Shown: one piece after another, positions 1 through 64,000 of the stretch
How positions within the stretch are numbered: the stretch's first letter is position 1
Layout: the number at the start of each line of letters is the position of its first letter
NCBI GenBank assembly: GCA_030295235.1
Contig: AP026123.1
Span: 248,001 to 312,000, forward strand
DNA from: Fistulifera solaris
Lineage: Eukaryota
Reading direction: 5' to 3'
Length of the DNA: 64,000 nucleotides
The notes under the pieces: model-generated
Told to the model about the DNA's origin: nothing
The model's database searches: none
What the model saw: only the letters and a program-made list of their open reading frames with translations
Translations under genes and position numbers: made by a program

Positions 1-387
1 CGCTACCGCACCCGATACAAACGCCGAAGCTGTGGATGACAAAACACTTTGAACCTGTTCTTTGGTACGCCCGTAAACAGAGAATTGCACGGCCGCGTAA
101 CCAATCCACAAATACACGGCCGCTAAATTGCCCCGAAACAATGCTGAAATTCCTCCTTCATTTTGTACAATATTGACCCAAGACTGCCACAAACTCTCAC
201 TCGGGTACAATGTGGCGGGCGTTAATTGTCGTCGAATGCGAATGAGATCGAGAGGAGCCGTGGCCATGCGAGAACCGGCTCCGGCGACACCTCCGGCTAC
301 CGCATTGTGCCAGGACGGATGAGAAAGAGTTGTCTTGTCTTTCTTATCATCATCATCGGCGTCGACGCTGTTGTTGTTGTGACTCAT
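1..387 (-). CDS. Mitochondrial carrier (SLC25) family protein, N-terminal part; resembles thiamine pyrophosphate carrier TPC1/SLC25A19
   Basis: Not in the ORF track because it runs off the window. Manual translation from ATG 387: MSHNNNS...AVAGGVAGAGSRMATAPLDLIRIRRQL...ALFRGNLAAVYLWIGYAAVQF, containing the PxD/ExxK/R carrier signature. Confidence 0.85.
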   Translation of the reverse strand, partial: MSHNNNSVDADDDDKKDKTTLSHPSWHNAVAGGVAGAGSRMATAPLDLIRIRRQLTPATLYPSESLWQSWVNIVQNEGGISALFRGNLAAVYLWIGYAAVQFSVYGRTKEQVQSVLSSTASAFVSGAVA

Positions 388-1076
388 GAGAAATCAAGCT
401 TATGATATCAAATCAGTCCTTCTTTCTCTTGACGTTCGAACAGCAAGTCGGGAGCAGTATTGCCAAGGCGATCCCAATGGAAACAGCAACGATGAGCGCT
501 CGTTCTATTCGTGGCTCGGTTTCGTCATTCTCATTATCAGCATCCAAATTCAACTCTTTGCTCCTTTCCATGTATCACGTGCTCATTCAACCAACATTCA
601 GTCTTTTTTTTATATAATGAAGGGAATGATAAATACATTTGACGAATGAATAACAGAAACGCCAGTTTTCCACTTGTAACCTTGCGGATAGAACCAACAA
701 GCCGTTCATGACTGAAATGCAGTCGTGGTTAAGTCGATACATCACTTTTGGGCGCGTATGGCGTATACTTGTACCTTTTCGACATCATTCATCCGTCAAT
801 ACGCAATACGGGCATTAAAAATGCTAAGGAAGAGCTTTTCATTGATAATAAGATCAAGTTAGGCCATCAAGCTTCTAAACCGAGAGAAAGTGAGGTAGCA
901 ATCTTGCTTCGATCATTTTGGTAAAAGGTCGCGTAAGCCGTACTACGAATTATCTACCAGGTACTGTACCTGTACTGGTAGCATTGAGCATTGAGAGGAT
1001 CATTCATTATTTATTTAGGTTGACCGTTGACACGCTAATACAAGAACCATCACAACTCATTGCCACGAGAAAAGGA

Positions 1077-1916
1077 ATGCAAAACGAACGGACATGGCAA
1101 TTCTGGGATGACTACTACACATCGCAAGAGAAGGATGCCCAAGAATGGATTGTAGAACCAACGATCGATCTTTTGGAGAAATTGTCAGAGCATTTGCCTC
1201 GGCACAATCGCACCATTCATATACTCGAGATTGGATGCGGTATATCTACTTCGGCGAGAGACTTTTATAGCTATTTGTTGAAGAAAAACATTGATGCAAA
1301 TGTCATTGCGACCGACATTAGTCCAGTGTGTATTGCATTGAATCAACAACGTGATGACTTGACACCAACCGAACACCGCTTCGAATATCGAACTCTAAAT
1401 GTTGCGGAACAGCATCCTGATCTCAACGAGTCTTTTGATATTATTCTCGATAAGGGATGCTTGGATACCTTTGCGTTTCGCAGTAAACAACGGGGTCAAA
1501 ATCAACCGTACGCTTTATTGATTCGGACGGTACTCGACAACATTCATTCGTGGCTTCAACCCGATGGAGTTTACTGGGTCCTTACACCACGGCGAAAGTT
1601 TCGTTCGGTACGGGATTTTCGAGGATTTGAGACTGTGCACCGTGTCGAACTGACCACGATCCCACGAGGCGAGTTGGTATCCACACAGCAGCATACGTAC
1701 CTCCACGTGTGCCAGAAAAATCAACAGTATCTTCCAAATACAGACGATCATGCCTTTTGCAAGGGACACGAAGAAACCATAGATGACGACAGCTCTTGTC
1801 CGAAGTGTCACAAAACATTTTATGAGTTTCGTAAAGGAGAGCCCATGGATGGTCAGGGGAAATCTGTTTGGTGGCGACGATGGAGAGGCCACTGTCGGCA
1901 TTGCAAGCGGAAGTAA
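1077..1916 (+). CDS. Class I SAM-dependent methyltransferase (EEF1AKMT4/METTL13-like N-domain) with C-terminal Cys/His cluster
   Basis: FWDDYY, ILEIGCGIS (motif I), ATDIS and FDIILDKGCLDT motifs; C-terminal CPKC...HCRHC. Start placed at the first ATG, 1077. Confidence 0.8.
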   Translation: MQNERTWQFWDDYYTSQEKDAQEWIVEPTIDLLEKLSEHLPRHNRTIHILEIGCGISTSARDFYSYLLKKNIDANVIATDISPVCIALNQQRDDLTPTEHRFEYRTLNVAEQHPDLNESFDIILDKGCLDTFAFRSKQRGQNQPYALLIRTVLDNIHSWLQPDGVYWVLTPRRKFRSVRDFRGFETVHRVELTTIPRGELVSTQQHTYLHVCQKNQQYLPNTDDHAFCKGHEETIDDDSSCPKCHKTFYEFRKGEPMDGQGKSVWWRRWRGHCRHCKRK

Positions 1917-2041
1917 GACCCTGTATTATTTTAACTTGCAATTTGCGATCAGACGGACATAACATATAAAGCGTGAAATCTTTTTCTTTATAAATTTTGA
2001 TAAACAAAACTTGTTCAAAATTGGCTCAGATCGGATGAAAT

Positions 2042-2858
2042 CTAAGCGGCGGCAGCAGTTATGCATTTGGATTCCGCGAGAAAGCCTTCCACTTCCAAAA
2101 AAAGATCTCGAAACTCGGACATGTGAGAATCAAACGCTTTTGCCTGTTCGTTCAATTCAAGAATGGCCGCGAAAGCGACGAGACTTCGTAAAATAAGAAT
2201 CGAAATGGGAAGATACTTGGAGGGAACATCCTCGTCCATGTCATCTTCGCACTGACCGCGAAGAAGAGAAAAGGCCAGATTAAACAACTTGAAGGCATTC
2301 TCGGAGTGCTGTCTTGCCTTGTTTGGTTCCGAAAGCAAGGCCAAGCACTTGTACACATTTCCATAGTTCTGGAGAATGACCGACGACTCCAGGTCCAGTT
2401 CTACCAACTCATCGGCATCGTAGCTTTCGATGCGGATGAGAAAAGCAAGTGTTCTTTGTGAATACACTTTGACTCTTGAGAGCCTCAACCACAACAGTGG
2501 CGGCCTCGTTCTCGGTGAGGAGGCAAAAGTCGATTTCTCCCCCTGGCTTGCCGACGGAGCTTCCGATACTGCTCGCCAAATCTTGTCTGGCCCGACGAAG
2601 CTTCTCACCAGTTGTAGAGATGGAACCCAAGGCGCGTGGGTGCAAGCTCTTTCCAGATTCTTCCACAGCGTATCTGGAGATGTCTCGCATGATGGCCAGG
2701 GCATCGTTGAAAGCGGCTATGGCAGGTCGGAAGGAATGGCGTTGAACGAGAGAAACGCCAATGTTGTTCAAAGCCACGGCGGCTGCGTATGCCTCATCCA
2801 GATGAAAGGACATGCTTTCGTCAATGCAATCCATTGCTGTGAAGGGGGCGAAACTCAT
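2042..2858 (-). CDS. Hypothetical diatom-type helical protein, one frameshift near 2450
   Basis: ORF 2409-2930 (AAVALNNIGVSL...) joins ORF 2042-2704 (LAFLIRIE...VILQNYG...AAAA*) across a 1-nt shift. Confidence 0.6.
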
Positions 2859-4393
2859 TGTGTTGAGCAATTTTGATGGGAGGAAAAGAGGGGCAAAGTG
2901 AAGAGTGAAGAGCAGATCAGCAAGCGTCAAGCACGAAGTTCACATGCAGTTTTCACTTTTCACAGTCGACGAGTACATTCGTTCGTGTTATTTTTGATGC
3001 TCGATTCTCCCCCCAGAATCTTCAACACGGAAACTGTTTTGAAGTATCAAATATCAAATGCCAATGAAGAAGCAATCCTACACTCTACTATGACTCGAAA
3101 GGCTTAATAAGCCTGCAGTCGAGACTGGAGCGGAAAGTACAGATCTTCGATCTTATGGCCCGTGAATGACATGGGGTTCTATCGCAAAAAGGTATGAATG
3201 GCCCCCAAATGACACGAGGCTTCCAGGTGCTTCCTTCTGCAAATTTTGCTCGTGTTCGTGGTTCTTCTTCCGCTTCCATGAAAAGTGTGACGGCTATGTT
3301 GAATTGCCGTACTTCTTGCATCTCACACAAAACACGAGCACGAGACACATTACCATCTATGTATCAAAGAATCAAAGAGGAGCAAGAAATAAATAATCAG
3401 AAAACGAGATACGAGATACGAGATTGCAGATCAAAGTTTCAGATTAACTAGAGACCCTACGGAGTACGGAGTATACATAAGTTCTTACCAGGTAACTCTC
3501 TTCTCTCTTCCTCTTCAAACTTCAAAAAGTCAACCAACAACCGCTAAACAGGGGAGCCAGGAGTCAAGAGGCAAGAGTCTCAGGTCCAGAGTCCAGAAGT
3601 CCAGAGTCCAGAGGAGTTTCAGTCGTCTGTCGTTAGACCCAGTCTTTAGTTTCCTGAGTTGAAAGTTGAAATACTTCAAGGTTCATTGCTTTTTGACTGT
3701 TCGCTGTTCCCAGCTAATCCCGCTGGTTCCCGCTTTTTCAAATCACAAACACAATCCTATAAATTTTTTCGGACTATTGCGAAGCAGCCGTTTATCTACA
3801 ATAAAGTGACGGTATGAGTTGCACCTCAAAATCCCAGCCGTCACACGAGACACTAAGTCAAGGATCATAGCCCGTTCAATCCCAAGCTGAAACAGTCGAC
3901 GCATGAATTTCAATTACCAGGTACTCCGTACTTCAATGTCTTACGGAGCTCTTCGAGCTAAGATCTTGATGTGACTAATGAACCGTATAAAGACGGAATC
4001 GACTAAATGATGTCATAGCATAAAGTGCTGCTGATCAGGCTCCGATCCTTACTACAGTAAAGTCTAGTCAGTCTGCGGAGTATGGCTTCCCGTTCACCTT
4101 AAGTTACTGACGACTGACTCTTTTTTTCATTCACGGTTCACGCGATCACGAGGCACGCGCGCACGAGGTGGTGCGACGGTACGTCCGTCGTATGTCAATC
4201 CTCCGTGGCAGACTAGCGTCAGTCACGGACGGTTTGCGACTGCGCGAATGAATGGCGGTGTCCTTCACCTTGCGTTCACATACATTATCTATTGTGAATG
4301 GCGATCGTTGTTGTTGCATCGTCTTTACTAACCCTCACTGACAATCTATCTTTCGCAATCGATGCCCATACCACAAGATTTATCAGTTATTCA

Positions 4394-6374
4394 ATGAAGG
4401 ATCCGCGAAGAGCGCTTCCACGAATTTTCTTTGCCTTTTTCGTTTTGAATTTGATCGGCATCTCTCGCGCGTATCTTCCGCCACACAATCACAAAGTATA
4501 CCAACTTCATACTTTCAAAAGACAAGATGTTTTCGCTTTACATTCGTCGCGCAACCAGATCCAGAGTTCACAGGGAACTGAGGACGAAGGGTCTCTGCGA
4601 GCCCAGCTCAATCAACAACAGCAACAAATAAATCTTCTTTTGGAATTGCTTCAGAAAGAAAAACGAGGTGACAGCCCCATTGCAACGAGAGAAGCACCGA
4701 CTTCTACATCATATTCACCGCCAAGCACTTCTGTTGCATTGGCACCCTGTAAAGTTATGCTATTCATAGACGGAACCTGGCTGTATTATAGCCTTCATGA
4801 ACGAAGTGAACGAGACTGCCCCCTTGATCAAGAAATTTGGCAGAGGATGGCAGCAAAGGTATATGATAGACTGGGAGGCATTACCGCGCATTATTTGCGA
4901 AAAGTTACAGGATCCTGGGTGGAGGACAACATCCGACAATCAGTCCGACTTCCGGTCCCTGGAGGTCGTTCGAGCTAATGTCTTCACCTCCTACAAAGCC
5001 GATACTTCTCCGCTTTCATGGCGCTACCAGATGTTCGAGGACATGAAAGCAGCCAACTACGATGTGCATATGATGCAGACCGTTGGAAGGGGAGAAAAAT
5101 GCGTCGACATCCAATTGTAAGTTCCTTTCAAACGAAGAAGTATCATCAAAAACTTTGTTCACTATCTCACTTTTCGACTTTAGAGCTGTCGAGATGCTTC
5201 ACTTCGCGACTGTACCACACGCTTACGACATCGCCTTACTATTGACTGGCGACAAAGATTTTATGCCAGCCATGATCCGAACGCGACAAAAAGGGCGAAA
5301 AGTCGGATTGGTTAGTATGCGGAAAGGATGTAATCGGGCGTTGTACGAAACGGCCGGAGTGAAAGACTTTGATGTTTGCTGGATGGAAGAGTTTATTGAC
5401 GAGTGGGTTAAACCTCGTAACGTTCAGTCTGAGGAAAGATCGCTTTACTCGACAGCATTTTTGTTCGCATTGTGGCCGATTTCATCGTGCATTCGAACTT
5501 GCCGCAAGTCTCTTCCAGGGATCTCGGACGGTATTTGAAATTCCTTGGGTTACCTGGTAGTGATGCACAGAATTCTGTTCTCAAAGAGCTAAAGACGCTT
5601 TACGGAGGCCTTTCGCAGTTTCTTGCAAGTCAGATTAGATATTTTATCATGCACTACCGTGAACAAGGCACATTCAAAGAGGACTCCAGTGACAACTCAT
5701 ACTTTGTATCCCTTAATCCCGACGCAGACACGAATGCTCGACCTCCTTTCTGGTCAGGCCCAGAACAAGAGTTTTTCCGACAATATACAACGGATATATT
5801 AGAAGAACAGCGCTTGAAAGCATATCATCACTCACTAATGGCAAATCATTCACCAATGAGAAATATGGAAATTCAGCCTCATGAGAAACGATCCAAACTA
5901 CCCGAAGACTTGACCAGAGATTATAGTGTCCTCACTGTGAACGATTTGAAAGCACGCTGCCGGGAACGTAACCTTCCAGTGTCTGGTGTGAAAGCTCAGC
6001 TTTTAGAGCGCATAAAACAGGATAACGAAAAGCAAATAGCGCGATTGGCAGAAGAGAAACGGCGCGATCGTTCCCCACCGCCCAGAAGTTCTTCAGTAGT
6101 CTCAAGCTTCGACTACTTACATGACCTTGTCGTCGAATATGTAAAAGCTAGGGGCGGCGAAGCAACGTCACGTGATGTTGGAAGATATCTCGCAGCAAAT
6201 CGTGGGTCTAAAGCTAAATTCGGGGCCTATGATGATGGAATGACTGCTTTACAAGAACTCAAAGAAAGGTTTGGAAGTCTCCTTTCTTTTGTAGCGGTAC
6301 AGTCTGATCTCATTGCAACAAAAGCCGAGGAGACCCACGATCATTCGTTTTTTATTACACTGAAAGGTCGATAG
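4394..6374 (+). CDS. NYN (LabA/DUF88, PIN-like) ribonuclease-domain protein with SAP domain and two LOTUS/OST-HTH-like repeats; probable plastid presequence
   Basis: NYN motifs MLFIDGTWLY, EKCVDIQLAVEM (across intron 5117-5183) and LLTGDKDFMPAM...GRKV; SAP motif LTVNDLKARCRERNLPVSGVKAQLLERI; frameshifts near 4822 and 5465. Confidence 0.8.
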
Positions 6375-6819
6375 CGGTTTTGAAGATTGCAGTGAAATAT
6401 TATACAAAACATCCCTAGAATTCCATTGGGAGGCGACTGCTAGTCTCCTGCTTCGTTAGCAAAGCGGAAAGAAAGTAAAACTCTCAAAGCACATGAAGAC
6501 AACGATTTCACACGTCGGTATTCATGGGCATGTCGATGATGTTTCGTGAAAACGGGGACGCTACTACCCTGCAGCGATAAAGTAATAGGAGTACCAGGTA
6601 GCACACTAGGTCATCGTTTACTACGGAGTATACGTTAAAAACTTATCGTTTCTTGTTTTCATGATGTCCCTTCTTTTTGTCAATCGGCTGCTTTCGAGTT
6701 GTTTGCAAGCCGAGAGCAATTGCAAAAATTCAACTTTAGATCAGTATGAACTCAAATTCTAGTAATTTTATTATTGCTGGATGGAAGCGATTCGACACGA
6801 CGACGCTGTTGCGATTGCA

Positions 6820-8073
6820 TTACATCGCCAAGGAAGCACGTCGGGATCGCCGTGGGCGCCCACCATCCGCGCCACTCGGCGTTTTGGTTCGCAACTGCGC
6901 AAATGTTTCTTCTCTCGTACTTCGTTCGGGTTTCGGTGAGCGAGACCTCGTTTTGGACGGTGCCTTACGACGTGCTTGTTGACTGACTTCTAAATCACCA
7001 GCAGCATTGCGGCTGTGTCGTCCCGTTTCCGCGACAGCAAAGGGATCAAAGTTGACATCTCCCACCAGAAAACCGTCCGTGTCAATGACCGTGGCCGCAC
7101 CGCTCTTTCTGGCTTTTGGCCGCGAGCCCGACTCGAAAGCATTCCATCCATCATCCGAAGGCCAACTTTGCTCGGGTGGTGGTGGTGGTGACTTGACTGG
7201 TTTCGTTGGTGGAGCGGCAGCAGCCGTCGGTGGTTTCTTTTTCAATACTTTTTTCTTGACGACTCCAGTTCGGCTACTACTTGGATTATTCCCGCTTCCA
7301 GTACTTCCCCCGGAACTCGACGAACGACTGGGTCTCGTCGAAGGTTGCCGAGTCGTCTCTTGGCGAGCATCGAGTGGGGCTCGGACCGCACTGGGAGCGG
7401 GTCTCCGCTTGAGCTGCGCCGCGGAAACAGCCGCGGGACGGACCGCCGGCGGTGCAGGACGACGAGCTGTTGTTGTTTGCGCCGATGGACGTACCGAGCT
7501 CACCAAATTCTTGCGCTTGGATGGATTGAGCATCATGGGGAAGGAATGTCCCGGGCCTCCTCCAATAATCATGGGCGGCAACGTGTCTTTATAATGCTCT
7601 TCGTCGGGAATATTTGTACCTTGCATGACAGTTGGAGTCGTCAAATCACTGACAACGGAAATATCATCCGAAACACCATGTCCCACCATCGGGTAGTTCG
7701 CATCGTCGTCATCTTCATCCTCTTCGGATTCTTCTTCCTGCGTAGGTTGCGGAGGAGGAGGTGCTCGGGAGGAACTCCGTGCCGCGCGCCTGTTTTCCGA
7801 TGAGCCTCCTCCTCCTCCACCGAGCGACCGCGCCTCCGCATGCGCTTCTAATGCCGCAATAATCTGAGGAGCTTCCTCTTGTGCTTGTTGTAGTTTTCGA
7901 ATGATGGCATCAATTTGGTCATCGTCGAGTTGTCGCACTCCATCCGCAATGCCTCCGCCTTTTCCTACCGACTTCGCTAACGCCCCAACATCCCCAGAAT
8001 CAATGCCTACCGCTCGTAATAGCGTCACCAAGCCATTCAAACGTTCATTGACGGCATCCACATCAATTGACAT
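6820..8073 (-). CDS. Hypothetical low-complexity protein (417 aa)
   Basis: Long uninterrupted ORF with a helical N-terminus, Pro/Ser/Arg-rich body and DDISVVSDLTTPT motif. Confidence 0.7.
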   Translation of the reverse strand: MSIDVDAVNERLNGLVTLLRAVGIDSGDVGALAKSVGKGGGIADGVRQLDDDQIDAIIRKLQQAQEEAPQIIAALEAHAEARSLGGGGGGSSENRRAARSSSRAPPPPQPTQEEESEEDEDDDDANYPMVGHGVSDDISVVSDLTTPTVMQGTNIPDEEHYKDTLPPMIIGGGPGHSFPMMLNPSKRKNLVSSVRPSAQTTTARRPAPPAVRPAAVSAAQLKRRPAPSAVRAPLDARQETTRQPSTRPSRSSSSGGSTGSGNNPSSSRTGVVKKKVLKKKPPTAAAAPPTKPVKSPPPPPEQSWPSDDGWNAFESGSRPKARKSGAATVIDTDGFLVGDVNFDPFAVAETGRHSRNAAGDLEVSQQARRKAPSKTRSRSPKPERSTREETFAQLRTKTPSGADGGRPRRSRRASLAM

Positions 8074-8760
8074 TGTTCTTTTGTCTGCTTTCGCAATAGA
8101 GTGACTATGAATATATTAAAGAGGTAATTTCCCAGTGGCTCCTTTCAAAACGACTTGTTTCTCACGCAATAATTACGCTCCCCTTTTCCAGTCTGCAACC
8201 AACCAGACAACAATGAAAGGATCACAAGAATGCGAATGAAACGCAGGAACAATATAGCAATGGATGGTGTTATAGCGTTTTGTTATGCCAGAAAACACCA
8301 AAGGAGAGCGAGCCAGGCAGTCACGACGTGACTGCGCAGGCGAAAAAATTATTGAAAGACCCAATAAGTCCCAGGACCGGCACTGCTATGAAGCAACCTG
8401 TAAGGCGAAAAACGCATAATGACTCCCACATAGCTAGTATCATATTGCTTGTACTTTGGGACTTTTAAACGGTACTAATCATACTATGGTATTTAATACA
8501 GTTCTAGATCGGAGAATTTTGTCTCCCATCGTCGTTTGAGTGCTGCTACGACACTATTATCAAAAAAGACCCGGAACTTGAAGTGGTGCTTTGACACGTC
8601 ACGGACGCAGAAACGGGTCTGCAGCAGTGCGGCATCTTTCGCGAGCTCGGCTCGTTCAACAAAAAGCCAAACGGAGAAAATCTTTCGCCGCAAACAGTTC
8701 TCGTTGGTCACCAAACCCTTGTTTTGCTCATTATTTCTTCCATTCAACAATCAATTCATC

Positions 8761-10222
8761 ATGAAGTTGACAGTAACTTTGGGAGTGTTGTCATCTCTTT
8801 TAGCGGGCTCTTCGGCGTTTGTCGTGGCACCGCAGCAGCATCGTATGCTGCCATTGGCTTCGTCCGTCGCCGCCGATCAAGCGCCCCCTCTTTCTCCTTT
8901 AACACTGTGGGGTGAACGTATTTCGGATATTCGAAAATTGCATCAAGAAATGAGACAGAAAGAGTTGCCCGAATTTGCTCCGGAATTATCGGCCGTGAAA
9001 GATCTGGGCCTGCAACGAGAGGATGTCGAAGCGCAGCTGCAGTACGTCAAAGATCATGCCATGGAAATCAAGACAATGATGCAGAAACATGGTGCTGTTA
9101 TTTTCCGGGACTTTGATTTGATGAAAACTCAGGACGGATTCCAACAATTTTACTCGGCTTTGGGAATGAAAGTGTGTTTGGATCCGTTGCATTCGGTATC
9201 GGCGCGACCGACGGTCGATGGCAAGAAGAATTCTCCGGTTTATGAAGCTGTCAACAAGGAATCGCGAAAGAACTTTTTTATTGGTATGTAGAATGGTAAG
9301 GTGTGTAATTGTTTGTCTCAGCGTCTCTCACAGAATTGTAATAAAACTAAACAGGAATGCACAATGAATTTGTGGGTACCCGAGCCCCCCGTGCGGCTGC
9401 CTTTGTGTGCTTCAAGGCCGCCGAGACGGGTGGAGAATTCTCGTTGCCGATGGAAGACGCTTGTTCCGTGACTTGGATGCAGACTTGGTGGAAGAATTGT
9501 ACAACCGACAAATTCGTTATTCGGTCATGGAACTTCCCTTCTTTGGCTGGATTGATAACTTGCCAGGACCCTTACAAAACGTAGCCATGGGTGTTACGAA
9601 AGGACTCGTGACGGCAGCGATCAATGCGAAAGTTGACTTTGACGTGGATTTGTTGTGGGGCGAAGGTGGTTACGATAACACAAAGATGCTGCAAGCACGC
9701 GCTCCCAGTCAACCACCCATTGTCATTCACCCGGTAACGCAAGATCCCACTTGGTTCTGCAATGTTCATTCGCATTCCAGCAAACTCCGAAAAGATCGTG
9801 AAGCCATGTAAGTGTCCTTGAGTACTTGAGAATTTTAAGACTTTTCTAGGTTTTAGCCACTCATATTTTACCCTTCCGACAGTTACGGAGCCGAACGCTT
9901 CGAGGATGGCGCCAGTCAAATCAACAAGTCCGATATGTTTTACGGTGACGACGGTGAGTTGACGGATGAACAGCTGAAACAAATAGACGAAGTAACCATG
10001 AAGAATGTCAAATTCGTCAAGATGACCGAAGGAGATGTTGTGTTGTTGGACAACTACAAGACAATGCACGGAAGAAATGTCTTTGACGGTACAAGAAAGC
10101 ATGGGGTAGCATGGTTCGAAGGATGGGAAGGTGAAGAGGAAATGAAAAAGACACTGGTAGGTTCCGAGCAAACAAAGTCGGCAGCCTCGAAAAACCTTTT
10201 CTTTGCCGATGTTGCGAACTAA
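8761..10222 (+). CDS. TauD/TfdA (clavaminate synthase-like) Fe(II)/2-oxoglutarate dioxygenase, plastid-targeted
   Basis: Signal peptide with SSA-FVV; HGAVIFRDF, GMHNE (HxE), AETGGE and LLDNYKTMHGR motifs; introns 9284-9354 and 9808-9882; frameshift near 9440. Confidence 0.85.
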
Positions 10223-10352
10223 TTACGGAAGCGAGCCCATTATCTTGTTGACGACAAAGTAAACAACAAACAAACTATATTTAGTATAGAGTACCTTGGT
10301 GTTACGATCTGGTTTATTCTATTATTTCCTTTTCAATCACTGATTGTGTTGT

Positions 10353-11399
10353 CTACGCTGTAGTAGGATCGCCGCGCTTGTCTCCTTCCCAGTGATAAAA
10401 GCCTTTGCCCGTCTTTCGACCCAGATTGCCGGCATCCACCATACTCTTCAAACACTTGGGAATCACAAACGCGGGTTCATTGGGATACTTTTCGACCCAT
10501 CCTTTGGCAATGAAATAACAAGTATCTAGTCCAATGTAGTCCGCCAGATGCAAAGGCCCCATGGGATGTCCTGCACCCAATTGCATCGAGATGTCAATAT
10601 CTTTGATCGAGGCATCGGCTCGATCCACCATCAGCATGGCCTGCAGTAGTGCTGGCACCAAGAGTCGATTCACAATAAATCCTGTCGAATCGATGTGAGC
10701 GATGTCTCGGTGAGAACGGATACGCAAAGAATCAATTGTGCCGACAGAAAACGTACCTGGTGTATCTCCACAGGAAACGGCAACCTTGCCAATATCACCC
10801 ACCCAATTGTACGCCTTTTCAAAGACAGCTGGATCTGTTTGTTCCGTTCGAATGACTTCTACCAGTTTCATGATTTGCACTGGATTAAAAAAGTGAACAC
10901 CGACAAAGTTCTGCGGTCGTCCCGAAAACTGCGCCATTTCGGTAATGGACAGAGACGACGTATTTGACGCAAAGATCGTTTCCGGCTTGCAGGTTTCTCC
11001 TAGATTCGTGTAAAGACTTTGTTTGAGATCCATGTTCTCAATGACAGCTTCCACAATAAAATCTGTATCCGCCAAAAGTGCCATGTCCGTGGTGAAAGTG
11101 ATGCTTTGCAAGGCCTTGTCGGCATCTTCTTGTGACATCTTTCCTTTCGAAACCAGCTTGCCGATCGAACCTTCAATGCGTGCTTTACCACTGTCGAGAT
11201 ACTTCTGTTCCTGCTCGAACGCAATCACCTGAGAGTGTACACCGGAAGTAGCGGCGACCTGCGCGATGCCGTGACCCATCAGACCCAACCCAATTACACC
11301 GACTTTGTCAAAAGCTACCGCAGTCGTCGCCGAGTACTGTCTGCCAGTCGTCTTGGCGATCCGGAAGATAGTTCTTGTAATAGTGGAATGGTTCAACAT
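10353..11399 (-). CDS. HADH: 3-hydroxyacyl-CoA / 3-hydroxybutyryl-CoA dehydrogenase, mitochondrial
   Basis: VGVIGLGLMGHGIA (Rossmann fold), ASNTSSL, GVHFFNPV and GHPMGP motifs. Removing the in-frame 75-nt GT-AG intron 10682-10756 restores DTPGFIVNR. Confidence 0.92.
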   Translation of the reverse strand: MLNHSTITRTIFRIAKTTGRQYSATTAVAFDKVGVIGLGLMGHGIAQVAATSGVHSQVIAFEQEQKYLDSGKARIEGSIGKLVSKGKMSQEDADKALQSITFTTDMALLADTDFIVEAVIENMDLKQSLYTNLGETCKPETIFASNTSSLSITEMAQFSGRPQNFVGVHFFNPVQIMKLVEVIRTEQTDPAVFEKAYNWVGDIGKVAVSCGDTPGTFSVGTIDSLRIRSHRDIAHIDSTGFIVNRLLVPALLQAMLMVDRADASIKDIDISMQLGAGHPMGPLHLADYIGLDTCYFIAKGWVEKYPNEPAFVIPKCLKSMVDAGNLGRKTGKGFYHWEGDKRGDPTTA

Positions 11400-11582
11400 G
11401 GTGTCTTTGGTTGTGCGTATAGACTCTTTAAAAGCGAAGACGAACATAGTTTCGTGAAGATGTCAAGGGAATAATGCAAAAAAGAACGCGAAGTACCTGG
11501 TATCTTTCGTTGGCCCATGAGCACGAGCTCAAAATAATTCATTTGAAGCCGGTACGACGCAGCATCACTAAAATTGAAAACC

Positions 11583-12080
11583 AAACTCCGGGTACCCCCT
11601 CTGTCGATAAATTTCCCTACGAGAGGCTACGTACGATCTACGTAGACAGTAAATGCGTTTAAACATTCACGCTTTTTGCGAATAAAAAGCAATGGTTTGG
11701 TGTCAAATATCGTCAAGTGGTATGAACCATCCGTGTTGGGAGATTTTACAATGGCATTGGTGCAAGGTAGAGCAACGAATCGATGAAGTCGCAAATAACC
11801 CATATTCGGGTACCACTGACATCGATAAACTTCCAACGAGAGCTACGTGAAAATCACGTAGACATTCGAAGCGTTACATGTTTCGCTAATTTCACAGCTT
11901 GGAGTCGCTTTAATGCCGAATATCATGACTGGCTACGACTCATTTGCATTGATGAGTGTTCTGATGACATTGGAGCAAACTAAAGGGGAAAATGGATGCG
12001 GTCGAAACTCCATCAATTCCGGGTTCCCCCTCTGTCGATAAATTTCCCTACGAGAGGCTACGTGAGATCTACGTAGACAT
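11583..12080. repeat. Degenerate 3-unit tandem array (periods 218 and 213 bp) with a conserved ~65-bp core; same family as 62360-63292, inverted
   Basis: Core CCGGGT..CCCCTCTGTCGATAAATTTCCCTACGAGAG(G)CTACGT-N7-ACGTAGACA at ~11588, ~11805 (degenerate) and ~12018. Confidence 0.85.
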
Positions 12081-12217
12081 TTTTCGTGCGCGAAAATGCA
12101 CGCGCATAAACGGACGAGGAAAGACCGCCGCCATTTTCCATTCATTCATTCGATCGCTCTTTTAGATGGAATGAAAATCACTCGCGTGCTTGTTGAGAAT
12201 ACACGAATAACAACAAC

Positions 12218-13188
12218 ATGTCCAAGCCAACCTCCCGTAAACGTCCTCGCGAGGAAGATCAACTGTCCTACGCACGTCGCTTGGTACATCAATGCCGGAA
12301 GGAACTGCACAAGCAGGCCAAGATTTGCCGAAATTTGGAATGTCAACGCTTGTCGCGCAAATTGAAACAAGAACACAAAGAGTCGCAGGCGACATTATTA
12401 CAAAAATGGAGGCATCTTCCGCTTGATCCTGTTCTTGATCTGTGTTTGAAGCGATTGGGAATGTTGGATGTTGTCCAGATGGTCGCTGTCGTAGAGGAAA
12501 ATGATGGGCGTAAAAAGAACAAAAAGGAAAAGAGTGCAGAGAAAATGGAGAAAGAAGCAACGGAAAGTAGTGAAGACGGAGTTACCGATTTAGGAGAGCA
12601 GGACAATGCGGTTGAGGTAGATGAATTCATGATCGAAAAGATTCTTGGCCAGAAGAAGATGCGGGATGCCATGGAAGTTTGGAGTGTCAAAGTCGCTGCG
12701 TATCGAAAATGGTGTGCCCGACAGCAAGGGGCGGGTTTGCCGTCGCTTCAGTCGTCCGATGATACAGACGAATTAAGCACGCCAGTCGATGCCAGTCACA
12801 GTTTATTCATGACGTTGGGAAAGAAGGATGATGGCAAACATAAAAAGAAAAAAGAATAGACCGGGACAGAAAGCTCGTCAGGCCAAGTCCGCCGAAGTGT
12901 CGGCGCAAGCAAAAGGAGCACCAAAACCCAGACAAGATAGCAACAAACAACAACCGATACACGAGGAGCTGCATCCGTCTTGGGAAGCTAGAAAAGCTCA
13001 GAAAGCAAGCATCGCTTCCTTTCGAGGAAAGAAAATAACGTTTGGATCGGAGAGCAATGAAGCAAACAATAACCTTTTCAAAAACGAAAAGTCACGAGAA
13101 GACAACTTACATCCCCCCTTGGGAAGCTCGCAAAACACAGAAAGACAGTATCGTTGCATTCCAAGGAAAGAAGATTACGTTTGATTAG
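12218..13188 (+). CDS. BUD22: BUD22/SRFBP1-like ribosome biogenesis protein
   Basis: KNRPGQKARQ and LHPSWEARK...FxGKKITF motifs (the latter twice); frameshifts at the A-run near 12855 and the C-run near 13115. Confidence 0.75.
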
Positions 13189-13228
13189 CTAAAACCCATT
13201 ATTGACTAAGAAGCAGCATTTCTCAGAG

Positions 13229-14118
13229 TTACGATATTACACACTGACCGCTGCCGTATTTTTCATTCGCACGTTCTACCTGTTTCAATCCAGATTCCGC
13301 ATTTACTTTGGACTCTTCCATTTGATTTTCAATAGTATCAATTTGTTCCTGTTGCGAACCAACAATATGTGCCAAGTCCTTGTAAATCTCATTGACTTGA
13401 TGCATTCCTCGATTAATATTTCGAATCTCTTCTTCGCGTTCACGCATAATTTCTTCGGCAAGTCGCTGTGTTTATGAAAGAAAGAATGCGATAAAATTCA
13501 ATAAAAGGATAAGAAATGGCGATTCGGAAGTACAACAAAGAACTCTAGGCTGCACGACTCACATCTTTTTGCATTTGTAGCTGCATCCGTTGATACGAGT
13601 CTTCCGCCGTCTCAGGTGCAGCTGCATTATCTAGTATGCTCTTATTGGCGAGTTGTTGTTTCTGAGATTTCAAAATACGCTCCACACCGTCTTCAATGAC
13701 GGTCACTCGTTGCTTCACGCGTTCGAAATCACGTTGCAATTTGGTGACTGCGGTTGTTTGCGTTTGCTGTTGCAATAATTTCATAATTTTTTCCTGTAAT
13801 TGCTCTAACACATCCATTTGCGCTCGATATTGCGCTTCTAATTCTTTTGTTGCAGAGCTTTCGTGTTCGCTGTCAACGACTGCAAAATCTTTTCCAGAAT
13901 TCCCACATTTCGCTGCGTTATACGTGTGTAAGAAACATCGCATTCGATAATACGTAATATCAATCCACGGTTCAGCGAGTATCACGTACCTGATATTGTA
14001 ATAGCGTTTCGCTTATATAGGAAAGCGAGTCGTTGGATGTTCGTGAGTTCGATGGTGAGCTTGCTTTGACAACAGAACTCTTTGCAGTGGGGCGACTGCC
14101 GAAATCCTGAAACGACAT
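13229..14118 (-). CDS. Syntaxin-like Qa-SNARE (STX7/SYP2-like) with no TM anchor, ending in CaaX
   Basis: Exon 1 MSFQDFG... (14118-13990); introns at ~13989-13913 and ~13560-13467; SNARE motif EREEEIRNINRGMHQVNEIYKDLAHIVGSQQEQIDTIE; ends CVIS*; frameshift near 13845. Confidence 0.85.
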
Positions 14119-15923
14119 GTTATACCACGGGTTTCTCAATTAACAAGGAGCGTTTTCGTGCAAAGGGTGATCTGAAACCTCTTTCCGTTGTCACTGAATC
14201 GACCGGAACGTCGAACGCTGCGCTATTGCCTTATTTTATTACTCGCTTGACGTTTGAAAGCGAGAGTGTTCTTGCGTTCTTTTTTTCGTTGTCCGCGTGA
14301 TCGAGATGCCATGATGATCGAGCGCGCGGCTGGCTGAACAAGGTATCGTACCGGTACGCCTTTGCTCCGTAAACTTACACATTCTGTCACTGTAAAAAAA
14401 GGGGCGTTTTATATTTAATCACAATATTTGCCAGCGATGGTAAGATGACGTTTTTGTCTATAGGGTGAGTACCGTGTTGAGACTTTCTATAGCGAAATAA
14501 GATGTTTCTTTTTATTCGCGTGCGCGTGCGTGGTTTTCGCACCTCTGTCTGTCCGCGGTCAGGGACTGACAGTTGGCAATGAAGCAAAAAAACGGCAACC
14601 GCTTCATGCTGGTGGACCTTTTGGACCGTCCGTCGTTGGATTTACTTAGGAAGCAGACATACCAAAGCGACATGCCATCCAAAAAACTTTTTGGATGCAG
14701 CCAATCAGATGGCTTTCATCCAAAAAGTCCAAAAGCTCCAGCCAATCAGAATGCGTTATCCAAAAGCGACTTTTAGAGCGCCTGTACGCGATCCGGGCGG
14801 GCGGGTCAAAAATGAGGATCCATCGTCACTTTTTGGATCAAGCTATAGTTGCAAAAACCAGCGATTTTCATATTCTGTGGATCTAAATGAAGAGCAATAG
14901 TAGTTCATGTCTTAACCGCGTACGCAGCGATCAAAAAAAGCTTCATGGAAAGACAGCGGCGGTATCTTTTCGGAATTGGCCGGGTTGCCCTTACTTTTTT
15001 CTCGGCCTGTAGCTTGCCTTAAACTTCCGCAAAATCTCTGGTTTCAAGATTAAAAGATGTGAATGGAAAGTTAAATCCGGCGAGCGTGTAGTTGAAGTCG
15101 ATTCCGCAAGGCATAAAGCGATTTTCTTGTACAAAGTCGATACTTAGTTTGGTCCCGACAATGATATATCAGAGGAAAAGTAGATGATCGTTTGCTAATA
15201 GATACTTAATATTCAATATTCGTCACTATGGAGACATACATAATCGAATTTAAGCGGTTCTGATACTCGTGTGAAGTTGGTGCTTCGACGCCAGGAGAAA
15301 GAAAATGTTGATGCGAAAATCGAGTGGCAAGACTGAGACGATATAGAAGCCTTTTCTTGCGAGAACGGTGGAAGCGAAGCAAAAGGCTTTTGCACATTGT
15401 CATAAAACTGCGTCAATATGTTTCCTGGCGTTCGGAGAGCTTTTGTCGGCAATGTTTTGTCCATCGATAGTGATTTTCGATAGTCGGCAAGACCTAAAAG
15501 TCGACAAATCAACACTCTTACCCTCAAGGATCGCCAAGAAACTGCTCATGTATAGACCACATATCCATACAAAAGAGTTTTGAGCTGAAAAAGAGCTATA
15601 GTTACGCGAAATTCGATTGAAAACGCTAATTGGTTGTCGATGGCGATGAAAGAATTTATTGAGAAACGCAGTTTTGTGCCAACGACGAAATGCGAAAATT
15701 TATTGAGAAAAGACGCCTTTCGGCGTCTGCCCATGCTCGCTTCGCTCGCGAGCAATAAAAATCCAAAAAGGTCCACCAGCATGGAGTGGTTGCCAAAAAA
15801 ACCGCAAAATAAATCGTCCGCACCGACCACAATACCATAAAGGAAGACAGAGTATTTCCTTGTTATCCTCATACATAGCATTCTCGACGACTAGTCTCTG
15901 TTCCGTACTTGTATATACTGAAA

Positions 15924-16346
15924 ATGGCGACCCGAGGTGTTTTCCAGTTAACCAAATTACGTTTGAATTACTGTGAGTTTTCCGGTTCGTCAGCCACCGT
16001 CCGCGAGTATATTGGCAACGGTCCTTTGGTAGCTTGGGCTCGCAAACACGACAATGTTGCCATTGAAGTGGTAGTACGAAATGGGAAGCATCCTTATGTA
16101 GAGGCAGAATACCAGCACAATACAACAAGGCACCAAATTTGTCTCAAGAACAAACCGGATACGAAAGCGGTCGAGAAGGTCTTCGATACGTTGAGGAACC
16201 GCAGTGGAAGAAAGATTAGTAAAATTACACAGCCCATCAAGACAAGTACACCCAGTATACAAGGAGTATGGACGCCGTTTTTGAATTTGCAGAATGAACC
16301 CAAGTTCAAGGTGCAACTGATGGGATCCAAATCGAACATGGAATGA
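15924..16346 (+). CDS. MRPL43: Mitochondrial ribosomal protein mL43
   Basis: MATRGVFQLTKLRLNYCEFSGSSATVREYI, RNGKHPYVEAEY and TPSIQGVW motifs. Confidence 0.9.
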   Translation: MATRGVFQLTKLRLNYCEFSGSSATVREYIGNGPLVAWARKHDNVAIEVVVRNGKHPYVEAEYQHNTTRHQICLKNKPDTKAVEKVFDTLRNRSGRKISKITQPIKTSTPSIQGVWTPFLNLQNEPKFKVQLMGSKSNME

Positions 16347-17263
16347 GGACCAGCAACAACATCACGATGCGCCATTCAGTTTATTCGCGAACCATAACTT
16401 GAAACTTAAGAAGTGTAAACAAAACATCAACAAGGCCAGCACGTTGTAGTGGTATTAGTTGAAATCGCGAACAGTCACTTTGTTTGTTAATCATCTATTA
16501 ATATCATACCAGTATGCTGTATGTTTGAATGCTTCCGTCACCATGGCGAATGACAAGGTTGAAGAACGTTTATTGACCGCTATTTAAAATTTTAATCAGA
16601 TTGAGTGTCCTTTCTTTTGACATAAGTAAAGAGGGCCACTAAATAATAATGATTGACAAAAATCTTACGATTGGGCCAGACTGCTGCCCAATCACCATTC
16701 CTTCTCGTAGTTAGATGAGCACCATATATTTGCATCATAATTCACTGACCTTCATGTTCATTTGAAAGGCATGCAAGGATTTCCTTGCGTTGAAAATCCT
16801 TGTCAACTGTTGATTTCGGTATTTACTATAGACATAGAGTGTATGACAACTTTACCACGACTGCATGTCAGTCATGAATCGCTTTTCCGAGCTATGATGC
16901 TAACATATTTTCCTCCGGTTTCCTAGCTCTAGGAGCTACATGAACCATGAGGAAACTGGATTTACTTCAGATAAATCGACAAAACTGCACGCAACAAGTG
17001 TTTGCGTCGAAAAGCCTTTATGAATTCTTAACCGATGATTATTCCTACTGTACCAGGTACAGCAGCAGCTTGAGTAAATCTGTGCCTTATAATCTGTACC
17101 TTAATGAGGATAAGGTCGGTTGTTGAGAGATCTTTTTCACCCGAACTGATTTTTTATTTCGCTTCTTTTTCAACTTTCAACGAGTTCTTTTCCCAAAGAC
17201 AACAAGCAGCCGCACAAGAAGCAGAGACAAATGACTCTTTGTTAATCAACGAAAACACAACAA

Positions 17264-18223
17264 ATGCTCTCTTTACAACGACGACTCGTTCTACACGGCA
17301 CACGTTGGAGTCGTCGTCCTGTAGCACTTCGACCGCACGTGCGTACCATCACGAATTTAGATCAGGACGCGGTGGCCGATTTGTTTGCGCAATATGCGGT
17401 CGAACGCAACGGTATCGTTTGTCTCGACAAGAATGATCTGCGTGCGTTGCGTGCGGGCATTGGGGAGGATACGGCGGCGAGTGATTCTGTCTGTGAACTC
17501 TTTCAAGTGGCCGACTTGGATGGCAACGGCTACATTGATTTGGATGAGTTTCTAGAAAATGCTCCGGTTCTTTTAGAAAGCAATCCAGCTCGTATTATCA
17601 TTGTGGTCGGTGGACCGGGTAGTGGTAAAGGACTGTTGTGTAATCGACTGGCGGCCGAATGTGGTGTCGTGCATCTTTCATCGGGAGATTTACTGCGGAA
17701 TGAAGTCGAACGACAGAGTCCGCTGGGAAGAGAAGTCAAAGATATCATGGCCCGGGGTGAATTGGTTTCGAGTGCTATTATTGTGACGTTGATGAAAAAA
17801 CACATGGGGGCGCATTCCGGGAAGCGCGTTCTCCTCGATGGCTTTCCTCGTTCGGTCGAAAATGCACGAGATTTGACGCGCTTGTGCGGCGTTCCCGAGT
17901 TAGCCTTGCATTTAGATTGTGAAGACACGGTAATGTTGGAGCGCATTATGGAACGAGGCAGTGCGAGTGTTGTACGGCGACAAGATGACAACTTCCAAAC
18001 AGCGATTCGTCGGATTCGGACCTTCCACAAGTATCATAAAGCAACTATGGAATGGCTGCATGAGCAGCACGTTCCAGTCGTCAACTTGGATTGTTCTGGG
18101 ACACCGGAATCGGTGTGGAAACAGTTAATGGCGATAGGAAGATTGATGCGCCCGGCAGTCAAAGTCAAGTCAACAACAAATAGTAGCCTCGCGAATGATG
18201 ACTGGAATCAAAGGGCGGTTTAA
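17264..18223 (+). CDS. Adenylate / UMP-CMP kinase with N-terminal EF-hand domain
   Basis: EF loop DLDGNGYIDLDEF; P-loop GGPGSGKG; HLSSGDLLR and LLDGFPR; Arg-rich mitochondrial-type N-terminus. Confidence 0.88.
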   Translation: MLSLQRRLVLHGTRWSRRPVALRPHVRTITNLDQDAVADLFAQYAVERNGIVCLDKNDLRALRAGIGEDTAASDSVCELFQVADLDGNGYIDLDEFLENAPVLLESNPARIIIVVGGPGSGKGLLCNRLAAECGVVHLSSGDLLRNEVERQSPLGREVKDIMARGELVSSAIIVTLMKKHMGAHSGKRVLLDGFPRSVENARDLTRLCGVPELALHLDCEDTVMLERIMERGSASVVRRQDDNFQTAIRRIRTFHKYHKATMEWLHEQHVPVVNLDCSGTPESVWKQLMAIGRLMRPAVKVKSTTNSSLANDDWNQRAV

Positions 18224-18387
18224 CCTGTATAAGATCAACAGAATGTAAGATCTATTGACTGCGAAAATACTTGGTTTCCCTCAAACATGCATCGCCTTGT
18301 GATTTCGTTTTGCTAGACTTACCCCGAGTGATATTTTTCAAAAGTCAAAAAATGATCCCGTCAATTGGCACTCTTGCCTACCTTACT

Positions 18388-19623
18388 CGAATGAAGATGA
18401 TAGTTAGCTTATATATTGGTATTTCCATGGCATCTGATAATGCACTTCGCGCTTTTGTTTGAGGACCACTTTGGTCGCGTTTTAATGTCGGTTTCTTCTT
18501 GTGACTGAAATTTAGACGCGATGAGCGTACAACCAACACTTTATCACCATAGTGAAAATGGCAGTCGACGACACCGATGCTTTCCGACGCAAATAGCTGC
18601 GCTTCGAACGAAGATGATAGTTAGCTTATATATTGATATTTCCGTGGCATCTGATTATGCATTTCGCGCTTTTGTTTGAGGACCACTTTGGTCGCGTTTT
18701 AATGTCGTTTTCCTCTTGTGACTGAAATTTAGTCGCGATGCGCGTACAACCAACACTTTACCATTATAGTGAAGATGGCTGTCGACGACACGTATGCTTT
18801 CCGACGCAAATAGCTGCGCTTCGAACGAAGATGATAGTTAGCTTATATATTGATATTTCCGTGGCATCTGATTATGCATTTCGCGCTTTTGTTTGAGGAC
18901 CACTTTGGTCGCGTTTTAATGTCGTTTTCCTCTTGTGACTGAAATTTAGTCGCGATGCGCGTACAACCAACACTTTACCATTATAGTGAAGATGGCTGTC
19001 GACGACACGTATGCTTTCCGACGCAAATAGCTGCGTTTCGAATGAAGATGATAGTTAGCTTATATATTGATATTTCCGTGGCATCTGATTATGCACTTCG
19101 CGCTTTTGTTTGAGGACCACTTTGGTCGCGTTTTAATGTCGGTTTCTTCTTGTGACTGAAATTTAGTCGCGATGCGCGTACAACCAACACTTTACCATCA
19201 TAGTGAAGATGGCTGTCGACGACACGGATGCTTTTCGACGCAAATAGCTGCGTTTCGAATGAAGATGATAGTTAGCTGATTATGCACTTCGCGCTTTTGT
19301 TTGAGGACCACTTTGGTCGCGTTTTAATGTCGTTTTCTTCTTTTCATAGTGACTGAAATTTAGTCGCGATGCGCGTACAACAAACACTTTACCATCATAG
19401 TGAAGATGGATGTCGACGACACGGATGCTTTTCGACGCAAATAGCTGCGCTTCGAATGAAGATGATAGTTAGCTTATATATTGGTATTTCCATGGCATCT
19501 GATTATGCACTTCGCGCTTTTGTTTGAGGACCACTTTGGTCGCGTTTTAATGTCGTTTTCTTCTTTTCATAGTGACTGAAATTTAGTCGCGATGCGCGTA
19601 CAACCAACACTTTACCATCATAG
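18388..19623. repeat. Tandem repeat, 217-bp unit, ~5.8 copies
   Basis: Units start (CGAAYGAAGATGATAGTTAGC) at 18388, 18605, 18822, 19039, 19256 and 19453. Copies are near-identical; the fifth has a deletion. Confidence 0.97.
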
Positions 19624-19785
19624 TACTAGAGGGACGGAGTATATTTTATTTTATTGCGCTAATTCATCGCATAAAGAAATAATGTTGGAGATGCGATAAA
19701 TAGTTATTACTCACATGAATCAATGCTACGATCGCCGAACGCACAAAATCATAGGCTGGTAAAGGATAAGTGATGTTTTTGAGCT

Positions 19786-21006
19786 ATGACAATCAACAAA
19801 AGTGAAGACAAGATCGATCACTTTCTCGATTTTCTGCGAGGACATCGACTGCCTAACATTGTGGAAGGTATTGCTTCATGGATCATTTACGCTGCTTTTA
19901 TTTCGTTCTATACTGTTTCCTATCTGTTATCGAAACCACAAAAGGCCTCATCAGTGAGTTTGGTTACTTTGGCTCGAAATGGACCTGATGTAGATGTCAC
20001 GGACGAAGCAGTCTCTCGCTTGTACAATATCCCTGACAGGGACTTGATCACAACCATTCGCTCCGACGAATCATTACGGCGACTTGCTTCGCAATTCATG
20101 CTTCAAACTCCCACTACTGTTGCAGCTCAAAAATTGCAAGAGAGACTGGATGCGGTCTGGTTGGACTTGCTTCCATTGCCATCACTCATCGAAGATGAAG
20201 ATGATGCTTCATTTCAATACACAATTTCTCTCATTCTACCCGCTTATCGAGAATCGGGTGCCGCCGTAACACAAACATTGCGAAAGTGCTACAGAAATAC
20301 TGCCCAGCCATCAACTATTCAAGTCGTTGTGGTCAATGCCGGACACTGTCCCGATTTGGAAACGGAATGTCGTGCCTGTCAGTCACTTTTTGGTGCTTTG
20401 CAAATCGTACAATACGACGGAAAGGGAGGACGAGGTCCTTCTATGAACCGTGGTGCAACTCATGCCCAGGGAAAGTACTTGACGTTTCTTCATTCCGACA
20501 CATTACTACCACAGCAATGGGATCAGCGATTGGTGGAGAAAATGCAGGAACGGCGCGATGGGTCGGTCGTTCATGCCTGTACGTTTACGTTTGGGCACAA
20601 TCTTGCCGGTATTGCTCCAAAGGAAGTCCCTTGGGGCTTGACCGTGAACCGTATTTGTGGCAATTTCCGTGCTCGTTTTCTGAAACTGCCGTACGGCGAT
20701 CATGTCTTGTCCTTTCCATCGACTTACTTTCGGTTTGTTGGTGGATTTCCCGAACAACCCCTTATGGAGGACTACGTGATGATGGATCTGTTGCGACGCC
20801 GCGCAGCTCTACTACCGGAGCGGCTAGGATTCATCTTTCCTCCTGGGGCGCAATGCTCCATTCGTCGGTGGCAAACATTGGGTGTCGTTTACGTGACATT
20901 GGTGAATGCTTTGGTAGTTTATCGATACAAGAATGGCTATTGGCATGCGAGTGATGTCTATGACTATTACTATCAAAGACCGTTTCGTAATAAGAAGAAG
21001 AGTTAG
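19786..21006 (+). CDS. Glycosyltransferase family 2, TIGR04283-like
   Basis: ISLILPAYRE, GRGPSMNRGA, LTFLHSDT, LPYGDH, GGFPEQPLMEDY and SIRRW motifs. Confidence 0.85.
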   Translation: MTINKSEDKIDHFLDFLRGHRLPNIVEGIASWIIYAAFISFYTVSYLLSKPQKASSVSLVTLARNGPDVDVTDEAVSRLYNIPDRDLITTIRSDESLRRLASQFMLQTPTTVAAQKLQERLDAVWLDLLPLPSLIEDEDDASFQYTISLILPAYRESGAAVTQTLRKCYRNTAQPSTIQVVVVNAGHCPDLETECRACQSLFGALQIVQYDGKGGRGPSMNRGATHAQGKYLTFLHSDTLLPQQWDQRLVEKMQERRDGSVVHACTFTFGHNLAGIAPKEVPWGLTVNRICGNFRARFLKLPYGDHVLSFPSTYFRFVGGFPEQPLMEDYVMMDLLRRRAALLPERLGFIFPPGAQCSIRRWQTLGVVYVTLVNALVVYRYKNGYWHASDVYDYYYQRPFRNKKKS

Positions 21007-21241
21007 ATAAGAGCGAAAAGATTCCTGATAGAAATCATAGGGAAAAGGTTGTTCGTGAACGAAGTGTTCGTGACTGCGGCCGAAACGTCATCCGTGTCGT
21101 CAGCACGCAAAAAGATCGCCAAAAGATGCTGCTATTTGCTGCGTGTTGGCATCCTTCACATTCACAATGTTGCCACTTCATCCACCGAGATCGCCATTGA
21201 CACGATTATTACTAACTGCTCGCCGTTGCTTTCTGCACATC

Positions 21242-21762
21242 ATGAATCTCAAGTACACTGCTCTCCTCGTCGCTGGATTGTGCGCCGGCACTATCGCGTA
21301 TTCGACTACCAGAACCGATCGCCGAAGTTTCCTATCGCAAGCCGTCGTGGGTGCGTCTTCCATCGGTGCCACTACCGTGATCTCTACACCAGCCTTCGCA
21401 GCAGAAGATGATGGCTTTATTACGACTGACAGTGGACTCAAGTACAAAGTGATTAAGGAGGGAACGGGGGCATTCCGGCACCCGGCCAAACAGTCAAAGC
21501 CCATTACACCGGATGGTTGGATGGATTTGATTCGCCAAAGAAGTTTGACTCGAGCCGTGATCGTGGTCGTCCGTTTACCTTCCCTGTCGGAGCTGGACGT
21601 GTGATCCGCGGATGGGACGAATGTTTCAGTACCATGTCGGTCGGTGAGCGTCGACAAATCATCATTCCTCCTCGTTTGGGATACGGTGATCGGGGAGCTG
21701 GCGGTTTGATTCCGGGAGGCGCGACTCTGTACTTTGATGTGGAACTGTTGGGATTGCTATAA
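21242..21762 (+). CDS. FKBP-type peptidyl-prolyl isomerase, probably thylakoid-lumenal
   Basis: Signal peptide plus twin-arginine DRRSFL...PAFA; SGLKYKVIKEG, AHYTGWL, FDSSRDRG, VIRGWDE and LYFDVEL motifs; frameshift near 21470. Confidence 0.9.
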
Positions 21763-22011
21763 AATGATTGATCACAAGCTTTTATCATAAACTACAGCTT
21801 TACAGTCTTACCGTAATTTTCATCGCTGCTCAATGGTCAAGAACGTCCGTTATGGCAATAGTGCACATTCAAAACCGATCTTCAATTTGATTATTAAAGA
21901 GAGATGGCTGTGATTCCTAGCTATACTATGTACTATGATTTGTTGTTACGATAGCTATAGGTTGTTATTAATTTAATCATCTCATTTGTCGACTTTCTAA
22001 AAGCAACTCGT

Positions 22012-22939
22012 CTAAAAACAGACGCATTCAATTCGTGAACGTCCTCCAATGCCGACTACGACTCGCTCTTCATCTTTTTTCTTTTTCTTCTTTTCTTTCT
22101 TTTCGGACTTCTTCTCTTTTTTAGACTTCTTTCCATCTGACATGGGAGTATCCAAATCGTCTTCTTTCTTCATCTTCTCTCGCTCCGTATTCGGTGTATC
22201 TCTTTCCTCTTTCTTAACCTGCTCCCCTTCTGTGACAGGTGTGTCGGGATCCTCTTTCACTAGTCGATTCGTACTTCTGTGATTCGTGGTAAGAAGAGGA
22301 GTTGCATCGTCATTGTTTTCGGTTTTGATCACTTTGTGCTTCGCATGGTCATTGTCTTGACTACTTTTCATTTTTCGTTTCAAAGGTAGACTTGTCGCTA
22401 CAATAGTATTTCCTCCCAGGGGGAGTCCAACGTCGTTTCAAGCCTTGTTTCTGCGGTACGGGGGCATAAGAGTGCCGTAGGGCATTTTTCTCCGTTGGAA
22501 ACGGAGCATTTTCCATGCTTGGCGCCAACTCAAATTGCGATTGTTGTGGAATAGCGTGAAGAATAGTAGCATGTCGAGTAAAGGGAATATCGGCGGGATA
22601 CAAAAAAGTTCCATCGTCGTCATCACTGTCATCGGAATCGCCGTCGTTGGGTCGAGGAAGAATCATGCGAAAACATTCCGATTCACGAGCGTCACCCCAG
22701 TGCAAGGTAAATTTCTGGTGACCCTTTCGACTGGAAAAATCCACCACTTCATCACTGCGTTGATTATGCTGCTGCTGATGAAAGGGCAATCGCGCACCAT
22801 TCAAGTCCGCCAGATCGAAATCAGGAGGCAACCTCAGAGTCCACACTTCAAAACGATCGGAATTAAAGTTGTCGGGTAAGCGGAATCTCGGTGGATCCAA
22901 GGTTTCTTCCACGTCGTCCTCTTCTCGTAACCGACTCAT
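22012..22939 (-). CDS. RPA34: RNA polymerase I subunit A34.5/PAF49-like protein
   Basis: EVWTLRLPPDFDLADLNG and VPQKQGLKRRWTPPG resemble RPA34/CD3EAP motifs; Lys-rich tail in ORF 22012-22383 follows a frameshift near 22415. Confidence 0.6.
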
Positions 22940-23194
22940 TCAGCGAATTATTTCTTTGTTTTTTTCTTCTACAAAATGGTAGGCTCTTTGAATGAAGAAA
23001 GAATGAATATCGACGATAAAAAATGCCGATCTATATCTATCGTGTTTTTTCGTTGGCTATGATTGGTGGCATACCGGACGGCGACAAGACCGTTTCATTT
23101 TTCTCTCTCAACATTACTATCGTCCCGAGTGTATGCGACATTTTTTCGTGACCGTTTCTCCGTCTTGAGTCATGAGGAGCATCACAAAAACATT

Positions 23195-23340
23195 GCAACA
23201 GAAAATCTGGGGGAGTGGTATTTTGACGTCTCCAGAAAATATGGGGATGTGATGGTATTCTGACCTATCCAGAAAATCTGGGGGTGTGATATTGGGTGAC
23301 GTCCCCAGAAAAATCGTGGAGGGTGGTATTATTTTGAGAG
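23195..23340. repeat. Short array of ~35-bp units containing CCAGAAAATCTGG
   Basis: Four copies of (C)CAGAAAAT(C/A)TGG followed by G-rich sequence and GTATTTTGACG-like ends. Confidence 0.75.
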
Positions 23341-23589
23341 GAATAATACCTTGTACTACGGCAGTTGTTTACATTATTGTTTATAGGGTCCACACACTTG
23401 CAAATATTGCAGTGTGTGATTTGAATGATGTTATTGATGTGATGCTTCTTCAGTAAAAGGTCAAAAGTCTTAACGTACGGCGCTACGCGATCCCCCTTTG
23501 ACCCAGACTGCCTTGTCACAGCAACGAGGAGCGGTAATTTTCCCATTGCGTCGCAGGGCACTGCAGTTTTTCGAACAATAATTGACACC

Positions 23590-24330
23590 ATGTTTCGTTT
23601 GAATCATAATCTTTCCATTTTGGGTTCCCCGGGCAGCGGAAAAGGCTTTTACGGCCGATTGCTAGCCCAGCACTGGAAGGTACCTCTCGTGACGACGTCC
23701 GATATTTTGAAGAAACACGCCGAACGACATAGTAGTAAATCTTTGGACCTAGAGAGTGGGAAACTAGCGGACTGTCAGCTCGTTGCCGGTGTTCTCTTGG
23801 ATTATCTTCGCGAACAGCAACAATCAAACAGTACGAGACCTTTACACTGCATTCTGGATGGCTTTCCGCGGACGACATTACAAATACAAATTATGCAAGA
23901 AACATGGCCCGTTGAATATCAAATTCATGGAGGCTTGCATTTGAATGTACCGGATGAAGTGTGTCGAGAAAAGTCACTCGGGCGACGGTTTTGTACGATT
24001 TGTCAGGATTTTGTCAATACGGCGAATGTGCAAATGGGTGATTGGGATCTTCCTCCGACGTATCCGAAACTGTGTTCCAAAGCCTGCAATCCTGAAACGG
24101 ATTGGGTGCAACGTAAAGATGATGTTCTTGCTATCATACAAGCCCGCTTGGCAATTCATCACGAGCACGAAGAACCGATTCTCGATTATTTTCGTCGAAA
24201 CAATGCGCTCTACCAGTATACTCCATACAAAGGCGTCCGCGATTTCGATAGGTTGCGACTCTGCGCGGAAGAATGGCTGCAAGCACTGAAAGTAAAACCC
24301 GATGCGATGATGCTTTCATTAGAAGGCTAG
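23590..24330 (+). CDS. Adenylate kinase family protein with Cys-containing LID
   Basis: ILGSPGSGKG, ILDGFPRT, GRRFCTIC and QRKDD motifs. Confidence 0.85.
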   Translation: MFRLNHNLSILGSPGSGKGFYGRLLAQHWKVPLVTTSDILKKHAERHSSKSLDLESGKLADCQLVAGVLLDYLREQQQSNSTRPLHCILDGFPRTTLQIQIMQETWPVEYQIHGGLHLNVPDEVCREKSLGRRFCTICQDFVNTANVQMGDWDLPPTYPKLCSKACNPETDWVQRKDDVLAIIQARLAIHHEHEEPILDYFRRNNALYQYTPYKGVRDFDRLRLCAEEWLQALKVKPDAMMLSLEG

Positions 24331-24498
24331 AATTAAATGATAGAATCAATGAATCGAAGTAGCTTGCAACGGGAACTGGTGAACATATAATTATTGTTGG
24401 TCGAAGGATGATGGACTAGCTACTTTAACTTTAAGCTAAGATTTTGTTTGACTTTATGATAATTCCTTGATAACCATATTGATCTGACTTGCAGCATG

Positions 24499-25650
24499 CT
24501 ACAAAAAGACAAGAAAACCCATCATCAACACGCCGCCACGAACTCCGGACACCACTACGGAACGGCCAGCTTCTGATGTGGGCGACGATTCTGGAGCAGT
24601 AATGGGAGAGTTCTCTGGAGCTATCGCCTCGCCGCTAGTATCAGGTACTACAACCGGTGCCGTCTCAGGAGCTGGAAGTTCCTCGTTCTTGATTGGCGCC
24701 AAAACAGGTGACGTTTCAGGAGCTGGTTGGGGAGCGGCTGGCAAAGGCGGTGATGGTAACAGGCCCCGAGACTGTAACGTCAGCTCAAAAGTCCCGTCAC
24801 TTTGCGGTTTCGGATCTCCAATGAGAATGTAGTACTGCACGTTGGCTTCCGCAGTCCATTCGACTGACTTTTTCTGACGAGTCACCGACGGTAACGCAAA
24901 AAAAGCGTCGCCAGCTCGCGCTTGAACTCCAATGACATTCAATGCGGCCAAGTAATTTCTCGTCGTTGTTTTGAGAATGACAAGTTCCGCGGGAAATGTC
25001 GTGGTGTAGGTGAACCACACTCCGTATTCCCCATCCAACGCGCAAGCGTCCTCGGTGAAATCAGAAAGTGCACCCTGGAGAGTAAAATCTCCTTGAAAAG
25101 GCAAATCGTCTTGAGCCAATGCAACGGCACTCTCCATCTTATCATTCGCAGGAGAACCGTATTCTTCAAATGAAAGCAAGTAAGCCGCCTCGTCGTAAGG
25201 ACCATAGACGAAGATAAAGTATTCATCACCAACAGTCGTTTGAAAAAGCATTTCTCGGAAATAATTATCACCATTTATACAGACTAGAGAGTCGCAGGTA
25301 CCCTTGAAGACAATCATTTCTGGAGGAAAGGAGAATTCTTCCAGTGCTTCAATGGATAAACGGGCAACCAACACTTCCGAAGGAATGTAACTAAACCATC
25401 GACCGGGTGGCAAATCAGACTCCGAAAGAGTCGTTGAACACCAACTTGCAGAGTAAACGAAATCATTTATCTCTGGTAGAGACTCCGAATTCATCGAAAA
25501 GGGAGAAGTAATGCTTTCCGGGGCGCTGCATGAAAGTTGAGCCTGCACAACAGTTGTTACTTGAGAGCAAAGCAACACCAGTAATAACGATTTGCGCGCA
25601 AAGAAACGGCTCAAGCAAGAGGACGAAGAGTCATAGTGGCGATGGCTCAT
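24499..25650 (-). CDS. Secreted/cell-surface protein with two related beta-rich repeats, Pro-rich stalk and hydrophobic C-terminus (possible GPI anchor)
   Basis: Signal peptide LLLVLLCSQVTTVVQA; repeated motifs GRWFSY/GVWFTY and YFIFV/YYILI; PAPE repeats; C-terminal VLMMGFLVFL. Confidence 0.7.
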   Translation of the reverse strand: MSHRHYDSSSSCLSRFFARKSLLLVLLCSQVTTVVQAQLSCSAPESITSPFSMNSESLPEINDFVYSASWCSTTLSESDLPPGRWFSYIPSEVLVARLSIEALEEFSFPPEMIVFKGTCDSLVCINGDNYFREMLFQTTVGDEYFIFVYGPYDEAAYLLSFEEYGSPANDKMESAVALAQDDLPFQGDFTLQGALSDFTEDACALDGEYGVWFTYTTTFPAELVILKTTTRNYLAALNVIGVQARAGDAFFALPSVTRQKKSVEWTAEANVQYYILIGDPKPQSDGTFELTLQSRGLLPSPPLPAAPQPAPETSPVLAPIKNEELPAPETAPVVVPDTSGEAIAPENSPITAPESSPTSEAGRSVVVSGVRGGVLMMGFLVFL

Positions 25651-25905
25651 GGTAAGGACGTGAAGAACAATGAAGGTTGCTTTGAAAGAAAGCCGCAGAC
25701 TGCAACTGGGTTTATCTTTGTGTCCACTGTTCACGCATCTCGTGGTCAAAGGTCGAGGTCGAAACCAATAACTCGACTTTTGATCCGAAGCCAAATCTTT
25801 TGCTTCTCGGATCTTGAGTCCTGAGCATCTGCCATCTTGGATTCTCAATCCCAGTTGCTCAATAAACAGGTTAAATAGCACTACAACATGTACTGTGATG
25901 CGGGT

Positions 25906-27652
25906 CTAGTGGTTACACGTGTTGGTAGTAGAATATCATATGCTATCCAATTTCACTATTTTTGCGATACCATAACTTTTCGAAAACATGTCGGATTGCT
26001 TTCGTTTTTCAATATAATAAAACATCTTATTGAGCTTGATTTATATAACAAAGAATAGGCTCGATACGACGTCGGTGTCAAAAGTTGATGTGCCCCGAAA
26101 GGGATAGCATATGGGATAGCATATTAGCTAAAACTTGCGTTGAAAGTGACATAAAGCAAGAATGTAAAGGCTATAAGGACAGGAAACTCTCTGTCTAAGC
26201 CTGTTGGGTGCAAAGGCAAACCTGGGCTATTCACGGGACAGGAAATCGTGGCTTTCGTATCAAAGAAACGATTCAATTTCAAATGCTATCAAATTTCCTA
26301 GGTCGTGGCTCTTGAGAGGAGTTAACTCCTGTCCATATCGCTCGCCAATTCTGTTCTTACTACTAATGAACTTATGAAATACGCAGTCCTTGCTTGGGGA
26401 AGAATGTTAACGGCACAATTCCGCTCTCATCTACTATTAATCGGTTTTTCCGAGTGAAGGCTACTTTGACTTCATGCGCTTGGCGCCATCACACTGCTTT
26501 TAAGGCCATAGATTTATTGTTAATGGCTAAAATGCTTTTTTAGTAATACATCATGTACTTCCGACGAAAAAGCGCGACATTCATACTCGAAAAGCTGCGC
26601 GACGTGCCGCTGAATATTGCTACTTCAGTTTAAGCCGACTCTCATGTTGCTACCACCTCTTTTCCTCCAAATTATTCTATGAGTTAGTTTAACCGTGTTT
26701 AAACGGTTTGAATGTGCAAACGAACCACGGCAATTGTTTCTTCTTATGAGCGCTGGATGATGAAATGAGATATTTCACGAGTGCTTCGGTCTCACCTACG
26801 AGAAGTAAATTGCCGACTTCTTTTATCCACAATCACATAGATCTCGCTTACTTTTTGTCGAAGCATAGAGTAACCGTAAGAAAAGCTGATGAGACGGAAG
26901 CAGTTGCGTTGATTCAAGGTGTAAAGGAAGTCAAGACGTTCTTTATAATACGAATTGCGCTGAGCGAGTATCATTTGCGCCGTGTGGACTCGTCTCACCG
27001 TCTTCTGCTTTCATTTTCACAGTCAGATCTTGTATACCGGTTATTCTCATTACAGCAAATGTTGCAATAAACTGTAGGCTTTGACTGTGACACACAAATT
27101 CATTCTGTTGGCCTTTATGCTGGCGATGCCACGGCGACGTGGTCAAGGCGTCAACGCTGCTATCGCTCAGCGACTGTAACAATTATTTATTTGTTTTCGT
27201 GTGATATGAAAGAATTCAGAGTCTTCCTGTGATCAAAGGGACACGCTGCTGCTCAGAACCGTCGTCTTCATGGCCGCAAGGTGCTATTTTGACGCTCGTC
27301 GGCTCACGTGTGCTTTCGGTCATTTTCAGATTTTTGCGATAAAATCACGTTTTATCGAAACCGGATAGACAACTAGTCAGAGATAAAATGTACTTTGGGT
27401 ACCGGATTCAGATGTGAAAATTTTCAACAAAACGTGCGGACGAAACTTCCTCCAGGTCGCGAGCAGGTCATTTTCAACGTTGACCTGGGGGTATACGATT
27501 GTTCTTATGGATCAAAACAAGCTTCTAGTTCTTTGTTTAGCACCAACGGACTTAAATTGAACAGAATACGAGTTGCGCAAAAATGTACTTTTGGATAGCA
27601 TTTTAGGTAGCATATTAGGGTTCAAAATGCTATCAACACGTATAACCACTAG
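25906..27652. mobile_element. Non-autonomous DNA transposon (~1.75 kb) with 25-bp imperfect TIRs
   Basis: Left end CTAGTGGTTACACGTGTTGGTAGTA (25906-25930) versus reverse complement of 27628-27652 CTAGTGGTTATACGTGTTGATAGCA (22/25 match); subterminal ATGCTATC/GATAGCAT motifs at both ends; no long ORF inside. Confidence 0.7.
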
Positions 27653-28021
27653 AGGTCTAGAGGCTTTCTAGGCTGTCTTTTGTTTTGATGGCTTGTTAAT
27701 TGGTTAATTGTTAAACTTAGGAAACATGAATTTAAACTAAATGCCAAGCCCCATGTGAAAAGTAGAACGTAATTTGGAACGTCTCGGCTCTCGGCTCGGC
27801 TCGCACTAGACTACTTTTATTTCATTATTATTATTGGCAAGGTCGTATACATTATTTCAGGACTGGGATTAGGTCACGAGTCCTTCGTCTGCGCGCTGCA
27901 ATATGAATAAAAAAAGCGTGTGCCACACATAATAAATTTGACCAAGTACTTTTGAGGGACGAATAGAAGCAACAATAAGCAGTATAATCAATCAAGCTTC
28001 CCATCTCTTTAGACAAGTGAA

Positions 28022-29873
28022 ATGGCTTCCGAAAATGATGCAACAGCCGAACGATCCGGACGTCGGAAGCGACGATGGGGCGACGCGAACACGACAACGG
28101 CTGCTCCTGTCGCCGCCACAGCAACAACCACCGACCCGGTGAAAGATAAAGTACTGGCTTTACAAGAAAGTATCAAAGCTCGATTAGCGGCAGCCAAAGC
28201 TGCAGCAGGGACGGCAGCAGCTCCTCCTCCCGTAAAACGGGCGAAGCACTATGATTTAGACCTTGCCGTCACTGCTCCGACTTATAAACAACCGCAATCA
28301 ACCACAGAAGGAAAAGAGAAAATTACTGAAAAGGCTGTCGAGAATAAAGGAAAGACGACAAAGAATGCAAATCCCTACTTGTCTCATTATGACGATGTGG
28401 ATGATAATGACGAATCGCCCGACCATGATGCGAGTGTCGAAGACACCCGACTCTCGAGTCGAACCAGCAAGCCGCGTCCTCGCCATAAAGCTCTAAAATT
28501 CACAGAAGCTGGGCACTGGCAAGAAGTAGCGGAACGTACGCGAGAAAAAAGCAGCCATGCTAGAAGCATTTGGTTTTATGAGCGGTCGGAAAACGGGGCA
28601 TACGGTCAAAAGTGCTGGTTTGGCATCGGCCAGCGGATTCGATCCCACCGAGTCGGACGAATTACCGCCACGAGCGGATGCGCACCCCGATACAAAAATG
28701 CCTATTTGCGTGGAGTGGTGGGATATGGAATTGCTTCCTTCTAAGATTAAGAAACAGGTTGCCGCGCTCGAGTCTAATGCCATTATGCGTCAAACAAAAG
28801 CAGATCTTAATGAAGTCGGGGCAGCTGACCAAGTCGTCAAACAAGAAGGCGACAACACAGAGCAAAATGTAGAACAGTTGGATGAGGAGCAACTGAGAGA
28901 GTGGTGTGCACAGCAAGCGTCTCTTACGTACTGTAAGACTGCTTCACTCATTCAGCATATTGTCCCTGTCAAGCCGCCAAATGCGTATCAAGGACCACCC
29001 AAGGAAGCTGTTCTTAAATTAACGAAAAAGGAATTGAAGCGACAGCGCAAATTACGGCGACAGGAAAAGCAGCGTGAGCTGCAAGATTTGCAAGCGGCTG
29101 GTTTGATTCCAGCACCCGAACCGCGCTTGACGTTCCGGAACTTCATTCAAGTCTTGGGTGACCAAGCTTATCTGGACCCGAGTCAAATTGAGCGAAAGGT
29201 ACAAGAGCAGATCGAGGCCAGACAACGCGCGCATAATGAACGCAACGAGGCGAACAAATTAACGAAAGAGCAGCGCGCTCAAAAGAGAGCTTGGAAGTTG
29301 CAAGAAGATACTTCTGGTGGGGTTTCGGTTGCTGTGTTTTATGTCAAGGATTTGAGCCATCCATACCACCGTGCAAAAGTGGACTTGAATGCACAACAAA
29401 ACAACATCTCAGGAGGCGTCCTAGAATGCGAGGTACCCAAAATGGCATGTGTGATTTGTGAAGGAGGTCCAAAGGCAATCAAGCGATACACTAGGTTGAT
29501 GTTGGTCCGTATGAAATGGACCGGTCCGAATGACGACGATGATGATGATGATGATGAAGAAGAGGTGGATGCTAAACAGGGTGATGAAGACAATCTACTT
29601 TCGCATAAATTCAACCCTGACAATGAATGTTCTCTGGTTTGGCAAGGCATGGCGATGAAACCTGCTTTCAAGGGCTTCTTCTTTCAATCGTGTGAGACAT
29701 CCAGCCAAGCCCGAAAAGTTTTGAAGACCAAGGGTGTGGAGCATTATTGGGATCAGGTTCTTCAACAAGCGTCAGGAAGAGGAGATCTGCAGATCAAGTT
29801 GGATTCGAACAGCGATGATGATGACAATCCTTATTGTCAGCCTGACCAGGATGGGGATGTGATCATGTCCTAA
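28022..29873 (+). CDS. PRP3: U4/U6 snRNP protein Prp3
   Basis: VEWWD, IQHIVPV, LTKKELKRQRK, GLIPAPEPRL, KVDLNAQQ, EGGPKAIKRY...RMKW and NECSLVWQG motifs; frameshift at the A-run near 28550. Confidence 0.93.
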
Positions 29874-29976
29874 TCTTACATTTAGCTACAATCGACCGTA
29901 ATGTCAGTTGTTGTCAACGCTTAGTATAGGTCGGAACTATCACAATTATAAATAAGCCGCGTCTTAACAACCCTAT

Positions 29977-30877
29977 TTAGCGGCTGAACAGATCATCGGT
30001 GATCTTGTCACTTCCTAAAAGACTGTCTAAGCTATCATCATCGATATCTTCGTCATCATCATCGTAATCTTCATCGTCCATAAGATCATCATCATCGTCA
30101 TCATCATCGGCGATCGCAGAAGTACCATCTTTCTTCGCCATGCGCTCCTCCAGTTCTTGTCTCTTCTTTTGCTTCTTTGATTTATCTTTGTTTTTTCTAT
30201 CGTCGTTAACAGCTTTTAAAATTTCTGCTTTCGGGCTAAAGATGATGGATATGTTTCTTCCTTCTCGTTTCGGACGACTCTCCTTGATACAGACAGAGCT
30301 CAGGTCGACCGCTAACTTTTCTAGTAAATCGAAACCCAAATTATCATGCTGCACTTCGCGACCGCGGAACATTACGGTCGCCTTGACACGATTTCCCTGT
30401 TTGATGAACTTAATAGCGCTCTTCTTTCGCACATCATAGTCATGAACATCAATTTTGTACGACATTTTGACTTCCTTTATTTCTGTCGCTTTTGAGTTCT
30501 TCTTTAATTCTTTCGCTTTCTTTTCAAGCATGTATCGATATTTCGAATAGTCTGCGATCTTACAAACCGGAGGATCGGCCTTGTCGTTTATCAAAATAAG
30601 ATCGAGTCCGCCGAGTTCTTTTGCTTTCGCAAGTGCATCAACTAGACTCATAATGCCCAAAGCCTCGTCTTTACCGCCTGTTACGGATGCTATCACTCGA
30701 ATCTCTTTTGCTTTGATTTCCTCGTTCATGACCGGTACTTCAATTGCGGGTTGATTTTGTTGCCTGGCGAACAGTCGAGTCGATGCTCCGTGACGGGGTG
30801 AGAAAAGCAGGTTGTAAGAATCCCTGGGATGAGACGACAAGGAAGAAAAGAAGCGGAACGTGTACTAAGCTTCGCAT
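29977..30877 (-). CDS. infC: Plastid translation initiation factor IF-3
   Basis: MNEEIKAKEIRVI, DPPVCKIADY, KEVKMSYKIDVHD and MFRGRE motifs. Presequence MRSLVHVPLLFFLVVSSQG-FLQ from ATG 30877 joins via a frameshift near 30785. Confidence 0.92.
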
Positions 30878-33026
30878 GGTGCTTTGTCAAATATTGAGAA
30901 GAGATAGGTATCAAGGTTCGATCGAAAAGCAGCTGCAATGTCTGTGACAGTAAACAATTGGTTTGTCGTTTATGGTGATGGTGAATAATAAAAGGTGCGT
31001 GTTGTGTTTGCGTGGTTGCTGCGGTTTTGCGATGAGCAAAGAAACTGACGTCTGGTAGACACTAAACCATGTCTTACCGGCAATTGGTCTCGAACAATGA
31101 ATGTACCTAGGACCATGCACTTTGGTTGTTCAAGAAGCTACGGGACATCTCTGTCCCTCTAGCTAGCTTGCTAGCTGAAGAGATTTTGTCATCTTTTATC
31201 ATAAAGGACGCATTGAGCTACCAGGGTAATATGAGTTAAGAATTAGAAATGTGAATAAAAAAAATGGACGTTTACAAATTCTCTAGAGTAAACCCTACGG
31301 CACTCAAAAATACAAACTGCTAACTGCTGTACACTACCTTATTCAATTTAAAAAAAAGAAAAGTCATAAAATGGTCTTCATAAAGCAGCTGGAATGCCTT
31401 GATGATCTTCGGCTCTTCATACTGACGTCGACTATAGACAAAGTAGTATGATGATACGAGTCACGGTCTCCCATTTTGATCACGAGTCTAAATGAGGGTC
31501 CAGTCTGTCCGTGCATCCTGACCCTTATTTTCTATACGCGCTCCGACATGTCGTATTGGATAAGTACCGCTCCGAGCGCGTGACGACTGTTTATCATACA
31601 CTAAAATATTTCCTACTTTATAACGCCGCTGTGCCAAACCGTGATTTTTTGCTTCAAAATGCAAGGGGGTTGCCCATGATTTTTGGCCATTCTTTGCACT
31701 CACTTCAATCGATCGCAACAATCGATTTTGGGAAGGGAAACTTTTTATCCCATGGCATTTCTTAGATTCATATTATCACTCTTACTCAATAAGATGGTAT
31801 AACGACGAAAATGAAGCGAAAGGCATTCGCCTTACCGTTCAATGCTGCAAAATTTGACACTCTTGTCGAACGAGGCCCGTGAAAGTGACCAAATTTGCAC
31901 TATCGCTTGTGTCATGCGGAGGTCTCAAACAGCTCTTCAAGACTACGATGACGAAAACATGGTTTATACCAAATAATGGCTTAATCTATGAAATGATCGT
32001 GGCTGACTTACCTATGAAATATGAAAGGACGGAAGATCCTTCGGTAGTTCATTTTTTCTAGAGAACATAGAGACTAACGCCAGAACTCAGACAAATCGGC
32101 AATCGGTCTTTGGGCAAACACAAAGTTGGTCATTGCAATCAATTTTGGTCACCGCGTCCAGTGAGGCATTTCGTGTGAGTGCGTATCCTTCCTGGTAGGC
32201 AAGCGAAATGGGATTGAGCTGTCTAGTCTTGATGAAGCGACCGACGTACCAGGTAACGCTAATAATTACCTGGTATGCAAAAAATGGCTTCAACGTGTGC
32301 CATTCATTCATCGTTTCCCTTCTCCTATGTTCGCAAAAGCAAATCGTTTCTCTCAATGTTTATCACGCATTCGTCGTGATGGACACTCTCAAGAGAGCCA
32401 AGTTTCTCCGCATGGCGAGTCGCCGCGTTGGCAGAAGCTAAGACCGCAGACTTTCGACGACGGCCATACGACTTTTGACAACACCCCAGTAACTCAAGAA
32501 ACGATCGACGCTGACTGGATAAGTCGCTAAGCCGGAAACTCCGACGGAACAACGGGATCAATCGCGCTAATTTTCATGTTGTCGAACTTGACGTGAAAGT
32601 TGGACGTTCATGCATGGTTTCTAAAGGAACTGCGAGTCATCTAGCTGGAGAGATTTCGACAAGGCGAACTGCTCTGCTGCTCACCCTGTCATCAACCATT
32701 ACAAAGGACGAATTGAGCTATCAATCATGAATGTAAATTAAATTTTCTGGTCAACAACAACATGTAAACTCGTATGTTAACCCAGATAGCAATTGTGTTC
32801 CTTTTCGATTTCCTCTAGAGTAGACCTACGGCACTCAAAGATACAAGTTGTTTCGTTATTCGATTAACTACAGAACAGAACATCAACCAGAATCTGAAGC
32901 GACGCATTTCCAACTCCTTATAAATAGATACAGTATACGACGGGCTCGTGTCGCTATTCTAGCTGTGCCAATCGTACTCTCTCGTCTGAGCAAGTCACCA
33001 TTCATACGAGATAGCTCAACAACCCA

Positions 33027-34513
33027 CTATCGTTGAAACGCATAATCCTTGTCGCTTTCTTCAAACACATTACTGAACGATATGTTGTTTGTCGATTCCG
33101 AGAACCGCGTAGTGCTCTCTCCGAAATCAGACATTCGGTCGAGCGTAGCAGTACTCATGTCCATATCAATGCCTCCACCGAAACCAGGCTTAAATCCGTT
33201 CAGCTTTCTTTCTTGTACTCTCATTGGCGCCACGATGTCGTCGTCCATGTTTTCACTCATCGACAAGTCCATGATGGAGGACAATTGATTCTGTCCGTTC
33301 AAAATCCCTTCGAACCCAATGCTATTGTCACTAGCTTCTCGCTTTAGCTGACTCCTCATATTTCCTGTTGCGCCTAATCCTTTCACGGGCACTCTTCGTG
33401 GAGGAGGCAGTTGACTCACGGGGCCAGGGTCGGGAATGCTCATTCCGGGCGATACAAAGTTGTTGAGTGACTGACCAGGGTTTGTATGATTGTTTTGCAA
33501 ATCCATAAAGTTACTTTGAAACGAAGTTGACGGTTGCTGCTGCATCTGATTTCCAAGTAGATTGATGTTGCCCATTGAAGCTGTCACATTCTGCATCATT
33601 CCCAATGGCGGAGCCGAGTTGTGTCGAATCACTGATCTCATTAACGGAGCCTGTAGCTGAAGTTGATGATCCATGGAACCGATTTGTTCGTGCTGCAATG
33701 GCTGGTGACGAATTTGCTGCTGCTGTTGATGCTGGTCTTGATGAAGTTGTTGGACGATCGATGATAAGCCACCGTACGGCATCGACATGTGGGAAACGAC
33801 ACCTCGCTGTAGCGGTGCGCTATGATTCGATGAAAAGGGAGAAGTCTGAAAATTCTGAATAGTCTGACCTTGAATGGTTGGGCCCAAATGTTGAGTTTGC
33901 ACGCGATTGTTGTTGTTTGCGAAAGAAGCCATGCCCATAGACCCATCCTGGGGAATACCCGCCATCATGGACATTCCATGCCCGTTTGAAAGTGCCATCT
34001 TTTCCGTGTAATAGAAGGATGCAGAAGCAGGTAAAGGTTAGTGACACCGGGGAGATTCGTCAAACCTGTCGACAATCAGTCATTTACCTGTGGTATAGCG
34101 CCGTTAGCTCCATGACCGTAGGACGAAGTCGGTGGCTCGTCAATATCTTCGTCATCTGTATCTCCTCCCATTTCTTTCATAATGTCGGGTGCGCCTTCTC
34201 GAAGTGCCTGTCGCGTTTTATCGAGGGCTTTCTTCTCACCGATATCGTACCATAGCTTCGAAACAGGATCCTGTTTGAGAAACCTCCCGGGCGGATTCAT
34301 ACGCCGAATTTCGTCGACAATCAGCTTCGAAAATTTCCCCTTTTGCGGCTTCGGACATGCGACGTAAGCTACTTTGTGCTTGCGCACTAACGCTCGGAAA
34401 TTTTCGTTGCCCGAGTGATAGTTGACGAAATTGCCTCGTCCGGAAAGAACATCATTTGAATTGACTCTATCCATAGGTATTCCTGGCCCTTCGTAGTGCT
34501 CTTGGCTCGCCAT
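33027..34513 (-). CDS. DUF6824-type diatom protein with Gln/Met-rich disordered tail
   Basis: NDVLSGRG...HSGNENFR...PPGRFL...KTRQALRE; an intron starting at 34087 links it to ORF 33027-33998. Confidence 0.8.
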
Positions 34514-35414
34514 TGTTGATTCAGGTCTCTTTAACGAAACGAAAAGCAGCTATTTATAGAAACGTTGACAATGTCTTTAATGAGGGACCTGTTTCGATTT
34601 TGATTCTTTGGCTTTTTCGAAAAAATTGCGAGGAGACGACGAAGAGTCATTTCAAAAAATTATGACTGCAATCAGCAATAAACAGGCATTGCATTGGGCA
34701 AACTCATTACTCTGCAACACACTGTACAACGATACATTGTATAAAAAAAAATTGATGTAGTCCGAACAACTGAACACTGAACAATGATGAAGACGATAAC
34801 GATGCGACGATGTCATTCGTCCGTGATTTATGACGAACTCCTGTCATGAAAATATTCGGTTATTTTTATAGACTACATATAGCTCGAGTTTTAATCTGAA
34901 ACAGTTTAGATCTAAAGAAAACCAACTGAAAAGGATGACATCGCTGGACCTCTTATTCGAACTTTACTTAACGGTCTCTGCGGGACCAAATATCGCTGTG
35001 CATCTTGATGTTTCACAAATTCACAAATGAGAAAGATTTCTTATTAACGCTGAATGACTAGTCTATAGGACTTTAAAAACTGTCCATGACCAATGGGTAT
35101 CCGGTTTCCCGATTCGGCCTTCAAAAAGGCTAGTCACTAACTCTGACGATTGACGATCAGAATCTATTCCATTGTTAAAAGCGAAAAATACAAAAGCAGC
35201 GGCTCTGTGATCAACCATTTCGCTGTATTTGATACCGATAACAATGTCTTAATGGGGGCGTGGACGCACTACTGTGGGCTGGTTTTTCCTATATATCGCT
35301 AGTTCGTTTGCCATAAAAGAACGACTTTGAAAGGATCGCATTTCAGACAATATCTTCTCATCAATACAATATCTCCATGTATCAATTTACTCAACCCTAA
35401 CAAAGAAACCGTGT

Positions 35415-36931
35415 TTAGAGGCTTTGTGAGCGAGTGATCGCTTCGTATTGTTTCCTAGTTTGGTCGTATAATTCCTTCAGAAACGATTTCATCTCCTCTT
35501 TGCTGTTGCAAGCTCCTAGATCCTCTTTATATTCACGCTGCAGCCTCTTTTCACCAGAAGACGGTAGCGTTTCTCTAGCGCTTCGGGATTACTGGCACCT
35601 GCAGTATCACTGTGGGTCTGAAGCTGATGTAATCGCAAGAGCTCGTACACGACCTGGACCTGTTTCGGTGTAATTTTTGCTTTAGCGGAAGCATCATTCA
35701 AAATTGAGTCTTTCAGGGGGGCAAAGAAATCGGGGACAGAAATATCAGTATGCTGGAGAGAATCGACTGCACTTCCAAACCAGTTTTCATTTTTCGCCTT
35801 CGCTTCCAAAAATCTGTGATAATCGACGCGATTCCGCAAAGCAACAAAGGCTGGAGCAGGATCTTCGACATTGATTTCTACAATCGACTTTGGAATTTCA
35901 GCTTCCTCTCCTTTAAGCCGTTCATTGTATCCATCAAACGCCCACTTGTAAACGGCGTTCATCATTGTAAATCCATGACCGCTACGTTGATAAGGGGGTA
36001 GGATGAGCGCCTGGCAGATTCGCACCACAGTTCCAGGCGTCGGTTTGCGGAACGGAGAGTTGAAGTGATACAGTGTAAAGTATCCTGCAAACGAATACTG
36101 TTTCTCACCGTGCATCTGGAACAAATAAAGAATGTTCCAAGTTCCACCGACGCTTTGTTCCGCGACATCAACATCATCGGCCGTTTCGATAAAGAAGCGG
36201 GCCATGCGCTGTACCTCATTATGAAAGGTCGCAGCATCGGATCCGTTGGCTAGAGTTAGACAGAATCGATCTCCTCGCCATACGTATTTTTCGAGATACG
36301 TGCCGGGTATAGTTGTCAGGTACTTTTGTTCTATGTCCGACCCTGTTTTGGAAGCAATCGTAGGAAGCGCTCTTGAAAGTCGACTTTCCACTTCCGATAG
36401 AGGCATCCGTCGGCGCCGTGTATTTCCCTCTTCTTCCGTAGATTTCACCGCATCTTCGTCATCTTCGTCGACATACACACTGGAGTCCGAACCTTCTGGT
36501 GCAGACTTTTCGCTTGTTACTGTTTCCGACGACTCATCTCCATCGTTGTTCTTTTCTTCATTGCTGTCATCAAAATTTTCGGAGGAAGAAACAGCATTGG
36601 CTCTTTTGGCGTCTCTCTGGGTAAGACAGCTGCGGAGTAATCGGCGCTTCTTCGGGCGTTTCGTTTCGAAAGATACGTGACAGAGTTCGCATGAGGGTGA
36701 TAAATCAATTTGAACCTTCATTTCTCTTAACGCCGTGTCTTCTTCATTTTCGTTTCTAATATCTTCTTCGTTGGATGGAGGTATGTATCCACGAATAGCC
36801 TCGTTTTCGAAGAGCTGATGAGTATAAACAGGATGAAATGTGTTGCCTAACAGTCGCAACTCGATGCAACGAGCTGCGGAGGAGTTCCGCGCTGTGCTTT
36901 CGGCCCCAACTATCTCAGAAGCGGATACCAT
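35415..36931 (-). CDS. HAT1: Histone acetyltransferase type B catalytic subunit
   Basis: FHPVYTHQLF, RICQALILPPYQRSGHG and EINVEDPAPAF motifs; a frameshift near 35550 extends the C-terminus (KRLQREY...) to a stop at 35415. Confidence 0.85.
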
Positions 36932-37074
36932 GGTAACGAAGGCATCAATCAAGAGGTTTTTGTGAGAAATTCCTTTCTAAACGTGTTTACTCATTTATTC
37001 AAAGAAAAGATGATGATGAACAACATCGCACTCGTCATGCGATCTTTTTTCGTTTTTTATATTCAGTGCCGCCC

Positions 37075-38138
37075 AGGTCCAGAATTTCTGGTTGACACAA
37101 AATCACGGATTCCAGAAATTCTGGAATTTGCACAAATTAATTGTTATTCTCAAAACACTAGTTCCCGAATATCCGGACTGTTCACAGCATTCTGTATGAC
37201 CTAAAACAACGATTTCAGAATATCTGGAACGCCAACGAAATGTCTGTTTTTCATTCGAAACAACCGGTTCAGAATTTCAGGACCAAACACACAGAATTTC
37301 TGGCTGACACAAAATCACGGAGTCCAGAATTTCTGGAAATAACACAAACTGACTGTAATTCTCAAAACATTTGTTCCCGAATATCAGGAATGTCCACCGC
37401 ATTTCTGTATGACCCAAAAACACCGATTCCAGAATATCTGGATCGTCAGCGAAATGTCTGTTTTTGACTCGAAACAACCGGTCCAGAATTTCTGGACCAG
37501 TCACACAGAATTTCTGGACCAGTCAAACAGAATTTCTGGCTGACACAAAACCAAGGATTCCAGAATTTCTGGAATTTGCACAAATTAACTGTTATTCTCA
37601 AAACACTAGTTCCCGAATATCCAAATTGTTCACAGCATTCTGTATGACCCAAAAACACCGATTCCAGAATATCTGGAACGTCAGCGAAATGTCTGTTTTT
37701 GACTCGAAACAACCGGTCCAGAATTTCTGGACCAGTCACACAGAATTTCTGGCTGACACAAAACCAAGGATTCCAGAATTTCTGGAATTTGCACAAATTA
37801 ACTGTTATTCTCAAAACACTAGTTCCCGAATATCCAAATTGTTCACAGCATTCTGTATGACCCAAAAACACCGATTCCAGAATATCTGGAACGTCAGCGA
37901 AATGTCTGTTTTTGACTCGAAACAACCGGTCCAGAATTTCTGGACCAGTCACACAGAATTTCTGGCTGACACAAAACCAAGGATTCCAGAATTTTTGGAA
38001 TATGCACAAATTAACTGTTATTCTCAAAACCCTAGTTCCCGAATATCCGGAATGTTCACAGCATTCTGTATGACCTAAAACAACGATTCCAGAATATCTG
38101 GAACGTCAACGAAATGTCTGTTTTTGAGTCGAAACAAC
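37075..38138. repeat. Tandem repeat, 213-bp unit, ~5 copies, rich in CCAGAATTTCTGG palindromes
   Basis: TGACACAAAA anchor at 37093, 37305, 37541, 37754 and 37967 (spacings 212/236/213/213). Confidence 0.97.
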
Positions 38139-38269
38139 AAATGATCACGACTGAACTGCCGTCACGGCGAAAAAGGAAACAAGCAGCACAAGTAAAAAAG
38201 CAATGAGTATGAACTAGTGGGTGATGATTTTCTTAATTTCGTTCTCGTTTTTGGTATCGTACTTTATTC

Positions 38270-39927
38270 CTAGTCTTTGATTTGAATGTTGCGAATCCGT
38301 CCATCCACGACGGGGTGGATAGCAAAAGGATCCACGAAGGGTGTCCGAAGTTTTTCTTTGAATTTGGCAGCCGCAGCAATCACGGAACCTTGGATTGTGT
38401 AGTCCGTCCACCTCCGTAAGATGCCTATCTCCGTAAACAAATTAGCGACGGCGGTCGGTAGCAGAGGGCAATATTCTTCATCGCGAACGACTTTCAAGCC
38501 GGATAGAACATCGTACCCATCCTTTCCTTTTAACAAATAAGTCTTTGTACAGAGAGTATAGGTCCTTTGCGATTCCAAAGGACAAAAGGTAGCTGGTGAA
38601 TTGTTGTCAATTGACGGAGGCGGGGGTGTCTCGCCCCTTTGTGAAGACATGAAAAGCATTGTCGACTACGGACTGTCACGGATCCTTCAACTAATCTGGA
38701 ACCGGCTGGTTTTGAAGGATCGAACGCGAACCGGACGCCATCGACACAAGGAAAACGACCCTCCATGGCGGGATATTGCGAGACTCCATTCTCGAGTACT
38801 TGTAGGAGCTGTGCTCCAGTGATTTCAACAACTTCCATGGAATCGTCCATCGGCACCAGATCGGCCAAATCGCTCATTCGAATGTCGCCTTTCGGTAAGA
38901 TTCGGTCGGCTCTAATGGATCCGGAATTCAGTAGCGCAATGTCGGCATCTGTTGCTCGAGCCATGACACTGGCAAGAAAGTTGGCAACATTTGTTTCCTT
39001 GGTTCTGATCTGCGAAAACCTGGCGTCGAGATCCACTTTACTTGTCCCAACGACGCTATTCATGCTTTTCTGTACATCCGACTGGATCGCTTTCACTATT
39101 GCGGCGATCTCGGAATCTTCCGGCATGTCATTTGATATTTGATAGCGTGTCGACACTGTTTTCAATGGATAATACATTCCAGTAGATGCATCGATCACTT
39201 GACTCTCTCTTCCCTCAATTCGAATTGCAGTGAAATCACTAAAGTCAGTTCCGGAATTCAATATGCGAATTTGGTTTCGAATGGTGTCTTCGTAGTGGTG
39301 GTCGTGTCCACCTAAAATGATATCTATTTGTCCAGCACACTCATCCGCAAGTTTGTAGTCACTAGGCATTCGCATATGACTTGTAGCAACAGCCATATCA
39401 AACGGCCCATGCTCTTGAATAATTTCGGGTACTCTCCTCTTAACGTAATCGGTTGGTTCTTCGAATTCAATTGACTCGGGTTCGACCGTCGACAATGTCG
39501 CCATCCACGAAGCTTCAATGAGACCGAGCACCAAAAGGCGGTTCCCATTTCTCTCTAATATGACATATTCTTCACACCCTGCTAATTGTTGTGATTGTTC
39601 GTCTTTGTTTTGAACGACATTCCGTGCATTCGAACAAATCCACGGAAATCCACATTGCTCACGGAGTGCGATAAACTCGGGAACACCAAAATCCAAATCA
39701 TGATTTCCCAAGCACGCGCAATCAATGTTGAGTGCTTTGAGAACAGGGATCATTTGTTTGCCTCGGAGACTAGTGGAAAGAAGGGATGGAGAGAAAGCAT
39801 CTCCACTGAAAAAGGTACACGAGGAGTCACCGGTCGTTTGCTGTAATTCGCGCACCTTATGCACAAAACGGGCCGCTTTCTCGACATTGTAGACGTCATT
39901 GAAGTGAATAAACGTGATTTCTTTCAT
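38270..39927 (-). CDS. 5'-nucleotidase / calcineurin-like metallophosphoesterase with 5_nucleotid_C domain
   Basis: HFNDVY, SGDAFSPS, GNHDLDFG, LGGHDH, LNSGSIR, GRFPCVDG and GKDGYD motifs; frameshift near 38650. Confidence 0.9.
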
Positions 39928-40469
39928 CTTATCAGTGTTCAGCGAGTATACTAGGTCGCAATTGATGAAAAGAAAATTCGGAGGTTGTGTGTGTGTGCGT
40001 CGTTATTGCTGTAATGGTATGCATGCTCGTCAAATGTTCACTGACGGATAATCTGTCTGTTATGGGTTTGCTCAAACGGTATTATACTGTACAAAGATCC
40101 ATTGACTTTTGACTGCCTACATACAACTACTCCGTCACCTAGCTTATTACTCTACAGCTGTTCTTATTCAGGCGATTGGTACTTCAAAGTGAGAAGCATA
40201 TTTTTATGATTGGGATCTATTCTGGTTGCGTCGAACCGCGCAGATAAGGAAGTGATGCTATGATACGCAACCTTTATCGTCGTAGGAATCGTGGCTTGAA
40301 CGAAATACTGCAAAAAGACTTGCAACTCGGCTAGTATAGCTTTCAAAGCTCTATCCCTGTGAAACGGGTGCGATTTGGTGAGCGTAGAAAAGAATACTTC
40401 GTCTTATGTTTTGTTTCAAGTTTGCGATGATGAAAAGCAGTCGAGCTTCCTGTTGTTTCTAATAGTACT

Positions 40470-41339
40470 TTATAAGTTTAGCGCGACCTTACGAGCTTCC
40501 TCCAGAATGATAGTCGTCCAATATAGCTGCAAGAATCCTAATGGAAGATTCATGCCGAGGAAAACATATAGAACCCATTCTTTACCAGGACGGAGCTTCG
40601 TGGCCTGACCAGATTGCATAACTTTGTAGCAATCTTGAAATAGCTGTATACTAATGGGCCACCAGTAAATGACTCGAAAGAGAATGAAAGTGATAGCAAA
40701 TGGCGGCGCCACAGAAGTCCCCACAATTTGATCAAAGAGAGAGCCCGGCGTTGGTGGAAAATACTTGGACAAGTCCACAAAGACCAAAAAGACGCTACTG
40801 ACTTCCGAAAGCCCTAGAAAGAAGACTCCATAATGTTGCAAGCATTGATATCGGACGGAACACCACGACACGGACGCCGCCATGAAATGATGAGTGAGCA
40901 TGATCGCGGTCCGATGCTCTTCAATGAGTAGAGAAATCATAAAATCCCAGAGCTGAAAGGTGAAACAGATAGCTGCCGTCAATTCCGCCTCCGGAATATA
41001 TCCGAACAGCCGACCTTCGGGTGTCTGGGGAACGGCGGTATGCGAGCGTCCGGTAATAAACCAGGTGTAGACTCCCAAGACGGCGCAACAGAAGAGAGCC
41101 AGACAACTCGTCACCTGGAACGCGAAAAGGTCCGAACGAGAGCATATTTGATCTTCCTTCACATTCTTGCAAAATTCATCCCCCGCTCCGGGCAAGCCAA
41201 GGATTGATGTCGAGTCGCGAAAGGTATATTCCAACGAGAAATAGAGGACCGTGAGTAGGGTCAACCCTGTGATGATATACGGCATCATCCGGGGAACGCC
41301 ATTGGGGATTGCCGCCGGCACATCCGATGATTTCGCCAT
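40470..41339 (-). CDS. TLC (TRAM/LAG1/CLN8) domain membrane protein
   Basis: FQLWDF, MLTHH, FFLGLSEVSSVFL, FILFRV and LQLYW motifs; multiple TM segments. Confidence 0.85.
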   Translation of the reverse strand: MAKSSDVPAAIPNGVPRMMPYIITGLTLLTVLYFSLEYTFRDSTSILGLPGAGDEFCKNVKEDQICSRSDLFAFQVTSCLALFCCAVLGVYTWFITGRSHTAVPQTPEGRLFGYIPEAELTAAICFTFQLWDFMISLLIEEHRTAIMLTHHFMAASVSWCSVRYQCLQHYGVFFLGLSEVSSVFLVFVDLSKYFPPTPGSLFDQIVGTSVAPPFAITFILFRVIYWWPISIQLFQDCYKVMQSGQATKLRPGKEWVLYVFLGMNLPLGFLQLYWTTIILEEARKVALNL

Positions 41340-41449
41340 TTGCTGGAGAAACTATCAATTGACTGGTTTTCTTGGTAAGTAACTTGAATGATTAGTGTGT
41401 AAATAGTAAATACTTGGTAGTGTTGTTTGCTTATTATTGGTTTGGTTCT

Positions 41450-41670
41450 GTGGTCCAGATTTTCTGGACCATACGTATAAACACCAAACTTCCAGATTTG
41501 CTGGAAACGTGAAAATACTCCAGATTTTCTGGACCACGTGTAAACAGCAAGTTCCCAGATTTTCTGGGAGAGTAAAATACAAATGGTCCAGATTTTCTGG
41601 ACCACGTGTAACCTTAATTAACACGCCGCGCACTCTTCCAGATTTTCTCGGAACGTGAAAAATACAACTT
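41450..41670. repeat. Array of six CCAGATTTTCTGG palindromes (~30-50 bp spacing) between divergent genes
   Basis: TGGTCCAGATTTTCTGGACCA twice, plus TTCCAGATTTGCTGGAA, TCCAGATTTTCTGGA, TCCCAGATTTTCTGGGA and TTCCAGATTTTCTCGGAA. Confidence 0.85.
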
Positions 41671-41795
41671 ACAACTATTGTGATAACGAAGTACATCGAT
41701 CGTTCATCTTGTCGCTAGACTCTGTCAAGCCTTGCCCTAATTTTGTCAGCTAATATTAGTTCGATATTAGTTTGAGAGACAAAGTCGAACTTAAA

Positions 41796-42620
41796 ATGAT
41801 CGGGCGTCGGTCAAAAGTCGGTATTCTTGCTTGGATCTTGCTGTCGGTTGTCCACGCCTTCCAGCCTCCTCATCGTTGCGGACGACGAATCATCTTCGGC
41901 AGCGGGCAGCAGTGCCTTCGGGCTGAGAAAAATGATAATGATAATAGTATGATGGAATACCGAAACGCGGCTACCAATTTACTTTCCAATTTTATGAAGA
42001 AAGAAGACGAAATTGCAAGCACGGATCCTTTATTCAACATCGATTTCTCGGCGCCCAAATTCTCAAAGAAAGTCAGTTTGGAGGTTCTGGCGCAATTGCT
42101 TGACGCGGAACTCTACGAAAGGGAATGGTTTGTGACAGGGAATGTCAATCCCATTTATTTTTCAGAAAATTTCCTGTTTCAAGATCCTGATGTTCGTTTG
42201 GAAGGAATCGAGGCGTATGCCAGAGGCGTCAACAAATTGTTCGATCAGGAAACCAGTCGAGCCGAAATCATTTCCACCAAAGTGAATCCCGATGTTCCGA
42301 ATACAATCACATGTACTTGGAGACTCTCCGGAAAGGCAAATATTGGTCCCGGCTTAACGATCAAGCCCTACATTGTATATACTGATCTCAAGGTCGATCC
42401 CGAGTCAGGTTTGATTGTATTTCAAGAAGATCGCTTCAATTTACCGCAATGGGATATTCTCTTGAGTTCCTTGTTTCCCTTCTTGATTGGAGTCGTTACA
42501 GCCCCACCCGCACCGCCTGTAGAGCCTCGAACTGTCATCAAGCCCGTGATGAAAGATGAGTTTTCATGGCCGAAATTGAAATTCTTTTGTAAGCCGATGA
42601 CTCAGACGAATCAGCTTTGA
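41796..42620 (+). CDS. Plastid-targeted NTF2/SnoaL-like (DUF2358-like) protein
   Basis: Signal VHA-FQP; WFVTGNVNPIYFSENFLFQDPDV and ITCTWRLSG motifs. Confidence 0.7.
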   Translation: MIGRRSKVGILAWILLSVVHAFQPPHRCGRRIIFGSGQQCLRAEKNDNDNSMMEYRNAATNLLSNFMKKEDEIASTDPLFNIDFSAPKFSKKVSLEVLAQLLDAELYEREWFVTGNVNPIYFSENFLFQDPDVRLEGIEAYARGVNKLFDQETSRAEIISTKVNPDVPNTITCTWRLSGKANIGPGLTIKPYIVYTDLKVDPESGLIVFQEDRFNLPQWDILLSSLFPFLIGVVTAPPAPPVEPRTVIKPVMKDEFSWPKLKFFCKPMTQTNQL

Positions 42621-42869
42621 TTTGATGTAACACAAGATATCTTTGATGATGTTGATAGTAGAATCATACGATAAACAATAATGGTAACGAGAAACACAAT
42701 GTAATGCGAAGTCTAGCAGAACTTTGACAACCTAGGTCTAGGCAAGCAACCTTGACTAGACTCGTCAATCAAACAAGTCGTTTCGAATACCGCATGACGA
42801 GGTACAAAGTGAATAATTTCTATGCGACTTCGGATGGTCTTTCAGTTCATGATTTATGCTCATTATCGT

Positions 42870-43506
42870 TTATTTGGCAGCATCCGGGGCTTTCATCGCA
42901 AAACTCTCCGTAAATTCACGTGCACGTTTTATGGCTTCTGCTTCGTTACTCTTCCATACTTCCGCCACCGTATTATCAAGAGGATCATCAGGATTTGGAG
43001 CACTCAGTAAAGCCTGAATACTGAGAAGAACTGTTCGAATTTGCAAGGCCGGACTCCATTTGTCTTTGAGAATGTCTAAGCAAATTCGCCCTAATTTGTC
43101 AACATTGGGATGGTATATTTTCGTCAAAAACCGAACTAATGGCGGTGCCATTGGATAATCCGCCGGCAAGAATAGTTCCAGTTGAAAAACTCCGCGCTCG
43201 TACGGTGAATCGGCGGGGCCTTCAATGGCGACGGCAAAATAGCGCAAATTGTCCTGATACGGAGTCGCACTAATTCCGGCAACGGGCTCTGCGATCAGAC
43301 GTTGTGTCTCCTATTGGTGATTGAAACGTACTGTGAGTGCTTAATCAAGAGAAAAAGATTGCGAATCCGTGTGTTTGACCTTGCTTTTTCTGTTCTTTCA
43401 AGTAACAATAATGGTCGGCCATCCTCGTGTAAGGCCTTCTCGTTTTTTCTCGACATGTAAGCCAACCTACCTTGACAATACGACGCGGGAGCTGTGCGTT
43501 GCTCAT
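42870..43506 (-). CDS. UBC13: Ubiquitin-conjugating enzyme E2 N
   Basis: Exon 1 [12 protein letters not shown] (43506-43471), intron 43470-43311, exon 2 ETQRL...[33 protein letters not shown]. Confidence 0.95.
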
Positions 43507-44122
43507 CTTAAAGTCCAGTCGCTTACTTGTTACTACTGAAAGGACCACAATCGTCAAAAGTGGAATGAATAGAACGTAATGACTGCTTCTGCGGTGCAAG
43601 ACCTTTGCTTTAATTTTTGCTGTCAACACAGCGTTTTGTTCGACCGTCGCTCTATCGCTTTATGCGCGTCGTCAGCGCGCGAGCTCTGTGCAGACTTTGT
43701 CAACACGTTGCGTTTGCGTCGCCCGTTGCAAACGTTAACCTTAACCTTACTGCGCAATGAAATGTGCGCCACGTTGCTCAAAGAACACGTCGTAAGTCGT
43801 AAAGCAACTTTGAACTTTGAACGGAATTGTGCCACGAACCAATGACCGTTGACAGTAATAGATGGAAAAGCATCGTACACGAACAGCTATACTGAGATAT
43901 CAACGGCTAAATAGTATTCACTATTATCACGGTCTTAGTCGCGGACCGGAATACAGGACTACTTTGCGCCGATACTACCTAAACGAAGCAAGATGCAAAA
44001 ACAGAACAAGAAAATACTTCATTCTTCTCCCCCACACCACACCATTGCTCGGCACTCTGCTTCTGTTGCATAGATAAACAATATAGAACATATCGCTCTC
44101 ACAAATTCACACACGGCTCAAA

Positions 44123-45145
44123 ATGAACTTCTCGACTAGCACGCAAAATCGAGAACGCGATGCCGAAAATACTCGTCGTTCTTTCGGCCTTTTTCCTTAT
44201 CTTAGCGACGATCTCAAGCATCACGTCATTTCTTTCATTGCCGATGCACCATTGGAGAAATTGCCAGAGAACTATCCCGTCTCGTCATTAACTCATTCTC
44301 TCCCTTCAGTCTCGAAGAAGTTTCATTATCTTTCGAAACATGACTATTTTTGGAGAAGGGCTATCATGCGACAAACAGCTCGGGAGCCTATTCTTTGGAG
44401 AACCGCACTTTTTCGCATGCTTCAAACAAGCCAGACGAGTGATTGCGCCTCTAATCTCTCTTTTTCTAAAGTTGCATTGAACGCCAGAAAGTTTACTGGA
44501 ACCGATGAAGAACTCATTGATATGGTGCATGCGGCATTGGACCGACCATCGTTCAAATATGTCTATCAAATCGTCGTTTCGGAACATTTGCGTTACAAAG
44601 GGCCAGTTCTGTGTATGCCGGGGCAAATTCAACTGGGTCAATTTTACGAACTTAATGATGCGGATCGAATGATCTACAAAGTGATGCGGCAAATCATGAA
44701 AGATCATCCGGAATCGGCGCGACAGGGTGGTCCGATCGTCAATGACGCAATCTTTGTTCACGCCAATCGGGGGCCTTTGGCCAAAACGACGCCCGCTGTC
44801 TTGGTTCAGGTCATGCGCTGTGAATTCTTTCCAGAAGAAGAACGGGCACATGTTGTTTTACTTCCCATTGCTCATGTGTGGATGGAAAAAGTATGGCTGT
44901 GCACGAAGGGCAGTGACCTTGTCTACGCGCAATGCCTCCGAATGACGAACCGAGTATCAGCCGATATGAATCGACTGGCTCGGCAAGAAGCTTTGGCGTT
45001 CATCATGGGACGCGTGGCTGGGGAAGTTTTGGAGTCAAATTATTTCGATGATCTCATGGACGACTCAGATGATGAGATATCAACAACGTCATCCGATTTC
45101 GACGAGGATGAAGACGATTTAGAATCACTCACAGAAGTGTTCTGA
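44123..45145 (+). CDS. Hypothetical protein with F-box-like N-terminal motif
   Basis: FPYLSDDLKHHVISFI...LPSVSKKF...DYFW; 340-aa ORF with an acidic tail. Confidence 0.6.
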   Translation: MNFSTSTQNRERDAENTRRSFGLFPYLSDDLKHHVISFIADAPLEKLPENYPVSSLTHSLPSVSKKFHYLSKHDYFWRRAIMRQTAREPILWRTALFRMLQTSQTSDCASNLSFSKVALNARKFTGTDEELIDMVHAALDRPSFKYVYQIVVSEHLRYKGPVLCMPGQIQLGQFYELNDADRMIYKVMRQIMKDHPESARQGGPIVNDAIFVHANRGPLAKTTPAVLVQVMRCEFFPEEERAHVVLLPIAHVWMEKVWLCTKGSDLVYAQCLRMTNRVSADMNRLARQEALAFIMGRVAGEVLESNYFDDLMDDSDDEISTTSSDFDEDEDDLESLTEVF

Positions 45146-45224
45146 TTTGCGAATGATGAACGATTCCAGAATAGTATCACAACAAAAATGCATAATTTAT
45201 TATTTTCATTTATTATCGTAAGTT

Positions 45225-45740
45225 TCACTTTTCGTCTTCTTCATCGTCATCGTCGTAGTCATCATCGTCGTCATCCTCCTCTTGATCTCCTTTCCCATAA
45301 GTTAGAGGGACGTTTCCTCTCTCGACTTGCGTCCAGTATTCATCCATCCCTTCGTCCGGATTGAAGTAAATATAAATTCCTATTCCAGTTGTGAGAGTCG
45401 CCAAAAACGCCGCTAAATATCTTCGAAAGGGATTTGTTCGGATCGGAGGTGGAGGCGGAAGACTTAGTAGTGGAGGTGGCCGAGAATAATCCACTTTGCA
45501 AAGACCGTACGGACCCAGGGCATCACCTTTGGGAATCATTTCATCCGCTGCTAACTTCCATTTGGGTCGAGCTACAGAAGATCGGGATCGTCCCGCACTT
45601 GTGCGTCTTGGTGTTTTGCTCGAAGCAGACAGGAATCGGTGTTGTTGTATAGTCTTACTGCTATGTGCTTCTGTTAATTGTCTTTTTGTTGCTGCGAACT
45701 GCGGTTGCAGGCAATGATGGATTGTAGCAAAGGAACGCAT
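45225..45740 (-). CDS. Small single-pass, probably mitochondrial, hypothetical protein
   Basis: Basic Ser/Arg-rich presequence, one TM segment (LAAFLATLTTGIGIYIYF), acidic tail. Confidence 0.6.
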   Translation of the reverse strand: MRSFATIHHCLQPQFAATKRQLTEAHSSKTIQQHRFLSASSKTPRRTSAGRSRSSVARPKWKLAADEMIPKGDALGPYGLCKVDYSRPPPLLSLPPPPPIRTNPFRRYLAAFLATLTTGIGIYIYFNPDEGMDEYWTQVERGNVPLTYGKGDQEEDDDDDDYDDDDEEDEK

Positions 45741-46282
45741 TCTTATTTCTTATTTCTTCGACGAACTTTTCTGTACTGCCGTTTTTTCTGCCGTTATCCC
45801 TCGACGCGACTTCCAGTTCAGCGCTAAGCGAGTACGGAGTACGATTCTTATTAATGGTGTGGAAGGAAAAACAAGATTCATCAAGAGTCTTTCAATCCAA
45901 TAATCATGACAACATTGCAAAATGCGCGGCTCTGAGCTGTTTGTTGGCAAAATCGACGAAGCTCGATTGCTTTCATCTTTCATTCACGATTTGCGTCTGT
46001 CTGCTCCCCGTTTGTTTAGTAGTTACTCCGTAGTAGTTAGTAGGTGAAAAAAAGGAACACGGAATTTTGTTCTTTGAGTACCGGATTCTCACGCCGGCCA
46101 CCCCACCCGGCACGCGAAACTGCATGGAGTGGCGCACAGAGAACCTCGACGTACGCGAACGAGGGCGGCAAAACGACAACGTGCGTGTTTTTGTCTCCCG
46201 ATCTTTCCGTTGCGTGTCATCAACTCCAATCATCCTCGGTTTCAAACGTTCAAAGCACTTGTTTTACTTACAAGCGCGAACC

Positions 46283-48306
46283 ATGGTATCTTCTCCATTC
46301 AAACCTGGCAAGTTTCTAGCCGCGATTGCGGTCGCTTCGGCGATTGCCCAGACGGCAGCTTTCTCTTCTCAAGGGTAAGAATTTTGAATGGCGCAACATT
46401 GTCGGCATTCGGTTTGCCGTTCATCTCCGAGTACTCGGTCATTTGACTTGTTTTCTAACAAAACCCGTTTTAATTTGATTACATTTGCAGACGTTTCCCT
46501 CTATCCGTCTCGAATGCTCGCTCGTTCGTTCAGCCGAAACCTGTCGGCTTCGCGCCCATCACATCCACATCTTTGGAGGCCCATTTGAGTGACAATGCGT
46601 CCCAGACAGTCCCCTCGAAGCGCCGTGTCGCTGCCAAGGTACGTTATGTGTGCTTTACAAGAGTACTACACACTCGCTATATGATCCTCTCAACACATTA
46701 CACCTAATTTTGGAATACAGATTCTCAGTAGGGTGGCATTCGGTTTCTGCTCTCTCGCTCTCTTGCACATGGCAACGTTGGAACCTGCCAATGCTGCCCG
46801 AAAGGCCAAAAAAGCTGTGGAAGTCCCTTTGCACCTCGGACAGAAAATTGCCAACTACTTTCGTACCTTTGGAATCCCTGATCTAGGTGTTCTTACTATC
46901 ATCTCCGCTTTGCCCATTGTCGAGCTTCGTGGAGCTATTCCAGTCGGCATCTGGATGGGTCTACCGATTTCCAAAGTCTTGCCCGTTTGCATATTGGGAA
47001 ACATGATTCCGATTCTCCCTCTTCTTTTGTTGCTCCGAAACAAGACCTTGAAAAACGCCATGAATCCTATTCTCACTCAGGCTGAGAAGAAAACGAAGGA
47101 ACTTGGTATCGGTTCGGTTCAAAAGCAATGGGCTTCTCTTGCTACCTTTGTTGGTATTCCCTTGCCGGGAACTGGTGCCTGGACGGGTGCCATGGGAGCC
47201 TTCTTGCTCGGTATGCCTCTTGCGGTTGCCTTTACCTCGATTTTCGCCGGTGTTGTTTCGGCGGGTGTGATCATGACCGCCATTACCCTTGCTGGAAAAG
47301 CTGGTGGAATCGCCGCTCTTGCCGCCTTGTTGCTTTATGCCGGTATTGAGCTTTCCAAAGGCGGTTCGTCGAGTGGCAAACAAGACTTTTTGGAAGCCGA
47401 ACCGTACTGGGATCAGACTAACGTCCCCGTCAATGTCTACAAGAACAAGGCTCCTTTCGTCGGAAAGGTCATCTCTACGAAGCGAATCGTCGGTCCCAAG
47501 GCAACGGGTGAGACGTGCCACATTATCATTGACCACAAAGGCGATTTCCCGTACTGGGAGGGACAATCCTGGGGTGTCATTCCGCCCGGTGTTCGTGAAA
47601 GGACGGAAAGCCGCACAGTGTGCGTCTTTACTCGATCGCCTCTTCCCGTTACGGTGATGACATGACCGGAAAGACCGGAAGTCTTTGCGTGCGTCGTGCC
47701 ACTTACTGGTGCCCGGAGTTGAAGGCGGACGATCCCGCCAAGAAGGGTATCTGCTCCAACTTTTTGTGTGACACCAAGCCTGGAGATGAAGTTCAAATGA
47801 CTGGCCCCGCTGGTAAAGTGATGCTTCTACCGGAAGAGAACCCGAGCACGGACTACATCATGGTGGGAACCGGAACGGGTGTTGCTCCCTACCGTGGCTT
47901 CATTCGAAGATTGTTTGTCGAGAACACTCCCGCCGCCGCAGCCTACAAGGGACAAGCCTGGTTGTTCCTTGGTGTTGCCAACAGCGACGCTCTCCTTTAC
48001 GACGACGAGTGGCAAGCGGTCAAAAAGGATCATCCGGAACAGTTCCGTTTGGACTATGCACTCTCTCGTGAACAGACGAACGCCAAAGGCGGTAAGATGT
48101 ACATTCAGGATAAGATTGAAGAGTATGCGGATGAAGTGTTCAACAAGCTTGAGAATGGTGCCGTCATTTACTTCTGCGGTCTCAAGGGCATGATGCCTGG
48201 AATCCAGGAGATGCTTGAGACTGTTGCCAAGAAGAAGGGTATCGATTACGAAGAGTGGATCAAGGGCCTGAAAGCTAAGAAGCAGTGGAGAGTTGAGGTT
48301 TACTAA
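46283..48306 (+). CDS. petH: Plastid-targeted fusion: Sm_multidrug_ex membrane domain + ferredoxin-NADP+ reductase
   Basis: Exons 46283-46374, 46491-46638 and 46721-48306. [14 protein letters not shown] and [14 protein letters not shown], then in frame the FNR motifs [53 protein letters not shown] and VEVY*. A 1-nt shortfall in the A-run near 47600 lies inside FNR. Confidence 0.9.
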
Positions 48307-49332
48307 GTTGACCGGTATATTAACTTCGACGCTAAAAGAAGAATTACTTGTCCAGTAAATTCACATCTTTCTTTGTTACTTCCTGTCTCGTAAGCTATGT
48401 ATGCATTTGTAGCAATTAGTTAGATGGTATCGGGATTTCGGAGACGTATCTTTTTTGACGAGCAAGTAGGCGAAAACACGAATATGGCACAATCCATTTA
48501 GTTGATATGTGCGAAAGACGGCTAAGTTTTTCATAATTTTAATGAAAATTCATTAGTCTAGTCGCATCACCTCTTCGAATTCAGTCCTCTTCCTTCAGGT
48601 CTCAGTTTCGTCATGTGATAGTCTAGTGGTCGATCCTCCCTAGAGATGAGTACCGTTCGGCTTTAACACAAGCTGCAGTCAGCATCATTCTGACGTTTCG
48701 CAACTAAATCGACTTACGTCAGCATGACGTGGTCCACGCTGGCAGTAGTACACAGTGTAAAAGGATTTTTATCGAAGATGACGTAAGCTGAAGATTGTTA
48801 CGACTGAATGACGTATGACGTAAAGTAGAACACACACTCGCTCAAAAAGTAGACGTCAGTCATTTCCCCAGCAAAAACTCCCCCTCGGAAAATCTAACGT
48901 GTTTTGAAATCCAAATAATGTACTCTCACACCAATAGTAACGTCCCTTCAACGCTTTTCACGTGACCGGGAGCTTTTGGCGGGGGCGGAAAGCTTGAACC
49001 CGAAAACTGCCGGAACTCGCTGGCGTTTGTTGGAGTGTGCTTTGGATTGTAGGGAGGACGGATCTGCCGCTCGAAGAAAAAGACCGTTGCATCTTTCGGC
49101 TCTCCAAGAGCCAAGGAAGCCATCGTTGATGCTTCTTTCGTCTTCATAAATCGCTACTCCGTGTCTGGACTGCCGAGGTAGTCATTCGTTCGAAATCGCA
49201 TTGACCATCATTCAATCAAAGCTATTTGTTCCATCATTTGAGAATCAATCGCTTTGCTTTCATAAAAAGAGTCATCGCTTAGCCCTTTTCAACACAATAC
49301 AAGCTCTGCCTGCAAGCCATCCCAAGTTCACC

Positions 49333-50434
49333 ATGTCGACGACTCCGCAAACCGACCGCGTTCCGCTTCGAAAGCGATTTGGCAAATTCTTCAAGAAGCT
49401 TACTACTCCTAGGCCTCCAGCAACAAGAGCTAGATCCCGAGCACCGTAAGTGCAGCTTTGCTGTTGTTCTGCAGCCATTGGCGGCCCTGCCTCATTTGTC
49501 TTTTTTCTTCTTTTGTTTTGTTGCATCAGACCTCGTGATGACCAATTTCATTACGTTATCTCCGCTGCACAGGAAGACGAAATTCGAGAAAGCTTTCTCG
49601 TTGAAAAGTTGAGGGGTTACACACAGGTATGTTTGCTGTGAATGCTCCCGTGCGGTTGTCGAATGGAATGGAAGAGAATGACTGTGTGTTTTCTTTTTGC
49701 TCTAAATCTTCTCTCTTGCTACTTTGCAGAGTCTAACCGATTCCGATTTCGAATCGATTATGATGGACAAGAGCGATGCTGATAACAGTATCGAAGACTC
49801 CGGTGAGAAAGACGACGACGGTGAAGCCGAGAATGGCTTTATTGTTGTTCCCTTGCCAGGGACTAAATGTCACGACGATTCTCTCGATGACGCAGAAAAA
49901 ATGAACCGCAAAGTTCCTAATAATTGCGCCATTTGCCTCTCGTCTTTTGAACCCGAGGATCGTGTTACGTGGTCATCCAACAAGGAATGCACGCATGTGT
50001 TTCATGACTCGTGCATCATTGACTGGCTCAATTCGAGTGGTCGCCGACATTTGAGGAGACGAAGGCGCCAGGGCCAGCAAGAAGGCGTGCTTAATTATGC
50101 CAATGACCCGTTACGAAAGATTACTCGATTCCCTATGCCGTGCCCTTGTTGTCGCCAGGTGTTTGCTTTGTGCTCCGAGACAAACGAGGATGCCGCAGAA
50201 GAAATTGCTTCCGCGCAGCCGGCTCCAACCTTAGAATCGGCACATGCAACCGCTGTCACTGGTGACGATCACCCGGAACAATTTGCTGAATCTGTTGAAT
50301 CTGCTGTTCCTCCTGAGGAGTCGGATGAGCCGGAAGACGCTTCTTGCGTTTCCGACGAAGCCGCGAGTGACGACGATGCCTGCACCTCTGACATGGCTCC
50401 TATGACTGCTTTGACGTGCCCGATTGCAGCGTAG
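49333..50434 (+). CDS. RING-H2 zinc-finger protein (putative E3 ligase)
   Basis: CAICL...CTHVFHDSCIIDWL...CPCCR; two upstream GT-AG introns (~49446-49571, ~49627-49729). Confidence 0.8.
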
Positions 50435-50950
50435 AGGAATCTTAGTTCAGCCTGAAAGTTGATTAGAAGAAGTTTGACTCGCTGATAACACCTGTCTCAC
50501 ATTGAGTCACTACTGCGTAGAATAAGAATAGAAATGCTGGAACAAGTTAGTTTTCTCACCTCTTGACTCTTGCTTGGCTAGGGATGCGCTCTAGAGGACG
50601 ATTAGACAAGCAAGAAGAGACAGACAGTTTCGACGACCATTTCTGCAAATGATTGACTTTTACGCCGTAGGTAAATGCTACAAATTCCGTGTCTCTAGAT
50701 ATCGTGCCAAGATACAAGACCTAGTTGCATTCGCGCTCGGCACTAAAAAGTTGTGCCGACCAAAAAAGACCGAAAGTGACTCTCCCCTCACATTTTGGCA
50801 TTATTCGTTTTGAATCGAAGTGACAACAAGAATGACCGCGATTCTTCATCTACCTGGTAAAGACAAGAATTTTTGGTTCTATTTGAAGCAGCCATTTATT
50901 TTTTTTTAAAAGTCCACCACAAATACTGCTAATTTGCGTATCAGGAAACT

Positions 50951-51456
50951 ATGTTAAGGATTTCCAGATTGCTCATATTATTCTGTGCCCTCTTTGTACA
51001 ACTTTGTGGCGCTCAGGATTGTGACGTTGTCTGCGAGAGCAAGGTAAAGAGGCGGTTGCTGCTGCTCGTCAAGAACTCGAAGCGCAATTGAACAACAAAG
51101 TAGACGAGCTCGAGGCCTTGAAGCGAGTTCTCGAGACTGCTATTGCCCGTCGAAACGAAATGGAAAAGAGAACAGCTACTTATGTCAAAGAGCTTCATGA
51201 GGTCAAAAGAGAAGTAGACGAATTGAAATTAAGAGCAAGCGATACTAACGCAACGTTATCAAAAATGAAGGAGGAGATGAAGATTTCTCAGGAAAGATTA
51301 TTCTCTGTAACGGACCAGATGATGGAGAAAGACATCAAAATTCGAGAGCTAGAAGCAGTTGGAATAGTAGATCTACTGATGAGGCGGGCAAACCTTTTGA
51401 TCAAAACAGTCATTACTTCATTGAAAGGAAGTAGATTGAAAGAGCAGGATCTGTAA
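50951..51456 (+). CDS. Small signal-peptide coiled-coil protein
   Basis: MLRISRLLILFCALFVQLCGAQDC from ATG 50951 joins heptad-rich ORF 51088-51456 via a frameshift near 51045. Confidence 0.55.
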
Positions 51457-51695
51457 GCTCTCGACAAAATCCGCATCCTTTTCAGCGCGTCGACAAAGTG
51501 GGCAGTCAGCTATAAATGTCAATTTCAAACCACCTCAAGTATTAAGCGATCTAATTTCCTTCCTGGTCTCTAGCAAAGCTGTAGTTTGTTGCTGTAATGA
51601 GTAGGTTTGAATTGTGTTCAGTAAAGTAACGATGAGTCCTTCCCCGCAATCAATCGTCGCCAATACCTGCTAGGGTATAATTCATCCAAGGCAAG

Positions 51696-52563
51696 CTACG
51701 TTTCTTCCATTGTGATGAATTTCTCTCTCCGTGAGTCGTTCGTTATAGAGCGGAGAGGTTTAACATCGTGATGATGATGATGCTCCATGATTGCCTCGTC
51801 GTCGTCAGCTTCCTTACCATGGTAAAGGTAAAGCAAAATGGCAAACATCATGTACAGACCAGACAAGAACATGCAGGTAATAGCCAGTACAGTTGCTATT
51901 CTCTCGACTTCATATGGTTCCCTGTCTTCGCGATCGTGATCGTCTTTCCCATCTTCGACCTATAAGACCGAAAGAAAAATCGAGTCAGCTTTTTCGAATG
52001 CTATATGAACTGAAATCTCCCCTTTGACGACTCACCGTAACTTCCCCCAAAACAACAGCACAAACCAGTAAAATATTCGCAAAAACGACGACGGCACCCC
52101 CAAATATACCAGTCTTCATTCGCGAGACAGCGGGAGACGGAGAAGAAAAACAAGGCCCAATGTAATCACCCCGCAGCGATGTAAAGCCCACAATCGCCGT
52201 CGATCCATACAAATTAAGGGCGAAGCCCAAAATAACCGAATAAACCGCCACAAACGTCATACTCGGGCTATATAATTGGGTAAGAGCAATATACTCTTGT
52301 ATTTTCCGGTCCAGAGACCCGTCTTCTTGTCCTTGAGCTTGTCCTTCTCCTTCATTATTGTTGTTGTTTGCGTATTGCCGTTGATATTCTTCATATTGCT
52401 GTTCGTAGTAATGTTCTAACCGTATGTAATGCGCATGTATTTGAACCATCATGACCAAAGCCGCGACGAAAGCCACGAAATTCAAGACGGTGGTGATCGT
52501 CCAAGTAAAAGCGACCAACGAGCGTTTGCTGGTCAGAAACGAACCGCAGAGTGAACGCGCCAT
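51696..52563 (-). CDS. Hypothetical 4-TM membrane protein
   Basis: ORF 51985-52563, intron ~52037-51960, then exon VEDGKDD...IATVLAITCMFLSGLYMMFAILLYL...MEET*. Confidence 0.7.
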
Positions 52564-53098
52564 GGAAGAAGCCGACGGTACTGTTGCAGTAAATCAAATT
52601 GGTTCTCAAGGAACTGTACCGTGCTGTGTTTAGGAATGCTTTGTAAATTGTTGGCAACGTTACCGTTTCTATGAATATCTGTTTTTGTTTTCAAATGTCG
52701 GTCGGCTCGATCAAAACGTCAACAGAGACGCCGTTGAGCGCGCAGCAACCCGAAGCACGATCGTGACTCAACTATTACTAAGTCCCATTCTATGAACGGA
52801 AACAGGAGCGCGCAGGCGTGACCAATGACATTCTCATAGTAAAAGTGTAGATTACTTTTTTTACTGGTACTGGGTACCGGTACTGGTACTGGTGTTCGGG
52901 CATTTACGTGACTGCCTGTCATCGTGATTCACAAGTTTGGTTGAAGTCGTCCGCAAGTTGAAGGCCGGATTCGTCGGTCGGCAAACATTTCCCCGCCTCG
53001 CAACAATCGGTTGTTGCTGTTGTTCATCAAGTCTTGAACCAGACAGAATCAATCCACCCTCTCTTTCATTTCCACAATAAACAACTCAACTAATTACA

Positions 53099-54226
53099 AT
53101 GAATTACTGGCGCGCAGTGAGCTTATTACTCGCAGTGACCAGAGTACAGTCGTTCACAACACCGGTGACCTATCACACGAGACCGACGCGCCTCTTGTCG
53201 GCCGCAGTCGCTGTCAATGGCGACACTTCGGTGCATGTGAATGGTAGTGATGGTGAAAACACAATGACGATCCGATTGAATGTATACGAAAAAGCCCGAA
53301 CTGTCACTTCTGTTTGCACATCCGGAACTCTCTGTACGATTTCGTCACACGAAGGTATTGACGGTTCGCCGTTCGGATCGTTCGTGGATTACGTCCTGGA
53401 TGATGACGGCAATCCCGTCTTTCTCATGAACGAAATGAGTATGCATACAATCAATATCAAGAATGCACAACAAAGAATGAAAGACGACAACAATCCTTCG
53501 GCCATGGTCACATTATTCACTCAATTGGGCGGAAACACCAACAACAATCACGATGGTCCGTCCTTTGGGCCCGGTAGCTCGAGCAACTTGGGAAATAAAG
53601 GTCTACAGGATGTTTCCCGTTGTTCCCTGACGGGACGTTTGGAAAAACTGACTGTCGATGCTCCGGATATGGATGCTATACGAATGCGTTATTCCATTAC
53701 TCATGTTTATGCCGATCAGGTCATGGACTCTCCCAAATTCGCCTTTTACCGCTTGATTCCCGATAAAATCTATTTTGTAGGTGGTTTCGGTGTTCTTTCT
53801 ACGTGGGTCGACCCCGAAGATTACAAAAATGCCAATCCGGATATTCTCGCGACACAAGCCGCCGGAATATGTGCACGCATCAATCGGGATCATGACGAAG
53901 ATTTGCGCTTGACGGCACAGCACTTATTGAACATTGCTCCCAAAAATGCCGACGCCATTGAAAGTGTCCGCGTGACCACGGTCGATCGATTGGGGATGGA
54001 TTTGCGTGTCACCGCGCAACAGGGAACACGGAGAAACAAACTGCAGACGGATGAATTCCGTATTGGGTTCCGCATTCCCGTCCAGTCCGTCGAAGACGCC
54101 AAGTCCGAGATTCTGAAAATCTTTCAAGAAGCCTGGGAGAAAGGCAACGGTGTGGAATGGGGCGATAACGAGGTGCCCGGAGAGTCTGTACCGATCATGA
54201 AGATTGCGGCGGATAGTCTGGAATAA
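53099..54226 (+). CDS. Plastid glutamyl-tRNA reductase-binding / HugZ-like split-barrel + DUF2470 protein
   Basis: Signal VQS-FTT; GSPFGSFVDY, MSMHTINI, YFVGGFG, INRDHDEDL, VDRLGMDL and RIGF motifs. Confidence 0.8.
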   Translation: MNYWRAVSLLLAVTRVQSFTTPVTYHTRPTRLLSAAVAVNGDTSVHVNGSDGENTMTIRLNVYEKARTVTSVCTSGTLCTISSHEGIDGSPFGSFVDYVLDDDGNPVFLMNEMSMHTINIKNAQQRMKDDNNPSAMVTLFTQLGGNTNNNHDGPSFGPGSSSNLGNKGLQDVSRCSLTGRLEKLTVDAPDMDAIRMRYSITHVYADQVMDSPKFAFYRLIPDKIYFVGGFGVLSTWVDPEDYKNANPDILATQAAGICARINRDHDEDLRLTAQHLLNIAPKNADAIESVRVTTVDRLGMDLRVTAQQGTRRNKLQTDEFRIGFRIPVQSVEDAKSEILKIFQEAWEKGNGVEWGDNEVPGESVPIMKIAADSLE

Positions 54227-54866
54227 AAAATTCATTAATAGTAGCATGAGCCGATTTTTCAATCGCTTCGTTTTATTTTCGAAAACGATACGAGTGAAAT
54301 GACCTTAAAGTACTTTAAGGTGTTAAGAAAACGATCGTATGAGCATCGAGCGACTAGTTTGAAAAGTCTAGTTGATAATTAGTCTAAGGTGAATCAAGGA
54401 TTGAAAACCAAAATAATTCCGCTTGCGTGTCAGCAGGTCGTCTTGGCTATACTGAGGGTCTCGATCGACAGGCTGTCTTTGTAGATCTTATGAGAGTAAT
54501 CAGGTACTCGTGCTCGCGCTATTAATATCGTCCTACCAACATCAAAATTTGACTGCGATTCGTCGTTCGTGCAACCATCAAAACTGTAGGAAACAAAAAC
54601 TTTTTGTTGCTCGTACAGCAAAGAGCCTCAATCCGTTGATTTTCAGTTGTCGGGTATCATCGTTTCTTTAGCGCTAGTCTTTCATAATTTTTCAGGTGAG
54701 ATTTCAGAGAATCCGCAAAAAGACGGAAAAGGGTCATTTCCGACGCGAAGAGTCGACTTCTTTATACCACCAAGATTGATTCACGAAATCACAGCCACTT
54801 GTCGTTTATATTTTGTTCCCTTCATAAAGACCATATGAACAAAAGTTAAAACCCAGCGTATCCCCT

Positions 54867-55472
54867 TCAGTCATTGTGTTGTCGATTCACGGCAGCACGT
54901 CCCGGAACGGGCAAGATACGCACAAACATGAGATGCCCCACCGCCAACCCAGCTGCCACGGAGAACAAAAGCTCCAGCGAATACATCATGGCCACGATCA
55001 TAATGACATACCCCAGAAGCGACTGCAACGCATAAATAAGGATGAGAGCGATCTTTCGAAAGGACTTGTTGGGTGCCTGTGTGCGAAGAATCCATTCACG
55101 AAATGCGGAGATGGCTTCCATGACAATTGCCAAGAGAAAGGAAAAGACCATGGCTCCGCGGAATTGTTTCGGGCTGGCCAGTAACCACGAATTGAATAGA
55201 TAGTTCAAGCATTGTTGTTGTTCTTGCGATGATTGCAAAGGACGACCATCTTCATCATCAGCAGAATTGCCTTTTATCTTTAAAGACCAGTGGAAACCAT
55301 CCATAAACATAGTCATGGGCATGCCCGCGCAAAAGGTCGATGACGAAGAATCATCATTATCATTATGGGATTGCATGGAATGGTGTTCGTGTCCCGCCAG
55401 TGCTGTGTTGCGGCCAAAGAACACTACAACAACTGTTGCGAGGGTCAAGCTTAACGCTTTATGCGACAGCAT
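54867..55472 (-). CDS. CTR: CTR-family copper transporter
   Basis: His-rich N-terminus, MPMTMFM, YLFNSW, TM2 GYVIMIVAMMYS (MxxxM) and TM3 GLAVG. Confidence 0.88.
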   Translation of the reverse strand: MLSHKALSLTLATVVVVFFGRNTALAGHEHHSMQSHNDNDDSSSSTFCAGMPMTMFMDGFHWSLKIKGNSADDEDGRPLQSSQEQQQCLNYLFNSWLLASPKQFRGAMVFSFLLAIVMEAISAFREWILRTQAPNKSFRKIALILIYALQSLLGYVIMIVAMMYSLELLFSVAAGLAVGHLMFVRILPVPGRAAVNRQHND

Positions 55473-55924
55473 TATAGTTTTTAGATAGGTGATCAACTCG
55501 TATTCTGTGTTGCTCGTCGCCTCATCATTTGCGTTGATCTTTTTTCTACGCGTGATGCGATACAGCGAAAATGGTCAACTCATGACTACATTTTCGTCAT
55601 TCACAAAAATTGTACGGAGTAATATACATTGTAATATACACTTCACACCATAGTCATAATCCGCGAAATTCAAAAGGCCATCACCTAACGAGCATGGCTC
55701 CACCATAATAAGTCCAAACAACAACTTTAATGAACGCCTATACTTCACTTTAGATCCGTGCCTTTAATCAGCCTAAGATAAAGTGCCGAAAGCAGAGTAA
55801 TATTGCTCAAGAATAATGCCGTCGACAAGCTAAACCAAAACAGCAACAAATAACTCGACCAATGATAGCAGGAATTTTAAACATCGATTGTAATGATGCA
55901 TGATATTACTACTAGATATTAATT

Positions 55925-56512
55925 CCTTGTTCACAGTGCAACATCTCGTTGAATTGCTACGAAAAGCTTCCAGATCGGATGGACTACCAGGTTCACTATA
56001 GGGTCAAAGTGATGGTTTACGGAGACCATGACTGGTTTTCAGTCCCGAACATTCTGCGAATATCGATAGAAACTGCAACAAGTAGGTTGCCCAATGATAT
56101 CCAAAAATATGTTGATCGATGGTTTTGAGGCAAGGTATCATTACTGGAGCTTTTCACATTGTTCGAAGTACAACATCTCAGTGAATTGCTACGAAAAGCT
56201 TCCAGATCGAATGGACTACCAATGCACTATAGGGTCAAAGTGTTGGTTTACGGAGACCACGACTGAATTTCAGTCCTGAATATTCGGCGAATATTTATAG
56301 AAACCGCAACAAGTAGGTTTGCCCAATGATATCCAAAAATATGTTGGTCGAAGGTTTTACGGTAAGGTAGCAATACAAGCTTTCCTTGTTGTTTGAAGTG
56401 CAACATCTCGATGAATTGCTACGAACGGCTTCCAGATCGGATGTACTACCAAACATACTATAGGGTCAAAGTGTTGGTTTAACGAGACCATGACTGAACT
56501 TTGGTCACGAAC
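55925..56512. repeat. Tandem repeat, ~231-bp unit, ~2.5 copies
   Basis: CAACATCTC...GAATTGCTACGAA anchor at 55940, 56171 and 56401. Confidence 0.92.
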
Positions 56513-56827
56513 ATGAAACATAGAAACATTGGCCACAAACTAAGCCTTATTGCACAAGTATAGGTCCACGAATTGGAACCTAATCTGGTTTAGCATTATG
56601 AAAACATTGATGAAAGGCTGTAGATCGCTTCGAGTCATTGCCGTTGGTCGGCTTACGATATTTGTTTGAAAGCAGAGCGATAAGAAACTAAAACAATAGC
56701 GGTGTTGGACCCAAAAGTCAACAGAGAAATGACTGAATGATGAGCAATTTGAGAAATACGCTATAACAAATATTGCTGGGTGAGCTTGTCCACGTGAAAT
56801 AAAGCGATGTGCAAAATCCATTCCTGG

Positions 56828-58026
56828 TTAATCGTGTATTCGAACACAACCCATTTGTTTTGCTTTCCCTGGTTTGACTGCCCAATGTATTAAATGATTC
56901 CATCCGGCAGAGCCAAACAGAGATTTGACCGTTTCTCGTTCTTCTTCGTCCGTCAAAGACTCACTGTTTTCGGAAGACGTCAAGTGATCGGCAAAGCAAA
57001 TTGAAGCATTCTCGCCGTGAGCCCTGGCTGCTTCCCGAAACAACTGAAACAGTTCCTTGGGTTGACCATCGTTCAGAAACATCATAACCCCTTCAATGAC
57101 ATAAATTGTATGCCAAGTCTCGCCTTTCTGTTTATTCCGCGGAAATTCAGCTAGCACATCTCTCACTGCATCCAGATCATTCAAATCGACGGAAAGCAAC
57201 TCGGGCAGTTGCACGGGTCCCTTTGTTTTCTCTCGACGTTCTTTCAATCGTTCCAGCAACGCTCGTTTCCCATCAATCACCACGGGTAAATCCAATTCCC
57301 ATGCTTCGTGCACGCGAGGATTCTGTGACAGCATACGCGTCGCTCGTACATCATAACCACCACCAATGGCGACCAAACGAATTTTAGTGGCTGCCGGCAA
57401 ACGCGCGATTTCTTGTTGAATGCATCGATTCAAAAAAACGGTACGATATTCGACATTGGCATGATGCAACCGCGGATACAGCGAAATAGGAATGAGTTTC
57501 AAGATCCACCATCGGGAATAGTCGGGCATCATGTCGTAGGTCCACTCATCGTCTTGACAGACGGATTGCGGATCGACACTGGCAATGGCTTTACACCAGA
57601 GGACTTTGAGAGCATTTTTGTTTTCCACAGTCACGTCATTCCAATGCAGTAATGGTAACAATGCATTGTGCAGTTTCCAAGCTCTTCGAAAGAGCCATTT
57701 GGGAGCATTGGTTAGAGTCGGTCGAACGCCGAGCAAGAGAGCAACGTGCTTTCTTTGTGTAGTTGTTGTTGAAGCTGTTGTATTACCGTTGTTATGAGAG
57801 AGCGATCCAGTAGCCGCAAGAAATAATTTGGTCGTCCAGTAATTGAAATTAGAGACTGCAGAATGATGAATAATGAGTGAGAAAACGACAGCCAAAAATG
57901 ACGTATCTGCACAAATGATTTTTTTGTATTGTTCTCACCTCTTCCTGTCGCGGTCCTCCATGACGACGTCGCCGTGAGAAACACGGTTAAAAGTAGAATT
58001 ACAAGCTTAAGTCGTCTGAAATCCAT
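56828..58026 (-). CDS. LCM-type (leucine carboxyl methyltransferase-like) SAM-dependent methyltransferase
   Basis: LVAIGGGYDVR, WELDLPVV, VDLND and VIEGVMMFL motifs; N-terminal signal MDFRRLKLVILLL joins via a frameshift near 57925. Confidence 0.75.
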
Positions 58027-58107
58027 TGTCAATCCATTGAAATAGAAAACAAAACAAAAATGTGATTTTTTGGTGGGTGTACAATACGACGTGATCACCA
58101 TCATGCG

Positions 58108-58240
58108 TATCCAGAAAATCTGGGGTGAGGTATTTCGACGTGTCCATAAAATCTTGGTATATTATACTTGTAGTTGTATTTTGACCTCTACAGAAAATCT
58201 GGAGGAGTGGTCATGACACGTGACTGAAATTTAGTCATGA
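58108..58240. repeat. Degenerate CCAGAAAATCTGG array followed by a GAC-N9-GTC palindrome
   Basis: TCCAGAAAATCTGGGGTGAGGTATTTCGACG, TCCATAAAATCTTGG, CAGAAAATCTGGAGG; then GTGACTGAAATTTAGTCATGA. Confidence 0.7.
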
Positions 58241-58719
58241 AAAAGTTGACTTGACGTACACTGTATTGGTCCACAGTAAACTTCCTCAGTTGAATACTAC
58301 GTACAGCTGGTGTTCGTCCGTCATTACATCATGCAGTCCTCGTATAAAAAAAGTACCAGCAGTACAAAATCTACGTCTTTTTCCTACGTAGGGGCTATCG
58401 TCAACTCATCAAATCTAGAATTACTTCTCATAAAAAGACTGAAACTCAAGTTTGATCTATTACCATACTAATCATTTACATTCCACACATTTATGAATGG
58501 TTTTCGGTGGTTGATCTGCTGCCCACGATTGCGGATTACAACATAACGCATATTTAGCCTTCTGTCACGAGTCAGTCACGAATATTGAGAACATCATAAA
58601 GGTCACCATTGCGCAAGCTAATTCGACTATGTTTAGTAGTTACTACAAGCTCCAAAGCTTCAGAATAATGAAAAGCAACCTATAACAGAAGTCATTTTAT
58701 CACAGAAAGAAAGTTTCCG

Positions 58720-59400
58720 GTCTCTAGTCAGCTTCATGTTCCATTTCGTCATTTGACGACTCGTAATTGCGGAGCTAAAAATAGTCCTCGGCCTCATCTA
58801 CAAGCTGCTATGGTGACGGTAACGGCAACCAAAGTCTTGTCATGTCAACGTCAACGCATGGACCTGACTCCGAAGATTCTTTGTTTCTAGAATTAGTTTC
58901 TGCAGCGTCGTCGACATTGTCTCCATCGTTGTTGTCGTTGTTATTGTCTTCATCGTCACTCCAATCGTCCAACCGCTTTAACTCCTCTTTGGTCAAGAGT
59001 TTTTGCTGCTCAGCGGTCTTTACTACTGCATTGAGAAACTTATTATCAAAATCCATTGCGCATCGGTGCGTCCCAAATTATTTCGTAAATCGTTCAATTC
59101 CAAGGTATGTTTTGGGCGCTGCAAATCCTACTCCAAATTTTGCCGTTTTGCGATTAGCCTTGTACCGCTCTTGTACCAACAAGCGTTGTATACTTAACTC
59201 TTGAAATGGAAATTGTGGGTCATTGATGCTGCCAGTACCTGCGCTAGTTGTTGCTTGAGATTGTTCCTCGAACTGGCGTCGCGCGTTATGCAACGCAATA
59301 TAGGCCTGTAAATAATCCCGTTCCCTTCAGCTCGCGGATACCTCTGCACCGTTCGATTCGAAATTAAATTTTACACAATATAAGTTTTTCGATCCGCGAA
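58720..59400 (-). CDS. Probable frameshifted hypothetical protein; boundaries uncertain
   Basis: Consecutive coding-like segments RDYLQAYIALHNARRQF...QERYKANRK and MDFDNKFLNAVVK...DDEDNN. Confidence 0.35.
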
Positions 59401-59835
59401 CTGAGTTGTGTGGAACGAGATTTATCTATCAGAATGCTATGATCGGCAACTTCGAAAACAACACGAAAATTATCGCGATGGAGGAGGCTCGGAGGAGTTT
59501 TTGGACCGGTACTCAGGTCATGATTTTTTCCGTTGTGGTAGACTTCTACGAGGGCGACATGATGTAATGACGAAGCAACACCAGCTGTACAAATAATATG
59601 TAAAGGGTACGGTACCGGTACCGGTACGAGTGCATGTGTGACGTCACACTGCTCGTCGGTCATGCATGCACACGCGCTGCTGCTGCTGCTGCACTGCACT
59701 GTCTTTTACTATGCGGCGTACGCGACGATCGTTCGCTTTTACCGCAGCAACGCAACAGCAACAGCAGCGTCGCGCAATTTGTTGCTCTTCTTGTTTTGTT
59801 AAATCGATTGAAGAAATAACAAACGAATACGGATC

Positions 59836-60481
59836 ATGAGTCATTTGTCGGCCACCTCCCGTCGCGCTATGCGAACTGTCGAACAACGTGCCTCGATTGA
59901 CTGGTATGTAGGGATCGTCTTGATTTTGAAGGGGTCGGCCTTTGGCTATCGCCCTTTTATGCTTCATGTACTAATATATTTGTGTATTCATTCACAGGTC
60001 CCGACCCGTGTGGAGTTGCAGTCCGGAAGTATCAGCCAAGTTCAACAATTTCAAATCCTGGGTCGCCATGTCCGAGTCCATGTTTGAGAAATACCAAACG
60101 CCCCCGGCCCCGGTGGACTTTACCGCCGCCAAGAAGAATGTCCGCGACAAGCAACTCGTGGAACAACTCGAGGCCTTTTACAAATCGAGCTCGCCGCCTC
60201 CGGAAGTCAGTGTCATGCCCGAAGCTGAAAAGGCGAAGAGTGAGGAGAATATTGCGTATTTGCAAGAGTTGGATGCCTTTCACAAGGAATTCATTCCGGT
60301 GGTCGAGAAGGAGATTGAGTTCTTGCAGAACAACCGAACGACTGCGGATACTACTCTCTTTGATATGCAGGTGGCTTATCCGTTGATCCATGAAGAGGTA
60401 GAAAACGAGTTGGAAGCGCGTGAATGGTTCAAGGATACGGAATACGAGAAGAAGGGAGGTGGAGATCACCACCATCATTAG
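59836..60481 (+). CDS. ATP5H: Mitochondrial ATP synthase subunit d
   Basis: Exon 1 ...RASIDW, intron 59904-59997, exon 2 PAPVDFTAAK...LVEQLEAFYKS...YPLIHEEVENELEAREW. Confidence 0.8.
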
Positions 60482-60666
60482 AATACATAACAGTGGTAGC
60501 AGTCCTTTCCTTTTAGTTATGATTACTAGTCTTTGTAGGACACCAGCTTGGATGTGCGGAGTAAAGGTGTTGCGGCTCCATGCTAATTCAAATTTAGAAC
60601 AAGATAACACAGCGTTGTGTTTGATTATAGCATTTTATATTATGACAGTAGTGCGGTGGCGCTCTT

Positions 60667-62085
60667 TTACACAAATGTTGCCACTTCGTTGAATCTTTGA
60701 AACAACTCTTCTCCAACCAAACCGACCGAAAGTGATCCCAACACAGGTAACGCGGCGTCGGGGACCATCGATGGAATCTTCGTCGCCGAGGACGAATCGG
60801 CAGCTTGATCTTGTTGCTGCTTCCAGACCATTGCCACTGGAATAATGCCGTAGAGCAACGGAGAGCCAAACGATCCCGCTAGATTGAGAGCTTCCGTGAA
60901 TCCGGACCCGCTACTGAATGCCAAGGCCGCAGACAAAGGAACTCCCAGTGAAAGACCGGCGGCGATCATGTTGTTGCTCTCGGGTGAATTGTCTTTTCGT
61001 TTACCAGGAACAAAGTTTTTGATTTCTTCCGACAAGGATAGCGATGTACCAAGGGTCGATCCCGCTATAGCAAAGACGGAAAAGGCGGATAGCAAAAGTT
61101 CCGCCAGGTCTCCTTGAATGCCACCGCCCAGCGATGTATAACACCAGCACAAGTACATGACGAGAGGAATGAAGGATCCTGTAATGAGAGCGGCAGTCAC
61201 TTTCGCTCGATCATAATCCAATAGCTTGACGACGGTGGGAACAATGTTTTGATAAATCATGGCGATGAGAATGACCGGTGCGGCTTCCATGGCGGCACTC
61301 ATGACATTGTCGGGGCTGGTTGTCGAAGCTGTCAACGTCCCCATCGGATCACTCACAGCCGCCATTCCAGGAATGACTATTGCAGCGAATGTGGCAAACA
61401 AAAGAGTCACGCAAACTGAACTGACTTGCGAAACATTCTTGGTAGATTGAGTGCCTACTACAACTGCAGCCAGACTAGCCCAAAGACACGAAGCCGTCCC
61501 CGCCGGCACCCCAAAGTAATCCACTCCCAAAACACCAGCTCGGCTGATATCAAACGATTGAATCAACCCGTTGACGAAGATGGAAATAGCAGCAATACCG
61601 TTCGCGGCTAGCGGATTCTTCAAATTCGCCTCGGCAAATTCTTGAAAGGAAGCAGGGACATCTTCGGCGGACGTTTCTCGTTGATGAATCGCCACTTGGG
61701 CCAGCAACAGACCCGAAACTAAGTTCACTATGTAAGCGGCTGCAAAGATTCCAGAAGAAGCCACGAGTCCGGGTTCTGCTGTGAGCTCTGGCATCACGAG
61801 ACAGCCAGCACCTACAGTATTTCCTGTAATCAGAAAGGATGCCCCCAGAACAGGAAGCACGAAACTGTCCCAGGCATTTGATGCCGTCGTTCTTTGTGAC
61901 GGGACTGTGTACGCTCTCGCATCTAGAGCGTCTTCTTTGTAAGGAAATTGAGATGAGGAGGTAGTGGATGTCGTGAAAGCCGATAGCTCTTCCTTCGTTC
62001 GCACGGCTTTGTTCTCTTGAATGACAAAGCCTTTGGCTGACGACGTAAGAAAGCCCAGTCCGATGAGTGAATGCAATCTCTTCAT
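60667..62085 (-). CDS. Aromatic amino acid permease (HAAAP; TyrP/Mtr-like), plastid-targeted
   Basis: Signal SAKG-FVI; GASFLITGNTVGAGCLVMP, YQNIVP and GSFIPLVMYLCW motifs; ~11 TM segments. Confidence 0.85.
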   Translation of the reverse strand: MKRLHSLIGLGFLTSSAKGFVIQENKAVRTKEELSAFTTSTTSSSQFPYKEDALDARAYTVPSQRTTASNAWDSFVLPVLGASFLITGNTVGAGCLVMPELTAEPGLVASSGIFAAAYIVNLVSGLLLAQVAIHQRETSAEDVPASFQEFAEANLKNPLAANGIAAISIFVNGLIQSFDISRAGVLGVDYFGVPAGTASCLWASLAAVVVGTQSTKNVSQVSSVCVTLLFATFAAIVIPGMAAVSDPMGTLTASTTSPDNVMSAAMEAAPVILIAMIYQNIVPTVVKLLDYDRAKVTAALITGSFIPLVMYLCWCYTSLGGGIQGDLAELLLSAFSVFAIAGSTLGTSLSLSEEIKNFVPGKRKDNSPESNNMIAAGLSLGVPLSAALAFSSGSGFTEALNLAGSFGSPLLYGIIPVAMVWKQQQDQAADSSSATKIPSMVPDAALPVLGSLSVGLVGEELFQRFNEVATFV

Positions 62086-62359
62086 CTCTAGAGTATGAAG
62101 CTTGCTATAAAAATAATATTAAAAGCAAAGTGTCTTCAAACGGAATGTCTTTAGTGTGCAGAAGGCGTCGAAGTTTGGCAACGGGCTTTCGAACCGCAAG
62201 AATGAGAAAACGGAACACGTTGGCCTTTTTCCAAAGCGAAAAAAAGAAAACAGAACTTTTGGTGAAATTCGGATGACAGCAGAACATCGTTGGCCTAAGT
62301 AACAAGTACCGGTACGAAAGCGCAAAAGCGGTTATCAAGTGCCGGATGCCGGAAGTTGA

Positions 62360-63292
62360 AAGTCTACGTAACCTTCACGTAGCTCTCGTGGGGAAATTTA
62401 TCGACAGAGGGAAAACCCGGATATTGTCCAATTTCGAACACACCATCTTTCGCGTCTTTTGGGCATCAATGTCACCAAAACGTTGCCCAACATTGCTTAT
62501 GCAAGCCATGAAACTTTATTCGACTTTTTGTTTGACAATGTAAGATGAAAAAGTAGAAAGACACGACGCTTCCAATGTCTACGCGTAATCTGCGTAGCCG
62601 CCGTAGGAAATTTATCTCTGCAGGGGTACCCGGAGTTTGTGTTCTTCGCCATCATCCAATTCTTCGACCTGCAGTGCACAGATGTCAGCGTGTCCTTATC
62701 CTCCGTATCTGGTTCGTATCTTGAAGCAATAATGGCCTTCGAAATGAAAACAAAACGTCGATGGAACGAACGATGCAGCGCTTCGAATGTCTACGTAACC
62801 TTCACGTAGCTCTCGTAGGGAAATTTATCGACAGAGGGGAAACCCGGATATTGTCCAATTTCGAACACACCATCTTTCGCGTCTTTTGGGCATCAATGTC
62901 ACCCAAACGTTGCCCAACATCGCTTATGTAAGCCATCAAACAATATTCAACTTTTAGTTGACAATGAAAGATGAAACAGTTGCAAGACACGACGCTTCCA
63001 ATGTCTACGCGTATTCTGCGTAGCCGCCGTAGGAAATTTATCTCTGCAGGGGTACCCGGAGTTTGCGTTCTTCGCCATCATCCAATTCTTCGACCTGCAG
63101 TGCACAGATGTCAGCGTGTCCTTATCCTCCGTATCTGGTTCGTCTCAAGACGCATTAATGGCCTTCGAAATGAAAACAAAACGTCGATGGAACGAACGAT
63201 GCAGCGCTTCGAATGTCTACGTAATCTTCACGTAGCTCTCGTAGGAAATTTATCGACAGAGGGAAAACCCGGATATTGTCCAATTTCGAACA
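62360..63292. repeat. Higher-order tandem repeat: A/B monomers of 212-215 bp, 426-bp dimer, ~4.4 monomers
   Basis: Core starts at 62360 (A), 62575 (B), 62787 (A), 63001 (B) and 63213 (A). Confidence 0.95.
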
Positions 63293-63479
63293 CGTTGTAG
63301 GGGTAGGGGTCGGGTACCGGTACCGGTACCGGTACCCAGATAATTCACGATGATGGCATCTCATCGGCGGAACCACCCAAAAAGCTGAGTCAAAAAAATA
63401 AAAATTGGTTGTGCAATCTCACTTTCCATCTATGGTTGCATTGTTATCATTTTTAAAATTTACTCTTTATGGTCTCAAC

Positions 63480-64000
63480 ATGCGATTTGATCATAGCGTA
63501 ATCATCTTTCTTGGGGCGTCGTTGCTGCCGCATTTAGATGCTTTTAGTTTTGTCAAAAACAGGGTGGCGCAACACCCGAAAGTAGCGTCACACATTCGGG
63601 TCTTTTCCAAAGATACTGATGATTATGACGATTGGTACGACGATTTCGATCCATCTGATTTCGAGACTCCTGCTCTTAGCAATGGCAGTCGTCGCCGACC
63701 GCATGGCTACATACGAGACACGAGCGAGGACAATTCGAATGTAAATTTAGATGCCGTGAATGCACTCTTGCAAGAAAGAGCAGATGCACGTTCAAACTGG
63801 AATTTCGATGTTGCGGATAAATTAAAAGAGCGGCTACTGCGAGAACACGGTGTGAGAGTGCTAGACAGGGAAGGGATTTGGAGGTCGGGATGCAGTGAAA
63901 GCGGCAGTGGTTCGAAGTTTGGTCGACGAAAACAGTCTCGTGGTAGGGATCCTATGATGGGTCGATCTGACTCTCGTCGTAGCACACCCTTACGCGATTT
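63480..64000 (+). CDS. Plastid-targeted protein with a CysRS C-terminal anticodon-binding-like domain (partial)
   Basis: Manual translation MRFDHSVIIFLGASLLPHLDA-FSF...VNALLQERADARSNWNFDVADKLKERLLREHGVRVLDREGIWR; open to the window end. Confidence 0.65.
   Translation, partial: MRFDHSVIIFLGASLLPHLDAFSFVKNRVAQHPKVASHIRVFSKDTDDYDDWYDDFDPSDFETPALSNGSRRRPHGYIRDTSEDNSNVNLDAVNALLQERADARSNWNFDVADKLKERLLREHGVRVLDREGIWRSGCSESGSGSKFGRRKQSRGRDPMMGRSDSRRSTPLRD

Follow-up and report, generated by a model that had tools for sequence, protein, structure and literature searches.

A gene of the diatom Fistulifera solaris joins, in one reading frame, a multi-pass membrane module of the PF06695 (Sm_multidrug_ex) family and a ferredoxin-NADP+ reductase (FNR), and both halves are complete. 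The gene lies at 46283-48306 on the + strand of the window, by which we mean the whole 64,000-nucleotide stretch of contig AP026123.1 that was analysed; all features given below are on this strand. It is probably an intact nuclear gene whose single plastid product is a covalently membrane-tethered, stroma-facing isoform of FNR.

Removal of two GT-AG introns yields a coding sequence for 608 amino acids. Exon 1 (46283..46374) starts with the ATG at 46283, encodes an ER-type signal peptide and ends in codon phase 2. It is followed by intron 1 (46375..46490; GT...AG, 116 nt), exon 2 (46491..46638), which encodes a transit-peptide-like region whose last residues are the basic SKRRVAAK, intron 2 (46639..46720; GT...AG, 82 nt) and exon 3 (46721-48306), closed by the TAA stop codon at 48304..48306. 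The spliced translation is that of the public F. solaris record P0395 (608 aa, 'ferredoxin--NADP+ reductase'): translation up to 47599 gives residues 1-373, and the frame from 47599 gives residues 374-608. The encoded parts are, in order, an ER signal peptide, a transit region, a signal-like hydrophobic segment, the PF06695 membrane module and the complete FNR. An initial annotation of this DNA had proposed the two introns, the layout part by part and two quoted motif stretches (11 and 41 residues). Excision of the introns reproduces P0395 exactly, every element of the layout is present, and the motifs read as quoted. The in-frame fusion that it described is real, by identity to P0395, and conserved, being found in 98 of 106 relatives. 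F. solaris carries two homeologues of the fused protein, differing at 13 of 608 residues, nine of them in the presequence, and both are already annotated in public databases.

P0395 was obtained from the window only when base 47599 was read twice, so that one base is lacking in the assembly. The apparent frameshift falls in an A-run (gAAAgg, 47598..47600) inside the FNR half, approximately 215-240 nt downstream of the junction, according to whether the junction is placed at 47360 or 47381. Contigs of sequencing runs read AAAA or AGAA at this place. The contig of run X1 (47554-47757), with no other letter difference from the window, has an extra A behind 47597, and that of the metagenome run X2, with four other letters different, has an extra G behind 47598. 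The two contigs, from two runs of two studies, each bring back the frame (...GVREKDGKPH...). They bear out the homopolymer frameshift noted in the initial annotation, and indicate that the break is an assembly error and not the mark of a pseudogene. For annotation, this means that the assembly contains homopolymer errors which imitate pseudogenes.

The two halves meet at the polar linker SKGGSSS, followed by G and K (47375-47380) before QDFLEA; this fusion junction, placed from relatives and a contig, occupies 47360..47380. Of the 98 fused relatives, 62 matched the regular expressions used; in these, the interval between QD and the GG that follows TM2 measures 22-55 residues (median 25). As the initial annotation had claimed, no stop codon separates the membrane and FNR halves: the open frame 46685-47665 is continuous and P0395 runs through. 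An X2 contig (47179-47458) spans the junction and is the sole contig with more than 31 letters on either side, those of X1 and X3 overlapping the region without bridging it. Reads across the junction had been proposed as a check; this contig, which is of DNA type, bridges it and shows no misjoin. Runs X1 and X3 are labelled 'RNA?'. Since the X1 contig 46282-46927 retains intron 1, and X1 retains both introns, that run reads as DNA, as do the runs covering the locus in general, in which the introns are present; run X6 gave no contig here.

Plastid presequences of diatoms consist of an ER signal peptide, with Phe in the first position after the cleavage site, and a transit peptide. In P0395 a hydropathy peak at residues 9-29 is followed by the predicted cleavage site AQTAA-FSS, with Phe first after the site; judged by hydropathy and motif, the protein thus has a bipartite presequence. 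The 'AF' is kept in the consensus of 65 aligned fused-family proteins, and AlphaFold gives residues 26-75 a pLDDT below 50. At the start of exon 3 lies a hydrophobic segment of 25 residues (46721..46795), detected by hydropathy and drawn as a helix at residues 73-99 in a low-confidence model. Its basic n-region, Pro and AxA resemble a thylakoid-type signal. Stand-alone algal PF06695 proteins have this segment too, as do the short (b-type) anchored FNRs. Either it is a membrane helix, the first of the two that flank the core (TM0), or it can be cleaved off as a signal of thylakoid type.

The membrane module comprises residues 119-293 (46835..47359), as delimited by Pfam, AlphaFold and an alignment of 65 sequences. 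The PF06695 match (46922-47272, E 3.6e-31) covers profile positions 1-121 of 121 and scores 107-108.7 bits against a cut-off of 30.7. The elements follow one another as amphipathic helix, re-entrant loop 1, TM1, amphipathic helix, re-entrant loop 2, TM2 and an extra TM3. AlphaFold pLDDT is above 90 over most of residues 121-290, with means of 82-97 for blocks of 10 residues. Helix-break-helix elements are modelled at 134-158 and 213-242 and are followed by helices at 163-185 and 247-271, mostly with pLDDT above 90; the final helix is modelled at 273-293, and residues 294-325 are without predicted structure. This last helix is weakly hydrophobic in several species, and falls under the hydropathy threshold used in P0021 and P0096. 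In the predicted architecture, two re-entrant loops and two transmembrane helices make up the core, which one extra helix flanks on each side. Among 65 sequences of the module 21 columns are invariant, including PLPGTG and ELRG.

According to the available text of a study of the DedA superfamily, PF06695 belongs to it together with TMEM41B and VMP1, as a separate clade without the two DedA sequence motifs (10.1101/2020.12.18.423352). The view in the initial annotation that the PF06695 family has no established function is thus partly outdated. The superfamily is described as sharing a pseudo-inverted repeat, in which an amphipathic helix is followed by a re-entrant loop and this by a transmembrane helix, and the model of the F. 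solaris module has this order of elements, with two predicted re-entrant loops each followed by a transmembrane helix. The DedA relation is taken from two papers (10.1101/2020.12.18.423352; 10.1101/2020.06.27.174763). PF09335 is not among the Pfam matches of P0395 at E values up to 1. A search by sequence found no solved relative of the module (best E 0.36, an unrelated protein), and a VIA-align fold search of 48,161 chains gave no match with Z of at least 8. The best matches (Z 5.7-4.0, rmsd approximately 8 Å) were to transporters whose hairpins face each other (TRAP, SLC13, VcINDY and YdaH), in the noise range for helical models. No DedA-superfamily member fused to a flavoenzyme was found in the parts of the literature consulted.

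Plant-type FNRs carry the signatures RLYSIAS, GxCSNFLC and GTGxAP and end in an aromatic residue stacked on the flavin. The FNR half (47381..48303), delimited by Pfam, Foldseek and motifs, contains FAD and NADP domains and ends in ...VEVY. All of the signatures can be read in P0395 (25 residues together, and the terminal VEVY), as can further motifs totalling 23 residues and YFCGLKGM. NAD_binding_1 matched at 47860-48207 (E 2.3e-24) with 86.6 bits for the window piece and 84.2 bits for P0395, against a cut-off of 22, and FAD_binding_6 stayed under its Pfam cut-off, with 14.9-16.7 bits against 21.1. Foldseek aligned the FNR half to maize root FNR (5vw2) with E 1.6e-31, a target TM-score of 0.77 and 62% identity over 290 columns. 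NADP-binding domain, two-domain fold and signature residues together identify it as a plant-type FNR. It had been called a complete plastid-type FNR; it is complete, with its motifs present, but by Foldseek its nearer counterpart is maize root FNR, with 60-62% identity, leaf FNRs reaching 46-49%.

Proteins carrying both families, for which a domain search had been proposed, recur across diatoms. PF00175 and PF06695 occur together in 98 of 106 relatives of 514-2000 aa. Among their sources are diatoms, both centric and pennate, and a bolidophyte; the genera named include Seminavis, Epithemia, Chaetoceros, Ditylum and Nitzschia and, for the bolidophyte, Triparma. Nine of the fused entries come from MMETSP transcriptomes. 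In Fibrocapsa, Choristocarpus and Octactis, PF06695 proteins of 272-302 aa stand alone and align over the entire membrane half. Like the Arabidopsis relative At2g02590, they have the module, both flanking helices and an N-terminal presequence; the stand-alone plastid proteins are 41-47% identical to the diatom protein, but stop where it runs on into FNR, the raphidophyte, brown-algal and dictyochophyte relatives terminating exactly at the junction. At2g02590 is among the plastid envelope transporter candidates in the available text of one study (PMC2246286), and no study of it was found among papers naming the locus. Probably a whole plastid PF06695 membrane protein took the place of the FNR targeting presequence. 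The partners in the other PF06695 fusions seen are not of redox type, being a large N-terminal part of unrelated sequence in P0104 and an arginyl-tRNA synthetase in P0106.

Diatoms also encode soluble FNR, and the fused protein is therefore one isoform and not the only FNR. The soluble forms start with KQDFLEA directly after a presequence of approximately 34 aa, as FNR starts in the fused form, and share with it an N-terminal stretch of 12 residues. Sequence clusters of the soluble forms have 102-380 members against 1-28 for the fused forms, an indication that the latter may be a minor isoform. A third architecture was found in 44 of 120 close FNR relatives (30 recognized by pattern and 14 more by eye), in which a short N-terminal region with two hydrophobic stretches precedes FNR without the PF06695 core. 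When a profile of 28 short forms was compared with a profile of 45 fused proteins, two collinear blocks matched, one upstream of the core (E 2.8e-7) and one over the last helix and linker (E 3.3e-7); a reversed control gave E 0.42. In BLASTP, a short-form N-terminus was 50% identical to one fused protein over 46 residues (E 1.9), and the short-form profile did not match 54 diverse stand-alone PF06695 proteins (E 0.034). Judged by these comparisons, the second anchored diatom FNR appears to keep only the helices that flank the membrane core.

The relationships of the three architectures were examined in a tree of the FNR domain with 38 rows. P0328 and P0337 were excluded from it for inserted junk, and P0100 and P0103 for spurious tails; P0274 was kept despite an internal duplication. 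Fused, short anchored and soluble forms did not make three clades, and architectures were mixed by lineage; 13 of the 35 inner branches were unresolved, and the branches of the two outgroups are long and join each other. Behind the mixture could lie gene conversion, a repeated origin or insufficient signal. The short anchored form was also considered as an alternative product of the F. solaris gene and rejected: the window has one FNR and no exon with the short-form motif.

In a Thalassiosira pseudonana supplement table, which concerns a plastid fraction after loss of most of the stroma, the PF06695 model Thaps3a_4586 and the short anchored FNR Thaps3a_4914 are marked 'PF', and the soluble FNR 25892 and ferredoxin are marked 'No', in a column whose heading lies outside the part of the table available. 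As printed in that supplement, the T. pseudonana gene model ends just after the last helix and lacks the FNR half.

If the core has both ends on one side of the membrane and each end continues into a flanking helix, the N- and C-termini of the module would lie together on the opposite side, as was measured for TMEM41B, for which the available texts describe one extra helix per side and both ends on one face (10.1101/2020.12.18.423352; 10.1101/2020.06.27.174763). As FNR requires ferredoxin and NADP+, the side that carries it would be the stroma. The enzyme would then hang at the stromal membrane face on a polar spacer of approximately 7-10 residues and its own N-terminal stretch of approximately 25 residues, and its likely role would be that of an FNR pool fixed at the membrane beside the separate soluble FNR. 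Basic residues are present on both sides of the helices and the positive-inside rule gives no decision; were the last helix not to span the membrane, FNR would be on the other side. The thylakoid membrane is favoured by the basic residues, Pro and AxA of the first hydrophobic segment, and the candidacy of At2g02590 as an envelope protein points instead to the envelope.

The covalent membrane anchor for FNR suggested in the initial annotation is the best-supported reading of the fusion, on the modelled topology with flanking helices and on the paralogue that appears to retain the anchor helices alone. The core, on the other hand, is far better conserved than an anchor needs, as its invariant columns attest. 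It could be a transporter, lipid scramblase or quinone module driven or gated by FNR, in which case the two families would share a pathway elsewhere too. Such coupling would fit a superfamily whose members are described, in the texts available, as membrane transport and lipid-handling proteins (10.1101/2020.12.18.423352; 10.1101/2020.06.27.174763), and a fusion retained since before the split of diatoms and bolidophytes. We nevertheless consider it rather unlikely. Stand-alone relatives that lack FNR have these invariant residues as well, which therefore reflect the PF06695 family's own function; the fusion partners in P0104 and P0106 are of other kinds; and a diatom paralogue lost the core and kept the flanking helices and FNR. 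This last point favours an anchor over a redox-coupled transporter, and it weakens the earlier 'Rosetta-stone' idea of a role for the membrane family in electron transfer. That the DedA-like core is an active device for a lipid-soluble redox carrier or an ion, with FNR feeding or gating it, is also unlikely, and a little more so; it might, for example, be a ferredoxin/NADPH-to-plastoquinone route for cyclic flow or a redox-gated lipid scramblase.

The fusion might instead serve joint import only, a stromal or thylakoid peptidase cutting the linker to release soluble FNR and a free PF06695 protein. The KQDFLEA shared with the transit-peptide end of soluble diatom FNRs means that a processing site could be retained, and it is here that the membrane half stops in the printed T. 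pseudonana model. The same motif, however, is present in the short anchored forms and may belong to mature FNR; a short form would make no sense as a carrier, and a soluble FNR, complete with a presequence, is encoded in diatoms in any case. We therefore hold cleavage to be improbable. Far less credible still is that the fusion is a misassembled junction, a merged gene model or, through a real frameshift, a pseudogene homeologue. The window as given does contain a frameshift, and with two homeologous copies one could decay, but the frame is restored in contigs from two runs of two studies, the X2 contig bridges the junction, the few differences between the homeologues lie mostly in the presequence, and the architecture is common to 98 relatives, nine of them from transcriptomes.

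Other means of holding FNR at a photosynthetic membrane or complex resemble the diatom fusion in part. In cyanobacteria, FNR has an N-terminal domain like a phycobilisome linker, which is soluble and binds phycobilisomes; there too an extra N-terminal domain fixes FNR to a large photosynthetic assembly. No such CpcD-like linker domain was found in a Pfam scan of P0395 at E values up to 1, which returned PF06695, NAD_binding_1 and FAD_binding_6 only. The Tic62/TROL system of vascular plants likewise places FNR at a plastid membrane, facing the stroma, with a soluble pool alongside. There, however, a separate protein binds FNR non-covalently through a Pro/Ser-rich, KPPSSP-like repeat, which the available text gives as confined to vascular plants (PMC1847441), whereas in the diatom protein a peptide bond links the enzyme to a multi-pass membrane protein from a different family. 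A parallel in another stramenopile lineage is the FNR of eustigmatophytes, which docks on photosystem I by an N-terminal tether of its own; unlike the diatom module, that extension is 43 soluble residues bound to PsaB, PsaD and PsaL, with no membrane helices and no PF06695, and is limited to eustigmatophytes according to its authors in the text available (10.64898/2026.08.10.743057). In Chlamydomonas, an engineered PSAF-FNR chimera has FNR covalently on a thylakoid membrane protein, and linear flow went down and cyclic flow up, as summarised in an available text in which FNR location in plants and green algae is described as shifting cyclic versus linear electron flow (PMC13322767). The partner in that chimera is a photosystem I subunit and the construct substitutes for the free enzyme (PMC13322767), whereas the diatom fusion is natural, has another partner and coexists with soluble FNR.

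The possibility that the fusion was already annotated and characterised had been raised earlier. It is annotated, for both homeologues in databases, and it figures in one T. pseudonana supplement table, which in the part available remarks on the similarity. No paper describing a PF06695-FNR fusion or a transmembrane diatom FNR was found, in a search that lay outside subscription journals and bioRxiv supplements.

The position of FNR is thought to set what portion of the electrons from photosystem I goes to NADPH production and what portion to cyclic flow. Diatoms account for much of the photosynthesis in the sea, and we found no account of how FNR is held at their membranes. Their gene family would comprise, on sequence comparison, one soluble FNR and two covalently anchored ones, the first with a full DedA-like protein and the second with a two-helix remnant, and the fusion is a natural counterpart of the engineered PSAF-FNR chimera. 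Cryo-tomography of T. pseudonana thylakoids, in the text available, found stromal densities on photosystem I that its authors fitted with ferredoxin and two FNRs; anchored FNRs may explain these densities in situ (PMC8331139). The three FNR forms are separate targets for knock-outs that address cyclic electron flow in these algae. The fusion also offers a first functional handle on plastid PF06695 proteins and, if the core does prove active, would assign a function to the stand-alone plastid members of the family in plants and other algae.

The gene starts with the ATG at 46283 (+) and comprises three exons (46283-46374, 46491-46638 and 46721-48306) separated by two GT...AG introns (46375-46490 and 46639-46720). 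The stop-to-stop list gives two open frames one base apart, 46685-47665 and 47599-48306. Pfam placed PF06695 (Sm_multidrug_ex) in the first, over the whole profile (E 3.6e-31, 108.7 bits, cut-off 30.7). The second carries NAD_binding_1 (E 2.3e-24) and a FAD_binding_6 match below threshold. The spliced window was compared with P0395, a public Fistulifera solaris record of 608 aa named ferredoxin--NADP+ reductase. Residues 1-373 of P0395 match it at every letter, and residues 374-608 correspond to the window from base 47599. This base is needed twice to give P0395, and the window is therefore one base short. The gene model, motifs and coordinates of the initial annotation thus proved correct. 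P0001, the other F. solaris homeologue (608 aa), differs from P0395 at 13 residues, 9 of them within the presequence.

The break in the reading frame is the run gAAAgg at 47598-47600. Contigs from four public runs were aligned to window 46200-48400. A 205-letter contig from run X1 (47554-47757) has an extra A behind 47597 and is otherwise identical to the window; X1 is labelled with the organism of the run that best covers the locus and may be source data of the genome, so that it is not fully independent. A 203-letter contig from the independent metagenome run X2 has an extra G behind 47598 and four other differences. Each contig thus adds one base, and both restore the protein sequence of P0395 and of every relative at the break. 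The frameshift, which the initial annotation had placed in a homopolymer within FNR, is an assembly error and does not mark a pseudogene. A one-base homopolymer undercall here imitates a pseudogene in an intact, conserved gene, and further apparent frameshifts of this assembly merit equal suspicion. An X1 contig covering 46282-46927 retains both introns; the runs therefore read as DNA and are uninformative on splicing or expression. X2 derives from a wetland, and 80% of the sampled words of the locus (46200-48400) are present in it, on contigs with few differences from the window; among these are the loss of 3 bases at 46233, ahead of the ATG, and changes that look synonymous. It seems that a very close relative, or one of the two subgenome donors, lives in that wetland.

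The two halves meet at 47360-47380, and an X2 contig (47179-47458) spans this junction with ample sequence on either side. The comparative evidence for a real junction is stronger. A search with the initial 293 residues encoded by exon 3 scored only those 8000 candidates that had most words in common with the query. PF00175 and PF06695 occurred together in 98 of the 106 matching proteins of 514-2000 aa. Sources of fused proteins include raphid pennates (Fistulifera, Seminavis, Epithemia, Nitzschia and the incomplete name 'Pseudo-'), polar and radial centrics (Chaetoceros, Ditylum and the incomplete names 'Leptoc', 'Dacty' and 'Coreth') and the bolidophyte Triparma strigata, whose insertions have counterparts in the divergent environmental members P0098 and P0261. 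Nine of the entries stem from MMETSP transcriptomes, and both halves therefore lie on one assembled transcript in those species. The in-frame fusion is confirmed, and so is its presence across diatoms. Cluster representatives were searched exhaustively, with 2812 relatives recovered at an E value of no more than 0.001; in the top 150, most matches to the membrane half were stand-alone PF06695 proteins or fragments. Two other combinations, arginyl-tRNA synthetase domains joined to PF06695 (P0106, 756 aa) and peptidase M20/M28 domains joined to FNR (P0105, 722 aa, from the green alga Elliptochloris), may be merged gene models and not true fusions.

The nearest named stand-alone relatives of the membrane half come from three other ochrophyte groups: Fibrocapsa (raphidophyte, 302 aa), Choristocarpus (brown alga, 282 aa) and Octactis (dictyochophyte, 272 aa). 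They cover the stretch of the diatom protein that begins with the hydrophobic segment ahead of the core and closes with the last helix, and stop no more than a few residues from the junction. Soluble diatom FNRs have a signal peptide ending in ASAF and about 15 residues, followed by KQDFLEA.PYWDQ as after the fusion linker. Together these boundaries indicate that a complete membrane protein of the plastid took the place of an FNR's targeting presequence. Diatoms and Triparma share the fusion and the other three groups have the stand-alone form, which places the event in the diatom-bolidophyte common ancestor. N-terminal add-ons on FNR seem common among red-lineage algae. Long, non-membrane ones occur in other algal FNRs: that of P0099 (567 aa) comprises a signal peptide and some 270 Lys/Glu-rich residues in which KQKRLMYEQ recurs, that of P0102 (591 aa) a coiled-coil-like region and that of P0236 (500 aa) an Ala-rich one. 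In the soluble-type FNR P0274, a Corethron transcriptome entry, about 62 residues (DIIMVA...AKAKAP) occur twice in identical form, which most likely reflects an error of transcript assembly.

In an AlphaFold2 model built on 65 aligned sequences, residues 119-293 form a confident membrane module (block means mostly >90). It consists of a short helix (119-128), a helix-break-helix (134-143 and 148-158), a long helix (163-185), two short helices (188-207), a second helix-break-helix (213-225 and 233-242) and a helix at 247-271 followed directly by one at 273-293. Residues 294-325, up to the FNR start, have no predicted structure, and a helix before the module (73-99) has low confidence. The predicted order of elements matches that of the DedA domain, for which passages of two preprints describe a unit of amphipathic helix, re-entrant loop and transmembrane helix that is repeated in inverted orientation (10.1101/2020.12.18.423352; 10.1101/2020.06.27.174763). 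The first, in the text available, assigns PF06695 to the DedA superfamily, names Arabidopsis NP_178363 together with a protein of Thalassiosira oceanica among its members, and contains no occurrence of 'ferredoxin' (10.1101/2020.12.18.423352). Taken alone, the membrane module gave weak best fold matches, all to two-facing-hairpin transporters (TRAP, SLC13, VcINDY, YdaH); this fits the re-entrant-loop picture, though the scores are within noise.

TMEM41B, with measured topology, has one extra helix on either side of the core, according to parts of the same preprints (10.1101/2020.12.18.423352; 10.1101/2020.06.27.174763). The core of the diatom protein would have both its ends on one face, and a flanking helix on each side would bring both termini of the whole protein to the opposite face. 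That face would be the stroma, because FNR needs ferredoxin and NADP+. The last helix is only moderately hydrophobic, and falls below the helix threshold in two of three fused proteins tested. The spacer before FNR is short, judging from the 62 of the 98 fused proteins that matched regular expressions: the stretch that begins at the GG behind helix 247-271 and leads to QD measures 22-55 residues (median 25), of which the last helix takes up about 16. The FNR half of the model matches maize root FNR (Foldseek, E 1.6e-31), with 60-62% identity over 290 columns, against 46-49% for leaf and 42-44% for cyanobacterial FNR. P0395 has the customary FAD and NADP motifs as well as the tyrosine at the C-terminus, and there is no sign of a dead enzyme.

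For the FNR half, the best 120 relatives of 129-412 aa were sorted by the sequence ahead of FLEA, and 36 left as 'other' by patterns were read by eye. They comprised 20 cut-off pieces of the fusion, 19 soluble-type proteins, 44 of a short anchored form called b-type (30 by pattern, 14 by eye) and 37 unclassed (27 without motif, 7 too short, 3 unclear). The b-type is about 410 aa long and widespread in diatoms; P0314 is a full-length example of 411 aa, and P0335, P0372 and 41 others are similar. In P0314 a SAAF signal peptide, a basic stretch and a mildly hydrophobic segment lead to P.AA.AAKK, followed by VVET.DNTKK, a Gly/Ala-rich hydrophobic helix, QDFLEA and FNR. P.AA.AAKK..VVET.DNTKK is conserved between the two hydrophobic segments. 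When a b-type profile (28 N-termini) was compared with a fused profile (45 proteins), two collinear blocks were obtained, one running up to the first core residues (E 2.8e-7, probability 93%) and one covering the last helix and linker, shared QDFLEA included (E 3.3e-7); the reversed control gave E 0.42. The b-type therefore corresponds to the fusion minus the core, and appears to be an FNR with a hairpin or single-pass anchor that arose from the fusion when the PF06695 core was lost. Fused P0063 and b-type P0340 occur in one metagenome-assembled Bacillariaceae genome, and all three forms appear in the available part of the T. pseudonana protein table. A tree of the FNR domain, poorly resolved, mixes fused, b-type and soluble forms by lineage and gives no order of events.

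Since a lineage has deleted the core and kept the helices together with the enzyme, anchoring is probably the property under selection. The covalent membrane anchor proposed in the initial annotation is the best-supported reading, though the linker may yet be cleaved. The annotation had also taken the fusion as a Rosetta-stone hint that the membrane family acts in plastid electron transfer or redox-coupled transport; this may still hold but is weakened by the b-type, which points to anchoring. As for the choice of membrane, the segment ahead of the core combines basic residues and a moderately hydrophobic stretch with a proline and A-x-A. It looks like a thylakoid-type signal, which would make the presequence tripartite and the membrane the thylakoid; the same segment in the b-type is too weakly hydrophobic for the helix threshold. 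According to passages of a T. pseudonana study, the plastid fraction retained thylakoids and lost most stromal proteins; in its supplement table a 'PF' mark, which from those passages appears to mean detected in the plastid fraction, stands on the PF06695 model Thaps3a_4586 and the b-type Thaps3a_4914, and 'No' on soluble FNR 25892 and ferredoxin (PMC6683858). Against the thylakoid, the Arabidopsis relative At2g02590 is listed among envelope transporter candidates in the portion available of PMC2246286. We consider the thylakoid moderately probable and the envelope rather unlikely. As printed, Thaps3a_4586 stops a few residues past the last helix and begins without a signal peptide, yet is named FNR (table of PMC6683858); either both ends of the gene model were cut off or the fusion was secondarily split in T. 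pseudonana.

Tethering of FNR is a known theme. Cyanobacterial FNR has a linker-like domain. In vascular plants FNR is tethered by Tic62 and TROL, whose binding module is described as absent elsewhere in the available text of PMC1847441; a eustigmatophyte FNR has an N-terminal docking segment (excerpts of 10.64898/2026.08.10.743057), and an engineered PSAF-FNR chimera moves electron flow to the cyclic mode (as cited in part of PMC13322767). In the diatom protein, unlike all of these, a natural peptide bond joins FNR to a DedA-superfamily protein with several membrane passes, and a two-helix version is derived from it; the same problem is thus solved in another way. The protein was already annotated, since public databases give the plain name FNR to the two F. 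solaris homeologues and to the counterparts in many other diatoms, but not characterised: a literature search outside subscription journals and preprint supplements found no paper on its architecture, distribution or meaning, and one supplement table, in the part available, records the double similarity without comment (PMC6683858). The fusion is of solid interest for diatom photosynthesis research.
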